From Nannocystis bainbridge (lineage in GTDB: Bacteria; Myxococcota_A; Polyangia; Nannocystales; Nannocystaceae): a DNA stretch of 64,000 nucleotides. The DNA lies in contig NZ_JAQNDL010000001.1 in NCBI RefSeq assembly GCF_028368995.1, positions 3,040,001 through 3,104,000 on the forward strand, read 5' to 3'. The first letter of the stretch is position 1. Every line of letters begins with the position of its first letter. Shown here in pieces: positions 1 through 64,000 of this stretch. A program made the translations under genes and the position numbers. The notes beneath the pieces are model-generated. The model ran no database searches. It saw nothing but the letters and a program-made list of their open reading frames with translations, and was not told where the DNA came from.

Positions 1-1377
1 GCCGCCGCCGAGCACCGCGGCGAGGATCGGCGCCAGCTCCTTCTTGAGCAGCTCGAAGTTGCGGCCGATCACCGCGCCGATCTTCTTGTCCTCGACGTAA
101 TAAATCGGCGCCGCGAACACGCCGAGCACGACGCCGGGGATGAAGCAGTGGACGGCGACGTCGGCGATCCGGGCGATCGATTGCTGGACGGCCGCCTGGA
201 TCGAGATCGGCTGGCCGAGGTAGTGGCTCAGCATGAAGCGCCCGAGCGACGGGATGAGGACCACCATCGCCGCCAGCTGCGCGAGCGCCAGCAAGGTCGC
301 AAGCAAGGCGGCGATGCTGGCCGGGAGGATCAGGAGCCCGAGCTGCGCGAGCAGGCCGATCGGGACGAGCACGGCGCCGACGGTCGCGACCGCGGGCACG
401 GCGACCGGATGGAACACCTTCCAGGTCTCGAGCAGGATGAACTTGACCTGCGCGACCAGGTCGCCGGGCGCCGGCTCGACGGCGGGGGCGGCAGCGTCAC
501 CGGTCGGCGGGGTGTCGAGCATGGCCGTGTCGGGCACGAGCACGGGCGGGCCCGGCGGGACGGCCATCGGCCCGGAGATCGAGCTCGGCACCGGCTGCGG
601 CGGCGGGGTGGCGATCGCGGACTGCGGGGTCGGGGCGCCGAACGCCCCCGGCTGCGGCGGACCGCCGAAGCCCGGCTGCGCGCCGAAGCCCGACGGCGGC
701 TGCGCGCCGAATCCCGGCTGCTGCGGCTGCCCGTAGCCCGGCTGCTGCGGCTGCCCGAACGCCCCCGGCGCGGGCCCCGGCGGCACCGGCGAGGGGAACG
801 GCGCCGGCGCCCCGCCCGGCATCGGCGGAGCCGCCGCGAAGCCGGCCGGAGCCCCCTGCGCGGGCCCCCCGGTCCCCGGCCGGAGCAGCGGCCCCTGATG
901 CTGCGCGGTCGGCGCAAACGCAAAACTCCCCGGCTGCTGCCCTCCGGCGGGTGACGGCGGGGCCGGCATCACGGGCCCCGGCGGACGCGCCGCTGCGGGC
1001 TTCATCGGCGCCGGGAAGCCCGGCACCATGCCCGGGGCCGCGATCACGGTGCGGCCCTTGCCGGCGCCGCTCGAGTTGAGGCCGTCGACGCTCTGGACGG
1101 TGATGAGCGAGTTGCCGACCCGCAGAGCGATGCCAGGAGTGAGTTCGAGGTTGGCGACCCGCTGGCCCTGGAGGAGGAAGCTGCCGTTGGTCGAGCCGAG
1201 GTCGGTAAACCGGAGCGTCGCTCCGTCCCAGAGGATCTCCGCGTGGCGGCCCGAGACCTGGGTGTCGTGGAGGACGATGTCACCAGCGTCTCGGCCGATG
1301 AGGACTTTGGGCTGGGAGATCGTCCGGGTCTCCGCTGGGCGGTCGACGTACTGGATGTGGAGCGTGTACGAGGCCAT
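1..1377 (-). CDS. FHA domain-containing, Pro/Gly-rich membrane protein (3' end beyond window)
   Basis: Not in ORF track. Read manually from ATG at 1377: MASYTLHIQYVDRP..IGRDAG..VSGRHAEI..DLGSTNGS (FHA signature), then a PQQPG/Pro-rich linker and hydrophobic helices; frame appears open to base 1. Confidence 0.85.
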   Translation of the reverse strand, partial: MASYTLHIQYVDRPAETRTISQPKVLIGRDAGDIVLHDTQVSGRHAEILWDGATLRFTDLGSTNGSFLLQGQRVANLELTPGIALRVGNSLITVQSVDGLNSSGAGKGRTVIAAPGMVPGFPAPMKPAAARPPGPVMPAPPSPAGGQQPGSFAFAPTAQHQGPLLRPGTGGPAQGAPAGFAAAPPMPGGAPAPFPSPVPPGPAPGAFGQPQQPGYGQPQQPGFGAQPPSGFGAQPGFGGPPQPGAFGAPTPQSAIATPPPQPVPSSISGPMAVPPGPPVLVPDTAMLDTPPTGDAAAPAVEPAPGDLVAQVKFILLETWKVFHPVAVPAVATVGAVLVPIGLLAQLGLLILPASIAALLATLLALAQLAAMVVLIPSLGRFMLSHYLGQPISIQAAVQQSIARIADVAVHCFIPGVVLGVFAAPIYYVEDKKIGAVIGRNFELLKKELAPILAAVLGGG

Positions 1378-1422
1378 CGAGGTCTCCGGGGGGTCGCGGT
1401 AGGCTTGCGCAGAGTGTCACAA

Positions 1423-3123
1423 ATGCCCGCCGTGCGGCGCAACCATCGCGCCGATGTCCTGCCAGTACAAGAGTCGCCACCTCCGTGGGGCCCCGCCGAG
1501 ATCCGCTCGCTGTGGGACCGCTTGCGGCGAGAGGACGCCGATGGGCGCGGGCGAGCCGAGCCCGCGTGGGACCTCGTGGTCGTGGGGGCTGGGATCGCCG
1601 GCGCGGGGGTCGCCCGCGACGCGGCCCTCCGCGGCCTGCGGGTCCTCGTCGTCGAGGCGCGGGACCTGGCCTTCGGGACCTCCTCGCGCTCGAGCCGACT
1701 GATCCACGGCGGCGTCCGCTACCTCGAGCAAGGCGAGCTCGGCCTGGTCTACGAGGCCCTCCGCGAGCGCCGCCTGCTCTACAAGATCGCCGGGCACATC
1801 GTCCAACCGGCGCGCTTCCTGTTCCCCGCCTACCGCGGCGACCGCTTGCCGCTGTGGAAGCTGCGCATCGGGCTGTCGCTCTACGACGCCCTCAGCCTCT
1901 ACCGCAGCCACGGCCACCGCGTGCTCCGCCCCGCCGCCGCCCGCGCGCTCGAGCCGCTGCTGCGCGAGGAAGGCCTCCGCGGCGCCGTCACCTACGAGGA
2001 CGCGGTCACCGACGACGCCCGCCTCACCCTCGCCACGCTGCAGGACGCCCGCCGCCACGGGGCGCAGGTCCTCACCTACGCGCCGGTGGTGGCGCTGCGC
2101 CGCGAAGGCGAAGTCCAGGTCGTCGAACTCGAGGGCGGCCTGCAGGTGCGCGCGCGGTCGGTGGTCGTCGCCGCCGGGCCATGGACCTCCGAGCGGTTGC
2201 TCGGGGTCGCCGGCGCCCACCTGCTGGCCCTGTCGCGCGGCATCCACCTGGTCCTGCGCGCCGAGGACGTCCCGATCCGCCAGCCCCTCGTGGTCCAGGC
2301 GCAGCAGGAGCGGCGGATCCTGTTCGTCGTGCCCTGGGGCGCGCGGACCTACCTCGGCACCACCGACACCGCCTACGACGGCGACCCGGCCGCGTCCGGC
2401 GTCACCGCCAGCGACACCGACGAGCTGTTCGCCCTGATCGGCAAGGTCTTGCCGGGCGCGGTGCTCGGCCGGGACCGCATCGTCAGCGCGTGGTCGGGCG
2501 TGCGGCCGCTGGTGCGCGACGAGCATGCCGATCCCGGCGACCCGACAGTCGAGATCTCCCGCTCGCACCGCATCCTCGAGACCGAAAGCGGCGTCATCGC
2601 CGTGGTCGGCGGCAAGCTCACCACCTATCGCTCGATGGCCGAGGAGACCGTCGACCGCGTGGTCCGCCGCTTGCGGCAACGTGGCCAGCTCCCGGCCGGC
2701 ATCGGCCGCTGCCAGACCCATCGCTACCCGCTGGTCGCCGGCTTGCCGCTCTCGGCCGAGGAGCTGCGAGAGCCTCACCTCGCCGATCTCGCCGGGCGGC
2801 ACGGGCCGTTCGCCCGCCGGCTCGTCGACCAGATCCACGGCGACCCGCAGCTCGGCGCCCGCATGATCGACGACCTGCCGTACTGCTGGGCCGAGGTCGA
2901 GCACGCCATCCACCACGAGGGCGCCGTGCACCTCGAGGATGTCCTGCGCCGACGGATCCCCCTCGCCCTGACCGACGCCGGCCTCGGCGCCCGCGTCGCC
3001 CGCGAGGTCGCCACCCGCCTCGTCACCGCCTGGGGCGGCAGCGCCGCCGACATCGAGGCCGAGCTGCAGCGCTACCGCGAGGCGATGCACGTCGAGACCG
3101 GGCGGATCCTCGCGCCCTGCTGA
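1423..3123 (+). CDS. glpD: FAD-dependent glycerol-3-phosphate dehydrogenase
   Basis: VVGAGIAG, GTSSRSSRLIHGGVRYLE, WSGVRPL and GGKLTTYR motifs; start uncertain. Confidence 0.9.
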   Translation: MPAVRRNHRADVLPVQESPPPWGPAEIRSLWDRLRREDADGRGRAEPAWDLVVVGAGIAGAGVARDAALRGLRVLVVEARDLAFGTSSRSSRLIHGGVRYLEQGELGLVYEALRERRLLYKIAGHIVQPARFLFPAYRGDRLPLWKLRIGLSLYDALSLYRSHGHRVLRPAAARALEPLLREEGLRGAVTYEDAVTDDARLTLATLQDARRHGAQVLTYAPVVALRREGEVQVVELEGGLQVRARSVVVAAGPWTSERLLGVAGAHLLALSRGIHLVLRAEDVPIRQPLVVQAQQERRILFVVPWGARTYLGTTDTAYDGDPAASGVTASDTDELFALIGKVLPGAVLGRDRIVSAWSGVRPLVRDEHADPGDPTVEISRSHRILETESGVIAVVGGKLTTYRSMAEETVDRVVRRLRQRGQLPAGIGRCQTHRYPLVAGLPLSAEELREPHLADLAGRHGPFARRLVDQIHGDPQLGARMIDDLPYCWAEVEHAIHHEGAVHLEDVLRRRIPLALTDAGLGARVAREVATRLVTAWGGSAADIEAELQRYREAMHVETGRILAPC

Positions 3124-3138
3124 GGTTTACTCCCCTCG

Positions 3139-3218
3139 GGACATGTTCATCAACACATGCCCCGATGAACATGTTCTCTCAAACATGTTCGTGCGGACAT
3201 GTCTCCGAGGGCATGTCC
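3139..3218. repeat. 14-bp-phased CATG palindrome array (6 units)
   Basis: CATG at 3142, 3156, 3170, 3184, 3198 and 3212, between convergent genes. Confidence 0.9.
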
Positions 3219-3266
3219 CTCGACCTGGCCCAGCCCGCGACCTGTCCCGAAAGCCAACCGGCGAGT

Positions 3267-3512
3267 TCAGCCGCCGACCAGCCCGGCGAGGCCGGTCACT
3301 GCCCAGGCGATCCACCCGTCGGGGTAGTGGGCTCCGAGCAGCACGCCGCCGCCGAAGATCCCGCCGAACACCAGGCTGGGCACGCCGACCCAGCCGATGA
3401 GCCAGGCCACCCGGGACGGCGGCGCCTCTTCTTCCTCGCGCTTGGCCGGCTGGTTGCCCGGGGGCTCCTGCCGCTTGGGGCTGTTGCTTGCGACGCGGGC
3501 GGGGGCGGCCAT
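3267..3512 (-). CDS. small membrane protein
   Basis: 81 aa with hydrophobic C-terminal half; starts 1 nt after the upstream gene's stop. Confidence 0.65.
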   Translation of the reverse strand: MAAPARVASNSPKRQEPPGNQPAKREEEEAPPSRVAWLIGWVGVPSLVFGGIFGGGVLLGAHYPDGWIAWAVTGLAGLVGG

Positions 3513-3513
3513 C

Positions 3514-4479
3514 TCAGTGCTCTCCTTCGGGGGCGGCCTCGTCGGCCGGCGGCGCGGGCGAGTCCTCGGCTTCGGGGGTGAACGGCAGGTGCTTGCGCTC
3601 GAGCAAGATCCGCCGCTCCTCGACCGAGAACGCGATCGTCTCGGAGTCGGCGGCGATCGGGTCGCTGCCCATCGCCTGGGTGACCGCGCGCAGCAGGCCG
3701 CGCAGGTGCGGCGCCGGCGAGGTCGGGTCGGAGCTGAACGCGATCGCGGTCGAGGCCTGGTTCTTGGCGGTGGTGGGCCCGGCCTGCACCGGCGTGCGGA
3801 TCATGCGGCCGCCGAGGCCGAGCACCAGGTCGGCGCCGTCGCTGCCGACCGCCTCGAGGTCGGCGAACGCCGCCTGTCCCGAAGACCAGGTCATCGGCCG
3901 GGCGATCACCCCGCGCAGCTCGAGCTCGACGCCGATCTGGCGCAGCAGCACCTGCGAGGCCCAGCGGACGTGGCGTTCGACGTAGTCGATCCAGTCGCTG
4001 CGGCGGTCGAACACCTCGTCGTCGACCACCACCTTGATGCGGATCTTGAGCGGCTCGCCGAGGCGGGCCTGCAGCTCGGGCGGCAGCGGGGCCGGGTCGG
4101 CGACCGCGACGGGGATCGAGTCGAGCCCACGCGGCGCCTCGACCGGCTTGGCGGGCTCCGGCGTGGGAGTGGGCTTGGCGGGCTCCGGCGTGGTCTCCGG
4201 CTTGCTCGGCTCCGGCTTGGCCGGCTCCGGCGTGGCCTCGGGCTTCGGCGTCGGCGCGACCTCGGGCTTCGGCTCCGGCTTGTCCGGCGGCGCCGGTCTG
4301 CTCGGCTCGCCGGGGACCACCACGTCGAGCCCGAGCCAGTCGCGCTCGAACGAGAGGATCGCCGTCCGGTGCCCGTGCCCCACATAGACGCCGGCGCCGA
4401 ACAGCCCGACCACGAAGGCGACGGGCAAGCCGATGAGGACCGCCAGCTTGCCGAGACTCTTCAGACGCGCCGCACTCAT
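3514..4479 (-). CDS. membrane-anchored Pro-rich protein with degenerate metalloprotease-like domain
   Basis: N-terminal TM, PEPAKP repeats, then a globular domain reminiscent of reprolysin/M12-like folds but without HExxH. Confidence 0.65.
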   Translation of the reverse strand: MSAARLKSLGKLAVLIGLPVAFVVGLFGAGVYVGHGHRTAILSFERDWLGLDVVVPGEPSRPAPPDKPEPKPEVAPTPKPEATPEPAKPEPSKPETTPEPAKPTPTPEPAKPVEAPRGLDSIPVAVADPAPLPPELQARLGEPLKIRIKVVVDDEVFDRRSDWIDYVERHVRWASQVLLRQIGVELELRGVIARPMTWSSGQAAFADLEAVGSDGADLVLGLGGRMIRTPVQAGPTTAKNQASTAIAFSSDPTSPAPHLRGLLRAVTQAMGSDPIAADSETIAFSVEERRILLERKHLPFTPEAEDSPAPPADEAAPEGEH

Positions 4480-4588
4480 ACCTGTGAAGCCAGTATACTG
4501 CGCCTTTCAAAAGGACCAGTCCGGGCTGCGAGATCGGCGTGAATTCGCCGATTTTGCGCGCTTCGGCCGGCCCCCTGGGCGCACTCGC

Positions 4589-5605
4589 TCAGAGCCCGTC
4601 GAGCGCGCTCTCCTCGATCTCGCACGACTTCGGGTCACCGAAGCCGTAGCCGGGCGCTTCGAGCGCATAGGGCTCGTTCAGCGCGCGCCACGTGAGGAAG
4701 CCGTCGGCGCCCTGGCACTCGTCGAGGAACAGGTCGCCGTGCTTCATGTCGCCGACGCCATCGACCTCGAGGATGCTGCCGCGCGCCCGCCCGTTGCCTG
4801 CAGCGTCCCAGGCCGCCTGCACGCTCGCCTTCTCGCGCTCCGGCCCGCTCCAGCCGTAGTCGTCCCACTCGCCGTACAGCGTCAAGTCGAAGCTCCCGCC
4901 GCCCTCGGCGTCGCGCGTGTAGCTGTACTTGTCGTCGCTGTAGAACACGTCATCGTCGAGCCAGCCGAGGTACTCGAAGCTGGCCGCCTGGAAGTCGAGG
5001 TCGATGCGCTTCTGCTCGGTCTCGACGTCGCGCTCGAAGGTGACGGCGACGAAACCTCCGACCACGCTCATGTCGGCGTCGGGCCCCTTCATCTCGGGGT
5101 GCTTCTCGACCACGTCGAAGTCCAGCTCGAACCCGCCGCTGCGCTTGCTGCCGTCCTTGTGCAGGTCGCCCTTCATCAGCAGCGCCATCGCGCCCTGGTC
5201 CGCGGCCCCGCGGCCGCCGACGTAGATCTGGTAGTTCGCGCCGTCCTCGATCGACTCGACGCGGACCAGCCACGCCAGGTCGCGGCCGTCGTTGTCGTCG
5301 TACGGCCCGTAGATGCGGGTGTTGCCCTCGCGCGCGCTCGGCTGCACGTCGTCGAGGTAGGCGATCACGCGCGCGCAGTGCTCGACCAGCATCGTCACCC
5401 AGCGGTTGACGTGCCCGGCCGTGGACTCGACGCCGAGGTGCAGCAGCCCGCGGACCTGCCCGCCCTCGCGCGCCGCGATCGACTCCGGCAGATCGATCCG
5501 GACATCGTCGGCCTCGACGAAGGCCGTCTCCTCGTCGGCGTTGGCGAAGAAACAGCCGGTGGCCAGGGTCGCGGACAGGGCGAACAGCGGGGCGAAGCGC
5601 GTCAT
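4589..5605 (-). CDS. hypothetical lipoprotein
   Basis: MTRFAPLFALSATLATGC lipobox; acidic, beta-rich body. Confidence 0.75.
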   Translation of the reverse strand: MTRFAPLFALSATLATGCFFANADEETAFVEADDVRIDLPESIAAREGGQVRGLLHLGVESTAGHVNRWVTMLVEHCARVIAYLDDVQPSAREGNTRIYGPYDDNDGRDLAWLVRVESIEDGANYQIYVGGRGAADQGAMALLMKGDLHKDGSKRSGGFELDFDVVEKHPEMKGPDADMSVVGGFVAVTFERDVETEQKRIDLDFQAASFEYLGWLDDDVFYSDDKYSYTRDAEGGGSFDLTLYGEWDDYGWSGPEREKASVQAAWDAAGNGRARGSILEVDGVGDMKHGDLFLDECQGADGFLTWRALNEPYALEAPGYGFGDPKSCEIEESALDGL

Positions 5606-5735
5606 GCCGGCCCCTCTAGCGCGCGCCATTCCAGCCGCGCCCGGCCGGTTTCGCCAGCGATCCCGGGCTTTTGCTCCGCCGTTCGGATTCGCGCGCCGGG
5701 GGCTGTGGCGAAATGCCACGCCGCGCCGCGCCACG

Positions 5736-7112
5736 TCATCGGCCGGTGAGGACCGCCGCCGGGTCCATGCGCGCGGCCCTGCGGGCGGGCAGCCACGCGC
5801 CGAGGACACAGAACCCCGCGGCGAAGCCGAGCGCCAGGGCCACGAGGTCGAAGCTGAACGCGAAGTACGTCTCGGGCTTGTACGGGAAGTCCGGCAGGTG
5901 CCGGGCCGACACGTAGTCGAACACGCGGCTGGCCCCGTACGCCAGGCCGACGCCGATCGCCCCCGCGACCAGGCCGACGCTGGCCGCCTCGCCGAGGATG
6001 ATGCGCTGGATGTCGGAGCGCCGGGCCCCGACCGCCCGCATGATCCCGATCTCCCGCTGGCGCTCGTACACCAGCATGAAGAACACGTGCATGATGTTGA
6101 CCGCCGCGATGCCGACGATGATCGTCGACAGCAGGCTGAACACCAGCACGAACACGCTGATGAGGAACCCGGCCTGCTCGGCGCCGCCGTCGGTGACCTC
6201 GAAGCCGAGCTCCTCGATCTTCTTGGCCACCGCCGCGACCTGGTCCTTGCCCTCGATCTTGACGATGATCGAGTGGTAACGGGTCGCCGCCTCGGGCGTG
6301 CCGAAGTGGACGTTGTAGCGGGCCACCTGCGACAGCGGCATCGTCACGCCCAGCGGCACCGCCTTGTCGGAGAAGCCGACCAGCTTGAGCCGGTCGTACA
6401 GCAGTTGGTCCTTCTCGGCCGCCTGCACCATCGACGCCCCGACCCGCATCTCGAGCGACACGCCGACCAGGAAGTCCGGGTTGAGCCGCGGCAGGTTGTA
6501 GGCCCGGCGCAGCGAGCCGTTGTAGATCTCGAGCATGTGCGGCGACGCCAGCACCGGCACGTAGTCGCGGCACACCTTGCCCGGCCCGCCCTGGTACGGC
6601 TTGCCGCAGTACATGTCCTTGCCGCACGCCGAGTCGTCGGCGCAGGCCGTCGGCGTCTTGCTCGGCTCGGGCACGTCGCGGAACAGCTCGGCGCCCGCGA
6701 CCTCGCCCTCCACCAGCGCCGGGTCGATGCCGTCGACGATCAGCTCGGTGCGGATGTCGTTGCCGATGATCTCCTTGCCGCCGAGCCCGATCGCCGGGGC
6801 CGTCAGCTTCATCTTCGGGAACACCCCGCGCACCCCCGCGACCCCGCGCAGCTGCTGCGCCGCCGACTCGTCGAGCACGTCGCTGGCGAGCCCGAGGCTG
6901 ACGGGGCCGACGTCGAGCGTCATCGACTTGGCGATCACCTCGAGCTGGTCGAGCGGGAAGATCTTGCCGAGCACGACCTGGCGCACGCCGGCGCCGAGGG
7001 CCAGGAAGAACGCGAACGCGGCGATGCCGACGATCACGCCGACCGACGCCAGCGCGAAGTGGATCGCGTTGTTGCGCAGGTTGCCGCGGACGATCGCGCC
7101 GAGGCTGCTCAT
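5736..7112 (-). CDS. ABC transporter permease (MacB/FtsX family)
   Basis: ERQREIGIMRAVGA motif, C-terminal PARRAARMDP; 4-nt overlap with the ATPase gene. Confidence 0.9.
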   Translation of the reverse strand: MSSLGAIVRGNLRNNAIHFALASVGVIVGIAAFAFFLALGAGVRQVVLGKIFPLDQLEVIAKSMTLDVGPVSLGLASDVLDESAAQQLRGVAGVRGVFPKMKLTAPAIGLGGKEIIGNDIRTELIVDGIDPALVEGEVAGAELFRDVPEPSKTPTACADDSACGKDMYCGKPYQGGPGKVCRDYVPVLASPHMLEIYNGSLRRAYNLPRLNPDFLVGVSLEMRVGASMVQAAEKDQLLYDRLKLVGFSDKAVPLGVTMPLSQVARYNVHFGTPEAATRYHSIIVKIEGKDQVAAVAKKIEELGFEVTDGGAEQAGFLISVFVLVFSLLSTIIVGIAAVNIMHVFFMLVYERQREIGIMRAVGARRSDIQRIILGEAASVGLVAGAIGVGLAYGASRVFDYVSARHLPDFPYKPETYFAFSFDLVALALGFAAGFCVLGAWLPARRAARMDPAAVLTGR

Positions 7113-7852
7113 GGCCGCACCTCCTCGTCGCCGCTCGGGGCCGCCGAGGCCGCGCTGGTGTTCACTCCGCCGAGCTCGACCACGCCGTCGCGGATCTCGA
7201 TCACCCGGTCGGCCGCCGCCGCGATCGTCGGGTCGTGGGTCACGATCGTCAGCGTCACCCCGGACTCGTCGCGCAGCTTGCGAAACAGCGCGATGATGGC
7301 CGACGCCGACGCGCTGTCGAGGTTGCCGGTCGGCTCGTCGCAGATGAGCAGCTGCGGCTTGTGATAGAGCGCCCGCGCGATCGCCAGCCGCTGCTTCTGC
7401 CCGCCCGACAGCGTGCTCGGCCGCGTCCCGCACTTGTCGCTGATGCCGACCATCTCCATCAGCTCGCGCGCCCGCCCGAGCCGCACGTCCTTGCTCTCCT
7501 TGCCCTGGACGCTGAACAGCGCCGGCAAGGCGACGTTGTCCTCGCAGCTCAGGTGGTCGAGCAGGTGGAACGCCTGGAACACGAAGCCGATGGTGGCGTT
7601 GCGGTAGGCGCTGAGCTCGGCGTCGGACAGCGCGCGCAGCTCCTTGCCCGCGACCTTGAGCTCGCCCGAGTAGTCGGTGTCGAGCCCGCCGAGCAGCGCC
7701 AGCAGCGTGCTCTTGCCGCTGCCCGAGCGCCCGACCACCGCCGTGAATTCGCCGGCGCCCACGTCGAAGTCGACGCCGCGGAGCACCGGCAGCTCGCCCG
7801 CCCTTGCGCCGGCGAGGCGGTAGCTCTTGTGGATCCCGCGGGCGCGGATCAT
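7109..7852 (-). CDS. ABC transporter ATP-binding protein (LolD/MacB-like)
   Basis: GRSGSGKST, LSGGQKQR, DEPTGNLD, VTHD. Confidence 0.95.
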   Translation of the reverse strand: MIRARGIHKSYRLAGARAGELPVLRGVDFDVGAGEFTAVVGRSGSGKSTLLALLGGLDTDYSGELKVAGKELRALSDAELSAYRNATIGFVFQAFHLLDHLSCEDNVALPALFSVQGKESKDVRLGRARELMEMVGISDKCGTRPSTLSGGQKQRLAIARALYHKPQLLICDEPTGNLDSASASAIIALFRKLRDESGVTLTIVTHDPTIAAAADRVIEIRDGVVELGGVNTSAASAAPSGDEEVRP

Positions 7853-7886
7853 CGCCGTGGACGCTACTCGCTGCGGGCGATCGCGG

Positions 7887-8696
7887 TCAACCCCCGCTCG
7901 GCTCGCGGACCTTCGGGCCCGTCTGGCCGTACGCGACGATCGAGAAGACGGCCCCGTGTGGGTCGCTGACGACCGCGAAGCGGCCGACCGGCGGGATGTC
8001 GCACGGCGCGACCGCAATCGCGCCGCCGAGCCGCGCCGCGAGGGCCGCGCTCTCGTCGCAGTCCTCGACCCGGAAGTACGTCATCCAGTGCGACGCCATC
8101 GAGCCCCAGGCCTCGGTCATCTGCAGCATGCCGCCGACCTTGCGCTCGCCGACGAAGAAGTCGGTGTAGCGGGTCGACTCGACCTCCCGCTCGGCCCGCC
8201 GCCAGCCGATCACGTCGCTGTAGAAGACCCCGGCCTCGTCCGCGTCGCGCGTGTTGAGCTCCCACCAACACATCGTCGCCGGCTCGTCGATGAGCCCGGC
8301 GCCCGCGTGGTGGACCGCCTGCCACAACGCCAGCTGCGCCCCGCTCGGATCCTCGACCACCGCCACGCGGCCCGCGTCGTACTCCTCGCGCGGCGCCACG
8401 ATCACCCGCCCGCCGCGCGGCTCGACCCGCGCCACCGCGCGGTCGATCGACTCGACGTTGACGTACGGCAGCCACAGCGGCGTGTCGCCGCGCTCGATCT
8501 TGTCGGCGCGCATGCGATGGATCGCCACCACGTCGCGCTGTTGCTTGCGCAAGATCGTGTAGGCCTTGCCGTGGTGGATCCCGAGATCGAAGAGGCCCCC
8601 ATAGAACCGCGTCGTCACCGCCGGATCCGGACTGCCGAGCTCGGCCCAGCAGAAACTCCCGTGCTTGTAGCGATCGACGACCGGCACCCCCGGCAA
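7887..8696 (-). CDS. VOC/glyoxalase family protein (two domains)
   Basis: Duplicated WxEL..D / GRxAVxxDPxGA motifs. Confidence 0.85.
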   Translation of the reverse strand: MPGVPVVDRYKHGSFCWAELGSPDPAVTTRFYGGLFDLGIHHGKAYTILRKQQRDVVAIHRMRADKIERGDTPLWLPYVNVESIDRAVARVEPRGGRVIVAPREEYDAGRVAVVEDPSGAQLALWQAVHHAGAGLIDEPATMCWWELNTRDADEAGVFYSDVIGWRRAEREVESTRYTDFFVGERKVGGMLQMTEAWGSMASHWMTYFRVEDCDESAALAARLGGAIAVAPCDIPPVGRFAVVSDPHGAVFSIVAYGQTGPKVREPSGG

Positions 8697-8741
8697 CCTA
8701 CCAAACCGGCTCGGATCCGCCCAAATATTTCAAGCGCGACG

Positions 8742-9605
8742 TCAGCGCGCCGCGATGAGTCCGAACACGAGCCGCTGCCGGGGACAACCGGACCCCGAGA
8801 CATTCGTCCGCGCCGCCTCGACGTAGGCCACAAACGCCCCTTCGTCGCCGGCCGCCGAAGATGTCCCATCGTACAGGCGGAGCGGCGCGCCGCCCGAGAG
8901 CTGCAGGTCCAGCGCGCCGCGCCGCAGCTCGCCGCAAGCTGTCTCTTCGACCATGCAGGCGCTGGCCGCCTCGCGCCACGCGAACGGCGCGGCCCACCCG
9001 CCGCCCTCCGGCGGATCGACGCGCGCGCCGACGGCCGCCGCCAGCAGCAGCGCCCCGCCCGCGTCCTCGACGCGTAACCACACGTCCGGGTCGCTCGCCA
9101 CCTCGCCCGGCGCGACGATCGCCCGCACCCGCAATTCCTGGCCCGCCGCGAAACCATCGCCGGCCGGCGCCGGGTCGGCCTCGACGTAAAGCCGCATCGC
9201 CTCCCCGTCGCACGCGAGATCGAGGACGCGAGACCCCGCGTCACCGCGCATCGCCGTGACCGTGCACCTCAGCTCGGCGCCGTCGTCGCGCGGCATCGGC
9301 TCGAGCGCCGCGCGCAAAAACGCCGCCTCCGAGGACACACAAGGTGAGAGCTCGGGCCCCGCCTCGTCGAGCGGCAAGATGTCGTCGCTGGGCGCCGCCA
9401 CCTCGCAGGCCGCCAGGACCCGCAGCAGCAGCAGCGCCGCCGCGCAACGCCGTCCTCGCCCTCCGGCCGTCACACGAACTATTTTGCCGGCCTCCGGTGG
9501 GCCTGTCCAGAAGGACATGCGAGGCTCGGGCCGATCCCGGCCTCCCATGCGCGGACCCTGTCCAACCGCCTGGATCTTGTCGACCCGCTGGACCCGCGGC
9601 AACAT
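8742..9605 (-). CDS. hypothetical lipoprotein (true start probably near 9480-9430)
   Basis: LLLRVLAAC lipobox-like segment and several Cys; start uncertain. Confidence 0.55.
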   Translation of the reverse strand: MLPRVQRVDKIQAVGQGPRMGGRDRPEPRMSFWTGPPEAGKIVRVTAGGRGRRCAAALLLLRVLAACEVAAPSDDILPLDEAGPELSPCVSSEAAFLRAALEPMPRDDGAELRCTVTAMRGDAGSRVLDLACDGEAMRLYVEADPAPAGDGFAAGQELRVRAIVAPGEVASDPDVWLRVEDAGGALLLAAAVGARVDPPEGGGWAAPFAWREAASACMVEETACGELRRGALDLQLSGGAPLRLYDGTSSAAGDEGAFVAYVEAARTNVSGSGCPRQRLVFGLIAAR

Positions 9606-9611
9606 CGGACC

Positions 9612-11594
9612 ATGCGCTTACGCTGGCTCGCCTGTCCGACCCTGGCCCTCGCCCTCGCCGGCTGCCCGGGGCCGTACACCCCGGCCACGACCGAGAACGA
9701 GACCTCCAGCTCCAGCGCGAGCAGCAGCAGCCCGACCGAGACCACGACCCAGTCGACGACCACCACCAGCACCGCCGGCCCGACCAGCGAGCCGACCACC
9801 ACCCCGTCGGGCTGCGTGGGCACCGACGAGCGGTGCGACGGCGAGCAGCACCAGATCTGCGTCGGCGGCAATTGGATCGGCGACCCCTGCCCGGCCGGCA
9901 CCGGCTGCCAGGACGGCGCCAAGACCTGCGAGACCTGCGACTGCGCGGCCCCGCCGACCTGCCTCGACGCCTCGACGCTCGAGACCTGCGGCTGCCTGGT
10001 GCCCCAGCAAACCACATGTCCCGAAGGCCAGGCGTGCGACGCCGAGGCCGGGGCCTGCAGCGCCGTGCTCTGCACCCCCGGCGAGCAGACCTGCACCGAC
10101 CAGAACACCCGCCGCACCTGCAACGAGTACGGCACCGGCTACGAGGCGCCGGTCACGTGCGACGGCGACGAGCTGTGCGACCCCGACATGGGCGCCTGCA
10201 TGGCCGCGTGCAGCGTGGTGGCCAAGCGGCAGTCGAGCATCGGCTGCGAGTTCTGGGCCGTCGACATGGCCAACGTCCCGCCGCGCGACGCCTACGTCTA
10301 CGCGGTCGCCGTCTCCAACCCGAGCGCCACCGAGCCGGTCAACGTCGAGATCTTCGACGGCAACAAGAACGGCGCCGAGCAGAAGCTGCTGACCGGCGTG
10401 ATCGCCCCGCGCCAGGTCCGGACCTTCCTGCTGTCGGGCAGCAGCAACAACCAGAACGGCTTCTACCCCGGCGACGCCGGCTTCACCGGCTCCGGCATCG
10501 CCCCCGGCCGGGCCTTCCGCGTCGTCTCCGACCTGCCGATCGTCGCCACCCAGTTCAACCCGCTCGGCGGCGCGCTCGCCTTCACCACCGACGCCTCGCT
10601 GCTGCTGCCGACCCACGCGCTCGGCTCGCGCTACTTCCACCTCGCGTGGGGCGAGGGCCTCGGCAGCGGCTCCTCGCTGGTCGTGGTCGCCACCGCCGAC
10701 GACACCACGATCTCGCTCAAGCCCACGGTCAACGTCGCCGCCGGCCAGAACGGCATGCCCGCGCTGACGAAGGGCGTCACCACCGAGATCAAGCTCGACC
10801 GCTACGACTACGTCCAGCTGCAGACCAACAGCGGCGACACCACCGGCTCGGAGATCGTCGCCGACAAGCCGGTCGCGGTGTTCGGCGGCCACTCGTGCGG
10901 GCAGGTGCCGAACAAGACGGTGACCTTCTGCGACCACCTCGAGGAGCAGATCTTCCCGGTCGACACGTGGGGCATCGAGTACGTCGCCCTGCGCAGCCCC
11001 GCCCGCGGCACCGAGGACATGTTCTGGCGGGTCCTCGCGCGCGAGTCCGGCGCGACCGTCACCTTCACGCCCAAGCCCGAGGGCCTGGCCGAGGCCACGC
11101 AGGTCATCCCCGCCGGCGGCTTCATCCAATTCAACGCCAGCGGCGACTTCCGCATCCAGTCCAACAACCCGATCATGGTCGCCGGCTACATGTACGGCTC
11201 CGAGGCCCCCGGCGTGCCGGCCAACGGCAACCCCGGCGACCCCTCGATGGTGCTGATGGTCCCGACCGAGCAGTGGCTCGGCGACTACGTGTTCCTGGTC
11301 GACAGCTCGTACGCCAACGACAACGTCCGCCTGGTCCGCAAGGCCATGAACAACAACGTCGAGCTCGGCTGCCTCGGCGGCCTCGTGCCCGACGACCACT
11401 GGAAGCAGATCCCCGGCACCCAGTACGTCACCGCGGTCGTCAACATCAACCCCGGCGAGGGCGACTGCCAGGCCGGCACCAACACCGCCTCGGCCAAGAC
11501 CACCACCTTCGGCGTCATCGTCACGGGCGAGGCCCAGGGCGCCTCGTACGCCTACCCCGGCGGCATGGCGCTGAGGGAGATCGCGCCGGGCTGA
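9612..11594 (+). CDS. Cys-rich lipoprotein with IgGFc-binding-like domain
   Basis: LAGC lipobox, Thr/Ser linker, Cys repeats, SIGCEFWAV, DASLLLP, CDHLEEQ, GDPSM, SYAYPGGM. Confidence 0.85.
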   Translation: MRLRWLACPTLALALAGCPGPYTPATTENETSSSSASSSSPTETTTQSTTTTSTAGPTSEPTTTPSGCVGTDERCDGEQHQICVGGNWIGDPCPAGTGCQDGAKTCETCDCAAPPTCLDASTLETCGCLVPQQTTCPEGQACDAEAGACSAVLCTPGEQTCTDQNTRRTCNEYGTGYEAPVTCDGDELCDPDMGACMAACSVVAKRQSSIGCEFWAVDMANVPPRDAYVYAVAVSNPSATEPVNVEIFDGNKNGAEQKLLTGVIAPRQVRTFLLSGSSNNQNGFYPGDAGFTGSGIAPGRAFRVVSDLPIVATQFNPLGGALAFTTDASLLLPTHALGSRYFHLAWGEGLGSGSSLVVVATADDTTISLKPTVNVAAGQNGMPALTKGVTTEIKLDRYDYVQLQTNSGDTTGSEIVADKPVAVFGGHSCGQVPNKTVTFCDHLEEQIFPVDTWGIEYVALRSPARGTEDMFWRVLARESGATVTFTPKPEGLAEATQVIPAGGFIQFNASGDFRIQSNNPIMVAGYMYGSEAPGVPANGNPGDPSMVLMVPTEQWLGDYVFLVDSSYANDNVRLVRKAMNNNVELGCLGGLVPDDHWKQIPGTQYVTAVVNINPGEGDCQAGTNTASAKTTTFGVIVTGEAQGASYAYPGGMALREIAPG

Positions 11595-11697
11595 AGTCTC
11601 GGCGGGGCCGCCTCCGGCCCGCGCACGCGCGCGCTCCGGCGGGCCCGCCGCCGACCCGGCGATCGATCGACGCCCGGGCGCGCGCGGATGGGCTCGC

Positions 11698-13005
11698 ATG
11701 TCCTACCATGCGCGCCGCATGCCGCTGCACACCCGGATCTTGCTCGGCCTCGCGGTCGGCGCGGCCCTCGGCCTCGGCGCCAACCTCGGCCTCGGCGCCG
11801 ACCATGCCGTCGTCCAGTTCGTGCTGACCTACGTCGCCGGCCCGCTCGGCCAGGTCTTCCTGCGCATCCTCTCGATGGTGGTGATGCCGCTGGTGTTCGC
11901 CTCGATCGCCCTCGGCGTCGCCGGCGTCGGCGACATCCGCCGCGCCGGCCGCATGGGCGTCAAGACCCTCGCCTTCTTCCTCGTCACCACCGCGCTCGCC
12001 TCCGCTCTCGGCCTGCTGCTCGTCAGCCTCGTCGACCCTGGCGCCTACGTCTCGCCCGCGGTCCGCGACGAGCTCGTGGCCCAGTACGCGCGCACCAGCG
12101 GCCCCCCGCCCGCGCCGACCAGCTTCGGCGTCGAGACCTTCGTCGGCATCGTCACCCGTAACCCGCTCAAGTCGGCGGTCGACGGCGACATGCTCGGCGT
12201 GATCTTCTTCGGCCTGATGTTCGGCGCCGGCATCACCCTGATCCGCGAGGACCGGCAAAAGACCATGATGGGCTTCCTCGAGGCGCTCGCCGAGGTCATC
12301 TCGGCGATCGTCGACATGGCCATGAAGATCGCGCCCTACGGCGTGGCCGGCCTGATCTTCGGCGTCACCGCCCTGTTCGGCTTCGCCCTGCTCGCCCCGC
12401 TCGGCGTCTACGTGGCCCTGGTCCTGGGCGCCCTCGCGCTGCACGCCATCGGCACCATGGGCCTCGTGATCCGCGCCCTCGTCGGCGTGTCGCCGTGGAT
12501 CTTCTTCTCCAAGATCCGCGCCGCCCTCGTCACCGCCTTCTCGACCTCCTCGAGCAGCGCCACCCTGCCGACCAACCTCCTCGTCGGCCAGCAAAACCTC
12601 GGCATCCCGCCGCGGATCTGCGGCTTCGTCTATCCGCTCGGCGCGACGATGTGCATGAACGGCACCGCCCTGTTCGAGGGCATCACCGTGATCTTCCTGT
12701 GCCAGGTGTTCGGGGTGGCGCTCAGCCTCGGCCAGATGGCGGTCATCATCGCCATGGCGGTGCTCACCTCGGTCGGCGCCGCCGCCGTCCCGGGCGGCTC
12801 GATCCCGCTGCTGGTCGGCATGCTGACCATGTTCGGCGTCCCGGGCGAGGGTATCGCCGTGATCATCGGCATCGACCGGATCCTCGACATGGCCCGCACC
12901 TCGGTGAACGTGCTCGGCGACCACGTCGCCGCCGCCTTCGTCGCCCGCAGCGAGGGCCTGTGGAGCCCCGAGCACCTCACGAAATCTGTTCCTCCGGACA
13001 GGTGA
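11698..13005 (+). CDS. dicarboxylate/amino acid:cation symporter (GltP/DAACS)
   Basis: AFSTSSSSATLP, PLGATMCMNGT, IDRILDMARTSVNVLGD. Confidence 0.93.
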   Translation: MSYHARRMPLHTRILLGLAVGAALGLGANLGLGADHAVVQFVLTYVAGPLGQVFLRILSMVVMPLVFASIALGVAGVGDIRRAGRMGVKTLAFFLVTTALASALGLLLVSLVDPGAYVSPAVRDELVAQYARTSGPPPAPTSFGVETFVGIVTRNPLKSAVDGDMLGVIFFGLMFGAGITLIREDRQKTMMGFLEALAEVISAIVDMAMKIAPYGVAGLIFGVTALFGFALLAPLGVYVALVLGALALHAIGTMGLVIRALVGVSPWIFFSKIRAALVTAFSTSSSSATLPTNLLVGQQNLGIPPRICGFVYPLGATMCMNGTALFEGITVIFLCQVFGVALSLGQMAVIIAMAVLTSVGAAAVPGGSIPLLVGMLTMFGVPGEGIAVIIGIDRILDMARTSVNVLGDHVAAAFVARSEGLWSPEHLTKSVPPDR

Positions 13006-13164
13006 GCCTGCCTCGCACCCACGGCGGTGCGGCCCTTGTCCCCCAGCCGCGCGCGCCTCGGGCAGGCCCGGAGCCGCCCCGCCCGGAGCGGCGCGCGCCC
13101 GATCGCACCGCGAATCCGCGAGGCCGGGTGCGAAGGCCCACAGAACTCGGTATGGTAGTGCTCC

Positions 13165-16155
13165 ATGGCGCCCCTTCTCGAGCAGGCCAGCGACGTCGCC
13201 GCGTGGAAGCCCCGTTCTGCGCTCCTCGGCACGCTGCTGGCCAACCGCTACCGGATCACCCAATCCATCGGTCAGGGTTCGACCGGCGCGGTCTACCGCG
13301 CCGAAGACCTGTTGATGAACCGGCCGGTCGCGGTCCGGATCCTCGTCCCGAGCCTCGCGCAGAACCCTACGGTGGTCTCGCGGATCCGCGCTCGCATCGA
13401 CCGCAACATCAAGATCCAGCAGCAGCAGCCTGATGCGTTGGTCAACCTCGTCGACGCATTCGACGTCGGCATGACCCTCGAGGGCGAGCTCTTCATCGTC
13501 ACCGATTTCCTCGACGGTGATCATCTTTCGGCGATGCTCGAGCGCGGCGGTCGGCTGCCGTGGTCGCGCGCCCGCCACCTCTTCATTCGCCTGAGCCAGC
13601 TCCTGCAGGCCCTGCACGAGCGGGGCATCGTGCTCGGCACGCTGCAGGCGCGGCACTGCTACGCGGTCCGCAACCGGCCGAAGAACGAGGCGATCAAGAT
13701 CGTGAGCACGGCGGTGTTCGAGCACATCGCCGCCAACCTCGGCCCGGGCGCCGGCGAGGTCGGGACGCAGATGGCCCGCTATGCCGCGCCGGAGCAGGGC
13801 TGCGGCGAGCCGACGGACATCCGCACCGACGTCTACTCGCTCGGCATCATCGCCTACGAGCTGCTGACCGGGAAGCTGCCGTTCAACGAGACCAACCCGA
13901 TCCGACTGGTCGCGCAGCACCTGCACGCCACGCCGCTGCCGCTGCGCCAGGTCGCGCCCGACGCCGACATCCCGGCCGCGGTCGAGGAGGTCGTGCTCAA
14001 GGCGCTGTCCAAGTCGCCTGCCGATCGCCACCCGAGCATGGAGGCCTTCGCCGCCGCGCTGTCGGCGATCCCCGCCGACGAGGCCGGCGCGCCGACGACG
14101 GCCACCGGCGCCTTCGCCACCGTCGCGCCCGCCGAGCCGCTGCCCTCGACGCCCCCGCCACCGCCGCCGCCCAAGCCGCTGGCCTCGACGCTACCTGTCT
14201 CTTCGGACAACCTCTCCGCACCTGTCCCTTCGGTCAGCTCGGCCGCCGCCGCCGCTGCCGTCGAGGAGCCGTCGCCGTCGACCTCCGGCGCCGCGCCGGC
14301 GAAGATCGCCCCCTCGGTGGTCATGCGCGGGCTCATCGACGCCCCCGCCACTCCGCCGGGCCCGCCTCCGCCCCCGCCGACCTCGATCGCCCCGCCGCCG
14401 CCGGTCGGCCCGCGACGGCCGCCGTCGATCGCGGTGCCGACGCTGATCCCCTCGCCGCGCCGCCCGTCCGAGCCGGTCGCCTCGGCACCTGTACCTTCGG
14501 CCATGTCCGAAAGCGCAGCCGACAAGCCGACCGAGGCCCCGGTCGCCGCCGAGCCGCCGCCGGCCCCCGCGCCCGAAGCCCCGCCGGCCGCCACGCCTGT
14601 CGCCGCAGCGCTCGCGACGCCCGCAGCGCCCGAGACGCCCGTGGCTGCCGAGCAGCCGCCCGCTGCCGCCGAGCCACCCGCGCCCGCTGCCGCCGAGCCT
14701 CCTGCGCCCGCCGCCGCCGAGCCGCCCGTCGCCGCCGCCGAGCCGCCTCCGCCCAGCGCCGCCGAGCTGCCGCCGCCGCCGCCCTTCGCCGCCGAGACCC
14801 CGCCGCCTCCGCCGCACTACGCCGCCGAGACCCCGCCCCCGCCTCCGCCCTACGCTGCCGAGCCCCCGCCTGCGCCGGCGCCGATCGCCGCTGCGCCGCC
14901 GCCTCCGCCGGCCCCTGCTGCCGAGCCGACGGTCGCCGCCGTGCCGCCGCCTTCGGCCAAGCCCGCTCCGCTGCCCGCCGAGATCATCCGGATCCCCGCG
15001 CCCGGCGAGTCCATGCGCGCGAGCCTCAGCGACTCGATGCGCGCCTCGGCCGAGTCCCTGCGCGCCGCGATCCCGGCCGACTCGATGCGGGCCCCGATCG
15101 CCGCCGACTCCGTGCGCGCCCCGGCCCCGGCCGACTCGACCCGCGCCGCCGCGCCTGCCGACTCGATGCGGGCGCCGATCTCCAGCGACTCCGCGCGGGT
15201 CCGGGCGGCCGAGATCGTGGCTGTCCCTGCGGCCCTGTCCGCAAAGCCAGATGAAGCCTCGGCCGCCGCCTCGGTCAGCGCGCGCCGGGTCGCCGCCGCC
15301 GACGTCGCCCCCGAGACCTTGCGGGCCGCCGCCCTGCGCCAGTCGCAGTCGGGCGAGCGCCTGACCTCGAGCGCCGAGCTGCGGCCGACCGAGTCGATCA
15401 TCGCCGAGCTGCCGAAGCGGCGGACCCCGTGGGTCGCGATCGTCGGCCTCGGCGCCGCGCTGGCTGCCGGCGCCGCCGCGTACATCCAGACCGAGCCCGA
15501 GGTCGCCCCGCAGGCCAATCGCGCCGTCACGCCGCCGCCGGCCAAAATCGAGCCGAAGACCGCCCCGCCGGTCAAGGCCGACCCCACGCCGATCCCCGCC
15601 AAGGTCGAGCCGCCGCCGCCCGATCCGGTCCCGATCGTCGCGCCCCCGCCCGACCCCGAGCCCGCCCCGCGCGACGTCGAGAGCGAGGAGCCGAAGAAGA
15701 AGAAGAAGCGCCGGGCCAAGAGCACCGAGCCCGAGGAGGAAGAGGAGGATCTGTTCGACCAGGTCCGCAAGCACATGGAGGCCAAGAAGGCCCAGGAGGA
15801 GGCCTACAAGAAGGCCGCCGAGGCCGGCACCTCGCTGCCCGGACCTGCGCCCACCCCGGCCAACGCCATGCCCGCGCCCGCGCCCAAGCCGGCCGTCGAG
15901 GACAACGCCACCAAGGCCAAGGACACCCTCGACCGCGCCCGCCAGGCCGCGCAGCAGAGCAACCATCCCCTCGCGTACAGCCTCGCCAAGCAGGCCAACG
16001 CGCTCGCGCGCTCGCAGGACGCGATCGAGCTCATGGGCGTGTCTGCCTGCAAGGCCGGCAACGCCGACAACGCCCGCAGCGCCGCCGACCAGCTGACCGG
16101 CGCGCGCCGCAGCGCCGTCTACAGCGCCTGCGCCGGCAACGGCATCACCCTCTGA
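13165..16155 (+). CDS. Ser/Thr kinase-like protein (probable pseudokinase) with Pro-rich linker, TM and C-terminal domain
   Basis: IGQGSTGAVY, YAAPEQ and DVYSLG retained; VAxK, HRD and DFG motifs degenerate; TM at PWVAIVGLGAALAAGAAAY. Confidence 0.85.
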   Translation: MAPLLEQASDVAAWKPRSALLGTLLANRYRITQSIGQGSTGAVYRAEDLLMNRPVAVRILVPSLAQNPTVVSRIRARIDRNIKIQQQQPDALVNLVDAFDVGMTLEGELFIVTDFLDGDHLSAMLERGGRLPWSRARHLFIRLSQLLQALHERGIVLGTLQARHCYAVRNRPKNEAIKIVSTAVFEHIAANLGPGAGEVGTQMARYAAPEQGCGEPTDIRTDVYSLGIIAYELLTGKLPFNETNPIRLVAQHLHATPLPLRQVAPDADIPAAVEEVVLKALSKSPADRHPSMEAFAAALSAIPADEAGAPTTATGAFATVAPAEPLPSTPPPPPPPKPLASTLPVSSDNLSAPVPSVSSAAAAAAVEEPSPSTSGAAPAKIAPSVVMRGLIDAPATPPGPPPPPPTSIAPPPPVGPRRPPSIAVPTLIPSPRRPSEPVASAPVPSAMSESAADKPTEAPVAAEPPPAPAPEAPPAATPVAAALATPAAPETPVAAEQPPAAAEPPAPAAAEPPAPAAAEPPVAAAEPPPPSAAELPPPPPFAAETPPPPPHYAAETPPPPPPYAAEPPPAPAPIAAAPPPPPAPAAEPTVAAVPPPSAKPAPLPAEIIRIPAPGESMRASLSDSMRASAESLRAAIPADSMRAPIAADSVRAPAPADSTRAAAPADSMRAPISSDSARVRAAEIVAVPAALSAKPDEASAAASVSARRVAAADVAPETLRAAALRQSQSGERLTSSAELRPTESIIAELPKRRTPWVAIVGLGAALAAGAAAYIQTEPEVAPQANRAVTPPPAKIEPKTAPPVKADPTPIPAKVEPPPPDPVPIVAPPPDPEPAPRDVESEEPKKKKKRRAKSTEPEEEEEDLFDQVRKHMEAKKAQEEAYKKAAEAGTSLPGPAPTPANAMPAPAPKPAVEDNATKAKDTLDRARQAAQQSNHPLAYSLAKQANALARSQDAIELMGVSACKAGNADNARSAADQLTGARRSAVYSACAGNGITL

Positions 16156-16292
16156 GCGCAGATCTCTCCGCTCGCCCCGGCCGCCCGCTGCCTGCAGCGC
16201 GGCGGCCTTCGTGCTTTCTCGGGCCCGCGAGCGGCGGCTCTCCCCGCCCTCGTCCGGCCGCCTTCGCAGCGAAGGCCCCGGCGAGCGGAGCA

Positions 16293-16344
16293 TCACATGT
16301 CCCCATGAACATGTCTCCAAGAGCATGCTCTTCAGGACATACCC
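16293..16344. repeat. 14-bp-phased CATG array
   Basis: CATG at 16296, 16310, 16324; CATA at 16338. Confidence 0.8.
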
Positions 16345-16509
16345 ACGTGCCTGTCTGCCCGCGGCGATCGTCGCCCGCTCTCGCCCGCGCCGCGCGGACG
16401 CATGCCTGAGCTCCGCGGCCGCCGCACGAGCGATCCGCCGCCTCGACTTCACCGGCCTCGCCTGCCACCGTGAAGATCGGCCAATACGCGGCCGAGAAAG
16501 CGAGTCACC

Positions 16510-16584
16510 ATGAAGACGAAGACGAGCACCCGCGCCGGCTCTGGCTCCGGCTCTGTTGGTACCAACCCGCTGTACAGCGGCTAG
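16510..16584 (+). CDS. micropeptide 1, MKTKTSTRAGSGSGSVGTNPLYSG (24 aa)
   Basis: One of four paralogous short ORFs with shared leader and NPL[YF]; preceded by GAGAAAGCGAGTCACC. Confidence 0.8.
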   Translation: MKTKTSTRAGSGSGSVGTNPLYSG

Positions 16585-16650
16585 CGCCGCCCCTGCCCGA
16601 CATGTCCTTTTTGACATGTTGCGAGGCAGCCGCCGCGACCGCTGTGGCAT

Positions 16651-16671
16651 CACGGCACACGCGGTGCCGCC
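16651..16671. promoter_or_regulatory. conserved palindrome CACGGCACACGCGGTGCCGCC (copy 1); hairpin or sigma54-like GG-N10-GC
   Basis: Near-identical copies at 16837 and 17166. Confidence 0.6.
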
Positions 16672-16709
16672 ACGACAACGAACCACCGGACCCGAGAAAC
16701 GAAGGACTG

Positions 16710-16763
16710 ATGAAGATCAAGACCAACACCCGCGCCGGCGGCGACAACCCGCTCTACCACTGA
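16710..16763 (+). CDS. micropeptide 2, MKIKTNTRAGGDNPLYH (17 aa)
   Basis: Paralog of peptide 1; GAAGGA RBS-like sequence upstream. Confidence 0.8.
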   Translation: MKIKTNTRAGGDNPLYH

Positions 16764-16836
16764 CCTCGCAGAGCATGTCCCTCCGGACATTTCCCCATGC
16801 GAGACGAACGCCAGGCCGCGACGACCGCCGCGGCCC

Positions 16837-16857
16837 CACGGCACACGCAGTGCCGCC
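16837..16857. promoter_or_regulatory. conserved palindrome copy 2
   Basis: CACGGCACACGCAGTGCCGCC. Confidence 0.6.
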
Positions 16858-16915
16858 CGATCGCAACCCGACAACGGCAGCGGGCCACCCGCCCGCGGCC
16901 GAGGACGAGCTGACC

Positions 16916-16972
16916 ATGAAGACCAGGACCCACACGCGCGCTGGCGGCGTCGCCATCAACCCCCTCTACTAG
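16916..16972 (+). CDS. micropeptide 3, MKTRTHTRAGGVAINPLY (18 aa)
   Basis: Paralog; GAGGACGAGCTGACC upstream. Confidence 0.8.
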   Translation: MKTRTHTRAGGVAINPLY

Positions 16973-17032
16973 CCGTGTTCTTTAAACCTGTCCGCTGTGC
17001 GAACCCGTCGGCGGGCGAGAAACGAGCTGACC

Positions 17033-17095
17033 ATGAAGACGAGAACCAACACCCGCGCCCGCGCCGGCACTGGCGAAAACCCGCTGTTCACCTGA
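17033..17095 (+). CDS. micropeptide 4, MKTRTNTRARAGTGENPLFT (20 aa)
   Basis: Paralog; GAGAAACGAGCTGACC upstream. Confidence 0.8.
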   Translation: MKTRTNTRARAGTGENPLFT

Positions 17096-17165
17096 CCTGC
17101 CGCGACGTGTCCTTCCGGCACGGCCCTGGCAGGGCGAACGATCTGGGCGCCGTGACCACCGCCCC

Positions 17166-17186
17166 CACGGCACACGCAGTGCCGCC
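17166..17186. promoter_or_regulatory. conserved palindrome copy 3
   Basis: CACGGCACACGCAGTGCCGCC. Confidence 0.6.
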
Positions 17187-17229
17187 TCGATCGCAGCCGT
17201 GAGCCGCAGAGGGCTTTCAGCCGCACAAA

Positions 17230-17300
17230 AGGTCCCGTCGGGATTCGAACCCGAATAACCCGTGTTGCAGACGGGCACCTGGCCGCTCGGACACGGGACC
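17230..17300 (-). tRNA. tRNA-Cys(GCA), copy A
   Basis: Acceptor GGTCCCG/CGGGACC, anticodon arm CCCGT-CTGCAAC-ACGGG, T arm TCGGG-TTCGAAT-CCCGA, U73; CCA not encoded. Confidence 0.9.
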
Positions 17301-17334
17301 ATGCTCTGCTCCGATCTCTCCCAGTTCTCAAAAG

Positions 17335-17405
17335 AGGTCCCGTCGGGATTCGAACCCGAATAACCCGTGTTGCAGACGGGCACCTGGCCGCTCGGACACG
17401 GGACC
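17335..17405 (-). tRNA. tRNA-Cys(GCA), copy B (identical to A)
   Basis: Same 71-nt cloverleaf. Confidence 0.9.
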
Positions 17406-17441
17406 ATGCTCTGATCTCTCCCCATTCTTTATTTTATAAAA

Positions 17442-17512
17442 AGGTCCCGTCGGGATTCGAACCCGAATAGCTCGAGTTGCAGTCGAGCACCTGGCCGTTC
17501 GGACACGGGACC
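17442..17512 (-). tRNA. tRNA-Cys(GCA), copy C
   Basis: Same scaffold with a compensatory anticodon stem CTCGA-CTGCAAC-TCGAG. Confidence 0.9.
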
Positions 17513-17652
17513 CAATGTTTGATTCGCGGCGTGGTGAATCGATGCAGCCGCGGCGACGCGGTGGCATCAATCGCCGGCCCTGCCGAGCACGACTCGCGCG
17601 CATGAATGCGACGACTCGAGCGCGGCGGCGCGGACCGGTGCGTCTGGCGTCT

Positions 17653-17720
17653 GCACGCGCAGGCACGCGCAGGCACGCGCAGGCACGCGCAGGCACGCGC
17701 AGGCACGCGCAGGCACGCGC
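17653..17720. repeat. 10-bp tandem repeat (AGGCACGCGC)x6 plus a partial unit
   Basis: Directly visible perfect repeats. Confidence 0.95.
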
Positions 17721-17781
17721 CCCGGGCCGAACTTGGCCGCCACTACTTACAGCTTGTTGCAGCTCGGACCGAGCCGCCGCC

Positions 17782-17856
17782 TCAGCGTCGACACAACGAC
17801 GAAGTCACGCGCAGCGTCTGCGAGCGCGCGAGATCGGTGTGGACGGCGAGGGCCAT
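17782..17856 (-). CDS. putative leader peptide MALAVHTDLARSQTLRVTSSLCRR (24 aa)
   Basis: ATG 9 nt below a sigma70-like -10 box; single Cys (TGT) near the C-terminus; upstream of the tRNA-Cys cluster. Confidence 0.35.
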   Translation of the reverse strand: MALAVHTDLARSQTLRVTSSLCRR

Positions 17857-17865
17857 GATGCGAAT

Positions 17866-17894
17866 GAAATACCACCGCCCCGCCGCCCCGTCAA
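17866..17894 (-). promoter_or_regulatory. sigma70-like promoter TTGACG-N17-TATTTC pointing at the tRNA-Cys cluster
   Basis: -35 at 17894-17889, -10 at 17871-17866, TG extended -10. Confidence 0.6.
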
Positions 17895-18062
17895 CTCCTA
17901 CGATTCGCGCCCGCGACGTTTTTGCTTCGACCCCGAAGCAAGCACCGCGAACTACGATTATTCCCTGACTCCCGACCACACCTGGCGGGCGCACCCACCG
18001 CCCGCGGCGACTCACGACATCCGCCTTGAGCCTGGCGCGCGCCCCCACTACTGTCGCGCGCC

Positions 18063-19847
18063 GTGCCGCGCCGCTCGCCCGCGATCGTCTCCCCCGCCGC
18101 CCTTTTCGCGCTCGCCTGCGCCTGCACCGTCACGCGCTCAGCCCCACCTGCCCGCGAGCCGCAGCCCGCGGCTGCCCAGGCCCCCGCGACCGCGCCCGAG
18201 CCCGTCGCCTACGCCCTCTCGCCCGTGTTCGAGCAGGACGCGCTCGTCGCCTTGCAAGTCGAGATCCGCCTGCGCGGCGACGCTGACGGCCTCACGCGCC
18301 TCAAGCTGCCCGAGCAGTGGGGCGACGCCCGCGAGCTGTGGAAGTTGATCCGCGACCTCGAGGTCGAGGGCGCCACCGCCGTCGCCGAGGACGGCCCCAC
18401 CGTGCGCACGATCGCCGCCCCCGCCGGCGCCCCGCTGCAGATCCGCTACCGCCTCGTCTCCGGCTTCGACCACGACCCGACCTCCGAGGACGGCCAGCCG
18501 TTCAAGCCGATCATCCGGCCGACCTGGTTCGACGTGTTCGGCGAGTCGCTGTTCGCCTATCCCGAGGGCCGCGAGGACGACCCTGCCCGCTTCGAGTGGC
18601 GCGGCGCCCCGGCCGGCTTCGGCTTCGCCAGCGACCTCGAGCACCTCGCCGGCGCCCGGCCCGGCGTCGTCGGCGACGTCGTCGAGAGCGTCGTCATCGG
18701 CGGCCGCGACCTCAGCGTCCGCACCGACCCCGGCGGTCAGGTGCGCGTGGCGATCCTCGGCAGCTACGACTTCGGCCACGACGCCTTCTTCGACCTCTCG
18801 CTGGCCGTCATCGCCGCCGAGCGCGAGTTCTGGGGCGACAAGGACGGCGCCTTCCTGATCACCCTCGCCCCGCAGCAGAAGATCGCCGGCAGCCTGACCT
18901 ACGGCGGCACCGGCCGGTCCGACGCCTTCACCCTCAGCGTCTCGCAGGACCTCCCGTTCCCGCCGCTGCGCCACCTCCTGGCCCACGAGTATTTCCACAC
19001 CTGGAACGCGCGCCAGCTGGGCGGCCAGGCCGAGGGCCTCGCCGAGGGCGCCGGCAAGTGGTTCGCCGAGGGCTTCACCGAGTTCTACACCTGGCGCCTG
19101 CTGCTGCGCGCCGGCCTCTACAGCCTCGAGGACTTCGTCGCCGCCTGGAACACCGGCCTCGTCGAGTACTGGACCTCGCCGGTGCGCGACGAGCCCAACG
19201 CGCGGATCGTCGCCGACTACTGGAACGACCACACCGTCAGCCGCCTGCCCTACCGCCGCGGCCCGCTGCTCGCCGCGATCTGGGAGCAGCGGCTGCGCCA
19301 GGCCACCGGCGGCGCGCGCGACCTCGACGACGTCATGAAGGCCATGCGGGCCAAGGTGCAGGCCTCCCCCGTCAAGCTCGCGCCCGACGCCGCCAGCGTG
19401 TTCCCGCCGGTCTACCGCGAGCTCGGCGGCCCCGACCTCGCCGACGACCTCGAGCGCTTCGTCGTCCAGGGCGTTGCCATCCGCCTGCCGGCCGACGTGT
19501 TCGGCCCGTGTTTGCGCGTCGTCGACAGCCTCCGCCACGAGTTCGAGCGCGGCTGGGACGTCGACGCCACCGCCGCCGCCGACCGCGTCATCACCGGCCT
19601 GCGCAAGGGCTCGCCCGCCTGGCGCGCCGGCCTGCGCGACGGCATGAAGGTCGTCGAGCGCATCGCCGGCGAGCCCGGCGACTCGACCGTGCCCTACGTC
19701 CTGCGCGTCCGCGACGGCAAGCGCGAGCGCCAGATCTCCTTCAAACCCGAGGGCGAACGGCAGTTCCCCATGCAGCAGCTCGAGCTCGCCCCGGGCCTCA
19801 CGCCCGAGCGGCGAGCCGCCTGCGCCCGCGAGCTGTCCGGCGCCTGA
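18063..19847 (+). CDS. M61 family metallopeptidase (lipoprotein, C-terminal PDZ-like)
   Basis: LLAHEYFHTWN, WFAEGFTEFY, GSPAWRAGLRDG. Confidence 0.88.
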   Translation: MPRRSPAIVSPAALFALACACTVTRSAPPAREPQPAAAQAPATAPEPVAYALSPVFEQDALVALQVEIRLRGDADGLTRLKLPEQWGDARELWKLIRDLEVEGATAVAEDGPTVRTIAAPAGAPLQIRYRLVSGFDHDPTSEDGQPFKPIIRPTWFDVFGESLFAYPEGREDDPARFEWRGAPAGFGFASDLEHLAGARPGVVGDVVESVVIGGRDLSVRTDPGGQVRVAILGSYDFGHDAFFDLSLAVIAAEREFWGDKDGAFLITLAPQQKIAGSLTYGGTGRSDAFTLSVSQDLPFPPLRHLLAHEYFHTWNARQLGGQAEGLAEGAGKWFAEGFTEFYTWRLLLRAGLYSLEDFVAAWNTGLVEYWTSPVRDEPNARIVADYWNDHTVSRLPYRRGPLLAAIWEQRLRQATGGARDLDDVMKAMRAKVQASPVKLAPDAASVFPPVYRELGGPDLADDLERFVVQGVAIRLPADVFGPCLRVVDSLRHEFERGWDVDATAAADRVITGLRKGSPAWRAGLRDGMKVVERIAGEPGDSTVPYVLRVRDGKRERQISFKPEGERQFPMQQLELAPGLTPERRAACARELSGA

Positions 19848-19853
19848 CCAATA

Positions 19854-19905
19854 GGACATGTTCTCCGGAGCATGCCCGATCGGACATGCCCTTCAGAGCA
19901 TGTTC
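19854..19905. repeat. 14-bp-phased CATG array (4 units)
   Basis: CATG at 19857, 19871, 19885, 19899, filling the gap between convergent genes. Confidence 0.88.
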
Positions 19906-19911
19906 GAACGT

Positions 19912-22185
19912 TCAGCGGCGGACGAAGTGGGCCGCCAGGCGACGGATCTCGCGCATCAGCCGGTTGCGCGAGTACATGCCCTTCTGGATGACCTGCTCGA
20001 CGCGGCCGCCGAGGCGCTCCCAGTCGTCGCGGGCCAGCTCCTGGGCCGTCATCACCGCCACCGGCACGCGCACGAACTCGGGGCGGCTGCGGATCCGCTG
20101 CAGCACCTCGTAGCCGTCGAGCTCGGGGATCTTCAGGTCGAGCAAGATCAGGCCCGGCCGGCTCTTCTCGATCAGGTCGAGCGCCTGCGGGCCGGTGCTG
20201 GCCACCCGCACCGACCAGCCCTCCTCGAGCAGGGTCCGCTGCAGCAGCTCGCGCAGGCCCTCGTCGTCCTCGACCACCAGGATGTAGCCGTCGCGCACCG
20301 GCACCAGCCGCTGGATGCTGGCCACCAGCTGCTCGCGGCGCAGCGGCTTGGTCAGGTAGTCGTCGGCCCCGAGCGCCAGCCCGAGCGGCTTCTCGTCGAG
20401 CATGCTGACCACCACCACCGCCGTGCCCTTGAGGTCGGGGTCGGCGCGGATCGCCTGCAGCACCGCCCAGCCGTCCATCCCTGGCATCATGATGTCGAGC
20501 GCGATCACCACCGGCTTGAGCCGCTTGGCCAGCGCCAGGCCCTCCTTGCCGGTCGCCGCGCCGTAGACCTCGAGCCCCTCGCGGCTCAAGATCCGCTCCA
20601 TCAGGTCGTAGACGTTGGGGTCGTCGTCGATGACCAGCATCGCCTGCGGCGCCGCGTCGTTGCGCGGCCCGACCGGCAGGCTCGGCTCGCGCGAGCCCTC
20701 CTCGGCCGGCAGGCTGGCGCCGATCACCCGCGCCGGCAGGCGCACGCGGAACGTCGAGCCGGTGCCGGGGGCGCTCTCGACCGCGATCTCGCCGGCCATC
20801 ATCTGGCAGAAGCGGCGGCTGATCGCCAGGCCGAGGCCGGTCCCGCCGTACTTGCGGGTGGTCGACGAGTCGCCCTGATAAAACGTCTGGAACAGCCGGT
20901 TCGTCTGCTCCGCCGACATGCCGATGCCGTTGTCGGCGACCACGAACTCGAACCAGTCCTGGCTGCGGTCGCGCGGCCCGCCGGGCTCGGCCGCGGCGCT
21001 CGGCAGCCGGCTCACCTCGAGCGCGATGCGCCCGCGCTCGGTGAACTTGGCGGCGTTGCTGAGCAGGTTGAACAGCACCTGCCGCACCTTGGTCAGGTCG
21101 GCCGTCATCTCGCCGAGGTCCTCGGCGATGTGCAGGTCGAACACGTTGTTGTTCTGCGTCATCAGCCGCTGCGCCGTGTTGCACACGTCGTTCAGCATGC
21201 CCTGCACCGAGAACGACTCGATGTGCAGCTCCATCCGCCCGGCCTCGATCTTCGACAGGTCGAGGATGTCGCTGATGATCCCGAGCAGGTGGTTGCCGGC
21301 GCCGTGGATCTTGTGCACGTCGACGGCGACCTGGTCGCGACGCCCGCGCAGCTCCTCGAGCACGATCTCCGAGTAGCCGATGATCGCGTTGAGCGGCGTC
21401 CGCAGCTCGTGGCTCATGTTGGCCAAGAAGGCGCTCTTGGCCCGGCTGGCCTCGATCGCCTCGTCGCGCGCCACCTCGAGCTTCTCGTTCAGCTCGCGCA
21501 GCCGCTGCTCCGAGCGCACGCTCTCGCTGATGTCCGTCGCCACCCCGATCGCGCCCAGCTGGGTCCCGTGCGCGTCGTGGAACGGCGCCGTCCAGGTCTC
21601 GAAGTGGCGGTCGGTGAACTCGAACACCCCGCGCAGGCTCAGGCCCTTGAGCGCCCGCCGGACCCCGTCGAGCAGCGCCGGCAGCCCGGCGAACACCTCG
21701 TACACCGGCTCGCCGAGGTAGCCGCGCGGCTCGAGCCCCAGCGCCTGCAGGCCGCGGCCCTCGAGCAGCAGCAGCGCACCGCGGACGTCGGTCGCCAGCA
21801 GCACGATCGGCACGTTGGCGACCACGCTGCGCAGCACCTCGCCCTGCAGCGCGCGCGGGTCCTCGGCCGGGCGCCCGACCACGCACACCTCGTCGCAACC
21901 TGCCTCTCGGACCATGGTCCAAGCGACAGCCAGCTCGCCGGCCCGCGGGCGACAGACCACTCGCGCCGTCTCGCCCGCCAGAGCGCGGCGCCAGGCCTCT
22001 AGCCACGCCGGCTGGTCGACCGAACGCAGCAGTTCGACGAACTGCATGCCGAGCGGCGGGCCGCCGAACAGCTGCCGCAGGCCGGCGTTGGCCGCCTGCA
22101 GCTCGCCGCCGGTGCCGAGGACGGCGAGCCAATCGCTCGACAGATCGAGGAGGCGGGAGAGGCTCGCGCTCACGAGGTTCGGCAT
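19912..22185 (-). CDS. hybrid sensor histidine kinase (PAS, HisKA, HATPase, two receivers)
   Basis: [37 protein letters not shown] and two REC domains. Confidence 0.95.
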
Positions 22186-22238
22186 GCCCGGACGGCGCCC
22201 ATGGTAGCCGGACGGGCAGCAAAAAGGCTATGCGCGCT

Positions 22239-23081
22239 CTACTTCGCCCCGAACACTTGGGTCCACAAGTGGCCCCATTGACCGCCGGGGTAGTACCCGA
22301 CGCCGATGTGCTCGAACGCGGGGTTCATGATGTTGGCGCAGTGGCCGTCGCTGTTCATCCACTGGTCCATCGTTCCGGCGGCGTCGGGCGAGCCGCCGGC
22401 GATGTTCTCGCCCGCGTTGCTGTAGCTGCCGTAACCCGCCTTGCCCATCCGGTCCCACGGCGGCTCGCCGTCCGGGTTGGTGTGATCGAAGAAGTCGCGG
22501 TCGCTCATGTCCTTGGAGTGCATGCGCGCGGCGCACCGCAGCGCCGGGTCCATCGACAACGGGCCCGCGGGCCCGAAATTGCCCTGCGCGCCGCAGTTCG
22601 CGCCCTCCGCCCGCCGCTGGTTGACCAGCGCAAGGACGTCCTCCTCGAGCTGCTTCCAGGCGGGATCCCAGCCCTTGGCCGGCTCGCAGTACGGCACCCC
22701 GTCGGGCACGTCCGGGTTGGCCGGCTCGCCCGTGGTCGTCGTCGAGGCGGTGCCCGGATCGGTGGTGCCCGGATCGGTGGTCGTCGTCGTGTCCGGACCG
22801 GTGGTCACATCGGGACCGGTCGTCATCGGCGGCGCCGTGGTCCCCGTCGCGGACTCTCCGCCCGTCGTGAGCGCCGGCGCCGTGGTGGTGAGGTCGGCGT
22901 CCGTGGTCGTGCCGGGATCGCCGCTGGTGCCCGTCGTCACACCGCCGTCGCTGCCGTCGCCCTCGCTGGTGTCGGGGCCGGTGCCGGAGATCGGGACCGT
23001 GTCGTCGGCGCCGATCCCCGAATAACAACCGGCGACGAGCACCGCGAGCACCACCGCCGAGACGCGAAGCGAACTGAGCAT
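22239..23081 (-). CDS. CAP (SCP-like) domain lipoprotein
   Basis: LVAGC lipobox, Thr-rich linker, AARMHSKDM, GENIA, WMNSDGHCANIM, WTQVFG. Confidence 0.9.
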   Translation of the reverse strand: MLSSLRVSAVVLAVLVAGCYSGIGADDTVPISGTGPDTSEGDGSDGGVTTGTSGDPGTTTDADLTTTAPALTTGGESATGTTAPPMTTGPDVTTGPDTTTTTDPGTTDPGTASTTTTGEPANPDVPDGVPYCEPAKGWDPAWKQLEEDVLALVNQRRAEGANCGAQGNFGPAGPLSMDPALRCAARMHSKDMSDRDFFDHTNPDGEPPWDRMGKAGYGSYSNAGENIAGGSPDAAGTMDQWMNSDGHCANIMNPAFEHIGVGYYPGGQWGHLWTQVFGAK

Positions 23082-23194
23082 GCTCCGACCTTAGCCTCCG
23101 CGTCGCGCGGACCTCAAGCCCTCATCATCGGCGACGCCGTTCATGGGGCCTCGGGACGACATCTGGCGCGCGAGCCTCCGGGTAACCTCCCCCC

Positions 23195-23557
23195 ATGCCC
23201 AAGCTCATCGCCCAGCCCACGCGCGTCGTCGCCGACGGCGAGCCGCCCAAGCTCATCGACGAGTACGTCGGCCGCGTCAACACCCACGCGACCGCCGTCA
23301 GCATCGCCCACATGCGCTCGCCTGCCGGCTGGCGCGAGCGCGGCCAGAGGCCCGAATTCGACGAGTACTCGCTGGTCCTGCGCGGCACCCTGCGGGTCGA
23401 ACACGAGGGCGGCATCCTCGACGTCGCGGCCGGCCAGGCCGTGCTGGTCCGCGGCGGCGAGCACGTCCGCTACAGCACCCCCGGCGACGAGGGCGCCGAG
23501 TACGTCGCGGTGTGCCTGCCCGCCTTCTCGCCCGAGACGGTCCACCGCGATCCATGA
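23195..23557 (+). CDS. cupin domain protein
   Basis: QRPEFDEYSLVLRG..AGQAVLV..EHVRYSTP. Confidence 0.85.
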   Translation: MPKLIAQPTRVVADGEPPKLIDEYVGRVNTHATAVSIAHMRSPAGWRERGQRPEFDEYSLVLRGTLRVEHEGGILDVAAGQAVLVRGGEHVRYSTPGDEGAEYVAVCLPAFSPETVHRDP

Positions 23558-23615
23558 CCGTATAGACATGTCTTCATGAGCATGTCGCAAAAGACATGCT
23601 CCATAGGACATGACC
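23550..23615. repeat. 14-bp-phased CATG array (5 units)
   Basis: CATG at 23553, 23567, 23581, 23595, 23609. Confidence 0.88.
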
Positions 23616-23649
23616 TTTCGGTCAGATCAATCGGGAGACGATGGCGGGC

Positions 23650-23908
23650 CGAGCGACCTGTCCCGCAGGACGAGCCACTCGCGCAGCGGACCACGAGCGG
23701 CTGACCCGTCCGCTCGCGCGCGGCCAGCTACGGACCGCCCGGTCCCACCGCGCCCGGCCTACGGGCGCGACCGCCAGTTCCACCGCGGCTGACCGCTCGC
23801 GCGGCCGGTCCACGAGCTGCTGATCCCGCTCACGCCCAGCCTGCGCAGGGCTGCCGACCGCTCGCGCGGCCGGGTAGCCCGGCGGGCGACCTGTCCCGCA
23901 GGACAGGC
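23650..23908. repeat. intergenic composite repeat
   Basis: GCGACCTGTCCCGCAGGAC at both ends, about three CCGCTCGCGCG-containing units inside. Confidence 0.6.
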
Positions 23909-23910
23909 CG

Positions 23911-25602
23911 TTACTTGCCGGTCGCCGGCGCCGCGGACGGGGCGTCGCCGTCGTCGCTCGAGGAAGCGCCCTCGGGCCGGTCGATGAGCACCCGGAACTC
24001 GATGCGGCGGTTCTTGGCGCGGGCCTTGGAGGTCTTGGCCGGATCGATCGGCTTGTCGGGGCCGAAGCCCGAGGTCTTGACGCGCGACTCCTCGATCCCG
24101 TGCTCGACCAGGTAGCGCTTTACCGAATCGGCGCGGCGCTGCGACAGCTCGAGGTTGAAGTCGCGGCCGCCGACATCGTCGGTGTGACCCTGGATCTCGA
24201 TCTTGAGGCTGGGGAACTCCTTGAGCACGCCGACCGCCACGTCGAGCGTCTTCTCCGAGCCCTTCTTGATCTTGTCGGAGCGGGTCTCGAAGTTGATGCC
24301 CTCGAGCGGGCGCTTGTCCCACTCCTTGGCCTTCTCGGGCAGCTTGTCCGGGCAGCCGTCGGTGTCCTCGAAGCCGTTGTACGACTCCGGGTGCATCGGG
24401 CACTTGTCGTCCTTGTCGATGATCTTGTCGCCGTCGGTGTCGGGCGGCGGCGGGCACCCGGGCGCCTCGGGCCACGGCTCGGTCGGGCACTGGTCGTCCG
24501 GATCGAGGATGCCGTCCTTGTCGGTGTCGGGCGGCGGGCAGCCGTCGGGCGCCACGCCGGCCTCGAACGGGCACTTGTCGACGCGGTCGAGGAAGGTGTC
24601 GTTGTCGGAGTCGATCGACGGGCAGCCGTCGGGCGGGTCGCCGGCCAGCTTCGGGCACTGGTCGACGTCGTTGAGCACGCCGTCCTTGTCCCAGTCGAGG
24701 TCCTTCGCGGCCGGCTGCGGGCGCACGCGCCCGAGCACCAGGCTGAAGCCCACGGTCACCTGCGCGTGGCTGGTGAACGCCGGCATCGGCTTGGCCGCCT
24801 TGGCCGAGACGATGTGGCGCGCGTCGACGCGGAACGCCGCCATGCGCGAGATGAAGATCTTGAGGCCGCCGCCCCAGTGGCCGGCCGGGTCGACGTCGCT
24901 GCCGAGGCCGTTGCCCGGCGAGCTGATGCCGAGCATGCCGTAACCGCCGAGCAGGAACGGCGTGACGCGGTACGGCAGCTGCAGCACCGCGCTGCCGCGC
25001 AGGCCGTAGACGAACGCCGGGCTGTTGTGCACGTTGCGGACGAACGTCGGCGTCGCCGAGAACTCGGCCTCGACGCCGAAGATCCGCAGCGGGAAGTAGC
25101 CGACGCGGGCACCGACCGCCGGGCCCAGCCGCCACAGCGCCTTGTGCTCGTCGGGCCGGCCGGCGATCGGCTTGTAGAGGTCGTGATCGTCGGGCGGCAG
25201 GTTGAGGCCGCCGAAGACCCCGAGCTCGAACAGGTGCCGCTCCGGCGAGTAGCGGTGGATCCACTTGCGGGTGTCTTTGACCTTGCCCGTCTTCTCGTCG
25301 AGGATCACGCCGTCGGGCGCCTGGCGCCTGCCCGACTTCCTGGCCTTCGGGACAGACGCGTCGGCCTTGACCTCGGCCTTGCCCGCGCCCGCGCTCGCCC
25401 CCGCCTGCACGCCCGCGCTCGCGGGGGCCGGCTCGGCCGCGGGCGTCGGTGCAGGCTCGGGCGCCGGCGCCGCCTCTGTCGCCGGATCGCTGGCCGTCGG
25501 CTCCTGGACGGCCGCGAGGGCCTCCGGCGAGGCCGCGGCAGCGAAGAGCAGCACGCCGGCGGGGATCAGAGCAGCGGTGCGGGGCTTGGAAATCAGGGTC
25601 AT
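23911..25602 (-). CDS. OmpA family protein with thrombospondin type-3 repeats
   Basis: Beta-barrel region, DxDxDG..DxCP repeats, GHTD..N..LSQRRA..V, NRRIEF. Confidence 0.92.
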   Translation of the reverse strand: MTLISKPRTAALIPAGVLLFAAAASPEALAAVQEPTASDPATEAAPAPEPAPTPAAEPAPASAGVQAGASAGAGKAEVKADASVPKARKSGRRQAPDGVILDEKTGKVKDTRKWIHRYSPERHLFELGVFGGLNLPPDDHDLYKPIAGRPDEHKALWRLGPAVGARVGYFPLRIFGVEAEFSATPTFVRNVHNSPAFVYGLRGSAVLQLPYRVTPFLLGGYGMLGISSPGNGLGSDVDPAGHWGGGLKIFISRMAAFRVDARHIVSAKAAKPMPAFTSHAQVTVGFSLVLGRVRPQPAAKDLDWDKDGVLNDVDQCPKLAGDPPDGCPSIDSDNDTFLDRVDKCPFEAGVAPDGCPPPDTDKDGILDPDDQCPTEPWPEAPGCPPPPDTDGDKIIDKDDKCPMHPESYNGFEDTDGCPDKLPEKAKEWDKRPLEGINFETRSDKIKKGSEKTLDVAVGVLKEFPSLKIEIQGHTDDVGGRDFNLELSQRRADSVKRYLVEHGIEESRVKTSGFGPDKPIDPAKTSKARAKNRRIEFRVLIDRPEGASSSDDGDAPSAAPATGK

Positions 25603-25657
25603 GCGGCGGCCGAGAAGGTGACTGCGAAGGGTACAGGAAAAGCGAGGAGAAATGGGC

Positions 25658-26128
25658 TCAGTAGCAGGCCAGGATCTGCGCGGCGCACTCGGCGGGCAGG
25701 TTGGGCTCGATGGCCAGCAGGTTGGCGAGATAACAGGCGGTACAGGTGCCGTCGTCGGGCATGCACTGCGGCATCGCGCTGCACAGCGGGACCACGCACT
25801 CGAACAGGTCGAACAGCGCCAGCCACTCCGCGGCGGTCAGCGGGGCCAGGCACTTGTCGAAGCACAGCTGCCACTCGCCCTCGAAGCTGTCCCACGCGTC
25901 GAGGTCGAGCGCGCAGTCTCGCGAGCACTCGAGCGCCTGGCGACAGCTCCAGTCCGACGGCGTCGGCTCGGTCGTCGAGGTCGACTCGACCGGCGGCTCG
26001 GTCGTGAACACCGGCACCACCGTCGGGTCGGCCTCCGTGGTCCCCGTGGTGCTCGGCGCCCAGACCTCGCGGTCGTCCGAGTTGCACGCCAACACGCCCG
26101 CGATCAGCAAGTAAGGCTTAACATCCAT
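25658..26128 (-). CDS. small Cys-rich lipoprotein
   Basis: GVLAC-NSDDRE start; CxxxxxCxxxC pattern; paralog of the neighbouring gene. Confidence 0.75.
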   Translation of the reverse strand: MDVKPYLLIAGVLACNSDDREVWAPSTTGTTEADPTVVPVFTTEPPVESTSTTEPTPSDWSCRQALECSRDCALDLDAWDSFEGEWQLCFDKCLAPLTAAEWLALFDLFECVVPLCSAMPQCMPDDGTCTACYLANLLAIEPNLPAECAAQILACY

Positions 26129-26245
26129 GTCCTGACCCGATGGCCAGGTCAGGCGGGATCCATCAGCGTCACGGGCCTCGGCCGGCGCGCGCACGAGCGG
26201 CCGGCGGGCGGGCGAGGCTGCGAGGCAAGAGCGCATGCTCGGCCC

Positions 26246-26761
26246 CTATTTGCACGCGTTCGCCTGGTCCACGCACTCCGGCGTCGGCGGATTGGTGGCG
26301 CTGAGCTTCTGCAGGTAGCATGCGTTACAATCGTCGCTGTCGCCGCCGTCCATGCAGGCCGGCGACGCCGAGCAGACCCCGACCACGCACTCGGTCAGGT
26401 CGAACAGCTTGAGCCACTCGACGTAGTTGATCTCGTCGAGGCAGTCGGTGAAGAAGCACGACTGCCAGTCGAACTCGGGCGGCGTCGGGTTGGGGATCTT
26501 GATCGCGCACTGGACCGCGCAGAAGATCGCGCTGCGGCACGTCTTCGGCGACGGCGGCGGCGGCGGCTCCGACGTCGTGTCCATCGGCTCGGCCGTGGTG
26601 AACGTCGGCACCTCGGTCGGGTCGATCTCGGTCGTCCCCGAGGTCGAGCCCGGGAACTGCTCGCGGTCGTCCGAGTTGCAGGCCGCTCCGGCGAGCGCCG
26701 CGGCCGCAGCCCACGCGAGGGCCCGAACCGAGAGGTGCAGGGGGGGGTGCGCCCGGGTCAT
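26246..26761 (-). CDS. small Cys-rich lipoprotein (paralog)
   Basis: GAAC-NSDDRE; EWLKLFDLTECVV matches EWLALFDLFECVV in the neighbour; start uncertain. Confidence 0.75.
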   Translation of the reverse strand: MTRAHPPLHLSVRALAWAAAAALAGAACNSDDREQFPGSTSGTTEIDPTEVPTFTTAEPMDTTSEPPPPPSPKTCRSAIFCAVQCAIKIPNPTPPEFDWQSCFFTDCLDEINYVEWLKLFDLTECVVGVCSASPACMDGGDSDDCNACYLQKLSATNPPTPECVDQANACK

Positions 26762-27043
26762 CTCCTGCACCATACCAGCGGCGGTCATGGCGACCAAATG
26801 TTCCTGTGCGGCCTGTGTCACCCGGACCACGCCCGATCTGTCGCTGGTGTCATCGGCCCCGGCCGTAGACTGCGAATGCGCGCGAACTCGCCTCGCTTGT
26901 CACTCGCCGCGAAAAGGTGCCAAAATGAGAGACCCAGGGCCGCCTGGGGCCATACGGCCGCTGCGCCGACGCCTGCACGCCTTCCCCCGTGCGCGCGGGC
27001 AAAACTCGCCTCTCGCGCCCTCCTGCCTTAAGGAACTTCTGAC

Positions 27044-28402
27044 ATGAGCCATCGACGCTTCGCCTCCACCGGCCTCGCTTACGTCCTCGCCCTGTGCGCC
27101 GCCTGCGACCTCGAGTCGTGCGTCCGCGGAGAGCAGCAGGAGCTCGACTGCAGCGACCACCAGGACGGCTTCGAAAAAGCCGTCGCGCGCGAGGGCGTCC
27201 TGCTCGAGGCGATCCCCGACAAGCCCAGCTTCCCGATGGCGCTCGTCATCAGCGAGCGCGGCATCGAGGAGCTGCTCAAGGGCATCACCAGCGACACCAA
27301 CCCGGTGGCCGGCGGCGACCTGTCGCTGTTTGGGCTCAACCTGCAGATCGTGCCCAAGAAGACCGAGGTCGAGCTGACCAGCGAGCTCGACAAGTGCAGC
27401 CGCTGCGTCATCTTCGCCGTCGACTTCGCGGTCCAGGCCGTCACCGACGGCGGCACCTCGCAGCTGGCGGGCAACGGCAAGTCGAAGATCAGCATCCCGC
27501 TGCGGCTCGAGGAGATCGACGGCGACACCAGCGCCCTGGTGGCCGCTTACGAAGAGCTGACGATCCTCGACCTCTCGCTGACGGCGATGGGCTTCATCAC
27601 CGCCGAGTACCCCGAGTTCGAGAAGGCGCTCGAGATCAAGATGACCGAGCTCATCCGCGAGCAGTCGGAGCCGGTCCAGCTGATGAAGTTCGAGCCGTGG
27701 ACGATCGGCACCAACTCGGTCAAGGTCGTCGCCAAAGAGTTCGCCATCTTCCCCGACGCCGGCGTCATCTCGCTCGGCATGCAGACCAACCTCGACCTGC
27801 CCAAGGCGGTCGCGCTCGAGGTCGGCCAGGCGCTCGACGGCGACGCGATGATGGCGGTGCAGATGCACCCCGGCCTGCTGCTCGGCATGGCCGAGCGCAT
27901 GCTCGCCGAGGGCGTTATCCCGCGCCGCTACGACGACGACGGCGCGCCCGACCCCGAAGGCGCGCAGGGCATCACGCTGACCGGCCTCGGCAAGAACGCC
28001 ATCGGCGCCAACGACCTCGACGTCACCTTCCGCGTGTGGCGCACCAAGGGCGACTACTGCGGCTACGCCAACGCGGTCAGCGTGCTGCGCCTGGACCTCC
28101 AGGACTCGGACGGCATCCAGGACCGCATCACCGTCGTCCCGACCGACGAGCTGCGCGTGCTCGACGGCGGCCAGGGCGTCGGCGAGCTCTACGAGGACAA
28201 CGCCGACCTGGTCGAGGAGAACAAGGGCCTCGTCGACCACTTCAAGCGCAGCCTCGCCGACCAGATCGGCATCACCGTCAACTACAACGAGCTCGCGGTC
28301 GACGGCCAGAACATCGTCTTCGACGCCACCGGGCTCACCGTCAGCGACAAGAAGATCGACATCCTGCTCGACTTCCTGGTGCTCGCCGCCGAGGGCGGCT
28401 GA
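27044..28402 (+). CDS. hypothetical lipoprotein
   Basis: LCAAC lipobox; typical GC3-rich codon usage. Confidence 0.75.
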   Translation: MSHRRFASTGLAYVLALCAACDLESCVRGEQQELDCSDHQDGFEKAVAREGVLLEAIPDKPSFPMALVISERGIEELLKGITSDTNPVAGGDLSLFGLNLQIVPKKTEVELTSELDKCSRCVIFAVDFAVQAVTDGGTSQLAGNGKSKISIPLRLEEIDGDTSALVAAYEELTILDLSLTAMGFITAEYPEFEKALEIKMTELIREQSEPVQLMKFEPWTIGTNSVKVVAKEFAIFPDAGVISLGMQTNLDLPKAVALEVGQALDGDAMMAVQMHPGLLLGMAERMLAEGVIPRRYDDDGAPDPEGAQGITLTGLGKNAIGANDLDVTFRVWRTKGDYCGYANAVSVLRLDLQDSDGIQDRITVVPTDELRVLDGGQGVGELYEDNADLVEENKGLVDHFKRSLADQIGITVNYNELAVDGQNIVFDATGLTVSDKKIDILLDFLVLAAEGG

Positions 28403-28450
28403 CCCGCCGCTCGCGGTGTGCTCGACTTCTCCTTACCCCTGGAATTCAGC

Positions 28451-30172
28451 ATGCGACTCCCCTCCCAAGCCCCCCTCGCCGCGGTCCTCGTCCCGCTCCT
28501 GCTGACCGGTTGCCCCGGCCTCCTGGGCAACGCGACCGGCGGCACCGACGGCGACACCTCGACCTCGACGACCACCGGCCCGGCGCCGACCACGATCCCC
28601 GACCTCACCACCACCGGCTTCATGCTCGAGTGCTACCCGGGCACCCTGCGCTGCGACCCGAAGAACAAGGGCGTGGTCCAGGAGTGCAAGGACACCGGCC
28701 TGGCGTGGGAGTCGACCCCCTGCACCGACGTCGAGGACTGCATCGAGGACGTCAGCGCCGGCACCGCCGAGTGCACCGGCCCGTGCGAGCGCATCGACAA
28801 CCCGACCTCGGTCGGCTGCGAGTTCCTCGCCATCCGCATGAACAGCTTCAACTTCGAGGACGATGCCAAGGATGTTCTGATCGTCGGCAACACCGACACG
28901 ACGCGCACGGCCCAGATCCAGCTGTGGTTCACGCCCAACAACAGCTTCACCGAGGAGCCGCTGTTCGAGCCGGTGCTGCTCGGGCCCGGCGAGTCGCACA
29001 TCTTCGACGTCGTCAACGACACGCTGAAGGGCTACACCGCGTTCCGCACCGGCGGCGTGTTCCGCGTCGAGAGCGACGTGCCGGTCACCGCCTACCTGCA
29101 CTCGGCGCTCGCCAACACCGCCAGCAACGACTCGTCGATGCTGCTGCCGACGCCGACCCTGGCCAAGGACTACGTCATCGCCTCGTACCCCGGCTTCGCC
29201 GACCCGGTGAAGCCCGACGAGATCAACGGCCGGCCGAGCTACTTCAACGTCATCGCCGTCGAGGACAACACCACCGTCCAGTGGGTCGCCCCGCGCGACA
29301 CCGCCGCCCAGGGCGTCCTCATCCCCGCGGTCCCGGCCGGCGAGACGGGCACGATCACGCTCAACCGCTTCGACGTGCTGCAGGTCGGCGCGTCGTCGGC
29401 CACCAACATGGAGATGATCACCCACGACCTGTCGGGCACGGTCGTCAGCGCCGACAAGAAGATCTGGGTGATGGGCGCGACCGAGTGCGCGTTCGTGCCG
29501 TTCACCGTCGGCTACTGCAACCACCTGCAGGAGCAGATGATCCCGCTCGAGTACTGGGGCAAGAAGTACGTCGGCCCCCACTCGCCGTCGCGGGCGATGG
29601 AGAAGCACTACTGGCGGATCTACGCCGGCAAGGACGGCGTCACCGTCACCGTCGAGTCCAACGACCAGAGCTTCAAGGTGCAGCCGATCACGCTGGTCAA
29701 GCGCGGCGACTGGAAGGAGATCGAGGTCCCGCACAACGTCAGCCTGATCTTCACCGCGACCGGGCCGATCCTGCCGGTGCAGTACCTGACGGGCGGCAAG
29801 GCGGCCAACAACATCGGCGACCCCGCGATGTACCAGATGATCGCCGTCGAGCAGTGGCTGACCCGCTACGCGGTCGTCACCGGCATCGGCTACGAGCTCA
29901 ACTACGCCCAGGTGATCCGCAAGAAGGGCGCCGCCGACGTCTCGATCAACGGCCAGACCGTCACCGGCTGGTACCTCATCAACGGCACCGGCGCGGACAA
30001 CCAGTGGGAGGTCGCCGACTACCAGCTGGCCGACGGCGCCGAGGCCCGCAGCTACGTCGCCGAGTCGACCGACCCCTTCAACATCGTCGTCCTCGGCTAC
30101 CAGCCCGGCATCCCCAGCTCGGCCTACGCCTACCCCGGCGGCATGAACCTCAAGAAGATCTACGCCCCGTGA
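28451..30172 (+). CDS. IgGFc-binding-like domain lipoprotein
   Basis: LLTGC, SVGCEFLA, CNHLQEQM, GDPAM, AYAYPGGM. Confidence 0.85.
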   Translation: MRLPSQAPLAAVLVPLLLTGCPGLLGNATGGTDGDTSTSTTTGPAPTTIPDLTTTGFMLECYPGTLRCDPKNKGVVQECKDTGLAWESTPCTDVEDCIEDVSAGTAECTGPCERIDNPTSVGCEFLAIRMNSFNFEDDAKDVLIVGNTDTTRTAQIQLWFTPNNSFTEEPLFEPVLLGPGESHIFDVVNDTLKGYTAFRTGGVFRVESDVPVTAYLHSALANTASNDSSMLLPTPTLAKDYVIASYPGFADPVKPDEINGRPSYFNVIAVEDNTTVQWVAPRDTAAQGVLIPAVPAGETGTITLNRFDVLQVGASSATNMEMITHDLSGTVVSADKKIWVMGATECAFVPFTVGYCNHLQEQMIPLEYWGKKYVGPHSPSRAMEKHYWRIYAGKDGVTVTVESNDQSFKVQPITLVKRGDWKEIEVPHNVSLIFTATGPILPVQYLTGGKAANNIGDPAMYQMIAVEQWLTRYAVVTGIGYELNYAQVIRKKGAADVSINGQTVTGWYLINGTGADNQWEVADYQLADGAEARSYVAESTDPFNIVVLGYQPGIPSSAYAYPGGMNLKKIYAP

Positions 30173-30265
30173 CCGCGAGGCGCGGCGATCCTGCCGCGCT
30201 CGCCTGCTGTCCCTTTGCACCTGGTCTTCGGGCCAGGTCCTGCTTATCATGATTGGATTGCATCG

Positions 30266-31981
30266 ATGCCCCACCTTTACGCTCCCCGCGTGTGTCTGGG
30301 CGCGCTCGTGCTGCTCGCGGCCTGCCCCGACCTGATCAACCCCGCCGACAGCGCCAGCGCCAGCGCCACCACGACCGCCACCGGCGAACCGGCGACCACC
30401 ACCACCACGGCGCCCGACCCGACCACCGGCTTCGAGCCGCTGTGTCTGCCCGGCCAGACCCGCTGCGACCCCGGGCAGGCCAACGTGCTGCAGACCTGCA
30501 AGGCCACCGGCACCGAGTGGGAGTCGAGCCCGTGCGCGCACCAGTGCGTCGACGACATCGAGTCGTCCGCGTGCGCCGGCCCGTGCGACACCGACGACGA
30601 CCCGACCTCGATCGGCTGCGAGTTCCTGGCCATCCGCATGGACAGCCACAACGGCCCCGACGAACCCGACGCGCTGATCGTCGGCAACACCGACCCCGAC
30701 GAGCTCGCCGCCGTCCAGCTCTACTACACCCCGGCCAACGACTTCACCGAGCAGGCGATCCTCGACCCGGTAATCCTCGCGCCCGGCGAGTCGCACGTGT
30801 TCGACATCACCGTCGACCCGCTGGCGTTCACCAGCTTCCGCAACGGCGGGGTGTTCCGCCTCGTCAGCGACCGCCCGGTCGCCGCCTACCTGCACTCGCC
30901 GCTCGCCAACGACTCCAGCAACGACGCCTCGATGCTGCTGCCGGTCCGCTGGCTGCGCAAGGACTACGTCGTCGCCTCGTGGCCGCCGTTCGTCGACGCC
31001 GCCCAGCCCGACACCATCAACGGCCGCCCCAGCTACTTCACCGTCATCGCCCTCGAGGACGACACCACCGTGACGTGGCAGCCGCGCCAGCGCACCGCCG
31101 GCTTCGGCACCCAGTTCGAGGCGGTCGAGCCGGGCGCCACCGGGACCAAGGTCATGCACCGCTTCGACGTGCTGCAGGTCGCCGCCTCCTCGCCGCCGGG
31201 CGACACCGACTACGTGCACCACGACGTGTCCGGCACGCTCGTCAGCGCCGACAAGAACATCTGGGTCATGGGCGCGACCGACTGCGCCTACGTGCCGTTC
31301 GGCTCCGGGTGGTGCAACCACCTCCAGGAGCAGATGATCCCGCTCGAGTACTGGGGCAGCACGTACATCGGCCCGCCCTCGCCCCCGCGCTCCGGCACCG
31401 AGAAGCAGTACTGGCGCGTCTACGCCGGCGACGACGACGTCACGCTCGCCATCACCAACAGCGGCGACGCCAACACCGAGTTCAAGATGCTCGCCGAGCG
31501 CGGCGAGTTCGTCGAGGTCGAGGCCGATTTCGGCGTCAGCCTGCTGTTCGTCGGCCTCAACGACGCGCCGATCCTCCCGGTCCAGTATTTGGCCGGCAAC
31601 GAGGCCGCGGGCGGGATCGGCGACCCGGCGATGATCCAGATGATCGCCGTCGAGCAGTGGCGCGATCGTTACGTGTTCGTGACGGGCGCCGACTACGAAG
31701 CCAACTTCGTGCAGATCGTGCGCCGCACCGGCGGCGCGGACGTGACGATCGACGGCCAGGTCGTCGGCGACTGGAAGCTCGCCAACTTCGCGGGCGACGA
31801 CAACTATCAGATCGCCGACTTCCCGCTGCCTGGCGGCGCCGACGCGATCACCTCCATGGCGGCCTCGACCGAACCGTTCGGCATCCACGTGATCGGCTAC
31901 AACCCGGCCGGTCCGGGCGACAAGACCTCGGCCTACGCCTATCCCGGCGGCATGCGGCTCGAGAAGTTGTTCGTGCCGTGA
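30266..31981 (+). CDS. IgGFc-binding-like domain lipoprotein (tandem paralog)
   Basis: LLAAC and the same motif set; closely similar to 28451-30172. Confidence 0.85.
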   Translation: MPHLYAPRVCLGALVLLAACPDLINPADSASASATTTATGEPATTTTTAPDPTTGFEPLCLPGQTRCDPGQANVLQTCKATGTEWESSPCAHQCVDDIESSACAGPCDTDDDPTSIGCEFLAIRMDSHNGPDEPDALIVGNTDPDELAAVQLYYTPANDFTEQAILDPVILAPGESHVFDITVDPLAFTSFRNGGVFRLVSDRPVAAYLHSPLANDSSNDASMLLPVRWLRKDYVVASWPPFVDAAQPDTINGRPSYFTVIALEDDTTVTWQPRQRTAGFGTQFEAVEPGATGTKVMHRFDVLQVAASSPPGDTDYVHHDVSGTLVSADKNIWVMGATDCAYVPFGSGWCNHLQEQMIPLEYWGSTYIGPPSPPRSGTEKQYWRVYAGDDDVTLAITNSGDANTEFKMLAERGEFVEVEADFGVSLLFVGLNDAPILPVQYLAGNEAAGGIGDPAMIQMIAVEQWRDRYVFVTGADYEANFVQIVRRTGGADVTIDGQVVGDWKLANFAGDDNYQIADFPLPGGADAITSMAASTEPFGIHVIGYNPAGPGDKTSAYAYPGGMRLEKLFVP

Positions 31982-32170
31982 ACCGCGTCCGCGGGGCGCG
32001 AGAAGGACCGCGCCCTGCCCCGTCCCTGGGTCCACGTCGGTCGATCGTCCGCCGAGCTCGCGCATCGCCGACCCGGCTCTACCTTGCAGGCGCGTGAGGC
32101 TGAGAAAGCTCGCTCGCCTCGCACCACCCCGCGGCGCTCGGTCGCCCGGCTTTCCGCTACCCTCCCGGCG

Positions 32171-33736
32171 ATGTCGAAGCTCTCCTATCGTCTTGGATTC
32201 GCGCTCCTTGTCCTTCCTGCTTGTAGCAATCCGGCCCCGGCCGACACCGACGGTGACACCGACACGTCGACCAGCACGTCGACCACCGACGGCACCCAGA
32301 CCACCGCCGGGCCGACCACCGACACGCCGACCACCTCGACCACCGTCGACCCGACCGTCTCGACCACTGACTCCTCCACCACCGAGTCGGTGACCTCGAC
32401 GACCACGACGACCGAGACCACCGACACGACCGACACCGCGTCGACCACCGACTCCACGTCGACCACCGACTCCACGTCGACCACCGAAACGACCTCGACC
32501 ACCGACGCCCCGGACCAGTGCGGCGACGGCGAGAAGAACGGCGACGAGACCGACACCGACTGCGGCGGCCCGACCTGCTCGCCCTGCACCGACGGCGGCA
32601 CCTGCCAGGTCGACACCGACTGCGACAGCAACAGCTGCATCAACGAAGTCTGCGGCCTGCCGCCCGCGGCCTGCCTCGACGGCCAGCAGAACAACCTCGA
32701 GACCGACATCGACTGCGGCGGCGGCGAGTGTCCCGCCTGCGCCGACGACCAGATCTGCGCCGTGCCCGAGGACTGCGTCTCGAAGGTCTGCACCGACGAG
32801 GTCTGCGTGGCCGCCAGCTGCGAGGACCAGATCGTCAACGGCGAGGAGTCCGACGTCGACTGCGGCGGCCTCACCTGCGACAAGTGCGTCGACGGCGACA
32901 CCTGCAACGGCGGCAACGACTGCGAGAGCGGCGTCTGCGACAACAGCGTGTGCTCGCCCGCGACCTGCGAGGACACCGAGAAGAACGGCAGCGAGACCGA
33001 CGTCGACTGCGGCGGCCCCGACTGCGACCCGTGCGAGGGCGGCCTGGCCTGCGAGACCAACGACGACTGCGCCGAGAACAACTGCACCAACAACGTGTGC
33101 GTCGGCGTCTCGTGCCAGGACGGCATCCAGAACGGCGGGGAGACCGGCGTCGACTGCGGCGGCCCCGACTGCGGCTCCTGCCCGATCCTCGGCCTCATCA
33201 TCAACGAGATCGACTACGACCAGGTCGACAGCGACTCCGAGGAGTTCATCGAGCTCCTCAACACGACCGCCGCGCCGATCGACCTCGCGGACCACAAGGT
33301 CCTCCTGATCAACGGCAGCAACAACAACCCGTACGCGACCATCGACATCTCCGGCGCCGGCTCGATCCAGCCGAACCAGTACCTGGTCATCGCCAAGGCC
33401 GCGTTCGTCGCCCCCAACGGCGCGCTCAAGGTCAACTTCGCCGGCAGCGTCGACCAGATCCAGAACGGCTCGCCCGACGGTATCGCCCTCGTGTCCGGCA
33501 CGACCCTCGTCGACGCCCTCAGCTACGAGGGTCCCATCACCATGGCCAACACCAACATCGTCGGCCTCGGGGTCGTCAGCCTGGTCGAGGGCACCGTCCT
33601 GCCGATGAACATCCAGGACTCGAACACCGAGAAGCGCTCGCTCGTGCGCCTGCCCAACGGCAACGACACCAACAACGCCGCCACCGACTGGAAGCTGTCG
33701 GCCAACCCCACCCCCGGCGCTGCCAACGTCCCCTGA
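32171..33736 (+). CDS. Cys-repeat lipoprotein with C-terminal lamin-tail-like domain
   Basis: Thr/Ser linker, five NxxE[TS]xxDCGG repeats, LIINEIDYD..EFIELLN, C-terminal PTPGAAN. Confidence 0.85.
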   Translation: MSKLSYRLGFALLVLPACSNPAPADTDGDTDTSTSTSTTDGTQTTAGPTTDTPTTSTTVDPTVSTTDSSTTESVTSTTTTTETTDTTDTASTTDSTSTTDSTSTTETTSTTDAPDQCGDGEKNGDETDTDCGGPTCSPCTDGGTCQVDTDCDSNSCINEVCGLPPAACLDGQQNNLETDIDCGGGECPACADDQICAVPEDCVSKVCTDEVCVAASCEDQIVNGEESDVDCGGLTCDKCVDGDTCNGGNDCESGVCDNSVCSPATCEDTEKNGSETDVDCGGPDCDPCEGGLACETNDDCAENNCTNNVCVGVSCQDGIQNGGETGVDCGGPDCGSCPILGLIINEIDYDQVDSDSEEFIELLNTTAAPIDLADHKVLLINGSNNNPYATIDISGAGSIQPNQYLVIAKAAFVAPNGALKVNFAGSVDQIQNGSPDGIALVSGTTLVDALSYEGPITMANTNIVGLGVVSLVEGTVLPMNIQDSNTEKRSLVRLPNGNDTNNAATDWKLSANPTPGAANVP

Positions 33737-33754
33737 ACCCGCTATGCTCGGCGC

Positions 33755-35248
33755 ATGATCGCCGAGTATGAGGACCTCGACGGCCTCGCCCTCGCCGCCC
33801 TCGTGCGCGCGGGCGAGGTCTCGCCGCTCGAGCTGGTGGACGAGGCCATTCACCGCTGCGAGACCGACGGCGTCGCGCTCGGCGCCGTGGTCGCGCCGAT
33901 GTACGAGCGCGCCCGCGACCTGGCCCAGAGGACATTGCCCGAAGGGCCGTTTCGCGGCGTGCCGACGCTGCTCAAGGACCTGGTCTCCGGGGCCGAGGGC
34001 GCGCCGCTGCAGGGCGGCAGCCGGTTCCTGCGCGGCGTGGTGTCGCCGGCCGACTCGGAGATCGTGCGCCGCTACCGAGCCGCGGGCCTGATCCCGGTGG
34101 CCAAGTCCGCGACCTCCGAGTTCGGCATCGTCCCGACGGTCGAGACCCTGGCCCACGGCGCGTGCAGGAACCCGTGGGACCTGTCGCGCTCGGCCGGCGG
34201 CAGCAGCGGTGGTTCGGGCGCCGCCGTGGCCGCGCGCATCGTCCCGCTCGCCAGCGGCAGCGACGGCGGCGGCTCGATCCGGATCCCCGCCTCGTGCTGC
34301 GGATTGTTCGGCCTCAAGCCCACCCGCGGCCGCACCCCGATCGGCCCCGAGCGCGGCGAGGGCTGGCAGGGCTTCGCCGTCCTCCACGCGCTGACCCGCT
34401 CCGTCCGCGACAGCGCCGCCCTGCTCGACGCCACCTGCCTCCCGGAGCCTGGCGCCGCCTACTTCCCGGCCTCGCCGGCCCGCCCTTACCTCAGCGAGGT
34501 CTCGACCCCGCCGGGCCAGCTGCGCATCGCCGTCACCACCCGGCCGATGCTCGGCGGCCAGGTCCACGACGACTGCGTCGCCGCCGTCACGTCCGCCGCC
34601 GCCCTCCTGCGCGACCTCGGCCACCAGGTCGACGAGGCCGCGCCCGCGGTCGACGGCCCGGCCTTCTCGCGCGCCTTCTTCGCCATCCTCTGCGGCGAGG
34701 TCGCGGCCGACATCGACGAGGCCGCGCGCCTGACCGGCCGACGCCCGCGCGCCGGCGAGTTCGAGTTTGTCACCTGGACTTTGGGACAGATCGGCAAGGC
34801 CCTCGGCGCCGCCGACTTCGTGGCCGCCAAGCGCCACCTGCAGCGGGCCGCGCTGCAGATCGGCCCGTTCTTCGCCGACTATGACGTGCTCGTCACCCCG
34901 ACCCTGGCCCAGCCGCCCGCGCCGCTCGGCAGCCTCGGCCCGCAGGGCCTGTCCGCCTCGCTGATGAAGCTGCTCGGCCGCGCCCGCGCCGGCGGCCTGC
35001 TGCGCCGCCTCATGGCCCACGACCCCAGCGCCGACGACGTCTACGCCTACCTGCCGTGGACCCCCGTGTTCAACGTCACCGGCCAGCCTGCCATGTCGGT
35101 GCCGCTGCACTGGAGCCCCGCCGGCCTGCCGATCGGCGTCCAGTTCGTCGGCCGCTGGGGCGACGAGGCGACCCTGTTCCGCCTCGCCGGCGAGCTCGAG
35201 CGCGCGCGCCCGTGGGCCGGCCGTCGCCCGCCGCGCTTCACCGCCTGA
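33755..35248 (+). CDS. amidase (amidase signature family)
   Basis: GVPTLLKD, GGSSGGSGAAVA, SDGGGSIRIPAS. Confidence 0.93.
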   Translation: MIAEYEDLDGLALAALVRAGEVSPLELVDEAIHRCETDGVALGAVVAPMYERARDLAQRTLPEGPFRGVPTLLKDLVSGAEGAPLQGGSRFLRGVVSPADSEIVRRYRAAGLIPVAKSATSEFGIVPTVETLAHGACRNPWDLSRSAGGSSGGSGAAVAARIVPLASGSDGGGSIRIPASCCGLFGLKPTRGRTPIGPERGEGWQGFAVLHALTRSVRDSAALLDATCLPEPGAAYFPASPARPYLSEVSTPPGQLRIAVTTRPMLGGQVHDDCVAAVTSAAALLRDLGHQVDEAAPAVDGPAFSRAFFAILCGEVAADIDEAARLTGRRPRAGEFEFVTWTLGQIGKALGAADFVAAKRHLQRAALQIGPFFADYDVLVTPTLAQPPAPLGSLGPQGLSASLMKLLGRARAGGLLRRLMAHDPSADDVYAYLPWTPVFNVTGQPAMSVPLHWSPAGLPIGVQFVGRWGDEATLFRLAGELERARPWAGRRPPRFTA

Positions 35249-35286
35249 CCCGTGCGACCTGTCCTTCAGGACCTATCCTCTCCGAC

Positions 35287-35829
35287 ATGACCGATGAGAC
35301 ACCCTTGTGGTTGTTCGGCTACGGCTCGCTGATCTGGCGGCCGGCGATCCCCTACGCCGAGCGCTTGCCGGCCCGCGCCACCGGCTACGAGCGCCGCTTC
35401 TACCAGGGCTCGACCGACCACCGCGGCGTGCCCGAGGCCCCGGGTCGGGTCGTCACCCTCGTGCCCAGCGCGGCGGCCATCTGCGGCGGCGTCGCCTACC
35501 GCGTGGCCCCGGCCGACGTGCCCGCCGTGCTGCACACCCTCGACGTGCGCGAGCAGGGCGGCTACACCCGCCTCGAGCTGTCGGTGCAGGTCCTGGGAGC
35601 CGCGCCCGCCGAGGTCACCGCCCTCACCTACGTCGCCGCGCCCGGCAACCCCAACTGGCTCGGCCCCGCCTCCGCCGCCGCGATCGCCCGCCAGATCGCC
35701 CTCAGCCGCGGCCCCAGCGGCATGAACCGCGAGTACCTGGTCCGCCTCGCCGCCGCCCTGCGCGAGCTCGCCGTCGACGACCCCCACGTGTTCGAGCTCG
35801 AGCGCGAGGTCGGCGTCCACGACGATTGA
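35287..35829 (+). CDS. chaC: gamma-glutamylcyclotransferase (ChaC-like)
   Basis: WLFGYGSLIW, DHRGVPEAPGRVVTL, GPSGMNREY. Confidence 0.88.
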   Translation: MTDETPLWLFGYGSLIWRPAIPYAERLPARATGYERRFYQGSTDHRGVPEAPGRVVTLVPSAAAICGGVAYRVAPADVPAVLHTLDVREQGGYTRLELSVQVLGAAPAEVTALTYVAAPGNPNWLGPASAAAIARQIALSRGPSGMNREYLVRLAAALRELAVDDPHVFELEREVGVHDD

Positions 35830-35879
35830 TTTTTCTTCAAGAGACCGGGCCGCACCGGGATGCGCGTCGTAAGCACGAA

Positions 35880-35943
35880 CGAGATGTCCCTCGGGACATC
35901 TTCTTACACATGCTCCTTGGGACATGTCCCCGAGGACATTCGA
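35880..35943. repeat. degenerate phased CATG array
   Basis: GATG 35883, CATC 35897, CATG 35909 and 35923, CATT 35937 (one 12-bp step). Confidence 0.7.
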
Positions 35944-36003
35944 TTCGCCCCGACGCAGTCACCCTCGCGGTGCTCCGCCGCCGGACGGTGCTATCCTCGC
36001 CGC

Positions 36004-36951
36004 ATGCGCCTCGCCGTCGGCGTCCCTCTCGCGCTCTGCGCCCTCGCAGCCTGCTTCTCCGACAGCCCGCCGCAGCTGTCCACCGGCGGAGCCACGACCA
36101 CCGGCGACCTACCCCCCACGACCTCGACCGCGACGGGCGCGAACTCGACCTCGAGCTCGAGCACGAGCGAGCCCACGACCACCGACGCGCTCACCACCGA
36201 AGCGCCCACCACCGGCGGCTGTCCCATGGGCCAGCCCGAGACGCCCTGGTACCTCGACGGCGACGGCGACGGCTTCGGCGCCGGCGATCCGGCCGGGGTC
36301 GCCTGCGAGCCGCCGCCCGGCGCGGTCCTGGTCGCCGGCGACTGCGACGACACCGCGATCGCCATCAACCCCGACGCCGACGAGCTCTGCAACGCCGGCG
36401 TCGACGACGACTGCGACGGCCTCGTCGACGAGCACTCGCCCGCCAACCTCGAGTGCGACGGCTGCAGCCTGTCGGCGCTCGGCGACGCCACCTTCTGGGT
36501 CTGCAGCCAGCCGCTCGCCTTCAGCCCCGGCGAGGCCTTCTGCCAGCAGTACGGCGCCGCGGTCCACCTGGTCCACCCGCGCAACCCCACCGAGCTGGCC
36601 TTCGTCCGCGACCGCGTCCTCGACCACCTCGGCCAGCAGCCGGCCGAGCTGGGCTTCTGGACCGGGCTGCACCGCCGCGAGGCGCTGTGGGACGCCTGCA
36701 CCGTCAACCCGGACGCCATCGACTGGGTCGCGCTCGACGGCGCGCCCGTCGACTACCTGCCGTGGCGCCTCGGCGAGCCCAACAACGAGGACTGCTCCCC
36801 GCTGTGCACCACGGACGTCCTCGATGACCCCGAGTGCCCGCGCGAGAATTGCATCGAGCTCGCCGAGACCGCCACCGGCGCCTTCAACGACCGCGCCTGC
36901 AGCACCGCCGCCGCCGGCCTGGTCTGCCAGGCCCGTATCGTCGACCCCTGA
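36004..36951 (+). CDS. lipoprotein with putative metal-binding (DCDD..ELCN..DDDCDG) repeat and C-type lectin-like domain
   Basis: LAAC lipobox, WYLDGDGDGFG, FWTGL, WRLGEPNN, FNDRAC. Confidence 0.8.
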   Translation: MRLAVGVPLALCALAACFSDSPPQLSTGGATTTGDLPPTTSTATGANSTSSSSTSEPTTTDALTTEAPTTGGCPMGQPETPWYLDGDGDGFGAGDPAGVACEPPPGAVLVAGDCDDTAIAINPDADELCNAGVDDDCDGLVDEHSPANLECDGCSLSALGDATFWVCSQPLAFSPGEAFCQQYGAAVHLVHPRNPTELAFVRDRVLDHLGQQPAELGFWTGLHRREALWDACTVNPDAIDWVALDGAPVDYLPWRLGEPNNEDCSPLCTTDVLDDPECPRENCIELAETATGAFNDRACSTAAAGLVCQARIVDP

Positions 36952-36954
36952 CAC

Positions 36955-37042
36955 TGACATGTCCTTGAGGACATGTAGTTCCACACACCCGAGCGTCACT
37001 TCCTGCGTACGGCCCGAAGAACATGTTCCGAAAGACATGTAG
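36955..37042. repeat. two pairs of 14-bp-phased CATG units
   Basis: CATG at 36958/36972 and 37022/37036. Confidence 0.75.
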
Positions 37043-37180
37043 GTCACCGCTCGGGCCGGCCTCACGCCGCCCACCCGATCTACCGCGGCCCACGCCCAGG
37101 AGCCCACCCCACCGGGCGACATGTCCCCGAGACCGCGTCCGGCCACTCCCGCGCCTCCTCGCCCCTGACCTGCCAGCCCC

Positions 37181-37212
37181 GCGACCGTTCGACCGCCGCC
37201 CGCGACCGTTCG
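37181..37212 (+). promoter_or_regulatory. LytTR-type direct repeat GCGACCGTTCG x2, 21-bp period
   Basis: Copies at 37181 and 37202, upstream of the operon encoding the LytS/LytTR pair. Confidence 0.65.
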
Positions 37213-37269
37213 CCCGCCCGGCCGCGCCCGCGCGGACGACCGCGTGCCACCTTGCGCGTCGAGCCCTCG

Positions 37270-37386
37270 ATGTTCGCCCTCTTGCACAGCGTCTTCGCCC
37301 TCCTCCTCTCCCTCTTGCCGCTCGCGCTCGCGGCCGCGGCCTTCTTGCCGCTGCTCGACCTCGCCGCGCTGGAGGACCGGCGATGA
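37270..37386 (+). CDS. 38-aa hydrophobic small protein
   Basis: MFALLHSVFALLLSLLPLALAAAAFLPLLDLAALEDRR; ATGA overlap with the next gene. Confidence 0.55.
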   Translation: MFALLHSVFALLLSLLPLALAAAAFLPLLDLAALEDRR

Positions 37387-37985
37387 GCGCCCTCGCCCGC
37401 AAGCGCGCCTTTGACCTCGCGCTGCTGCTCCCGCTGGTCCCGCTGTTCGCCGTCGCCGTCGCCGCCCTCGCCTGCGGCGTGCTGCTGTGCGACGGTCGGC
37501 CGATCTTCTTCGCCCAGCCGCGCATCGGTCGCGACCGGCGGGTCTTCCACATCCTCAAGCTGCGCACCATGACCTGCGAGCCCGACCCCGCCGCGCGCCG
37601 CCCGACCCGCTTCGGCCGGTTCTTGCGCCTGCGCGGCCTCGACGAGCTGCCGCAGCTGTTGGTCAACGTCCTGCGCGGCGACATGAGCCTCGTCGGGCCG
37701 CGTCCGCTCACCGCCGCCGACGCCGAGCGGCTGATCGCCGAGCACCCGCCGTTCGCCCGCCGCTTCGACGTCCCGCCCGGGCTCACCGGCCTGGCCCAGG
37801 TCTACCTGGCCCAAGGGTCAGCCTTGACCGCCGCGCTCGACGCCGCCTACGCTGAGCAGCGCACCGCCCTGCTCGACCTCCGGATCCTCCTGCGCACCGC
37901 CTGGATGAACCTCGTCGGCAAGCGCCGCGGCGCCCTCCGCACCACGCTCCCGATCGGCCGCCCTCGCCACCTCTCATGGCCCTGA
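37383..37985 (+). CDS. bacterial sugar transferase (small monotopic phosphoglycosyl transferase)
   Basis: KRAFD, KLRTM, LDELPQL..NVLRGDMSLVGPRP, PGLTGLAQV. Confidence 0.9.
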   Translation: MSALARKRAFDLALLLPLVPLFAVAVAALACGVLLCDGRPIFFAQPRIGRDRRVFHILKLRTMTCEPDPAARRPTRFGRFLRLRGLDELPQLLVNVLRGDMSLVGPRPLTAADAERLIAEHPPFARRFDVPPGLTGLAQVYLAQGSALTAALDAAYAEQRTALLDLRILLRTAWMNLVGKRRGALRTTLPIGRPRHLSWP

Positions 37986-38992
37986 TCGTCTCCACGCTGC
38001 AGGCCCTGCTCGCCCCCCGGCGGCTGGTCCCGATCGTGCTCGTCAGCGTCCCGCTGGTCGTCGCCCAGTACCGCTACTCGCCCGCACGCGACCCTGGCGC
38101 GGTCGTCGTCGGCCTCGCCATGTGCCTCGTGTTCGCGCTGATCGCCCCGTGGCTGTGGCGCGCCACGGCCACCCGCGGCTGGCTCGGCCTCGCGCTCTAC
38201 GGCCTCGTCGGCGCCGCCTTCGTCGCCGTCCTCGGCGTCCTCCTCCCGGCCGTGTTCGGCGTCGGCCGCACCTTCCTCACCGAGGACGCCAGCTTGCTGG
38301 TCGCCCTCGCCCTGTTCCTCGTCGGCGGCTGGGGTCTCGGCCGCGACATCGACCTCGAGGCCAGCCTCGACCGCGAGCGTGCCCGCGTCGGGGCGCTCGC
38401 CCGCGAAGCCGAGCGCGCCCAGCTGCTCGCCCTGCGCAGCCACCTCGACCCGCACTTCCTCTTCAACACCCTCAACGCCATCGCCGAGTGGTGCCGCACC
38501 GACGGCGAAGTCGCCGAGCGCGCCGTCCTGCGCCTGTCCGCCATGCTGCGCACGATCCTCGACGGCGTCCGCCTGCCCGCCTGGTCGCTGCGCCGCGAGC
38601 TCGACCTCTGCCGCGACCTGTTCGCCCTCCACGCCGTGCGCGACCCCGGCCGCTTCGACTGCACCGTCGACGGCGACCCCGGCGACATCGCCGTCCCCCC
38701 GCTGCTGCTGCTGCCGCTGGCCGAGAACGCGATCAAGCACGGCCCGGCCGCCGGCCACCGCGGGCCGGTCCGCATCCACCTGTCCTTGGGGCCATCCGGC
38801 CTGCAGATCGTGATCGACAACCCCGGCCCGTTCACCGGCCCGCGCCCCGGCGGCGAGGGCCTGCACATGGCCCGCCGCCGCCTCGACCTCGCCTACGACG
38901 GCCGCGCCGACCTCGTCATCGGCCCCGCCGACCACGGCACCCGCGCCGTCGTCACCATCCCCACCGGCCCCCCGCCCACGGTGGTCACATGA
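37976..38992 (+). CDS. LytS/YehU-type sensor histidine kinase
   Basis: N-terminal TMs, LDPHFLFNTLNAI, PLAENAIKHG. Confidence 0.9.
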   Translation: MALIVSTLQALLAPRRLVPIVLVSVPLVVAQYRYSPARDPGAVVVGLAMCLVFALIAPWLWRATATRGWLGLALYGLVGAAFVAVLGVLLPAVFGVGRTFLTEDASLLVALALFLVGGWGLGRDIDLEASLDRERARVGALAREAERAQLLALRSHLDPHFLFNTLNAIAEWCRTDGEVAERAVLRLSAMLRTILDGVRLPAWSLRRELDLCRDLFALHAVRDPGRFDCTVDGDPGDIAVPPLLLLPLAENAIKHGPAAGHRGPVRIHLSLGPSGLQIVIDNPGPFTGPRPGGEGLHMARRRLDLAYDGRADLVIGPADHGTRAVVTIPTGPPPTVVT

Positions 38993-39134
38993 GCCGCAGA
39001 ATCAACCTGTCCCTTCAGACACCCACCTATCTTCACCAGGCGCAGCGCCGCCGTGCACAAAGGACATGTCCCCTCGGACATGCGTAACCGCAGCACCTGC
39101 CGACCCGCCGCTCAACCGCCTTCACCACGTCCCG

Positions 39135-39863
39135 ATGACCTCCCTTTTATTAAAAATTCTCGTCGTCGATGACGAGGAGCTGGCGCGGCGGCGGCTGGTC
39201 CGGCTGCTCGCCGACCTCCCTGGCGTCGAGCTCGCGGGCGAGTGTGACGCCGGCCAGGCAGCGCTCGCGCGCCTGCGCGACCCGGAGGCCGAGGTCGACG
39301 TCGTATTGCTCGACATCCGCATGCCCGGCCTCACCGGCCTCGAGACCGCGGCCCTCCTCGGCGACGACGGCCCCTACGTCATCTTCACCACCGCGCACGA
39401 CGAGCACGCCGTCGACGCCTTCGACCTCGGCGTCGTCGACTATCTGTTGAAGCCGATCGAGGCCGTGCGGCTGCACCGCGCGCTCGAGCGGGCGCGTCAG
39501 CGCCTCGGCGGCCAGCGTGGCGGCCCGCGCGAGCTCGTGCGCCTGCCGGTCACCACCCGCGAGGGCATCCTCCTCGTCGACCCGCAGGCCCTGAGCCACG
39601 CCGTGTTCGACGGCGCCCTCGTCACCCTCCACCTCGACGGCCGCACCCTGCTCACCGACCAGAGCTTGCAGGACCTCGAGGACAGGCTGCCCGCCGCCGC
39701 CTTCGAGCGCGTCCACCGGCGCGCCCTCGTCAACCTCGAGAAGATCGAGCGCCTCGAGCCGCTCGACACCGGCGGCTACAACGCCCGCATGCCCGGCGGC
39801 GACCTCGTCCCGATCTCCCGCCAGGCCGCCCGCCGCCTGCGCCGCCGCCTCGGCCTGTCCTGA
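39135..39863 (+). CDS. LytTR family response regulator
   Basis: REC domain (VVDDEELAR, LDIRMPG) plus FERVHRRALVNL LytTR domain. Confidence 0.93.
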   Translation: MTSLLLKILVVDDEELARRRLVRLLADLPGVELAGECDAGQAALARLRDPEAEVDVVLLDIRMPGLTGLETAALLGDDGPYVIFTTAHDEHAVDAFDLGVVDYLLKPIEAVRLHRALERARQRLGGQRGGPRELVRLPVTTREGILLVDPQALSHAVFDGALVTLHLDGRTLLTDQSLQDLEDRLPAAAFERVHRRALVNLEKIERLEPLDTGGYNARMPGGDLVPISRQAARRLRRRLGLS

Positions 39864-39920
39864 AGGACAGCCCGCCGACCGCCGCCGCCTCGGCGGGTCC
39901 TGAAGGACAGCCCGCCGACC
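39841..39920. repeat. 40-bp tandem duplication of the LytTR gene 3' end, containing TGTCC-TGAA-GGACA
   Basis: Two copies, 38 of 40 positions identical. Confidence 0.85.
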
Positions 39921-39999
39921 GCTCGCGCGGACGCCCGGCCCCGCGAGCTCCGTCGCGCCGCGGACCCGACGCGCTCGCAGGGTCGCCACGGCTGCTCCT

Positions 40000-40037
40000 T
40001 CGCATGTCCCAACGGACATGTCCATCAGGACATCGAC
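40000..40037. repeat. 14-bp-phased CATG array
   Basis: CATG at 40003 and 40017, CATC at 40031. Confidence 0.7.
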
Positions 40038-40075
40038 CGCCGCCGTTCACCCCAGTCCGCGCGCAGCCGACCCTG

Positions 40076-40999
40076 TCACGCCGGCACCGGGCCGAACTTG
40101 CCGAGCTCGAAGTCGCGGACCGCGGCCGCCAGCTCGCTGCGGGTGTTCATCACGAACGGCCCGTACGACGCGATCGGCTCGTCGATGGGCTCACCGGCCA
40201 GGACCACCAGATGCGCGTCGTCCTTGGCCACCAGCTCGACGAACGCCCCCGAGTTCTCGAACACCAGCAGCTCGCCGTCGCGGGCGTGCTCGCTGCCCGA
40301 CTTCGCGTGGCCCGACTCGACCAGCACCAGCGCGTTGTGGTGCTCCGGCAGCGGCACGCGCACGCGGTGCCTCGCCCGCAGCTCGACGTCGAGCAGCGTG
40401 ATCGGCGTGTGCGTGCGCGCCGGTCCGCGGGCCCCCGCGAACTCGCCGGCGATCACCCGCACGCGGCCCGCGTCGTCGTCGAGTTCGACGCTCGGGATGT
40501 CGGCCGCGGTGATCGGTTGATACCCCGGCTCGCTCATCTTCAGCCGCGCCGGCAGGTTGACCCACAGCTGCAAGAAGCGCACGGCACCGCCGCGGCGGGC
40601 GAACTCCTGCTCGTGATACTCCTCGTGCAGGATGCCCCCGGCCGCCGTCATCCACTGGACATCACCGGGCCCGATGATCCCCGAATGCCCGGCCGTGTCG
40701 CGGTGCGCGATCGTGCCTTCCCACGCCAGGCTCACCGTCTCGAACCCGCGATGCGGATGCCAGCCGACGCCGCGCCGCCCCTGCGTCAGCGCCGGATAGG
40801 CCTGCCGCGGGTGATGGTCGAGCAACAGGAACGGGCTCACCCGCTCCATCGGCAAGCTGCGGCTCGGGAACACCCCGCGCACTTGAAATCCATCGCCGAC
40901 CCAGTGCATCGGGCCGCCGCGGTGCACGGCCTCGACGCGGCGGGCTCGCCCCGGGAGTTCGAGGCCAGGAAGGGTCGGAGTCGTGATCGTCGTGTCCAT
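40076..40999 (-). CDS. pirin family protein
   Basis: PFLLLDH, HPHRGFETV, QWMTAAGGILHEE, GPFVMNT. Confidence 0.93.
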   Translation of the reverse strand: MDTTITTPTLPGLELPGRARRVEAVHRGGPMHWVGDGFQVRGVFPSRSLPMERVSPFLLLDHHPRQAYPALTQGRRGVGWHPHRGFETVSLAWEGTIAHRDTAGHSGIIGPGDVQWMTAAGGILHEEYHEQEFARRGGAVRFLQLWVNLPARLKMSEPGYQPITAADIPSVELDDDAGRVRVIAGEFAGARGPARTHTPITLLDVELRARHRVRVPLPEHHNALVLVESGHAKSGSEHARDGELLVFENSGAFVELVAKDDAHLVVLAGEPIDEPIASYGPFVMNTRSELAAAVRDFELGKFGPVPA

Positions 41000-41145
41000 G
41001 GTCCGACATCATGACGCCGCGCCTCGCCAGCGGAACTGCGCCGCAGGTGATGCCCGCCATCACCCGAGGTGATGCCCCGAATTCACGCCACAACCCCCGC
41101 GCTGCCGCAGTGGCACGAATCGACGGATCGCCAGCACACGCGGCT

Positions 41146-42072
41146 TCACGCCGCGGCCGTCGATCCACGCAGCGCCAGGCGACACAGATCGGTCAGCCGA
41201 TCGACCGCCCAGCCCGCGACCGGCCCGAGCGGCGACCGCTTGCGTCGCACCAGCGTCAGCTGTCGCAGCGGCGGCGCGTCGCCCCACGCGGCCAGGTTCA
41301 GCGCCACCAGCTCCCCGCGACCCATCGCCTCGCGCACCAGGTGCTCGGGCTCGTGACCCCAACCGAGCCCGCCGACGATCAGCGCGTGCTTCGTCGAGAG
41401 ATCGGCCACGCGCCACGTCCGCGCCGACAGCACCCCGCGATTGGCCGAACCGCGCCCGTCGGCCGCGCGCTCGCTGAGCACGATCTGCACCGCCGACCCC
41501 AGCGCCGCGTCGTCGATCGGCCCCACGATCGCGGCCAGCGGGTGCGACGGCGCCGCGACGGCGATCATCTTCAAATCGGCCAGCTGGCGCTGCTCGAGCC
41601 CCCTGAGGTCCGCGTCGATGCCGGCGATCCCCAGCGTCGCCCGGCGCTCGCGCACCATCGCCGTCACGGCGTCGAGCATCTCGGTGGCGATCGTCAGCTC
41701 GACCCCCGGGTGCGCCGCCGCGAACTCGCGGGCGAAGCCGACCAGCGCCGCGCTCGGGAACATGGCGTCGACCACCAGCGAGAGCCGCGTCTCCTCGCCC
41801 CGCTGCAGCCGCGCCACCACGGCCTCGACGGCCTCGAAGTCGGCGTGGATCTGCTCGGCGGCCGCCACCAGCGCCGCCCCGTGCTCGGTCAGCACCGGCA
41901 CGCGCCCCGTCCTGTCGAACAACTTCAGCTGGAGCTGCGCCTCGAGCCGCTGGATCGACTGACTGACCGCCGCCTGCACCCGCCCGAGCTGGCGCGCCGC
42001 CGCGGTGAAGCTGCCGGCCTCGGCGACGGCGCGGAGGGTGCGGAGCTGGTCGATGCTGATCGCCTCGAGCAC
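41146..42072 (-). CDS. LysR family transcriptional regulator
   Basis: GSFTAAARQLGRVQAAVSQSIQRLE..LFDR HTH. Confidence 0.92.
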   Translation of the reverse strand: MLEAISIDQLRTLRAVAEAGSFTAAARQLGRVQAAVSQSIQRLEAQLQLKLFDRTGRVPVLTEHGAALVAAAEQIHADFEAVEAVVARLQRGEETRLSLVVDAMFPSAALVGFAREFAAAHPGVELTIATEMLDAVTAMVRERRATLGIAGIDADLRGLEQRQLADLKMIAVAAPSHPLAAIVGPIDDAALGSAVQIVLSERAADGRGSANRGVLSARTWRVADLSTKHALIVGGLGWGHEPEHLVREAMGRGELVALNLAAWGDAPPLRQLTLVRRKRSPLGPVAGWAVDRLTDLCRLALRGSTAAA

Positions 42073-42146
42073 GATCCGCAGTGCACCACATCTTGCGCCG
42101 TTTTACACGCGCCGCCGGGCCCAGGGCGCGAGCGCCCCGGCAAAAA

Positions 42147-42220
42147 TCAAATGTCCCGGCGGACATGTCGCTCGGGACCCGCGGGCCCTGGACAATCAAC
42201 ATGTCCGTTCGGACATGTCC
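42147..42220. repeat. two pairs of 14-bp-phased units
   Basis: AATG 42150/CATG 42164; CATG 42200/42214. Confidence 0.7.
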
Positions 42221-42592
42221 TCAGATACTGCCCGCGAGCACCGCCTTGCAGCTGCCCGCCTCGCACGCGCAGTGGCCCCCGCAGTCCATCGTGTTCGGCG
42301 CGCACTGCATCGTGCACATCACGTCGGTGCAGTCCGGCTTCTGCGCCGCGGGCACGCAGCTCGCGGGGTGGCAGCACGAGGCCGGCACGCAGTCCGCGTC
42401 GACCTTGCAGGTGCCCTCGACCTCGCCGCCCTCGGCGCCCGCGGTCACCGGCTTCGGCGGCTCGCTGACGGGCGGAGGCTCGGTCGCCGGCTCGGCCGCG
42501 GGCTTCGGCTGGCAGGCCGCGACCAGGGCGAGCAACGCCGCCCCGAGGCAGCGGGACGGCACGGAGAGGTCCTTCGAGAGACGGGCAAGCAT
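42221..42592 (-). CDS. small Cys-rich lipoprotein
   Basis: LVAAC lipobox; CxxDADCVPASCCHPASCV..CTMQC. Confidence 0.75.
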   Translation of the reverse strand: MLARLSKDLSVPSRCLGAALLALVAACQPKPAAEPATEPPPVSEPPKPVTAGAEGGEVEGTCKVDADCVPASCCHPASCVPAAQKPDCTDVMCTMQCAPNTMDCGGHCACEAGSCKAVLAGSI

Positions 42593-42742
42593 GCGCCCCT
42601 GTATGCCGCCGAACCCGGCCGCGTTCCACCACCGACTCGCCCGATCGGGCGTGCCGGGCTCGACCGCAGCCGGCCGCGGTCGAGCCCGGCGCGCCCGCGC
42701 AGCCCCTCGCGGAGGACGCGCGGGCCCACCCGGACGCGCCGC

Positions 42743-44185
42743 CTACTGCCCGCCGAACACCGCCAGCGCAGCCGCGGCCTTGCGCACCGCGTCCCGGTCC
42801 GGCGTCTCCGCGAACATCTCACGCAGCGGCAGGTCGACCAGCGTCAGTGTCTGCCTGTCCAAAATCAACGTGCACTCCCCGTGCGCCGCCTCGACCTTGT
42901 GCGCCAGCTCGGAGGTGATGACCCACCCGTGCGCCTCGAGCCGCGACACGCACTGCGCCGGCACGCAGCCCGCACGCAGCGCGAACGTGATGCGCTCCGG
43001 TCGGAGTTGCAGGCACTCGAGCAGATCGGCCACGAGCCCCGGCGCGTCGAGCCAGGCCGGCCGCAGCGACAGGTCCTCGACCAGGACCCCGCGCAGCTTC
43101 TCCGTCGCCTCGTAGCGGACGCTGTAGTGGCCGTCGGGGAAGCTGACGCCGCTGCCCTCGACGGACACCGCCGACGACGCCCACTTGAAGCGCGCGCGCA
43201 GCCGGCTGACCACGCGCCCGAGCTCCTCCTCCAGGTGCTCGCCGAGCGCCGCGTTCGCGCGCGTCTCGAGGTACGCCTGCGAATAATGGGTGCGCGACAG
43301 CCCGGTCAAGACCTCCTTGACGAGGATCTGCCGCGCGCCGACCGACATCTCCACCGTGTCGAACAGTCGACCATCGATGCCGAGCGCGCCCTGGCTCAAG
43401 ATCGGGCCGCTGAAGTCCGCGAGCACCAGCGCCTCGTCGGACGCGTCATGCAGTGACAGCACCGAGCGCGTCGAGGGGGCCCATCGGTGGATCTGCGCCG
43501 CCAAGAATTCGTGGAGGCGCGAGACGGTCAACATCCGCTCGACCAGCGCCCCCGGCTCCTCGCCGCGCAGGGCCGGCAGCAACAGCGCGGTGAACAGGCC
43601 GTGCTGCGGGTTCGGCGATCGCGTCGGCGCGCTCTCGGCCGACATCGCCAGGATCGTCACCCCCTCGAGGGTGCGCAGCGACGCGTCGAACGCCTCGGGG
43701 GCCGTCGGGCGCGCATCGAGCACGATGAGCTTCTGCTCGGCGGGCGAGCTGGCGAGGATCTCCGCGACCACGGACAGCGACACCAGGCAGCTCGCATCGT
43801 CGTCCGCGAAAGCGTCCTGCGGCACCAGATAGGCCGCGGGATCGCCGACGAGGTGGTGCCCGCGACCGCTGAAGTAGAAGATCACCCGGTCACCCGCGGC
43901 GCTCGACCGGACCAGCTCTCGCAGCGCCTTGACGATCGCGCCGCGCGACGGCGTCGCCCCTCGCCCCGACACCAGCGCCTTGACGCCCTCGAGGTCGGCC
44001 TCGAGCTGCGGCACGTCGCGGAAGCAGTCCGCGAACCCGAGCGCGTCGTTGCGGCAGGTCGTCAGCGGCTCGAAGCCGCAGTCGCGGTCGTAATCGTCGA
44101 TCCCGACGGCGAGCACCCTGGCCCGTCCGGGCGCGGCCTGCCCGCTCAGGGCCTCGCGCTGCCGCTGGGAGAGTCCGCCCGGCAT
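42743..44185 (-). CDS. caspase-like (peptidase C14) domain protein, catalytic dyad apparently lost
   Basis: VLAVGIDDY, NDA, FYFSGRG, LVPQD, IVLDARP, HGLFTALLLPAL. Confidence 0.8.
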   Translation of the reverse strand: MPGGLSQRQREALSGQAAPGRARVLAVGIDDYDRDCGFEPLTTCRNDALGFADCFRDVPQLEADLEGVKALVSGRGATPSRGAIVKALRELVRSSAAGDRVIFYFSGRGHHLVGDPAAYLVPQDAFADDDASCLVSLSVVAEILASSPAEQKLIVLDARPTAPEAFDASLRTLEGVTILAMSAESAPTRSPNPQHGLFTALLLPALRGEEPGALVERMLTVSRLHEFLAAQIHRWAPSTRSVLSLHDASDEALVLADFSGPILSQGALGIDGRLFDTVEMSVGARQILVKEVLTGLSRTHYSQAYLETRANAALGEHLEEELGRVVSRLRARFKWASSAVSVEGSGVSFPDGHYSVRYEATEKLRGVLVEDLSLRPAWLDAPGLVADLLECLQLRPERITFALRAGCVPAQCVSRLEAHGWVITSELAHKVEAAHGECTLILDRQTLTLVDLPLREMFAETPDRDAVRKAAAALAVFGGQ

Positions 44186-44332
44186 GGGAGCGGGCTGCCT
44201 AGCACGGCGCCCAACCGCGAGCAACCACGCGGCCCGGGGCTCGCGTGGCGTGCCGTGCGCCCGGCGCGAGCCCGGCCGTCCGCAGACCGCTCGCACCTGA
44301 GTTTCCGAGATGTCTCAAAAGACAGCTTGTGT

Positions 44333-44764
44333 TCACACGCCGGTGCGCACCAGCGCCGGCCGCTCGGGGTCAGCCCCCGGCAGCGTCGCCGCCTCGGCCA
44401 GCGCCGCCGTCACCTCGTCCGCCCGCGCCCCGCCGAACTCCGCGTCGGCCAGCAGGCGCACCAGCGGATGCGTCGCCCCGCGAGCGGCCGCCCGCCACGC
44501 CTGCGTGCTCGCGCCCACCGTCACCGCGTCGATCGTGCCCGCCGCCTGCAGCGCGCGCAGGTGAGCCACCACCAGCCCGCGGACCTCGTCGCACAGCCAG
44601 TCCCAGTCGACCTCCCAGTCGCGGACCAGCGCGCGCAGCTCGGGCTCGGGCAGCGGCACCGCGTAGAGCTCGAAGCCCCGCGGGTACGCCGACACGTGGG
44701 CCTCGGCCGCTGCAGAGGCGAGCGCGCGCAGCGGCGCGGCGAGGGCATCGAGCAGGTCCTGCAC
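44333..44764 (-). CDS. hypothetical protein
   Basis: Co-oriented ORF with plausible composition; GTG start. Confidence 0.5.
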   Translation of the reverse strand: MQDLLDALAAPLRALASAAAEAHVSAYPRGFELYAVPLPEPELRALVRDWEVDWDWLCDEVRGLVVAHLRALQAAGTIDAVTVGASTQAWRAAARGATHPLVRLLADAEFGGARADEVTAALAEAATLPGADPERPALVRTGV

Positions 44765-44805
44765 GCGCGAAGGTTACCCGATCGGGAACACGAGCCTTCC
44801 CCAGT

Positions 44806-45207
44806 TCACAGCGGCGCGTACACGTCCGCCTCGATCTCGATCAGCATCGCCGGATCGATCAGCCGCCGCACCTCGACCATCGTCGTCGTCGGTCGGTCCT
44901 CTTTAAAAAATTCCGCGTGGGCGCGCCCGTACTCGGCCCAGCGGTCGATCTCCGTCACGAACATCCGCGTCCGCACGATCCGTGTCCGGTCCGTCCCGAA
45001 CGGTCGCAGCGCCTGCTCGATCAGCTCCAGGCAGCGGCGAGCCTGCGCGTACGCGTCGCCCGGCGCGAACACCCCCGCGCCGCTCGCGTCGATCGGCGCC
45101 GTGCCTGTCACGAAGATCAGGTCGCCGGCTCGCAGCGCCCGGCAGTAGCCGACTTGCTGCTCCCACGGCGCCTGCGAGTAGACCCGCTCGAAGTCCTTCT
45201 GGCTCAC
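44806..45207 (-). CDS. RidA/YjgF family protein
   Basis: WEQQVGYCRA, VRTRMFVT, RPTTTMVEVRRLIDP..IEIEADV. Confidence 0.9.
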   Translation of the reverse strand: MSQKDFERVYSQAPWEQQVGYCRALRAGDLIFVTGTAPIDASGAGVFAPGDAYAQARRCLELIEQALRPFGTDRTRIVRTRMFVTEIDRWAEYGRAHAEFFKEDRPTTTMVEVRRLIDPAMLIEIEADVYAPL

Positions 45208-45211
45208 GCGC

Positions 45212-45922
45212 TCACGCTAACACGGGCGCGGCGGCCTGGGTCTCGCACACCCGTCGCCGCACCCCGGTGACGAGGCTCCACAGCCGCCGCGGCGCCCCCT
45301 CGATCGCCAGCGCGCGCAGCGTCGCTCGGTGATCGATCAGCACCAGCGTGCACGCGGCCGCGGCCACCACGAACCACACCGCGCTGAAGATCGCCCGCCG
45401 CCACGGCGACGCCGTCTGTTGGCGGAAGAATCCGCAGTGGAACTCGAGGTGGGCCTCCTCGTCGCCGCAGATCTCCCGCAGCACCTGTCCCATCGAACAG
45501 GTCCCCAATCGCTCCGCGATCATCCCGTAGAAGCCGATGCCGATGACCTCGGCCACCAGCAGCACCAGCAGCTTGAGTCGCAGCCCCAGCAGCCGGCGCC
45601 CGTGCACGAACAGGCGGTCGGTCCACGCCGAGCCGCGCAGCGATCCTCCCAGGGCGCGCACCATCGCCGCCAGGATCCGCGCATGCCGGCCCTCTTCCTT
45701 GACGAACAGCTTCAGCGCCGCCCGATAGTCGGCGTCGACGCCTGCCAGGTGCGAGCGCTCGATCTCGCGGACGATCCGCCCCTCACCGCTCTCGCCGACC
45801 TGGAAGATCGCCAGCGACCGGCACAGCGGCGCCTGCCAGCGCGGCGGCACCCCTGCGGCCTCGACCACCGGCAACGGCCTGCGCGCGTTCTCTTCGAAGT
45901 GCTGTCTCCACGGGCTCCACAT
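45212..45922 (-). CDS. ferritin-like (di-iron ExxH) domain protein
   Basis: FQVGESGEG, KEEGRH, AEVIG, DEEAH; C-terminal hydrophobic segment. Confidence 0.75.
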   Translation of the reverse strand: MWSPWRQHFEENARRPLPVVEAAGVPPRWQAPLCRSLAIFQVGESGEGRIVREIERSHLAGVDADYRAALKLFVKEEGRHARILAAMVRALGGSLRGSAWTDRLFVHGRRLLGLRLKLLVLLVAEVIGIGFYGMIAERLGTCSMGQVLREICGDEEAHLEFHCGFFRQQTASPWRRAIFSAVWFVVAAAACTLVLIDHRATLRALAIEGAPRRLWSLVTGVRRRVCETQAAAPVLA

Positions 45923-45984
45923 GCGAGCGCCTCCTGCGCTCGCTCATACGCCCGGGCTTGGGTGCATCGTGCCCGTCAACCCAG

Positions 45985-46058
45985 CGAACGGTCGCAACCG
46001 CGGGGCGAACGGTCGCCTCGCCGCGGCCTCCACTTCACCACCCGCAGCGAACGGCCCG
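45985..46058 (-). promoter_or_regulatory. LytTR-type direct repeat GCGACCGTTCG x2 plus a degenerate third copy, 21-bp phase
   Basis: Reverse-complement copies at 45985 and 46006, partial at 46048; upstream of the ferritin-like gene. Confidence 0.65.
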
Positions 46059-46169
46059 CCGCGCTCGCCACCGCGACCTCCGCTTCACTCACCCCTCGCA
46101 TCATCGCGCCCCGCGACCTGCCGACATCCCCGCGAAGGTGCCGGCCCGTCGCTCGCGGTCACCCGCCGC

Positions 46170-47033
46170 TCACCACTTGTAAAAACCTTCGCCCGACTTC
46201 TTCCCGAGCTTGCCTGCCGCCACCATCTCGCGGAGCAGCGCCGGCGGGCGGAAGTGGTCGCCCTGTTGCAGGTTGGCCGCCAGGTACTCGGCAATGTTGA
46301 GGCGCACGTCGAGCCCGACCAGGTCGGTCAGCTTGAGCGGGCCCATCGGGAAGCCGTAGCCGAGGCACATCGCCTTGTCGATGTCCTCTGCCGACGCCAC
46401 CTGCTCCTCGACCATGCGGATCGCCTCGAGCCCGATCACCAGGCCCAGGCGGCTGGTCGCGAAGCCGGGCGAGTCGCGGACCACGATGCAGTCCTTGCCG
46501 AGCTTCGCGCCCCAGCCTTGCACCGCCGCCAGCACCTCCGGCGCGGTCTGCTGCCCGACCACGATCTCGAGCAGCTTCATCACGTGCACCGGGTTGAAGA
46601 AATGCGTCCCGATCACCCGCTCCGGGTGGGGCAGCCCGGCCGCGATCGCCGTCACGCTGAGCGAGCTGGTGTTGGTCGCCAGCACCGCCGTCGACGCCAC
46701 GTGCGCCGCCACCTTCGTGAACAGCTCCTGCTTCAGCGCCAGCTTCTCGGGCACCGCCTCGACCACGAGATCGGCGCCGGTGACGGCCGCCGCCAGCTCG
46801 GTCTCGCCGCGCAGGGCCGCCAGCGTGGCCGTCCGCTGGGCCTCGGTGACCTTGCCCTTGGCCACCCCGCCGTCGAGGTTGGCGCGGATCTTCGTCAGCC
46901 CGGTCTCGACCAGGTCGGCGCGCACGTCGTAGAGGCGGGTCTCGAAGCCGGCGGCGGCGGCGACCTGGGCGATCCCGTGGCCCATGGTGCCGGCGCCGAT
47001 CACGGCGACCGTGGAGATTGCGGACGCAGTCAT
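46170..47033 (-). CDS. 3-hydroxyacyl(butyryl)-CoA dehydrogenase
   Basis: VIGAGTMGHGIAQ, ATNTSSL, HFFNP, PMGPLKLTDLVGLD. Confidence 0.93.
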   Translation of the reverse strand: MTASAISTVAVIGAGTMGHGIAQVAAAAGFETRLYDVRADLVETGLTKIRANLDGGVAKGKVTEAQRTATLAALRGETELAAAVTGADLVVEAVPEKLALKQELFTKVAAHVASTAVLATNTSSLSVTAIAAGLPHPERVIGTHFFNPVHVMKLLEIVVGQQTAPEVLAAVQGWGAKLGKDCIVVRDSPGFATSRLGLVIGLEAIRMVEEQVASAEDIDKAMCLGYGFPMGPLKLTDLVGLDVRLNIAEYLAANLQQGDHFRPPALLREMVAAGKLGKKSGEGFYKW

Positions 47034-47122
47034 GGCGCGGGTTATAGCCCGACCGCGCCGCCCGCGAACCCGCGAAACTCGCCGGCTCGCGTGAGGCGCG
47101 GCGACCTGCGGGTCGCGCGACC

Positions 47123-47155
47123 AAAACAAAAACGCCGAGGAGAGCGTCCTCGGCG
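47123..47155 (-). terminator. rho-independent terminator after tRNA-Leu
   Basis: Minus strand CGCCGAGGA-CGCTC-TCCTCGGCG followed by TTTTTGTTTT. Confidence 0.8.
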
Positions 47156-47240
47156 TGGTGCGAAGGGAGGGACTCGAACCCTCACAGGTTACCCCACCAG
47201 ATCCTTAGTCTGGCGCGTCTACCAATTCCGCCACCTTCGC
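47156..47240 (-). tRNA. tRNA-Leu with anticodon AAG
   Basis: GCGAAGG/CCTTCGC acceptor plus ACCA, D-arm GCGGAATTGGTAGACGC, CCAGA-CTAAGGA-TCTGG, long variable arm, GAGGG-TTCGAGT-CCCTC. Confidence 0.92.
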
Positions 47241-47285
47241 GTGCGTGGCCTCCCCATGGGCTTCCCCAAGGGGAGGCGGTGTGTA

Positions 47286-48737
47286 TCACAGGTTCGGCGG
47301 GGGAGGCAAGCTCTCCCCGACCACGTGGAGCTTGAGCAGGTTCACGGACTTGTGATCTTTCACCGGGTACCCGAGGGTGATCACGACGCGGTCCCCGCGC
47401 GCCAGCATTCCGCGGCTGAGGATGAGCCTTTCGATGTCGACGAAGATGCTGTTGCCGTGCGGGCTCGACACCGTGAAGAGCACCGGGACCACGCCCCAGT
47501 ACACGGCGAGCGCCTGGTAGGTCGCCGGGTTCGGCGTGAACGCGAAGATCGGCACGCGCGGGCGGTAGTCGCTGACGAGGCGGGCGATCCCGCCGGACAC
47601 CGTGTACGTCACGATCGCCTTGGTGTCGGGCAGCGACTTGCAGCAGACGACCGCGGCGCGGGCGATCGCGTTGGTCGAGTGGCCGAGGTCGAGGTCGGAC
47701 GGCTCTCGCCAGTAGCGCTCCTGGCGCTCGATCGAGCGCACGATCTTGTCCATCGTGTGCACCGCCTGCAGCGGGTACGCGCCCGAGGCTGTCTCTCCGG
47801 ACAGCATCACCGCGTCGGACCCGTCGAGCACCGCGTTGGCGACGTCGGACGCCTCGGCGCGGGTCGGCCGCGGGTTGCGGATCATCGAGTCGAGCATCTG
47901 CGTCGCCGTGATCACCAGCTTGCCGACGCGGTTGGCCAGCTCGATGCCCTGCTTCTGGATCACCGGCACCTCCTCGGGCCCGATCTCCACCCCGAGGTCG
48001 CCGCGGGCGATCATGATCCCGTTCGACACCTCGAGGATCGACTTCAGGTTGGTGACCGCCTCGGGCTTCTCGATCTTGGCCACGATCGGCACCACCCGCC
48101 CGTACTCCTCCATCATCGTCCGCACCGCCAGCACGTCCTCCGGCTGACGCACGAACGAGATCGCCACCAGGTCGACGCCCAGCTCGAGCGCGAACCGCAG
48201 GTCCTCCTTGTCCTTCTCCGTGATCGACGGCAGCGACAGGTGGACCCCCGGCAGGTTGACGCCCTTGCGCGACGTCAGCAGGCCGCCGGTCACCACCTGC
48301 GTCTTGATGTCTGGGCCCTCGACGCCGGTCACGCGCACCTCGAGCGCCCCGTCGTCCATCAAGATGCGGTCGCCCGGCTTCACCTCGCCGGCCAGGTGCG
48401 GGTAGTCGATCGCCACGCGACCCGCCTCGACCTTGGCCTCGGGGTCGACGCTGAGGATGAACTCTTCGTTGGCCTTGAGCTCGAGGCCCGGCGCGGGGAT
48501 CTTGCCGACGCGGATCTTGGGCCCCTGCAGGTCGGCGAGCACCGCCACGGCGATGTCGCGCGCCGACGCCTCGCTCCGGATCGTCTGGAACACCCGCGTG
48601 TGGTCCTCGTGCGACCCGTGCGAGAAGTTGAGGCGGGCGACGTTCATGCCGGCCGAGATGAGCGCGCCGATCTGGTCCTGGCTCGAGGGACCGATCGTGC
48701 AGACGATCTTGGCGCGGCGAAGAGGCGGAAGCGACAT
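47286..48737 (-). CDS. pyk: pyruvate kinase
   Basis: AKIVCTIGP, ARLNFSHG, DLQGPKIR, MIARGDLGVE, ATQMLDSM, MLSGETA. Confidence 0.97.
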   Translation of the reverse strand: MSLPPLRRAKIVCTIGPSSQDQIGALISAGMNVARLNFSHGSHEDHTRVFQTIRSEASARDIAVAVLADLQGPKIRVGKIPAPGLELKANEEFILSVDPEAKVEAGRVAIDYPHLAGEVKPGDRILMDDGALEVRVTGVEGPDIKTQVVTGGLLTSRKGVNLPGVHLSLPSITEKDKEDLRFALELGVDLVAISFVRQPEDVLAVRTMMEEYGRVVPIVAKIEKPEAVTNLKSILEVSNGIMIARGDLGVEIGPEEVPVIQKQGIELANRVGKLVITATQMLDSMIRNPRPTRAEASDVANAVLDGSDAVMLSGETASGAYPLQAVHTMDKIVRSIERQERYWREPSDLDLGHSTNAIARAAVVCCKSLPDTKAIVTYTVSGGIARLVSDYRPRVPIFAFTPNPATYQALAVYWGVVPVLFTVSSPHGNSIFVDIERLILSRGMLARGDRVVITLGYPVKDHKSVNLLKLHVVGESLPPPPNL

Positions 48738-48932
48738 GGCGCGCATCATGCCATGACGCCCCGGCCCCGCCATATCCCGCCGCGGTGACGCGTTTGCCAC
48801 GACGCACACTTCGTCCGCGCACCGCGCGCGTTCGTTCACGTGCTCGCTTCAGCCTGCCAATTCACGCGCCCAGCCCGGGCATGCACGATTTGTCTGCGAC
48901 TGCGCCGAGCTGCGGGCAACGGACCAGCCCGC

Positions 48933-49343
48933 TCACCAGCGCGAGTAGAGCGTCCCGAGATCGACCGGGGTATGCACGCCAAAGGCGTTGCCGATCGAAG
49001 TGATGCACACGCGCTTGTGATCCGCCGGGTCGACGATGACCTCGCACGGGGCCCCGGCGAGCAGCAGCGATTGCAACATCTCCGGCACCACGATCGCGGC
49101 CTCGATCTGCGCCTCGCCGCCCGGCAGCGCGACCTTCAGCGTCACCGGCCGCGTGTAGATCTGCAGCGACCCCTGACGCGACGTGACCCGGCCGGCGCCG
49201 ACCGCCAGGATCGTCCCCGTCGCCTTCGTCCCGCTCGCGCGCAGTTGGTCGTGCGCAGCCTGTGCGATCGGCCCCTGCGTGACGAGGGCGATGACAAGCC
49301 AGCCGATCATACCCATCCCGACGAGCGCGATCACGAAGTACAC
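48933..49343 (-). CDS. hypothetical membrane-anchored protein
   Basis: N-terminal TM followed by a beta-rich segment. Confidence 0.6.
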   Translation of the reverse strand: MYFVIALVGMGMIGWLVIALVTQGPIAQAAHDQLRASGTKATGTILAVGAGRVTSRQGSLQIYTRPVTLKVALPGGEAQIEAAIVVPEMLQSLLLAGAPCEVIVDPADHKRVCITSIGNAFGVHTPVDLGTLYSRW

Positions 49344-49508
49344 GCTCCGAGTCTACTCGCTCGCGCGCGCGACATGGCCGCACCCGCGGCGAGGGCACGC
49401 TCGCGCGCCCGCGCTCTCGAGGCCGCGAGGCTTCCGGCATGGACACGCGCGCCCCCACGCCGCCCCAGCCCGCGCCTGCTATGGTCGCTCTCGCTTTACG
49501 GAGGCCTC

Positions 49509-50234
49509 ATGCGCAATTACGTCTCGCTGATCCTGCTCGCCCCGCTGTGTCTCACCGCCTGCTCCGACCCCAAGGATCCGCTCGACGGCCTCACCGCGGC
49601 GCCGACCGACGGCAGCAGCAGCGACGGCAGCGACGGCTCCGCGACCACCGGCAACGACGCCGCCACCAATTCGATGAGCGGCACCAGCGACGGCCCCGGC
49701 GCGACCACCGACGACGAAGAGCCGCCGAACCCGACCAGCACCAGCGCCACCACCACCGGCGCCGATCCTTCCGCCGGTCCGACCAGCGATCCCTCCGCCG
49801 GCCCGACCAGCGATCCGAGCTCGGCCTCCGACACCACCGGCGACCCCGCCGATCCGTACGAGCAGGCGCGACAGCTGTGCGTCGACACCATCAACATGTA
49901 CCGCGCCACGCTGGGCCTGCCGGCCTATCAGCGGTGGACCGACGCCGAGAGCTGCTCCGACGCCGAGGCCGCGGCTGACGGCCAGAGCGGCACCCCGCAC
50001 GGCGCCTTCGGCATGTGCGGCGAGTCCGCCCAGAACGAGTGCCCCGGGTGGCCGAGCCCGGCCGAGCAGTCGCTCCCGGGCTGCCTCGAGCAGATGTGGG
50101 CCGAGGGACCGGGCGAGGACTTCCAGATGCACGGCCACTACATCAACATGTCGAGCGAGCAGTACAGCATGGTCGCCTGCGGCTTCGCCGACGCCGGCGG
50201 CGGCAGCATGTGGATGGTGCAGAACTTCAAGTGA
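49509..50234 (+). CDS. CAP-like domain lipoprotein
   Basis: CLTAC lipobox, Ser/Thr linker, INMYRATLGL, GHYINM..VACGF..MVQNF. Confidence 0.8.
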   Translation: MRNYVSLILLAPLCLTACSDPKDPLDGLTAAPTDGSSSDGSDGSATTGNDAATNSMSGTSDGPGATTDDEEPPNPTSTSATTTGADPSAGPTSDPSAGPTSDPSSASDTTGDPADPYEQARQLCVDTINMYRATLGLPAYQRWTDAESCSDAEAAADGQSGTPHGAFGMCGESAQNECPGWPSPAEQSLPGCLEQMWAEGPGEDFQMHGHYINMSSEQYSMVACGFADAGGGSMWMVQNFK

Positions 50235-50327
50235 CGGAGCCCGGCGCGGCGGGGGCGGCGACGCGGGACTTCTGCTTCGACAGCGCCGCGTTGTGATCGA
50301 CGTCGCAGTCGCGCTAGACTGGGCTCG

Positions 50328-51503
50328 ATGCGCGAGTTGTTCGCCGTGGCCCTGCCCGGGCTGGAGCCGCTGGTCGCCGCCGAGCTCGACGCCCTCGGCC
50401 TCGGCCCCGGGAAGGTCGTGCCGGGCGGCGTCGGTTTTCGCGGCGACTGGGCGGCGCTGATCGCCGCCAACCTGCACTTAAGGACAGCCACCCGCGTGCT
50501 CGTGCGCCTGGCCGAGTTCCCGGCCCACAGCTTCGCCCTGCTGTCCAAGCGGATGACCGACATCGCCTGGGAGGACCTGTTTCCCCCGCACGCGCCGGTG
50601 CGCCTGGCCGTGCGCGCCACCGCCCACAAGTCGCGCCTCTACCACACCGGCGCGATCGCCGAGCGCGTCCACCTCGCCGTCGCCGCGCGCCTCGGCGCCC
50701 ACGTCGAGCTCGCGCACCCCCACGACGACGGCGAGGATGACCCCGAGGCCAGCTCGACCCATTCGACCGTGCTGCTGGTGATCCGCCTCGAGCGCGACCG
50801 CTGCACCGTCAGCGTCGACAGCTCCGGCGACCCGCTGCACCGCCGCGGCTACCGGCTCGCCACCGCCAAGGCCCCGCTGCGCCCGACCCTCGCCGCCGCC
50901 TTGCTCGCCGCCGTCGGCTGGCGCCCCGGCGAGCCGCTGCTCGACCCGTTCTGCGGCTCCGGCACGATCGCCATCGAGGCCGCCCTCATCGCCCACGGCA
51001 AGCCCGCCGGGGCCCTGCGCGACTTCTCGTGCGCCCGCTGGCCCGCCCTCGCCGCCGCCTACCCGGCCCTGCGCAAGGCCGCCGCGAGCCTGACCCAAGA
51101 GCCATGTCCCTACGCGCCGATCGTCGCCTCCGATCGCGACGAGGGCGCCGTCGCGGCCGCGCGCGCCAACGCCCAGCGCGCCGGGGTCGACGGCGCGATC
51201 GCCTTCGCCGTGCGCCCGTTCGCCGCCTGCGAGCCGTTCAGCGCCCGCGGCCTGCTGCTCACCAACCCGCCCTACGGCCTCCGGGTCGGCCGCGCCCGGA
51301 CCTTGCGCGACCTCTACGCCCACATCGGACACGTCCTTCGGGACAGGTTCCCCGCCTGGCGCGCCGCGCTGCTGTGTCCGCCGGACCTGCGGGTCACCGT
51401 CGGCGTCGCCCTGCGCCCTGTGCTGAGCACGCGGACTGGCGGGCTCGCGGTCGAGCTCGCGCTGGCCGAGCAGACGCGGGCCGACGTCCGGGCGCGCGGC
51501 TGA
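50328..51503 (+). CDS. THUMP-domain RNA methyltransferase (RlmL-like)
   Basis: DSSGDPLHRRGYR, KAPLR, LLDPFCGSGTIAIEAA, TNPPYG. Confidence 0.9.
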   Translation: MRELFAVALPGLEPLVAAELDALGLGPGKVVPGGVGFRGDWAALIAANLHLRTATRVLVRLAEFPAHSFALLSKRMTDIAWEDLFPPHAPVRLAVRATAHKSRLYHTGAIAERVHLAVAARLGAHVELAHPHDDGEDDPEASSTHSTVLLVIRLERDRCTVSVDSSGDPLHRRGYRLATAKAPLRPTLAAALLAAVGWRPGEPLLDPFCGSGTIAIEAALIAHGKPAGALRDFSCARWPALAAAYPALRKAAASLTQEPCPYAPIVASDRDEGAVAAARANAQRAGVDGAIAFAVRPFAACEPFSARGLLLTNPPYGLRVGRARTLRDLYAHIGHVLRDRFPAWRAALLCPPDLRVTVGVALRPVLSTRTGGLAVELALAEQTRADVRARG

Positions 51504-51533
51504 GGCTCGCGGCGCGCGTGGTACCCTCGGCGG

Positions 51534-52514
51534 GTGTTCACGCTGCACGCCTTTCACCCGACGCGCGGCCACTGGAACGAGACCGAGCTCGGGGCCCTGA
51601 CGCGGCTGCTCGCGGACCCCGAGATCACGCTCTGGCTCGACCTCCAGGACCCGACCGACGACGAGGCGCGCGTGCTCGCCGACGTGTTCCATTTCCATCC
51701 GCTGGCCATCGAGGACATGCTCCACGACTACGGCCACCCCAAGCTCGACGTCTACGACGACTACGTGTTTCTCATCGTCCACGGCGTCGACTTTCACAGC
51801 CTCGACCTCGACACCGGCTTCGTCGTCAACACCCTCGAGCTCGACATCTTCGCCGGCCCGCGCTACGTCGTCACCCACCACGCGGACAACACCTTGCGCT
51901 CGGTCAGCGAGCTCCACCGTGACGTGTGCGACCCCTGTCATCGCCCGTGGATCAGCGTGCGCGTGCTGCACCGCCTGCTCGACCGGCTCGTCGACAATTA
52001 CTTGCCGGTCATGGACAAGATCGGCGCCCGGCTCGACGTGCTCGAGGACCTCATCATCCACCGGCCCGAGCCGGAGCAGCTCGAGCTCGTGCTCGACGCC
52101 AAGAAGACGATCAACCGCCTGCGCCGGATCACCGGTCACCAGCGACTGATCTTGGAGTCGCTCGCGCGCGGCCACATCGACCTCATCCCGCGCGACAGCA
52201 TCGCCTTCTTCCGCGACATCTACGACCACTTCGTGCGCGTCGCCGACATCTCCGAGGCCAACCGCGAGGGCGTGCAGGCGGCGGTCGAGGCCTATCTCTC
52301 GGTCTCGGCCAACAAGACCAACGAGATCATGAAGGTCCTGACCCAGATCTCGACCGTCATGCTGCCCCTGACCTTCATCGCCGGCATCTACGGCATGAAT
52401 TTCGACATCATGCCGGAGCTGCGGTGGACCATGGGATATCCTTTCGCCCTCGGCCTGATGGCGCTGACTGCTGCCGGGCTCATCGTCTGGTTCCGGCGGC
52501 GGCACTGGCTGTGA
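51534..52514 (+). CDS. corA: magnesium/cobalt transporter CorA
   Basis: FHPLAIED, PLTFIAGIYGMNF..MPEL, two C-terminal TMs. Confidence 0.95.
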   Translation: MFTLHAFHPTRGHWNETELGALTRLLADPEITLWLDLQDPTDDEARVLADVFHFHPLAIEDMLHDYGHPKLDVYDDYVFLIVHGVDFHSLDLDTGFVVNTLELDIFAGPRYVVTHHADNTLRSVSELHRDVCDPCHRPWISVRVLHRLLDRLVDNYLPVMDKIGARLDVLEDLIIHRPEPEQLELVLDAKKTINRLRRITGHQRLILESLARGHIDLIPRDSIAFFRDIYDHFVRVADISEANREGVQAAVEAYLSVSANKTNEIMKVLTQISTVMLPLTFIAGIYGMNFDIMPELRWTMGYPFALGLMALTAAGLIVWFRRRHWL

Positions 52515-52614
52515 TGCGAGCCCTGCTGCGTGGACGGGCCCGGAGGTGGCCATCCTGCCGCGATGTTGATCTCGCCACCCGGGCGGTGGTACATGACCGG
52601 AGGGAGGGCCCTGT

Positions 52615-53877
52615 ATGGTCTTCGAGCCGCGTCTTCGTGAACTCACTCGAACCGCGCTGACCCTCGTGTTGGCCGGTGGGCGTGGCAGTCGCCTCGCCGC
52701 TCTCACCGATCGCCGGGCCAAGCCGGCCGTCTACTTCGGCGGCAAGTTCCGCATCATCGACTTCGCGCTGTCGAACGCGATCAACTCGGGGTTCCGCAAG
52801 ATCTCCGTGCTGACGCAGTACAAGTCGCACAGCCTCCTGCGCCACTTGCAGCGCGGCTGGAGCTTCCTGCGCGGCGAGATGGACGAGTTCGTCGACCTCC
52901 TCCCGGCCCAGCAGCGGCTCAACGAGGAGGACTGGTACCGCGGCACGGCCGACGCCGTGTGGCAGAACCTCGACATCTTCCAGAGCCTGCAGCCGTCGCA
53001 CGTCATCGTCCTCGCCGGAGATCACATCTACAAGATGGACTACGGCAAGATGCTCTGGCAGCACGTGACCCGCGGCGCCGACGTCACGGTCGCCTGCTTC
53101 GAGGTCCCGCGCAAGGAGGCCAGCGCGTTCGGGGTCATGGCGGTCGACCCTGGCGGTCGCGTGGTCCGCTTCGTCGAGAAGCCGGCCGACCCGCCGCCCA
53201 TCGTCGGCAACCCCGAGATGTCGCTGGCGAGCATGGGCATCTACGTGTTCAACGGCAACTTCCTGTTCGACCAGCTGCGGCGCGACGCCGAGGATCCGAA
53301 CTCGAACCACGACTTCGGCAAGGACATCATCCCGTACCTCGTGCAGGGCCGGGCCAGCGTGTTCGCGCACCGCTTCCAGGAGAGCTGCGTCGTCAGCGAG
53401 TCGGGCGGCTCGCCGTACTGGCGGGACGTCGGCACCGTCGATGCCTACTGGGAGGCCAACATCGACCTCACCAACATCATCCCGCCGTTCGACCTCTACG
53501 ACCCGCAGTGGCGGATCTGGACCTACCAGGAGCAGCTCCCGCCGGCCAAGTTCGTCCACGACGAGGACAACCGGCGCGGCCACTGCCTCGGCAGCATGGT
53601 CTCGGGCGGGTGCATCATCTCCGGCTCGCTCGTGAAGCGCAGCCTCCTGTTCTCCAACGTCCGCTGTCACTCCTACTCGCGGCTCGAGGGCGCCGTGATC
53701 TTGCCCGACGTCGTGGTGAACCGCAGCGCGCGGCTCAGCAAGGTCGTCGTCGACCGCGGCGTCGAGATCCCCGAGGGCCTGGTGGTCGGCGAGGATCCGG
53801 AGGAGGACGCGCGTCGGTTCCACCGCACCGCCGGCGGCGTCACCCTGATCACGCGTGAGATGATCGACCGCCTGTAG
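52615..53877 (+). CDS. glgC: glucose-1-phosphate adenylyltransferase
   Basis: [35 protein letters not shown]. Confidence 0.97.
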
Positions 53878-53894
53878 CGCCCCCGGGTTTTCAC

Positions 53895-55343
53895 ATGCGC
53901 GTCCTGTTCGTCGCCTCCGAAGTCTATCCCCTGGTCAAGACCGGCGGCCTGGCCGACGTCGTCGGCGCCTTGCCGCTCGCGCTCGCCGAGCTCGGCGTCG
54001 ACGTGCGCGTCCTCGTGCCCGGCTACCCCAAGGTCTTGGCCGGCCTGCAGACGCGCGGCCGCGAGGTCGACCTGCACGGCCTCGTCGGCGGCGGTCCGGC
54101 CAAGCTGATGTACGGCCGCGTCGGTCGGCTCGAGCTGCTCGTGCTCGACGCCCCTCACCTGTACAATCGGCCAGGTAACCCCTACGTCGACGAGCACGGG
54201 CGCGACTTCGGCGACAACCACCTGCGCTTCGGCGCCCTGTGCGACGCCGCCGTGTGGCTCGCCGGGCCCGAGGGCGGCCAGCGCTGGCGGCCCGACCTGA
54301 TCCACGGCCACGACTGGCAGGCCGGCCTCGTGCCCGCCTACGTCGCCATGATGCCGCCGCAGCAGCGCGTGGCCACCGTCACCACCATCCACAACCTCGC
54401 CTACCAGGGCGTGTTCCGCTCCGAGGCCATGGGCGCGCTGCGGCTGCCCGCCTCGATGTTCGACATCCACGGCGTCGAGTTCCACGGCCACCTCGGCTTC
54501 CTCAAGGCCGGCCTCTGGTACAGCGACAAGATCACCACCGTCAGCCCGACCTACGCCAGCCAGATCCAGACCGAGACCTACGGCCACGGTCTCCACGGCC
54601 TGCTGCGGCGGCGCGACGCCGACCTCTACGGGATCCTCAACGGCATCGACACCGCGGTCTGGGACCCGGCCACCGACGCCCACCTGCCCGCGCCGTACAG
54701 CGTCGACGACCTCGCCGGCAAGCGCCACGGCAAGCGCGCGCTGCAGCTCGAGCTCGGCCTCCACCCTGACCCCGACGCGCCGCTGTTCGTGGTCGTCAGC
54801 CGGCTCGTGACCATGAAGGGCCTCGACCTGCTGCTCAGCGCCGGCCGCTCGATCCTCGAGCGCGGCGGCCAGCTCGCCGTCCTCGGCTCCGGCGAGGAGC
54901 GCCTCGTCGAGGGCTTCCAGCAGGCCGCGCGCCTCAACCCCGGCCGCGTCGCCTACCGCGGCGGCTACGACGAGCCGCTCGCCCACCGCATGCAGGCCGG
55001 CGGCGACGCCATCATCATCCCCTCGCGCACCGAGCCGTGCGGCCTCACCCAGCTGTACGGCCTGCGCTACGGCACCGTCCCGGTCGTGCGCCGGACCGGC
55101 GGCCTGGCCGACAGCGTCGTCGACACCACCCCCGAGAGCCTGAGCGCCGGCCAGGCCACCGGCGTCCTGTTCAACGACATCGACGCCTCCGCCCTCGCCT
55201 GGGCCCTCGGCCGCACGATCGCGCTCTACCACAACCGCCCGGTGTGGCAGCAGATCGTCCGCAACGGCATGCAGCAGGACTTCAGCTGGCGCCGCAGCGC
55301 CGCCCGCTACCTCGACCTCTACCGCCGGGCCCTCAGCCGCTGA
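53895..55343 (+). CDS. glgA: glycogen synthase
   Basis: KTGGLADV, HDWQ, TIHNLAYQG, EPCGLTQLYGLRYGT. Confidence 0.97.
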   Translation: MRVLFVASEVYPLVKTGGLADVVGALPLALAELGVDVRVLVPGYPKVLAGLQTRGREVDLHGLVGGGPAKLMYGRVGRLELLVLDAPHLYNRPGNPYVDEHGRDFGDNHLRFGALCDAAVWLAGPEGGQRWRPDLIHGHDWQAGLVPAYVAMMPPQQRVATVTTIHNLAYQGVFRSEAMGALRLPASMFDIHGVEFHGHLGFLKAGLWYSDKITTVSPTYASQIQTETYGHGLHGLLRRRDADLYGILNGIDTAVWDPATDAHLPAPYSVDDLAGKRHGKRALQLELGLHPDPDAPLFVVVSRLVTMKGLDLLLSAGRSILERGGQLAVLGSGEERLVEGFQQAARLNPGRVAYRGGYDEPLAHRMQAGGDAIIIPSRTEPCGLTQLYGLRYGTVPVVRRTGGLADSVVDTTPESLSAGQATGVLFNDIDASALAWALGRTIALYHNRPVWQQIVRNGMQQDFSWRRSAARYLDLYRRALSR

Positions 55344-55349
55344 GCGGGC

Positions 55350-55429
55350 GGGCCTGTCTGATGCGACATGCTCTCTCGAGCATGTCCGAGCGGCCATGCT
55401 CCATCGAGCATGTCTGAATAGACATGTCC
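55350..55429. repeat. 14-bp-phased CATG array (5 units plus 1 degenerate)
   Basis: CCTG at 55353; CATG at 55367, 55381, 55395, 55409, 55423. Confidence 0.9.
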
Positions 55430-55494
55430 GGATCGGCGACTGGGGCGCCGCTCCCGCGGCTGCAAGCGGCCCGCGGTTCGGCTATCCTGCGCGC

Positions 55495-55716
55495 GTGGCC
55501 GAACTCCAGCTCGACCCCGAGGCGCTGCAGGACCTGATCGACGCCCGCATGCCGTTCGGCAAGTACCAGGGCCTCGCGCTGCTCGACCTGCCCGAGCCGT
55601 ACCTGGTGTGGTTCTCGCGCCAGGGCTTCCCGTCGAGCAAGCTCGGCCGCCAGCTCGCGCTCACCCTCGAGATCAAGATCAACGGCCTCGAGCGCATGCT
55701 GAAGCCGCTGCGCTGA
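55495..55716 (+). CDS. DUF3820-like small protein
   Basis: MPFGKYQG..LDLPEPYLVWF..GFP..LG..EIKINGLE. Confidence 0.85.
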   Translation: MAELQLDPEALQDLIDARMPFGKYQGLALLDLPEPYLVWFSRQGFPSSKLGRQLALTLEIKINGLERMLKPLR

Positions 55717-55807
55717 AGCCTGTCCCCTCCGCGCGCCTGCGCTGCGGCAGAGACGAGCGGGCGGGCCGCTGACGCCTGTCCCTTCCGCCAGGTTCACTGC
55801 GCGCCTC

Positions 55808-56179
55808 TCAGCGCCCTGCGTCTTCCAACTCGTCGAGCCAGGCCAGCGCCTCGGCCTCGGCGGAGAACGAGCGGAAATCGCGGGCTCCGCCGGCCAGGCG
55901 GATCATCACGTTGATCGCCGCGCGCACGATCGGGTTCGTCACCACCGCGGCGATGGCGAGGTAGTTGCCCTGCGTCGTCGGGAAGTACTTGCGCGCGTCC
56001 GGGGCGTACTCGATCCCCTTCTCCGTCAACAGCAGCACGCGCCAGCGGTGGTTCGGCCCGCCCGGCCCGACCAGGGCCCCGAACGCCTCGGCGTCCGACA
56101 GCGCCACGTGGCCGCTGGAGTGGATGATGAGCAGCGGCGCGCCCTTGGGTGTGCGGGCCTCTTCGAAGCGGAGCGGCAT
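55808..56179 (-). CDS. STAS/SEC14-like small domain protein
   Basis: AAVVTNPIVRAAIN..FSAEAEALAWL pattern. Confidence 0.7.
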   Translation of the reverse strand: MPLRFEEARTPKGAPLLIIHSSGHVALSDAEAFGALVGPGGPNHRWRVLLLTEKGIEYAPDARKYFPTTQGNYLAIAAVVTNPIVRAAINVMIRLAGGARDFRSFSAEAEALAWLDELEDAGR

Positions 56180-56469
56180 GACGACCGAGATCGTCCTGAG
56201 GGTAGACCGGCGCGCGCGGGAGTCAACGCTCCGCAAGTGTATGCCGGCGACGCCACCGCCGCGCCCCGGATGGCCCTCGCCGCGGGCGCCAAAACCGCCG
56301 TCCTGGCTATTGACTGCCCGCCCTTTACGACATGTCTCATAAAACATGTTCAAAGGACCAGGACGATGCCGCTCGCCGCCGCGCCCGAGCCTGCCCGCAC
56401 GCGTGCTACCCTCCGCCTTCCGCCCATGCCTCCCGCGCTCGCCATGCCGCGTCATCTCCTCGAGGTCGC

Positions 56470-57330
56470 ATGACCGGCGCCCGCCAGCTCGCCGAGCTCG
56501 CCCGCGCCGACACCAAGTGGACCGCGATCGAGGCCATCTGCGAGGGTCCCGCCGACGACCTGCTCGCTGCGGCGCGGACCCAGTTCGCGACCACCCCGAA
56601 TCGCCGCGCCGACCTGATCGCGCTGCTCCGGCGGCTACCCGGTGGCCCGGCCGAACAGCTGCTCGTCGAGTGGCTCGACGATGCTTTTTCCACCCAACAC
56701 GCCGCGGTCCTCCGCGTCCTGGCCGAGCGCCGGGCCAGCGTGCCGAGCGCGATCCTGGAGCGCATCCTCGCCGCCGCCACGCCGCGCACACCGAAGGCCG
56801 CGGCAAAAATCGCTGAAAAAACCCGCCGCGATTTCGAGCAATTGCTCGCGGCCGTCGGCTGCCTCGGCGACGCCTCGATCGCGCCGCTCGTCGCCCGTCA
56901 CCTCGACGCCCACCCCGCCACCGCGGCGCTCGCCCTCGGCCGCCTCGGCGCGCGCGATCACATCCCCGCGCTGCTCGACCGTCTCCCGCGGGTCGAAGCC
57001 GCAGCGCAGTCCGCCATCGTCGCCGCCTTCGAGCTGCTGGACGACGCCTCCGTCGCGCCCGCCTTGCTCGCGTGGCTGCGCGCGAGCGCTGGTTCGACGA
57101 GGCGCTGCGATCCAGATGACCGCAAACACATGCTCCATCGGACATGCTCCATCGAGCATGTCCGAAAAGTCATCTCTCTCGTTCACCCCGTCCGCGCGCG
57201 CAGGATCTCCAGCCATTTGCGCCCGCTCATCGCCAGGATCGCCACCACGCACGCCAGCAGCGTCCCCGTCACGATCGTGTTGACGATCCCCATCGTCGCC
57301 GTCGCCGGGTCGCGGGTCATCGGCACGTAG
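56470..57330 (+). CDS. HEAT-repeat protein, possibly C-terminally disrupted
   Basis: [13 protein letters not shown] repeats; frame runs through a CATG array and 148 nt into the convergent cstA. Confidence 0.55.
57126..57163. repeat. 14-bp-phased CATG array (3 units)
   Basis: CATG at 57129, 57143, 57157. Confidence 0.8.
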
Positions 57331-59252
57331 ACCTCGACCAGCGAGCGGAACCCGGCCGTCAGGGTCGTCGTGCCGACGAACAGCAGCGGCCCGAGGGTCA
57401 CCCACGCGTAGGCCGGGCGGCGGCCCTCCTTGAGCACGATCGTCGTCCCGACCGCCAGCGCCACCGCGGCCAGCAGCTGGTTGGCGATGCCGAACATCGG
57501 CCAGATCGTGGCGATCGATCCGGTCAGGATGAAGTAGCTCCACCCGGCCACGATCACCAGCGACGACAGCACCGCCCCCGGCGGCCACGACGGATCGCCG
57601 AGCTTGCGGTGGAACCGCCCCATGAACTCCTGCAGCAGGAACCGGCCCACCCGCGTCCCCGTGTCGATCGTCGTCAGGATGAACAACGCCTCGAACATGA
57701 TGGCGAAGTGGTACCAATAGTCGAGCAGCGCGCGCATGCCGGGCAGGCCCGAGAACACCCGCGCCATCCCGACCGCCAGCGACACTGCCCCGCCCGTGCG
57801 TGCCGCGATCACCTCGTCGGTCGCCTCCGCCAGCTTCGGCAGGTCCTCGACCTTCACCCCGAGGCGCTTGAAGTCACCCGTGCTCAGCTCCGACGCGTGC
57901 AGCGAGCCCGCTTCGGCGTGGTAGCCCAATGCTGCGAGTGACCCATTGGAAAGCCGCAGCACCTCCGACAGCTTCAGCGAGCGCTCCGCCGCCGCCGTCG
58001 CCGACTGCCCCTCTGCCAACCCGAGCCGTCGGCGATCGTCCGCCGTCATCACCGGGTCGAGCGCCGCCAGGGCCTCGCGCGTCGGCGCCAGCCCGCCCTT
58101 CGCGTCGGCGACCACCGCGATCTTCGGGTCGGTGTTGATCGCGAAGTAATCGGCGGGTGGCAGCGCCGTCGCGGCCAGCAGCGCCGTGATCCCGACCAGC
58201 CCCTCCATCAGCATCGCCCCGTAGCCGATCGGCCGGATGTCGGACTCCTTGTCGACCATCTTCGGCGTCGTGCCCGAGGCGATCAGCGCGTGGAAGCCCG
58301 AGATCGCCCCGCAGGCGATGGTGATGAACACGAACGGGAACAGCGACCCGCGGACCACCGCCGGGAACACCTCGCCGTCGACCGCGATCGTGCCCGCCCC
58401 GACCGTGTTCAGCAGCGGCATCTCGATCACCGGGTTGACCAGCACGATCCCCAGGACGAGCAGCGCGATCGTCCCGATCTTCATGTACGACGACAGATAG
58501 TCGCGCGGGCACAGCAGCATCCACACCGGCAGCACGCTGGCGACGAACCCATAGGCCGCGATCAGCAGCGTGATCGTCGTCTCCGACAATTGCAGCAGCT
58601 GGCCCAGGCTCGAGTCCTGGACCTGCTTGCCGAACACCACACACAGTAATAATAACAGCACCCCGACCGCGGTCGCCTCGCGCACGCCCTGGGCGCTGCC
58701 GCGGCGCACCTTGTAGATATAGAGGCCCATCGCCAGCGCGATCGGGATCGACGCGCCGATCGTGAACACTCCCCACGCGCTCTCGGCCAGCGCGCCGACG
58801 ACCACCCGGCCGAGGCCGGCGAGGGCGATGACGACGATGAAGAGGATCGCCACGCCCGCGACCGCGCCGACGCCGGGTCCGAGCTCGTCGCGGGCGATCT
58901 CCGCCAGCGAGCGGCCGCCGCGGCGCACCGAGGCCGTCAGCATCACCAGGTCGTGGACCGCCCCGCCGAGCACCACGCCGATCAAGATCCACGAGTAACC
59001 GGGCAAAAAGCCGAACTGGGCCGCCAGCACCGGGCCGACCAGGGGACCGGCGCCGGTGATGGCCGCGAAGTGGTGGCCGAACAGCACCCAGCGCGACGTC
59101 GGGTGGTAGTTCTGGCCGTCGTTGCGCACGTGCGCCGGCGTGATGCGGGCGTCGTCGAGCGCCAGCACCTTCGCCGCCAGGAACGCCGAGTAGTAGCGGT
59201 AGGCGATCGCCAGCACCGCCAGAGCCAGGATCATGAACCACAGCGCGTGCAT
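57183..59252 (-). CDS. cstA: carbon starvation protein A (peptide/pyruvate transporter)
   Basis: [50 protein letters not shown]. Confidence 0.95.
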
Positions 59253-59300
59253 GGACGGGGCGACAGGCTACCACGCCCCGCACCCGCCGCGCCGACCGGC

Positions 59301-60104
59301 TCAGGCGCGGCGCTTGTGGGCCGACGCGAGGGCGTGCGCCACCCCGGCCTTGAGGTCACCGAGCACGACCACCTGGCCGAAATCCACGCCCAGCCGCACG
59401 ATCGCCTGCGCCACCGTCGGGCCCACGCCCGTCACCACCGCCGCCGCCCCGAGCAGGCGCACGCCCGCGGCCGCCCGCGCCAGCGCCTCGATCGCCGTGG
59501 TGTCCATGCGCCGCACGCCGGTGACATCGAGGATCGCCGTGTGGGCGCGGTACTGCGTCACCCCTGTCAGCAGCGTCTCGGACATCTGCGCCGCCCGCTG
59601 GGCGTCGAGCTTGCCGATCAGCGGCATCACCAGCACGCCGTCGGCCACCGGCAGCAGCGGCGTCGCCATCTCGAGCGTCGCCTCGAGCTGCGCCTGCGCC
59701 TCGGCGTCCTCGGCGTTCTTCCTGGTGGTCACGTCCTCGAACCACCCGATCACGCCGGCGATCGCCCCGCTGGGGTCGCGCAGCGGGATGCGGTGGCGAT
59801 CGATCCAGATCGTGCTGCCGCCCTCTCCGGGGAACGGCAGGCGCACGTAGAGCCGCTGCTGGCCTGACTGGATCACGTCGAGGTCGTCGGCCCGGTACGA
59901 GGCGGCGTCGTCTCGCCACCACAGGTCCGTGTCGCTGAGCCCCACCAGGTCATCCGGTGAAGCGAAGCCGCACAACTTCGCCATCGCCTGATTGCCGCCG
60001 AGGTAGCGCGAGTCGAGGTCCTTCCAGAAGACGGCCCACGGCAACGAGTCGACCACTGCCTTGAACTGCGCCAGCTGCCCTGCGAGATCGAGACCCTGAG
60101 TCAT
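59301..60104 (-). CDS. PAS-STAS (RsbR-like) protein
   Basis: FWKDLDSRYLGGN PAS domain; TPLLPV..PLIGKLD..ILDVTGV STAS domain. Confidence 0.88.
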   Translation of the reverse strand: MTQGLDLAGQLAQFKAVVDSLPWAVFWKDLDSRYLGGNQAMAKLCGFASPDDLVGLSDTDLWWRDDAASYRADDLDVIQSGQQRLYVRLPFPGEGGSTIWIDRHRIPLRDPSGAIAGVIGWFEDVTTRKNAEDAEAQAQLEATLEMATPLLPVADGVLVMPLIGKLDAQRAAQMSETLLTGVTQYRAHTAILDVTGVRRMDTTAIEALARAAAGVRLLGAAAVVTGVGPTVAQAIVRLGVDFGQVVVLGDLKAGVAHALASAHKRRA

Positions 60105-60148
60105 GCGCGGCGACCGTATCACGCCGCAAAACGGCGTAAAGGGGGTCC

Positions 60149-61048
60149 TCAGACGGCGCGTGCGGCCGACGGAGACGCCTGCGTCGTCGGGAACGCATGC
60201 TCCAGAGCGGCGAGGTCGTCGTGCGAGAGTGTGAGCGCCCCGGCCGCCGCGCTGTCGATGGCGCTGGGGATCTTGCTCGCGCCCGGGATGGGGATGACGA
60301 CCGGCGAGCGGGCCACGAGCCACGCGAGGGCGATCTGGAACGGGGACACGCCGTGGTCGGCGGCGACGCGGCGCAACGTCGGATCCTCGGCGACACGGTG
60401 CTTGCCGCGGGAGCCACCGACCGGGCTGTAGGCGAGGTAGGCGATCTTCTCCGCCTCGCACAGCGAGATCACTCCGTTGCCGAAGTCGCGGCGGTCGAAC
60501 ACGCTGCAGCGATTCTGCACGCTGACGATCGGCGCGACCTGCTGGGCCCGGCGGATCTGCGCGGCTGTCACATTGGAGAGGCCGATGTGCACGATCTTGC
60601 CGGCGCGGCGCAGCTCCGCCAGAGCGCCGACGCTGTCCTCGAGCGGGACCGCGTCGTCGACCGAGTGCAGCTGATAGAGCGTGATCGCCGGGACCTTGAG
60701 CGCCTTGAGGCTGGCCTCGCAGGCGGCCTTGAGGCGGCGCGGGTGGGCGTCGGTGACCCATGCGCCGCCGGGTCGGGTCAGCCCGCCCTTGGTCGCCACC
60801 ACCACCGACTCCGGGTCTTGCCACTGCTCGAGCGCCGCCTCGATCAGCTTCTCGTTGTGCCCGATCTCCGCCTGGTCGAGGCAGTACACGTCGGCCGTGT
60901 CGATGAGCGTCACGCCGGCTCGCAGCGACGCGTGGATCACCTTGATCGCCTCCGACTTGGCCGGCCTCCCTTCGAGCGAGAGCGGCATGCCGCCGAGACC
61001 GATAGAGGACACTTGAAGGCCGGTGGAGCCGAGCGGTCGGAGGTTCAT
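60149..61048 (-). CDS. aldo/keto reductase
   Basis: IGLGGM, IDTADVY, ATKGG, LYQLH, IGLSN, PIPGA. Confidence 0.92.
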   Translation of the reverse strand: MNLRPLGSTGLQVSSIGLGGMPLSLEGRPAKSEAIKVIHASLRAGVTLIDTADVYCLDQAEIGHNEKLIEAALEQWQDPESVVVATKGGLTRPGGAWVTDAHPRRLKAACEASLKALKVPAITLYQLHSVDDAVPLEDSVGALAELRRAGKIVHIGLSNVTAAQIRRAQQVAPIVSVQNRCSVFDRRDFGNGVISLCEAEKIAYLAYSPVGGSRGKHRVAEDPTLRRVAADHGVSPFQIALAWLVARSPVVIPIPGASKIPSAIDSAAAGALTLSHDDLAALEHAFPTTQASPSAARAV

Positions 61049-61975
61049 GGTGGGCGTCCTCGCAGGTGCGAACCGACCACTTAGCACAGAACCAAGAACA
61101 TCGGACACGGGCACTTCTGCCCGCCTCGGTGACCACTGCGCGTTCTCGCACGAGACCGCCGCGACGCGGCTCCACCGCCGCAGTTTCGCGTGAAGTCGAT
61201 TTCATCTCACCGGGGTTTTTGCGGGCCCTCGATCGAAGGATGCTCCGCGTGTTGCAGCGACGTCATCGAAGCGACGCGCGCACATGCGCCGCGCGTCGCA
61301 TCACCGCGACGAATTCTTTGCGACTGACTTGCTCGTGGTCGTCGCCGTCGCCGAGACCTCGGCGAGCATCACCGTCGCCCGCACCAATCATACCGCGGGG
61401 ACGTCCGACGTGCCGTCCAACAGCTTCTGGCCGCTCGAGCTGTCGTGGGTCACCGGGCTGCTTGCGGTCAACAGCGTCGTCTCCCTCGACGAGGCGACGT
61501 GCTTCAGGTCGTGTCGGCCAGCAACGGCGTCCGCGCCCCGCGGCAAGAGCCAGTGCTCGGCATCCAGGATGGTGGAGCCAGGGACACCGGGCATCGGGCT
61601 CTTCGCGCAGCAACCCGAAGCAGTGGCGAGGACGCGCGCTGTGGGGCAGGATCGACGCGTCGAGCGGCGGCATCCTGGCGGCCGGGGACGGAGAGGACGA
61701 GACGGGCCCCGCCGTGTGCGCCCTGTCGTTCGCGGCGTTCACCGGCGCCTTCGCTGCGCCGACGATCGGGGTGGCCGTCGGGCGCTGGCACCACCGCACG
61801 CCGTTGCGCCGCTACGAATTGCAGCTCCGCGCCACTGGCCTGCAAGTACGCTTCTGACGCGCACCGTCCATTGCCGCCGAGGCCGCGAGCGCGGCGAAGC
61901 GCCGACCCGTATCGATCTACTCGTCGCAGGGTCGAGCCTTTGCACGCCCACCCGCGACCTCTCGCAGTCACTGTC

Positions 61976-62500
61976 TCAAAGACCGCGGCGCTCGAGCGCG
62001 CGGAACAGGTCGTCGAGGAATTGCACCTCGTCGGTCGTCGCGTGCAGGTCGCGGCCGAGCGTCAATGCTGCCACCGAGATCAGCATCGCCACCACCTTCG
62101 AGCGCACCAGGTACTCCACCTGCTCGAACGCGCCGTTGTGCAGCTTGCCCCACCGCTTGAGCTCGTCGCGCGCCGCGGGCGAGTAGCCGGCCATCTCGGC
62201 CCACTCGTGGAACACCGTCAGGCGGCCGAGGCTCATCTCGCGCTCGGCCCGTCCGGTGTAGAACTGCAGCGCCCCGAGCGTCGCCTGTCCTTTGAGCCTG
62301 GTGATCAGGAACCGCTCGGCCGGGCGCCACAGCAGCACCTCGGTGCCGCCCACCTGATAGACCTCCGCGTCTGCGTCGTTCCAGGCGAAGGACACCACCG
62401 CAGGTGTGCCTGAAACCCCACGCGGTGGGAAGTGCGCAAACGGCGAGCGGACATTATCGCCCGCCGCGCGCCGGTGCGAGGCGACCCCACGAGTCACCAT
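61976..62500 (-). CDS. hypothetical protein (start uncertain)
   Basis: C-terminal ~130 aa has plausible globular composition. Confidence 0.5.
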   Translation of the reverse strand: MVTRGVASHRRAAGDNVRSPFAHFPPRGVSGTPAVVSFAWNDADAEVYQVGGTEVLLWRPAERFLITRLKGQATLGALQFYTGRAEREMSLGRLTVFHEWAEMAGYSPAARDELKRWGKLHNGAFEQVEYLVRSKVVAMLISVAALTLGRDLHATTDEVQFLDDLFRALERRGL

Positions 62501-64000
62501 TCACGGCGGCGCCCCGGTGGTGACCTCGAGCGTCGCGCCGCGCTCGAGCCCGAGGCGCAGCGTCGTGCCGACTGGCGCGCGCGTCAGCTGCTCGTAGAGG
62601 TAGCGCCGCTCGCCGGTCACGTCCTCGCCGTCGACGCTGACGATCACGTCGCCCGCTCGCAGGCCTGCCGCCGCCGCCGGCGACCCGGGGCGCACCAGCG
62701 CGACCTCGAACTTGCGCTGCGCCGGGTCGGCCGCGGGTGCCCCGAGCTTGATCGCGTAGCCGAGGTCTCCGCTCGCCTCGCCCGACTTGAGGCGCTGCTT
62801 GGCGACCCGGATCGGCGGCAGCTCGACCTCGGGCCCGCCGGCGATCGTGGTGGTCCACGTCGTCTGGCTGTAATCCACCGCCGTACCGCGCGGCGCCGCC
62901 ACCAGCACCGTCACCAGGCCGACCGGCGCTCCCTCGACCTCGAAGCGGCCCTGCGCGTCGGTCCGCGGGGTGTGGCGGTCGTCGATCGTGTAGCCCTGGC
63001 CCTGGCTGACCCGCACCGCCGCGCCGACCACCGGCGCCCCCTCGAGGTCGACCACCGTCCCGCGCAGCTTGACCTTCGCCGCCAGCTCGACCCGCACCCC
63101 GGCCCGCTCCTCACCTGTCCCGAGAGACACCTCGGCGTCCTGCGTGCCCTCCGGCGCGCTGACCGACAGCTTGTACTCGCCCGCCGGCAGCTCCGCGAAG
63201 CTCCACGCGCCACCCGTGCGAAAGAACTGGTCGGTGCGCTGATACCCGGTGCGCGGGTCCGCCAGCGTCGCCGAGAACTCCTGCGGCGAACCGCCGCCCT
63301 TGAGCGCCACCGTCCCCGCCAAGCGGCCGGTCGGCGCGATCGTCAGCGTCACCTCGGCGCCGAGCGCCACGTGCTCGACCGTCGTCTCGCCGCCGCCGCG
63401 GCGGAACGCGCGGACCGTGTACTTGCCGGGGAACAGCTCCTCGACCGCGAAGCGGCCCTCGGCGTCGGTCAGGTGCGGCTTGCTGTTCAGGCTGAAGAAC
63501 CGCGGCGCCGCCCCGCCCGACCCGCGCGCGCTCTCCGACTCGCGCGTCGCCTCGACGAACGCGTCGCCCACGACCGCGCCGCCGGCGTCGCGCACGACCC
63601 CGACGATCTTCCCGTTGCCGGTCTCGACGGTCAGCTTGACGGTCGCCACCGCGTCGGCCTCGACCATCAACTTCACGCCCTGCACGTCGTCGTCGCCGGT
63701 CCCCGGCGCGCGCAGCTTGACGCCGTCGCGCGTGGCCGCCACGCGGTACTCGCCGGCCGCCGCCTCGGGCACGTGGAAGCTCCCGTCGTCGGCCGTCATC
63801 GCCGACGCGCGCCGCCCCGGCGCCTGCAGCGACACCTGGGCCCGCGCGACCGGGTTGCCGTGCACGTCACGGACCTCGCCGCGGACCTGCCCCGACGCCA
63901 GCAGCGTGACGCGGATGTCCTCGAGGTCCTGTCCTTCGGGCAATGTCACTTCGATCGGCTTGTCCCCGGTCGGCCGCGGCGTCCCCTTCGAGAACGCCCG
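62501..64000 (-). CDS. carboxypeptidase-regulatory-like repeat protein with C-terminal PDZ (5' end beyond window)
   Basis: Repeated G.V.D..G.PV..A.V / TDAxGRF units; GSPAAAAGLRAGDVIVSVDG; frame open to 64000. Confidence 0.85.
   Translation of the reverse strand, partial: RAFSKGTPRPTGDKPIEVTLPEGQDLEDIRVTLLASGQVRGEVRDVHGNPVARAQVSLQAPGRRASAMTADDGSFHVPEAAAGEYRVAATRDGVKLRAPGTGDDDVQGVKLMVEADAVATVKLTVETGNGKIVGVVRDAGGAVVGDAFVEATRESESARGSGGAAPRFFSLNSKPHLTDAEGRFAVEELFPGKYTVRAFRRGGGETTVEHVALGAEVTLTIAPTGRLAGTVALKGGGSPQEFSATLADPRTGYQRTDQFFRTGGAWSFAELPAGEYKLSVSAPEGTQDAEVSLGTGEERAGVRVELAAKVKLRGTVVDLEGAPVVGAAVRVSQGQGYTIDDRHTPRTDAQGRFEVEGAPVGLVTVLVAAPRGTAVDYSQTTWTTTIAGGPEVELPPIRVAKQRLKSGEASGDLGYAIKLGAPAADPAQRKFEVALVRPGSPAAAAGLRAGDVIVSVDGEDVTGERRYLYEQLTRAPVGTTLRLGLERGATLEVTTGAPP

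Follow-up and report, generated by a model that had tools for sequence, protein, structure and literature searches.

A superfamily of unannotated micro-genes with a shared decapeptide leader in Nannocystis and other Myxococcota, and its possible export by C39-peptidase transporters

Comparative sequence analysis indicates that four very short open reading frames (ORFs) of a Nannocystis genome belong to a real, previously unannotated superfamily of micro-genes, in which this set, whose peptides end in NPL[YF], is one accessory branch. About 70 micro-ORFs of 14-40 aa were read; they come from 17 genomes that belong to Polyangia and to one further lineage of Myxococcota. The leader M-K-(T/K)-(K/R)-(T/S)-x-(T/I/V)-(K/R)-(A/S)-G is common to all of them and is followed by an unrelated short tail. 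An earlier note on this DNA had described a constant leader ending in AG or GG ahead of a variable core; that layout is real and extends to the whole set read. Standard annotation misses genes of 15-25 codons. Linkage and co-occurrence with one subtype of C39-peptidase ABC transporter suggest that the decapeptide may act as a minimal double-glycine-type leader for peptide export, a reading to which we give an even chance.

Results

The tandem array

The window, meaning the whole stretch of 64,000 nucleotides analysed (G000:C1:3040001-3104000), lies in an 11.05 Mb genome of the genus Nannocystis with 71.5% G+C, designated G000. Direct reading placed four tandem micro-ORFs of 17-24 codons each on the + strand, with the shared leader and the NPL[YF] end, exactly where the earlier note had located them. 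E values refer to a peptide profile.

16510-16584, + strand: micro-gene 1, 24 aa, MKTKTSTRAGSGSGSVGTNPLYSG; leader MKTKTSTRAG, tail SGSGSVGTNPLYSG; E 1.0e-9
16710-16763, + strand: micro-gene 2, 17 aa, MKIKTNTRAGGDNPLYH; leader MKIKTNTRAG, tail GDNPLYH; E 9.9e-10
16916-16972, + strand: micro-gene 3, 18 aa, MKTRTHTRAGGVAINPLY; leader MKTRTHTRAG, tail GVAINPLY; E 3.8e-10
17033-17095, + strand: micro-gene 4, 20 aa, MKTRTNTRARAGTGENPLFT; leader MKTRTNTRARAG, tail TGENPLFT; E 1.7e-8

The leader of micro-gene 4 carries a two-codon insertion and thus measures 12 aa, versus 10 aa elsewhere. Micro-gene 2 has AAGGA 3 nt ahead of its ATG and micro-gene 3 has GAGGA 10 nt ahead; Shine-Dalgarno-like sites are weak for micro-genes 1 and 4. 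A common CGAGAAACGAG-like segment lies upstream of all four, as had been noticed before. Pfam gave no family for nine peptides at E<=10, NCBIfam gave none for four queries, and Rfam reported only tRNAs in the window. Antisense ORFs of 80 aa that run across the units were set aside, their conservation being confined to the antisense of the leader. The NPL peptides are hydrophilic, basic and free of hydrophobic runs. Type I toxins are hydrophobic transmembrane peptides, and because of this hydrophilicity the NPL peptides are not toxins of that type.

Evidence for translation

A six-frame regular-expression search of all 11.05 Mb returned the four window ORFs only. For 401 genomes of the class, we used a degenerate DNA pattern consisting of the leader, a free gap of 6-36 nt of any length, and NPL. 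It gave six matches in three genomes, all of one genus (four in G000, one each in G001 and G003), versus none for a reversed control pattern. All six gaps were multiples of three (30, 12, 18, 21, 12 and 9), although the pattern allowed any length, so the variation of the middle by whole codons that had been described from the window holds. Codon reading likewise bore out the synonymous use of CTG/CTC, CCG/CCC and GCC/GCT; in the six close copies Pro is CCG or CCC and Leu is CTG, CTC or CTA. Over 12 conserved codons of these copies, variation at codon positions 1, 2 and 3 was 2, 3 and 8, respectively. The lead of the third position and the whole-codon gaps fit the selection on the peptide that the earlier note had read from the synonymous codons. 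Leader position 8 exchanges Lys (AAG) for Arg (CGC). G001 has a second copy that is GTG-started and more divergent, MKTKPKPRSGVAHNPLR. On these patterns we consider translation of the four window ORFs very likely.

The NPL branch was found in 3 of 11 Nannocystis species genomes. Searching relatives for the motif, as the earlier note had proposed, thus turned up members in two other Nannocystis species; with the strict NPL[YF] pattern, only the genome of the window matched among 41 relatives. A scan of 185,579 species genomes gave eight stretches, the only true member being that of Nannocystis punicea FL3. Two Thermoguttaceae matches (MKTKTGTRSCMNMNPLF) lie out of frame in an ORF for a 355-aa lipoprotein, and the other five stretches fall in long ORFs or have no in-frame NPL. 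Scanning metagenome contigs gave seven stretches and no members. In viral contigs, two longer ORFs (110 and 79 aa) start with MKTKT.TRAG; these were taken as chance.

Neighbouring genes

The array begins 355 nt downstream of a same-strand gene (13165-16155) for a membrane protein of 996 aa whose kinase domain is degenerate (pseudokinase), and three convergent tRNA-Cys genes (17230-17513) lie beyond it. G001 is syntenic with the window and has the same arrangement of pseudokinase and array. This arrangement, together with the presence of Ser/Thr-kinase-like genes at 5 of 10 leader loci (at distances up to about 3 kb), could be taken to mean that the peptides work in a local system with the pseudokinase, the M61 peptidase or the hybrid histidine kinase as receptor, processing enzyme or sensor, as had been proposed. 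Synteny largely refutes this. The block of pseudokinase, tRNA-Cys and M61 genes occurs without the peptides in G005, G007, G010 and at the syntenic site of G003, where the spacers of 70-790 nt contain no such ORF. The single copy of G003 stands at an unrelated locus, where it follows a STAND NTPase-TPR gene and precedes a convergent NADAR gene, and has no neighbour in common with the window. The proximity of kinases at half of the loci carries little weight, kinases being very frequent in these genomes. Across about ten leader loci the adjacent genes are unrelated (among them T2SSE, TerB, metallophosphatase, thioredoxin-like, GH31 and ECF sigma factor genes). By synteny, then, the genes beside the window array are not specific partners of the peptides, and we regard a local system as very improbable.

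The statement that the window lacks a modifying enzyme held for 39 of its 40 GC3-supported ORFs, in which Pfam showed neither a peptide-modifying enzyme nor a C39 transporter.

Stem-loops and flanking DNA

The elements around the micro-genes are as follows.

16425-16509, + strand: 5' flank of micro-gene 1, conserved with the flanks of the G001 and G003 copies
16593-16629, + strand: first 3' stem-loop of gene 1, a genome-wide ACATGTCC/GGACATGT palindrome; fold of the whole 3' region z -2.99
16644-16670, + strand: second 3' stem-loop of gene 1, with the locus-specific invariant motif ACGGCACACGCGGTGC at 16652-16667
16765-16803, + strand: first 3' stem-loop of gene 2, CATGTCC..GGACAT; fold of the 3' region z -4.34
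16839-16855, + strand: second 3' stem-loop of gene 2, with motif ACGGCACACGCAGTGC at 16838-16853
17096-17133, + strand: first 3' stem-loop of gene 4, a degenerate palindrome with a bulge; fold of the 3' region z only -0.25
17168-17184, + strand: second 3' stem-loop of gene 4, with motif ACGGCACACGCAGTGC at 17167-17182; last element before the convergent tRNA-Cys genes

Two stem-loops follow genes 1, 2 and 4. None follows gene 3, which is directly succeeded by gene 4, and since no stem-loops separate them these two genes are probably co-transcribed. The core of the first stem-loop is the palindrome GGACATGTCC, a genome-wide repeat. The second contains a 16-nt motif, ACGGCACACGC(G/A)GTGC, which occurs three times in the genome, always at the window locus, and is invariant in all six copies save for one loop position (G or A). 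Beyond Nannocystis, the hairpin motif had two matches, both by chance inside coding sequence. A promoter scan of the locus for the sigma-70 consensus gave no sites. Read by eye, the GGCAC-N5-GTGC motif fits the GG-N10-GC spacing of the sigma-54 promoter consensus on both strands; however, no + strand gene lies downstream of three of the six copies, namely that of G003 and the final ones of G000 and G001. Four DNA runs compared at the locus gave short contig pieces with one intergenic difference.

The two conserved stem-loops, the near-invariant 16-nt motif and the repeat nature of the first palindrome are what would be expected if the units were cis-regulatory leader peptides of the attenuator type, or non-coding RNAs or repeats with incidental ORFs. 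The short Thr- and Lys-rich ORFs followed by stem-loops also resemble attenuator leader peptides such as thrL. Unlike in those systems, no downstream operon is present and conservation is at the level of the peptide, across unrelated tails. Where a regulated same-strand gene would follow the terminator, there are convergent tRNA-Cys genes (G000 and G001) or the NADAR gene (G003), and a singleton of G000, singleton B, lies alone between two opposite-strand genes. Because no such downstream gene exists, we conclude from the sequences that the peptides are not attenuators. The substitution patterns fit selection on protein, and Rfam gave no match; RNA-level explanations as a whole are in our view highly improbable.

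Window positions 16425-16539 are 79% identical to G001. Because the G003 copy lies elsewhere without a shared neighbour, the unit that moves or duplicates would appear to comprise the 5' flank, the ORF and the two stem-loops. The part of the 5' flank in this unit is contradicted by remnants of it that persist 3' of the pseudokinase gene in peptide-less G005 and G010 and at the G003 syntenic site; it is really the old 3' flank of the pseudokinase gene. From the comparisons within the genus, the window array is a young, tandemly expanded accessory branch of the micro-gene family, apparently produced by tandem duplication.

The wider leader family

A profile of seven Nannocystis peptides was searched in 73 genomes of the order. 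Its matches in other genera revealed tandem arrays with the same leader and different tails in two genomes: G100, with four ..PW.. peptides, three SFRAGGSFGTF-type peptides and three singletons, and G278, with two Cys-containing leader peptides. Patterns restricted to the leader added G191, G575, G712, G232, G043, G054, G050 and G226, the reversed-pattern controls of these searches giving 0-5 matches. In a sample of the class, the leader pattern matched in 16 of 301 genomes, with 43 matches versus 5 in the reversed control; four of these 16 genomes look like chance when read by eye. G191 carries a six-gene leader array. G575 carries 17 leader ORFs in one 9-kb cluster, with a GGAGG site before each.

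Three further members, MKTKSKVKAGTSHHG, MKTKSKVKAGGLNVSGL and MKKKTKIQAGLFLDR, were found elsewhere in G000 (none in the reversed-genome control). All three stand alone, and each has its own strong Shine-Dalgarno site and a hairpin resembling a terminator. The peptides MKTKSKVKAGTSHHG and MKTKSKVKAGGLNVSGL are 100% identical in six of six Nannocystis species, in stable synteny, and nucleotide changes are confined to the third codon position (0/0/3 and 0/0/1). Identity of these two ORFs is 97.5% and 99.4%, versus 43-80% for their flanks and 74-92% for neighbouring proteins. The tail of one conserved singleton recurs in another genus (G232).

A 40-aa family member, the only one of sufficient length for such a query, had no relative besides itself in a collection of 5.8 billion proteins. 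The literature search, which covered listings and abstract openings, returned nothing on the family, and six of the leader strings were absent from all papers of the library searched.

Linkage to C39 transporters

In G191, a genome of another genus, same-strand genes for HlyD_3, for Peptidase_C39+ABC_tran+ABC_membrane and for ABC_tran come directly after the six-ORF array of contig C32. On contig C37 of the same genome, four tandem precursors lie upstream of a second C39 transporter of this subtype and are separated from it by two ORFs. Their leader measures 33 aa, closes with VVRTG[VI]KAG and precedes tails of 3-5 aa; its end is the micro-ORF decapeptide. A frameshift affects one of these four precursors. 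ORFs of 765 and 250 aa lie beside this array. Physical linkage of leader and transporter was thus seen at two loci, both in G191.

G000 has a homologous trio of HlyD, peptidase-containing ABC transporter (PCAT) and ABC genes on contig C2, at about 2.935-2.941 Mb (33%, 38% and 37% identity). Its transporter retains the C39 Cys and His motifs, MDCGPA and THFVV, intact. Within 10 kb of this trio there is no leader ORF, and in G100, G232, G043 and G575 a long distance or a contig boundary separates the arrays from the transporter. Credible leader ORFs were counted in 44 Nannocystaceae genomes at least 90% complete. The transporter subtype was present in 8 of 8 leader-bearing genomes versus 4 of 36 leader-negative ones (hypergeometric P 2.8e-6, or 7.7e-4 with Nannocystis as one unit, both overstated since the genomes are related). 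We treat this co-occurrence as supportive, not as proof.

Discussion

Proposed mode of action

Because of the G191 linkage, the homologous trio in G000 and the co-occurrence, the decapeptide can be read as a double-glycine-type leader of minimal size. It would be recognised by a C39-peptidase ABC transporter that acts together with a HlyD-type adaptor and a further ABC protein; in G000 this would be the unlinked trio on contig C2. The transporter would cut after A-G (G10) and export the tail, so that the predicted products of the array are SGSGSVGTNPLYSG, GDNPLYH, GVAINPLY and TGENPLFT. We infer cleavage, export and use of the unlinked trio, and hold the chances for and against export by such a leader to be evenly balanced. 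For these predicted exported 7-14-mers, a role as secreted signal is the more likely one on account of their size. Tails of 3-5 aa, as on G191 contig C37, would be odd as products and count against export. So do the restriction of linkage to two loci of a single genome, the shortness and basic character of the leader, the four leader-negative genomes that have the transporter, and the weak Shine-Dalgarno-like sites of micro-genes 1 and 4.

The earlier note had offered exported signals or RiPP precursors. The export half has gained from the G191 arrays lying by C39 transporters and from the distribution of the transporter subtype. RiPP modification found no support, since none of the loci examined has a conserved maturase nearby. 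A conserved leader with a variable core in paralogous, multi-copy precursors is indeed the layout of RiPPs, and a maturase that recognised the decapeptide could modify the tails before, or instead of, simple export. Prochlorosins provide a precedent for dispersed precursors served by one distant enzyme, and the 17-ORF cluster of G575 sits amid two Trans_reg_C-AAA_16 regulators, an ABC1 kinase and a Cys-rich 519-aa protein without a Pfam family. Against this, the window ORFs scanned contain no maturase family, none is common to the other loci examined, and the tails have no common modifiable residue. The Cys-rich protein was considered as a universal maturase and rejected: it has homologues in five of five Nannocystis tested and in G712, and none in the array-bearing G100, G191 and G278. 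Because of the missing maturase, the sequences do not make the peptides demonstrable RiPPs, and we consider strict RiPP precursors quite unlikely.

The peptides might instead be unprocessed intracellular small proteins, in which a basic, alternating N-terminal strand docks on one conserved macromolecule (the ribosome, nucleic acid or another abundant partner) and the tail confers specificity. The singletons MKTKSKVKAGTSHHG and MKTKSKVKAGGLNVSGL give this its best footing. They are conserved over their whole length, with their own terminators and constant positions, and in this they resemble small housekeeping proteins more closely than accessory peptides for secretion; for singletons conserved in every species, an intracellular place is equally plausible. 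Most leader loci also lack a conserved neighbour. Small basic ribosomal proteins, such as the genome's own bL36 (MKVRASVRKI), have N-termini loosely like the leader, with an M-K start and basic residues alternating with small or beta-branched ones. Unlike bL36, the peptides end after 5-14 further residues, and there is no similarity at the level of profiles: the Ribosomal_L36 profile matches rpmJ alone in the genome at E<=1, so kinship with bL36 finds no support, and the peptides have no Pfam or NCBIfam match. An intracellular role would leave unexplained the two transporter-linked arrays, the co-occurrence, the hypervariable tails and the copy number. We hold it to be rather unlikely as an account of the family.

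Comparison with known systems

PCATs (Peptidase_C39) export peptides with double-glycine leaders, for example ComC by ComAB and class II bacteriocins. Such leaders are about 15-30 aa long, with G at -2, G, A or S at -1 and hydrophobic residues at -4, -7 and -12. The proposed exported peptides resemble these systems in having small tandem precursor genes with an N-terminal leader that ends in two small residues, in the G191 order of precursor array, HlyD and C39-ABC transporter, and in the intact Cys and His motifs of the G000 homologue. The Nannocystis leader differs in its length of 10 aa (12 in gene 4), its strongly basic character, its A-G end in place of G-G or G-A, and its lack of hydrophobic residues at -7 and -12. 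It has A or S at -2, G at -1, T, I or V at -4 and K or R at -7, which does not conform to the double-glycine sequence definition. Most whole precursors measure only 14-28 aa, the leader genes are mostly dispersed singletons unlinked to a transporter, and the host is a Gram-negative myxobacterium, all unlike PCAT substrates. In our analysis the family would work like a family of PCAT substrates; since the sequence definition does not fit, it is not filed as a double-glycine member.

Prochlorosins, which have a Nif11/NHLP leader, combine one conserved leader with hypervariable cores in scattered genes, their machinery, including a C39 transporter, being encoded elsewhere. The present family is similar in its many genome-scattered precursors with one leader and hypervariable cores. 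It differs in that prochlorosin leaders are several times longer and their cores are lanthionine-modified by ProcM, whereas the cores of the Nannocystis family have no common pattern of Cys, Ser or Thr.

Possible significance

Myxobacteria are classic social bacteria and, to our knowledge, ribosomal peptide signals are rare in Gram-negative bacteria. A bolder proposal, which we think unlikely, is that the decapeptide is a portable export address for arbitrary very short peptides in these social, predatory organisms, the conserved singletons being species-wide signals and the fast-changing arrays, such as the NPL[YFH] set, lineage-specific pheromones or kin codes. If true, a Gram-negative would signal by peptides whose double-glycine-type leader is smaller than any known. 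Should the reading as leader plus transporter hold, Nannocystaceae would secrete a hidden repertoire of peptides of 3-30 residues, some fixed across species and others fast-changing in copy number and sequence, and a leader of 10 residues would offer a useful minimal tag for exporting peptides.

The tails of the G575 cluster gave a Pfam Hcp match at E 0.03 and a PDB Hcp1 match at E 0.95; three other pieces had no Hcp match, and alignment to four Nannocystaceae Hcps reached z<=3.8. Likeness to Hcp is a weak lead from these sequence comparisons. Under the bolder proposal above, the decapeptide of this cluster would stand on 17 overlapping fragments of a longer, weakly Hcp-like sequence, which suggests that parts of other proteins can acquire the tag.

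Micro-ORFs outside the window

Leader-tagged micro-ORFs, each opening with the shared basic decapeptide, were read in G575, another genome, where 17 lie in stretch L101 (G575:C162:46000-65900) at:
6664-6967, leader-tagged micro-ORFs
12208-13016, leader-tagged micro-ORFs
14750-15673, leader-tagged micro-ORFs

The tails of these 17 ORFs are overlapping pieces of a single longer sequence: the pieces STAKGYEKWIKLY, CLVEHVDWS and STGLSSGRTSV each occur in two ORFs, and SASNPSTVS in three. Likeness of the tails to Hcp was weak (E 0.03 by Pfam and 0.95 to Hcp1 in PDB), and no Hcp gene was detectable by Pfam in the G575 genome. Between the arrays are encoded two Trans_reg_C-AAA_16 regulators and a Cys-rich protein of 519 aa.

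In N. bainbridge (G000), the conserved 15-aa gene MKTKSKVKAGTSHHG adjoins, divergently, an ECF sigma factor gene with a SnoaL-like domain (stretches L121, L126, L135 and L137), a pairing also found in three of the five further species that were compared. Loss of the leader would leave the tail TSHHG, which would begin X-X-His; an N-terminal X-X-His is a Cu/Ni-binding motif.

Contig C2 of the same genome carries a tandem micro-ORF set that is distinct from the leader-tagged ones:
L171 6013-6211 (G000:C2 about 2932012-2932210), minus strand, three 22-aa ORFs of the MKDLRGDRDEPAPGDRSEGLTR type

These three ORFs are arranged head-to-tail with ATGA overlaps, divergent to the HlyD-PCAT-ABC trio and ∼2.6 kb from it.

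Surroundings of the micro-genes in the window

17230-17513, minus strand, tandem tRNA-Cys(GCA) array
13165-16155, plus strand, 996-aa protein with a kinase fold by Pfam
9612-11594, 28418-30172 and 30215-31981, plus strand, three paralogous IgGFc_binding-domain proteins (Pfam E 1e-67 to 1e-78)
16295-16340, 16599-16620 and 16770-16790, examples of the palindrome GGACATGTCC

Three to four tandem tRNA-Cys(GCA) genes are kept at the same site across Nannocystis (stretches L049, L051, L052 and L053), with a single gene there in G010. Because degenerate tRNA-Cys-like remnants lie ∼1.7 kb from the intact array in N. punicea FL3 (G001), an insertion or duplication at that site is suggested.

Direct reading of the 996-aa sequence found the usual kinase catalytic motifs absent. 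The protein’s Pro/Ala-rich linker is very long and carries “ADSMRAP”-like repeats in tandem; there are also one transmembrane segment and a helical domain at the C-terminus.

The palindrome looks like a REP-like gene-end element. Counted over the whole 11 Mb G000 genome, it has 956 copies, 628 of them intergenic by crude gene calls. By the same crude calls, 278 copies fall in convergent (3′-3′) spacers versus 62 in divergent spacers of similar total length.

Follow-up and report, generated by a model that had tools for sequence, protein, structure and literature searches.

We interpret a tandem triplet of tRNA-Cys(GCA) genes in Nannocystis as the cysteine member of a supernumerary, horizontally acquired tRNA set that has been amplified in tandem and serves translation as an accessory pool, a reading to which we give a probability of about 65%. 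The triplet lies in a 64,000-nt stretch of DNA (hereafter the window) from a genome of 11.05 Mb (71.5% GC, five contigs, 90.5% complete). Its genes are intact, structurally constrained and supernumerary to a conserved canonical tRNA-Cys; they are limited to six related genomes, where they occupy one site and show copy-number turnover, and they co-occur with a long tRNA array and with a general doubling of tRNAs. The triplet is best read as a genus-level example of supernumerary tRNA genes, a tandem tRNA-Cys of foreign type within a wider second set.

ARAGORN calls four tRNAs in the window, three of them tRNA-Cys(GCA) on the minus strand (17230-17300, 17334-17405 and 17441-17513) and the fourth a tRNA-Leu(AAG); Rfam RF00005 matches each tRNA-Cys at full length (71 nt, 52.2–52.4 bits where the gathering score is 29, E ~2e-8). 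Taken in the direction of transcription, the cluster consists of copy C (17442–17512), a 36-nt spacer of 31% GC (17406–17441), copy B (17335–17405), a 34-nt spacer of 50% GC (17301–17334; window 71% GC) that gives copy B a U-rich trailer, and copy A (17230–17300, 52.2 bits), the 3′-most gene. Start-to-start distances are 105 and 107 bp, and Tandem Repeats Finder reports a period of 105 with 2.7 copies and 88% matches. The first-pass annotation, which had described three 71-nt cloverleaves about 105 bp apart, two of them identical and the third with a compensated anticodon stem, is borne out on each of these points. Alignment shows copies A and B to be identical and copy C to share 65 of 71 nt with them; four of its six changes form two fully compensated anticodon-stem pairs (28:42, C-G to U-A; 31:39, U-A to A-U), the remaining two being a change at position 44 and G15 to A15, which turns the G15/U48 combination of copy A into A15/U48. 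All three copies have a 4-nt variable loop, U73 and no encoded CCA, and the mismatches U10·U25 and G13·A22 leave two Watson–Crick pairs in the D stem. The U10·U25 mismatch and the missing CCA had been put forward as the mark of an atypical tRNA-Cys; GCA, U73 and U10·U25 are indeed present, but the missing CCA is not distinctive, as CCA is encoded in 14 of the genome's 102 tRNAs (raw ARAGORN calls, of which several of 85–97 nt look doubtful) and is absent from the other 88, the canonical tRNA-Cys among them, so that its absence is normal in this genome.

The copies are closely spaced, periodic and in the same orientation, the arrangement that defines an A-array. Their acceptor/T-stem geometry is the ordinary 7/5, unlike the 8/4 or 9/3 of allo-tRNAs and tRNA-Sec-like tRNA-Cys. 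Around the cluster (16100–18100), Rfam at permissive thresholds returned the three tRNAs and otherwise one sub-threshold mascRNA match overlapping copy C, while a promoter and terminator scan of the same interval gave no promoter-like site and a single terminator-like one, where chance predicts 1.2. A perfect 10-bp tandem repeat (GCACGCGCAG, 6.8 copies, 17653–17720) occupies part of the divergent interval that separates the cluster from the adjacent M61 peptidase gene. The tRNA-Leu(AAG) of the window (47156–47240, minus strand, 59.8 bits) has an encoded CCA; A34 is uncommon in bacteria outside tRNA-Arg(ACG).

Conservation of the fold was assessed by counting cloverleaf pairs in an alignment of 17 intact tandem copies from the six genomes, which comprise 12 distinct sequences. 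The 7-bp acceptor, 5-bp anticodon and 5-bp T helices are 100% paired in all 12, and two pairs of the anticodon stem show double-sided changes (28:42, CG/UA; 31:39, CG/AU/UA). Covarying cells number 11, compared with 3.9±1.8 in shuffled alignments (none of 500 shuffles reached 11), and sliding the pairing partners as a control lowers pairing to 27–62%. The anticodon loop is CUGCAAC or CUGCAAA in 17 of 17 intact copies, a 7-nt loop with U33 and A37 in which position 38 is C or A and alignment columns 31–36 are invariant; GCA, U73 (T71 in the alignment), A37 and the T loop are likewise invariant. Because the stems stay paired and two anticodon-stem pairs covary, the fold of the tandem genes is under selection, as the first-pass annotation had concluded from the window by itself. 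The D stem is looser: 54% of its cells are paired across the 12 distinct sequences, C11-G24 and C12-G23 alone being kept, while 10:25 is U·U in ten sequences and A-U in two, and every sequence has G·A at 13:22. The combination at 15:48 varies among G:U, A:U, G:G and G:C. In E. coli, U73 is a major identity element for cysteinyl-tRNA synthetase (CysRS), and recognition by that enzyme is also linked to two core features, a purine mismatch at 13·22 and the 15:48 pair.

The tandem fold is constrained, though less tightly than that of the housekeeping gene. Between species the tandem copies are 86–94% identical and the canonical tRNA-Cys 100%; their Rfam score is 15 bits below that of the canonical copy; and a nearest-neighbour model places their cloverleaf 2.9–4.9 kcal/mol above an alternative fold, whereas the canonical tRNA-Cys folds to the cloverleaf. 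Together with the weak D stem and with pseudogenized copies (below), these properties fit relaxed constraint. The faster divergence, the weak D stem and the alternative fold also lend something to the view that the genes are cryptic relics of an old horizontal acquisition, little transcribed or silent, without present function and drifting by duplication and decay. Further points on that side are the swings in copy number from one to four, the truncated, decayed and split copies of one relative, the tRNA fragment of another, and a published statement that the few long tRNA arrays looked at in previous work were poorly transcribed (PMC8421152). Drift of this sort is nevertheless hard to square with a shared site that retains one or more intact copies in six of six genomes, with three fully paired helices and compensatory changes across 12 distinct sequences, with invariant GCA, U73, A37 and T loop, or with spacers that differ across species in both length and sequence while the tRNA bodies between them remain 86–94% identical; we consider relics unlikely.

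The distribution of the tandem type was followed in 41 genomes, namely the window's own, ten of the same genus and 30 of other genera. The canonical tRNA-Cys is matched in 39 of the 41 and is 100% identical in five large same-genus genomes. The tandem type is matched in six: the window's own and five of the ten same-genus genomes (each 12–13 Mb), with none among the 30 of other genera; the five same-genus genomes that gave no match are fragmented and 64–88% complete, so that the lack of a match there does not establish absence. All six clusters occupy the same site, with a Ser/Thr kinase gene on one side, an M61 peptidase gene on the other and a wider conserved gene order around them; the genes flanking the triplet encode a dicarboxylate symporter, the Ser/Thr kinase, the M61 peptidase, a hybrid histidine kinase, a CAP-domain protein and an OmpA-family protein. 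To date the insertion, the M61 peptidase was also sought in four further genomes of the genus and in one genome from another genus of the family; paralogs of 27–32% identity were all that these searches recovered.

Within this fixed site the number of genes has shifted, with intact copies numbering 3, 3, 3, 3, 4 and 1 in the six genomes. One relative (G001, locus L012) carries extra copies in several states of damage, one without its first 10 nt, two decayed and one split at the variable loop by a 1.65-kb insertion (about 8803–10440 of L012). The insertion has inverted ends of ~34 bp and a long plus-strand open frame (listed at 530 aa) that partly overlaps the repeat, and it looks like a small transposable element that landed in the array. 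Another relative retains a 19-nt tRNA-Cys fragment. Such changes in copy number, accompanied by decayed copies, are as expected of slippage or unequal recombination.

Whole-genome searching located the fourth tRNA-Cys, of canonical type, on a different contig from the triplet (C3:1171397-1171470; called by ARAGORN, Rfam 67.5 bits). It has G10-C25, A13·A22 and a 5-nt variable loop, its cloverleaf is the minimum-energy fold, and a terminator-like hairpin and T-run follow it. The triplet is therefore unusual within its lineage and supplements a distinct canonical gene, which answers a check proposed in the first-pass annotation, and the contrary case, in which the tandem genes would be the sole, lineage-standard tRNA-Cys, does not hold. 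Tandem and canonical types share 61–65% identity, which indicates that the tandem unit is not a duplicate of the housekeeping tRNA-Cys.

The pairing of a resident and a divergent gene extends well beyond cysteine. Almost every anticodon in the genome has two copies, 49–79% identical to each other, a pattern that the two tRNA-Cys types fit; no convincing second tRNA-His gene was found in the genome. By ARAGORN across the whole genome, the second copies sit mostly in arrays: a long array of 23 calls in 2.6 kb (C2:2556665-2559233), a Leu/Tyr/Pro array of seven (C2:2356727-2357509), a Ser array of three (C3:526095-526398) and an Ala pair (C5:153032-153200). The Rfam gathering score is reached by 12 of the 23 calls in the long array, five of seven in the Leu/Tyr/Pro array and two of three in the Ser array, support incomplete enough that part of the second set may be decayed or miscalled. 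Tandem multiplication is seen inside the arrays as well, for Asp (three copies, 91–96% identity) and for Leu. The genome's two tRNA-Leu(GAG) genes both belong to the supernumerary Leu/Tyr/Pro array. Long matches to the 23-gene array (74–88% identity, hundreds of bases) are confined to the five relatives that have the Cys cluster; other relatives match it at single-tRNA length only. Its order is conserved across the six genomes; none of the six array loci includes a Cys gene, and the Cys cluster lies 1–4 Mb away or on another contig. As the cluster stands outside the long array in six of six genomes, common descent of the two is suggested by their co-occurrence among related genomes, which are not independent of one another.

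The near-general doubling also bears on a proposal, made in the first-pass annotation, that the extra genes are plain dosage, raising the supply of Cys-tRNA for many Cys-rich surface or secreted proteins. All four tRNA-Cys genes, among ~100 tRNA calls, read the same codons, and in a crude proteome proxy (5223 ORFs, each ≥200 aa and with GC3 >0.85, ~72% of the genome) 251 ORFs exceed 4% Cys. Over the whole proxy, however, Cys makes up 1.38% of residues, level with Trp as the rarest (codons TGC 31813, TGT 4799), and while Cys has four genes, Trp has two and Ala, at 13.6% of residues, has six. That the rarest residue has four genes, that one species makes do with a single extra copy where others have three or four, and that almost all other anticodons are doubled too argues against a demand specific to Cys, and the amplified unit, at 61–65% identity, is not a copy of the housekeeping gene. 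We judge dosage quite unlikely as the explanation, although it may make some contribution.

The second set invites comparison with known tRNA arrays, for which the relevant threshold is 20 or more tRNA genes with a density no lower than two per kb (PMC4758250 and PMC8421152). In Anabaena, the tRNAs of a horizontally acquired long array are supernumerary isodecoders that remain silent until translation stress, are aminoacylated in vivo and aid survival (PMC8421152). The Nannocystis genes resemble the PCC 7120 long array and other tRNA array units in being supernumerary, divergent isodecoders beside a complete housekeeping set, in their patchy, lineage-restricted distribution and in having pseudogenes among their members (PMC8421152, PMC4758250). 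High total tRNA counts are a further likeness to long-array hosts, with the 102 raw ARAGORN calls of this genome alongside 107 annotated tRNAs in N. exedens DSM 71 (PMC5658511), and the six cluster-bearing genomes also hold a true 23-gene array. The Cys cluster itself differs, being three periodic genes of one isoacceptor and so below the 20-gene threshold. In its shifts of copy number between species and its decayed copies it is closer to the accretive tandem A-arrays, but its unit is a foreign-type tRNA-Cys, 61–65% identical to the resident housekeeping gene, and not a copy of that gene (PMC8421152).

The Haliangium, Myxococcus and Sorangium rows of the same survey list 46–77 tRNAs and no array longer than eight (PMC8421152, in the rows covered). 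The name Nannocystis has no occurrence in the portion of that survey's supplement covered here, no myxobacterial or deltaproteobacterial term appears in the main text of PMC4758250, as far as it was covered, and a full-text literature search pairing tRNA arrays with myxobacterial names returned unrelated work only. The genus-wide second tRNA set of Nannocystis is not described in the literature searched.

The architecture of the tandem unit (71 nt, 4-nt variable loop, 7-nt D loop, G13·A22) appears foreign to Myxococcota. Scanning 185,579 species genomes with the D arm and anticodon expressed as an IUPAC pattern gave 15 loci, five of them the tandem loci again, in five Nannocystis species, and ten elsewhere. 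Of those ten, three are members of longer arrays, with 7, 15 and 21 tRNAs (an Actinomycetota MAG, Tepidisphaeraceae and Streptosporangiaceae), one belongs to an Arg-Cys-Arg group in another Actinomycetota MAG, five are single Bacteroidota tRNA-Cys genes, and at one ARAGORN called no tRNA. The sole viral-contig match to the pattern sits in a 16-tRNA array; a blastn search with the cluster against 50,697 phage records matched nothing. The Nannocystis and Streptosporangiaceae arrays have in common the sub-order Met-Asn-Asp-Val(GAC)-Arg(ACG)-Arg(CCG), and a second Actinomycetota array has almost the same order, Asn-Asp-Val(AAC)-Arg(ACG)-Arg(CCG), with Cys as the next gene. The tandem tRNA-Cys is 70–75% identical to the array Cys genes of other phyla, values that are inflated because the pattern fixes the D arm and that are accordingly no independent evidence of descent.

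Bacteroidota provide a parallel for the design. Their tRNA-Cys genes are 71–72 nt long with a 7-nt D loop (pyrimidine 21), a 4-nt variable loop, G13·A22, U73 and GCA. Among 12 candidate loci of five Bacteroidota genomes ARAGORN called nine tRNA-Cys genes, and every one of the nine has the 7-nt D loop, G13·A22 and 4-nt variable loop, which implies that such a molecule can serve as a cell's ordinary tRNA-Cys. The two differ at 10:25, mostly G10-C25 or G10·U25 in Bacteroidota and U10·U25 (10 of 12) or A10-U25 (2 of 12) in Nannocystis; elsewhere U10·U25 occurs once in a Cytophagales gene and once in the Streptosporangiaceae array. An architecture shared with Bacteroidota and with array-borne tRNA-Cys genes points to horizontal acquisition in the ancestor of the six genomes. 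Derivation from a tRNA-Ser by anticodon change was also considered and rejected, since the nearest tRNAs within the genome, although Ser, agree at 50–52 of 71 positions, too weak a likeness; the combination of G13·A22 and U73 argues for true tRNA-Cys ancestry.

These observations suggest the following course of events. Large-genome Nannocystis species would hold a second, divergent tRNA set of which the triplet is the cysteine member, the rest residing in the 23-gene array and several smaller arrays. The Cys gene, probably acquired by horizontal transfer in the ancestor of the six genomes along with the arrays or in a similar way, would have stayed apart from them at its fixed site, there to be multiplied and pruned by tandem duplication and decay. 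Its transcripts are likely to be trimmed and given CCA as for most tRNAs of the genome. The one CysRS would then charge them by way of U73 and GCA, and they would form an accessory pool for ribosomal translation, whose expression may be conditional if the long array of Anabaena is a guide. If so, Nannocystis would offer a second system, in a distant phylum, for studying the division between housekeeping and alternative tRNA pools, and the triplet would in addition be a natural experiment on the performance of a tRNA-Cys whose D stem has two pairs. More tentatively, the foreign-type set might be near complete (~19 of 20 amino acids), kept since the common ancestor with the triplet as its Cys member, and form an alternative pool induced by stress, predation or development. 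Were a stress-switched second set of this kind true, the translation apparatus would be divided more fully, and would have been so for longer, than by the single long array of Anabaena.

A protective role is conceivable by analogy, with the tandem genes as decoys or back-ups against a tRNA-targeting toxin or an anticodon nuclease that attacks the housekeeping tRNA-Cys. Phages carry spare tRNAs, and that analogy is the whole of the precedent; the anticodon stem-loop context of the tandem copies does differ from that of the canonical copy, with C or A at position 38, but no toxin, immunity or defence gene lies near the triplet, and we regard such a role as very improbable.

The remaining proposal concerns the neighbours of the triplet. 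Four short plus-strand ORFs of 17–24 aa (16510–16584, 16710–16763, 16916–16972 and 17033–17095) converge on the cluster; they have the common form MK(T/I)(K/R)TxTRA...NPL(Y/F) (NPLY peptides) and shared upstream sequence, and a conserved hairpin (CGGCAC-ACGCA-GTGCCG) follows three of the four (16629–16671, 16815–16857 and 17144–17186). The first-pass annotation had raised, as an alternative to dosage, a dedicated Cys-tRNA pool for non-ribosomal chemistry on these peptides, by a PEARL-type ligase or another aminoacyl-tRNA-dependent enzyme. PEARL enzymes are LanB-like peptide aminoacyl-tRNA ligases that carry the LanB N-terminal domain, and one of them, TglB, adds Cys from Cys-tRNA to a scaffold peptide. 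The four converging genes, the single such gene beside the cluster of one relative, and the distinctness of the tandem tRNAs from the housekeeping tRNA-Cys, which an enzyme could use to discriminate between them, speak for this idea. The likeness to PEARL systems, short peptide genes beside tRNA-Cys genes, is on the surface only, and the Nannocystis genome differs in showing no LanB-N-type gene and in that peptides and tRNAs do not co-occur across species.

Synteny of peptides and cluster, which the proposal led one to expect, breaks down in the six genomes, where the two are adjacent in two, unlinked in one and the peptides not found in three. A regular-expression search of the whole genome gave 11 matches, of which the four of NPLY type are all at this locus. 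In the syntenic intergenic region one relative has one NPLY ORF (L012 8469–8525, beside the Cys cluster) and the other four have none, and a DNA pattern for the conserved NPLY 5′ end (at most two mismatches) matches in three of the 41 genomes; the third of these matches (L060) is on a different contig from that genome's Cys cluster, with the same hairpin and no tRNA within 1.5 kb. No family was found for the two peptides of at least 20 aa in NCBIfam at E up to 10, no maturase was seen near the NPLY array, and the peptide modules hold no extra copies of the tRNA 3′ end, all three matches at up to three mismatches falling within the tRNAs.

Enzymes for such chemistry were sought genome-wide, which extends the earlier remark that no PEARL gene is visible in the window to the genome as a whole. 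PF04738 (LanB N-terminal domain) has no match in the genome, although at 90.5% completeness a gene may have been missed; it matches in ten of the 41 genomes and is silent in 14 control genomes, and the matches among relatives show that the search is able to pick up this family. Four of the six genomes with the cluster match, far from the cluster, and no LanB N-terminal frame was found in the window's genome or in G007. No cyclodipeptide synthase match (CDPS, PF16715) was obtained in the window's genome; the control search matched Bacillus subtilis. PF01406 finds one full CysRS (408 bits) and no sign of a second. Given also the unrelated products of the flanking genes, from the symporter and kinase to the CAP and OmpA proteins, we hold a dedicated non-ribosomal pool to be very hard to credit. 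The NPLY genes adjoin the triplet by chance of insertion and are not its partners; there is no tRNA-based link of the peptide array to RiPP or PEARL chemistry, and no effort is warranted in that direction. In three relatives (G003, G005 and G010), frames of 812–878 aa align with the LanB N-terminal domain over no more than its initial ~300 positions. The other PF01406 matches of the window's genome are one 28-bit partial (74 positions in a 711-aa frame) and five identical 25.6-bit partials covering positions 1–50 of the CysRS catalytic domain; these five lie in frames of 635–699 aa near two contig ends (C1:4517882-4518037, 4530589-4530744 and 4535176-4535331; C2:3027793-3027948 and 3032397-3032552) and represent a repeated element or gene family.
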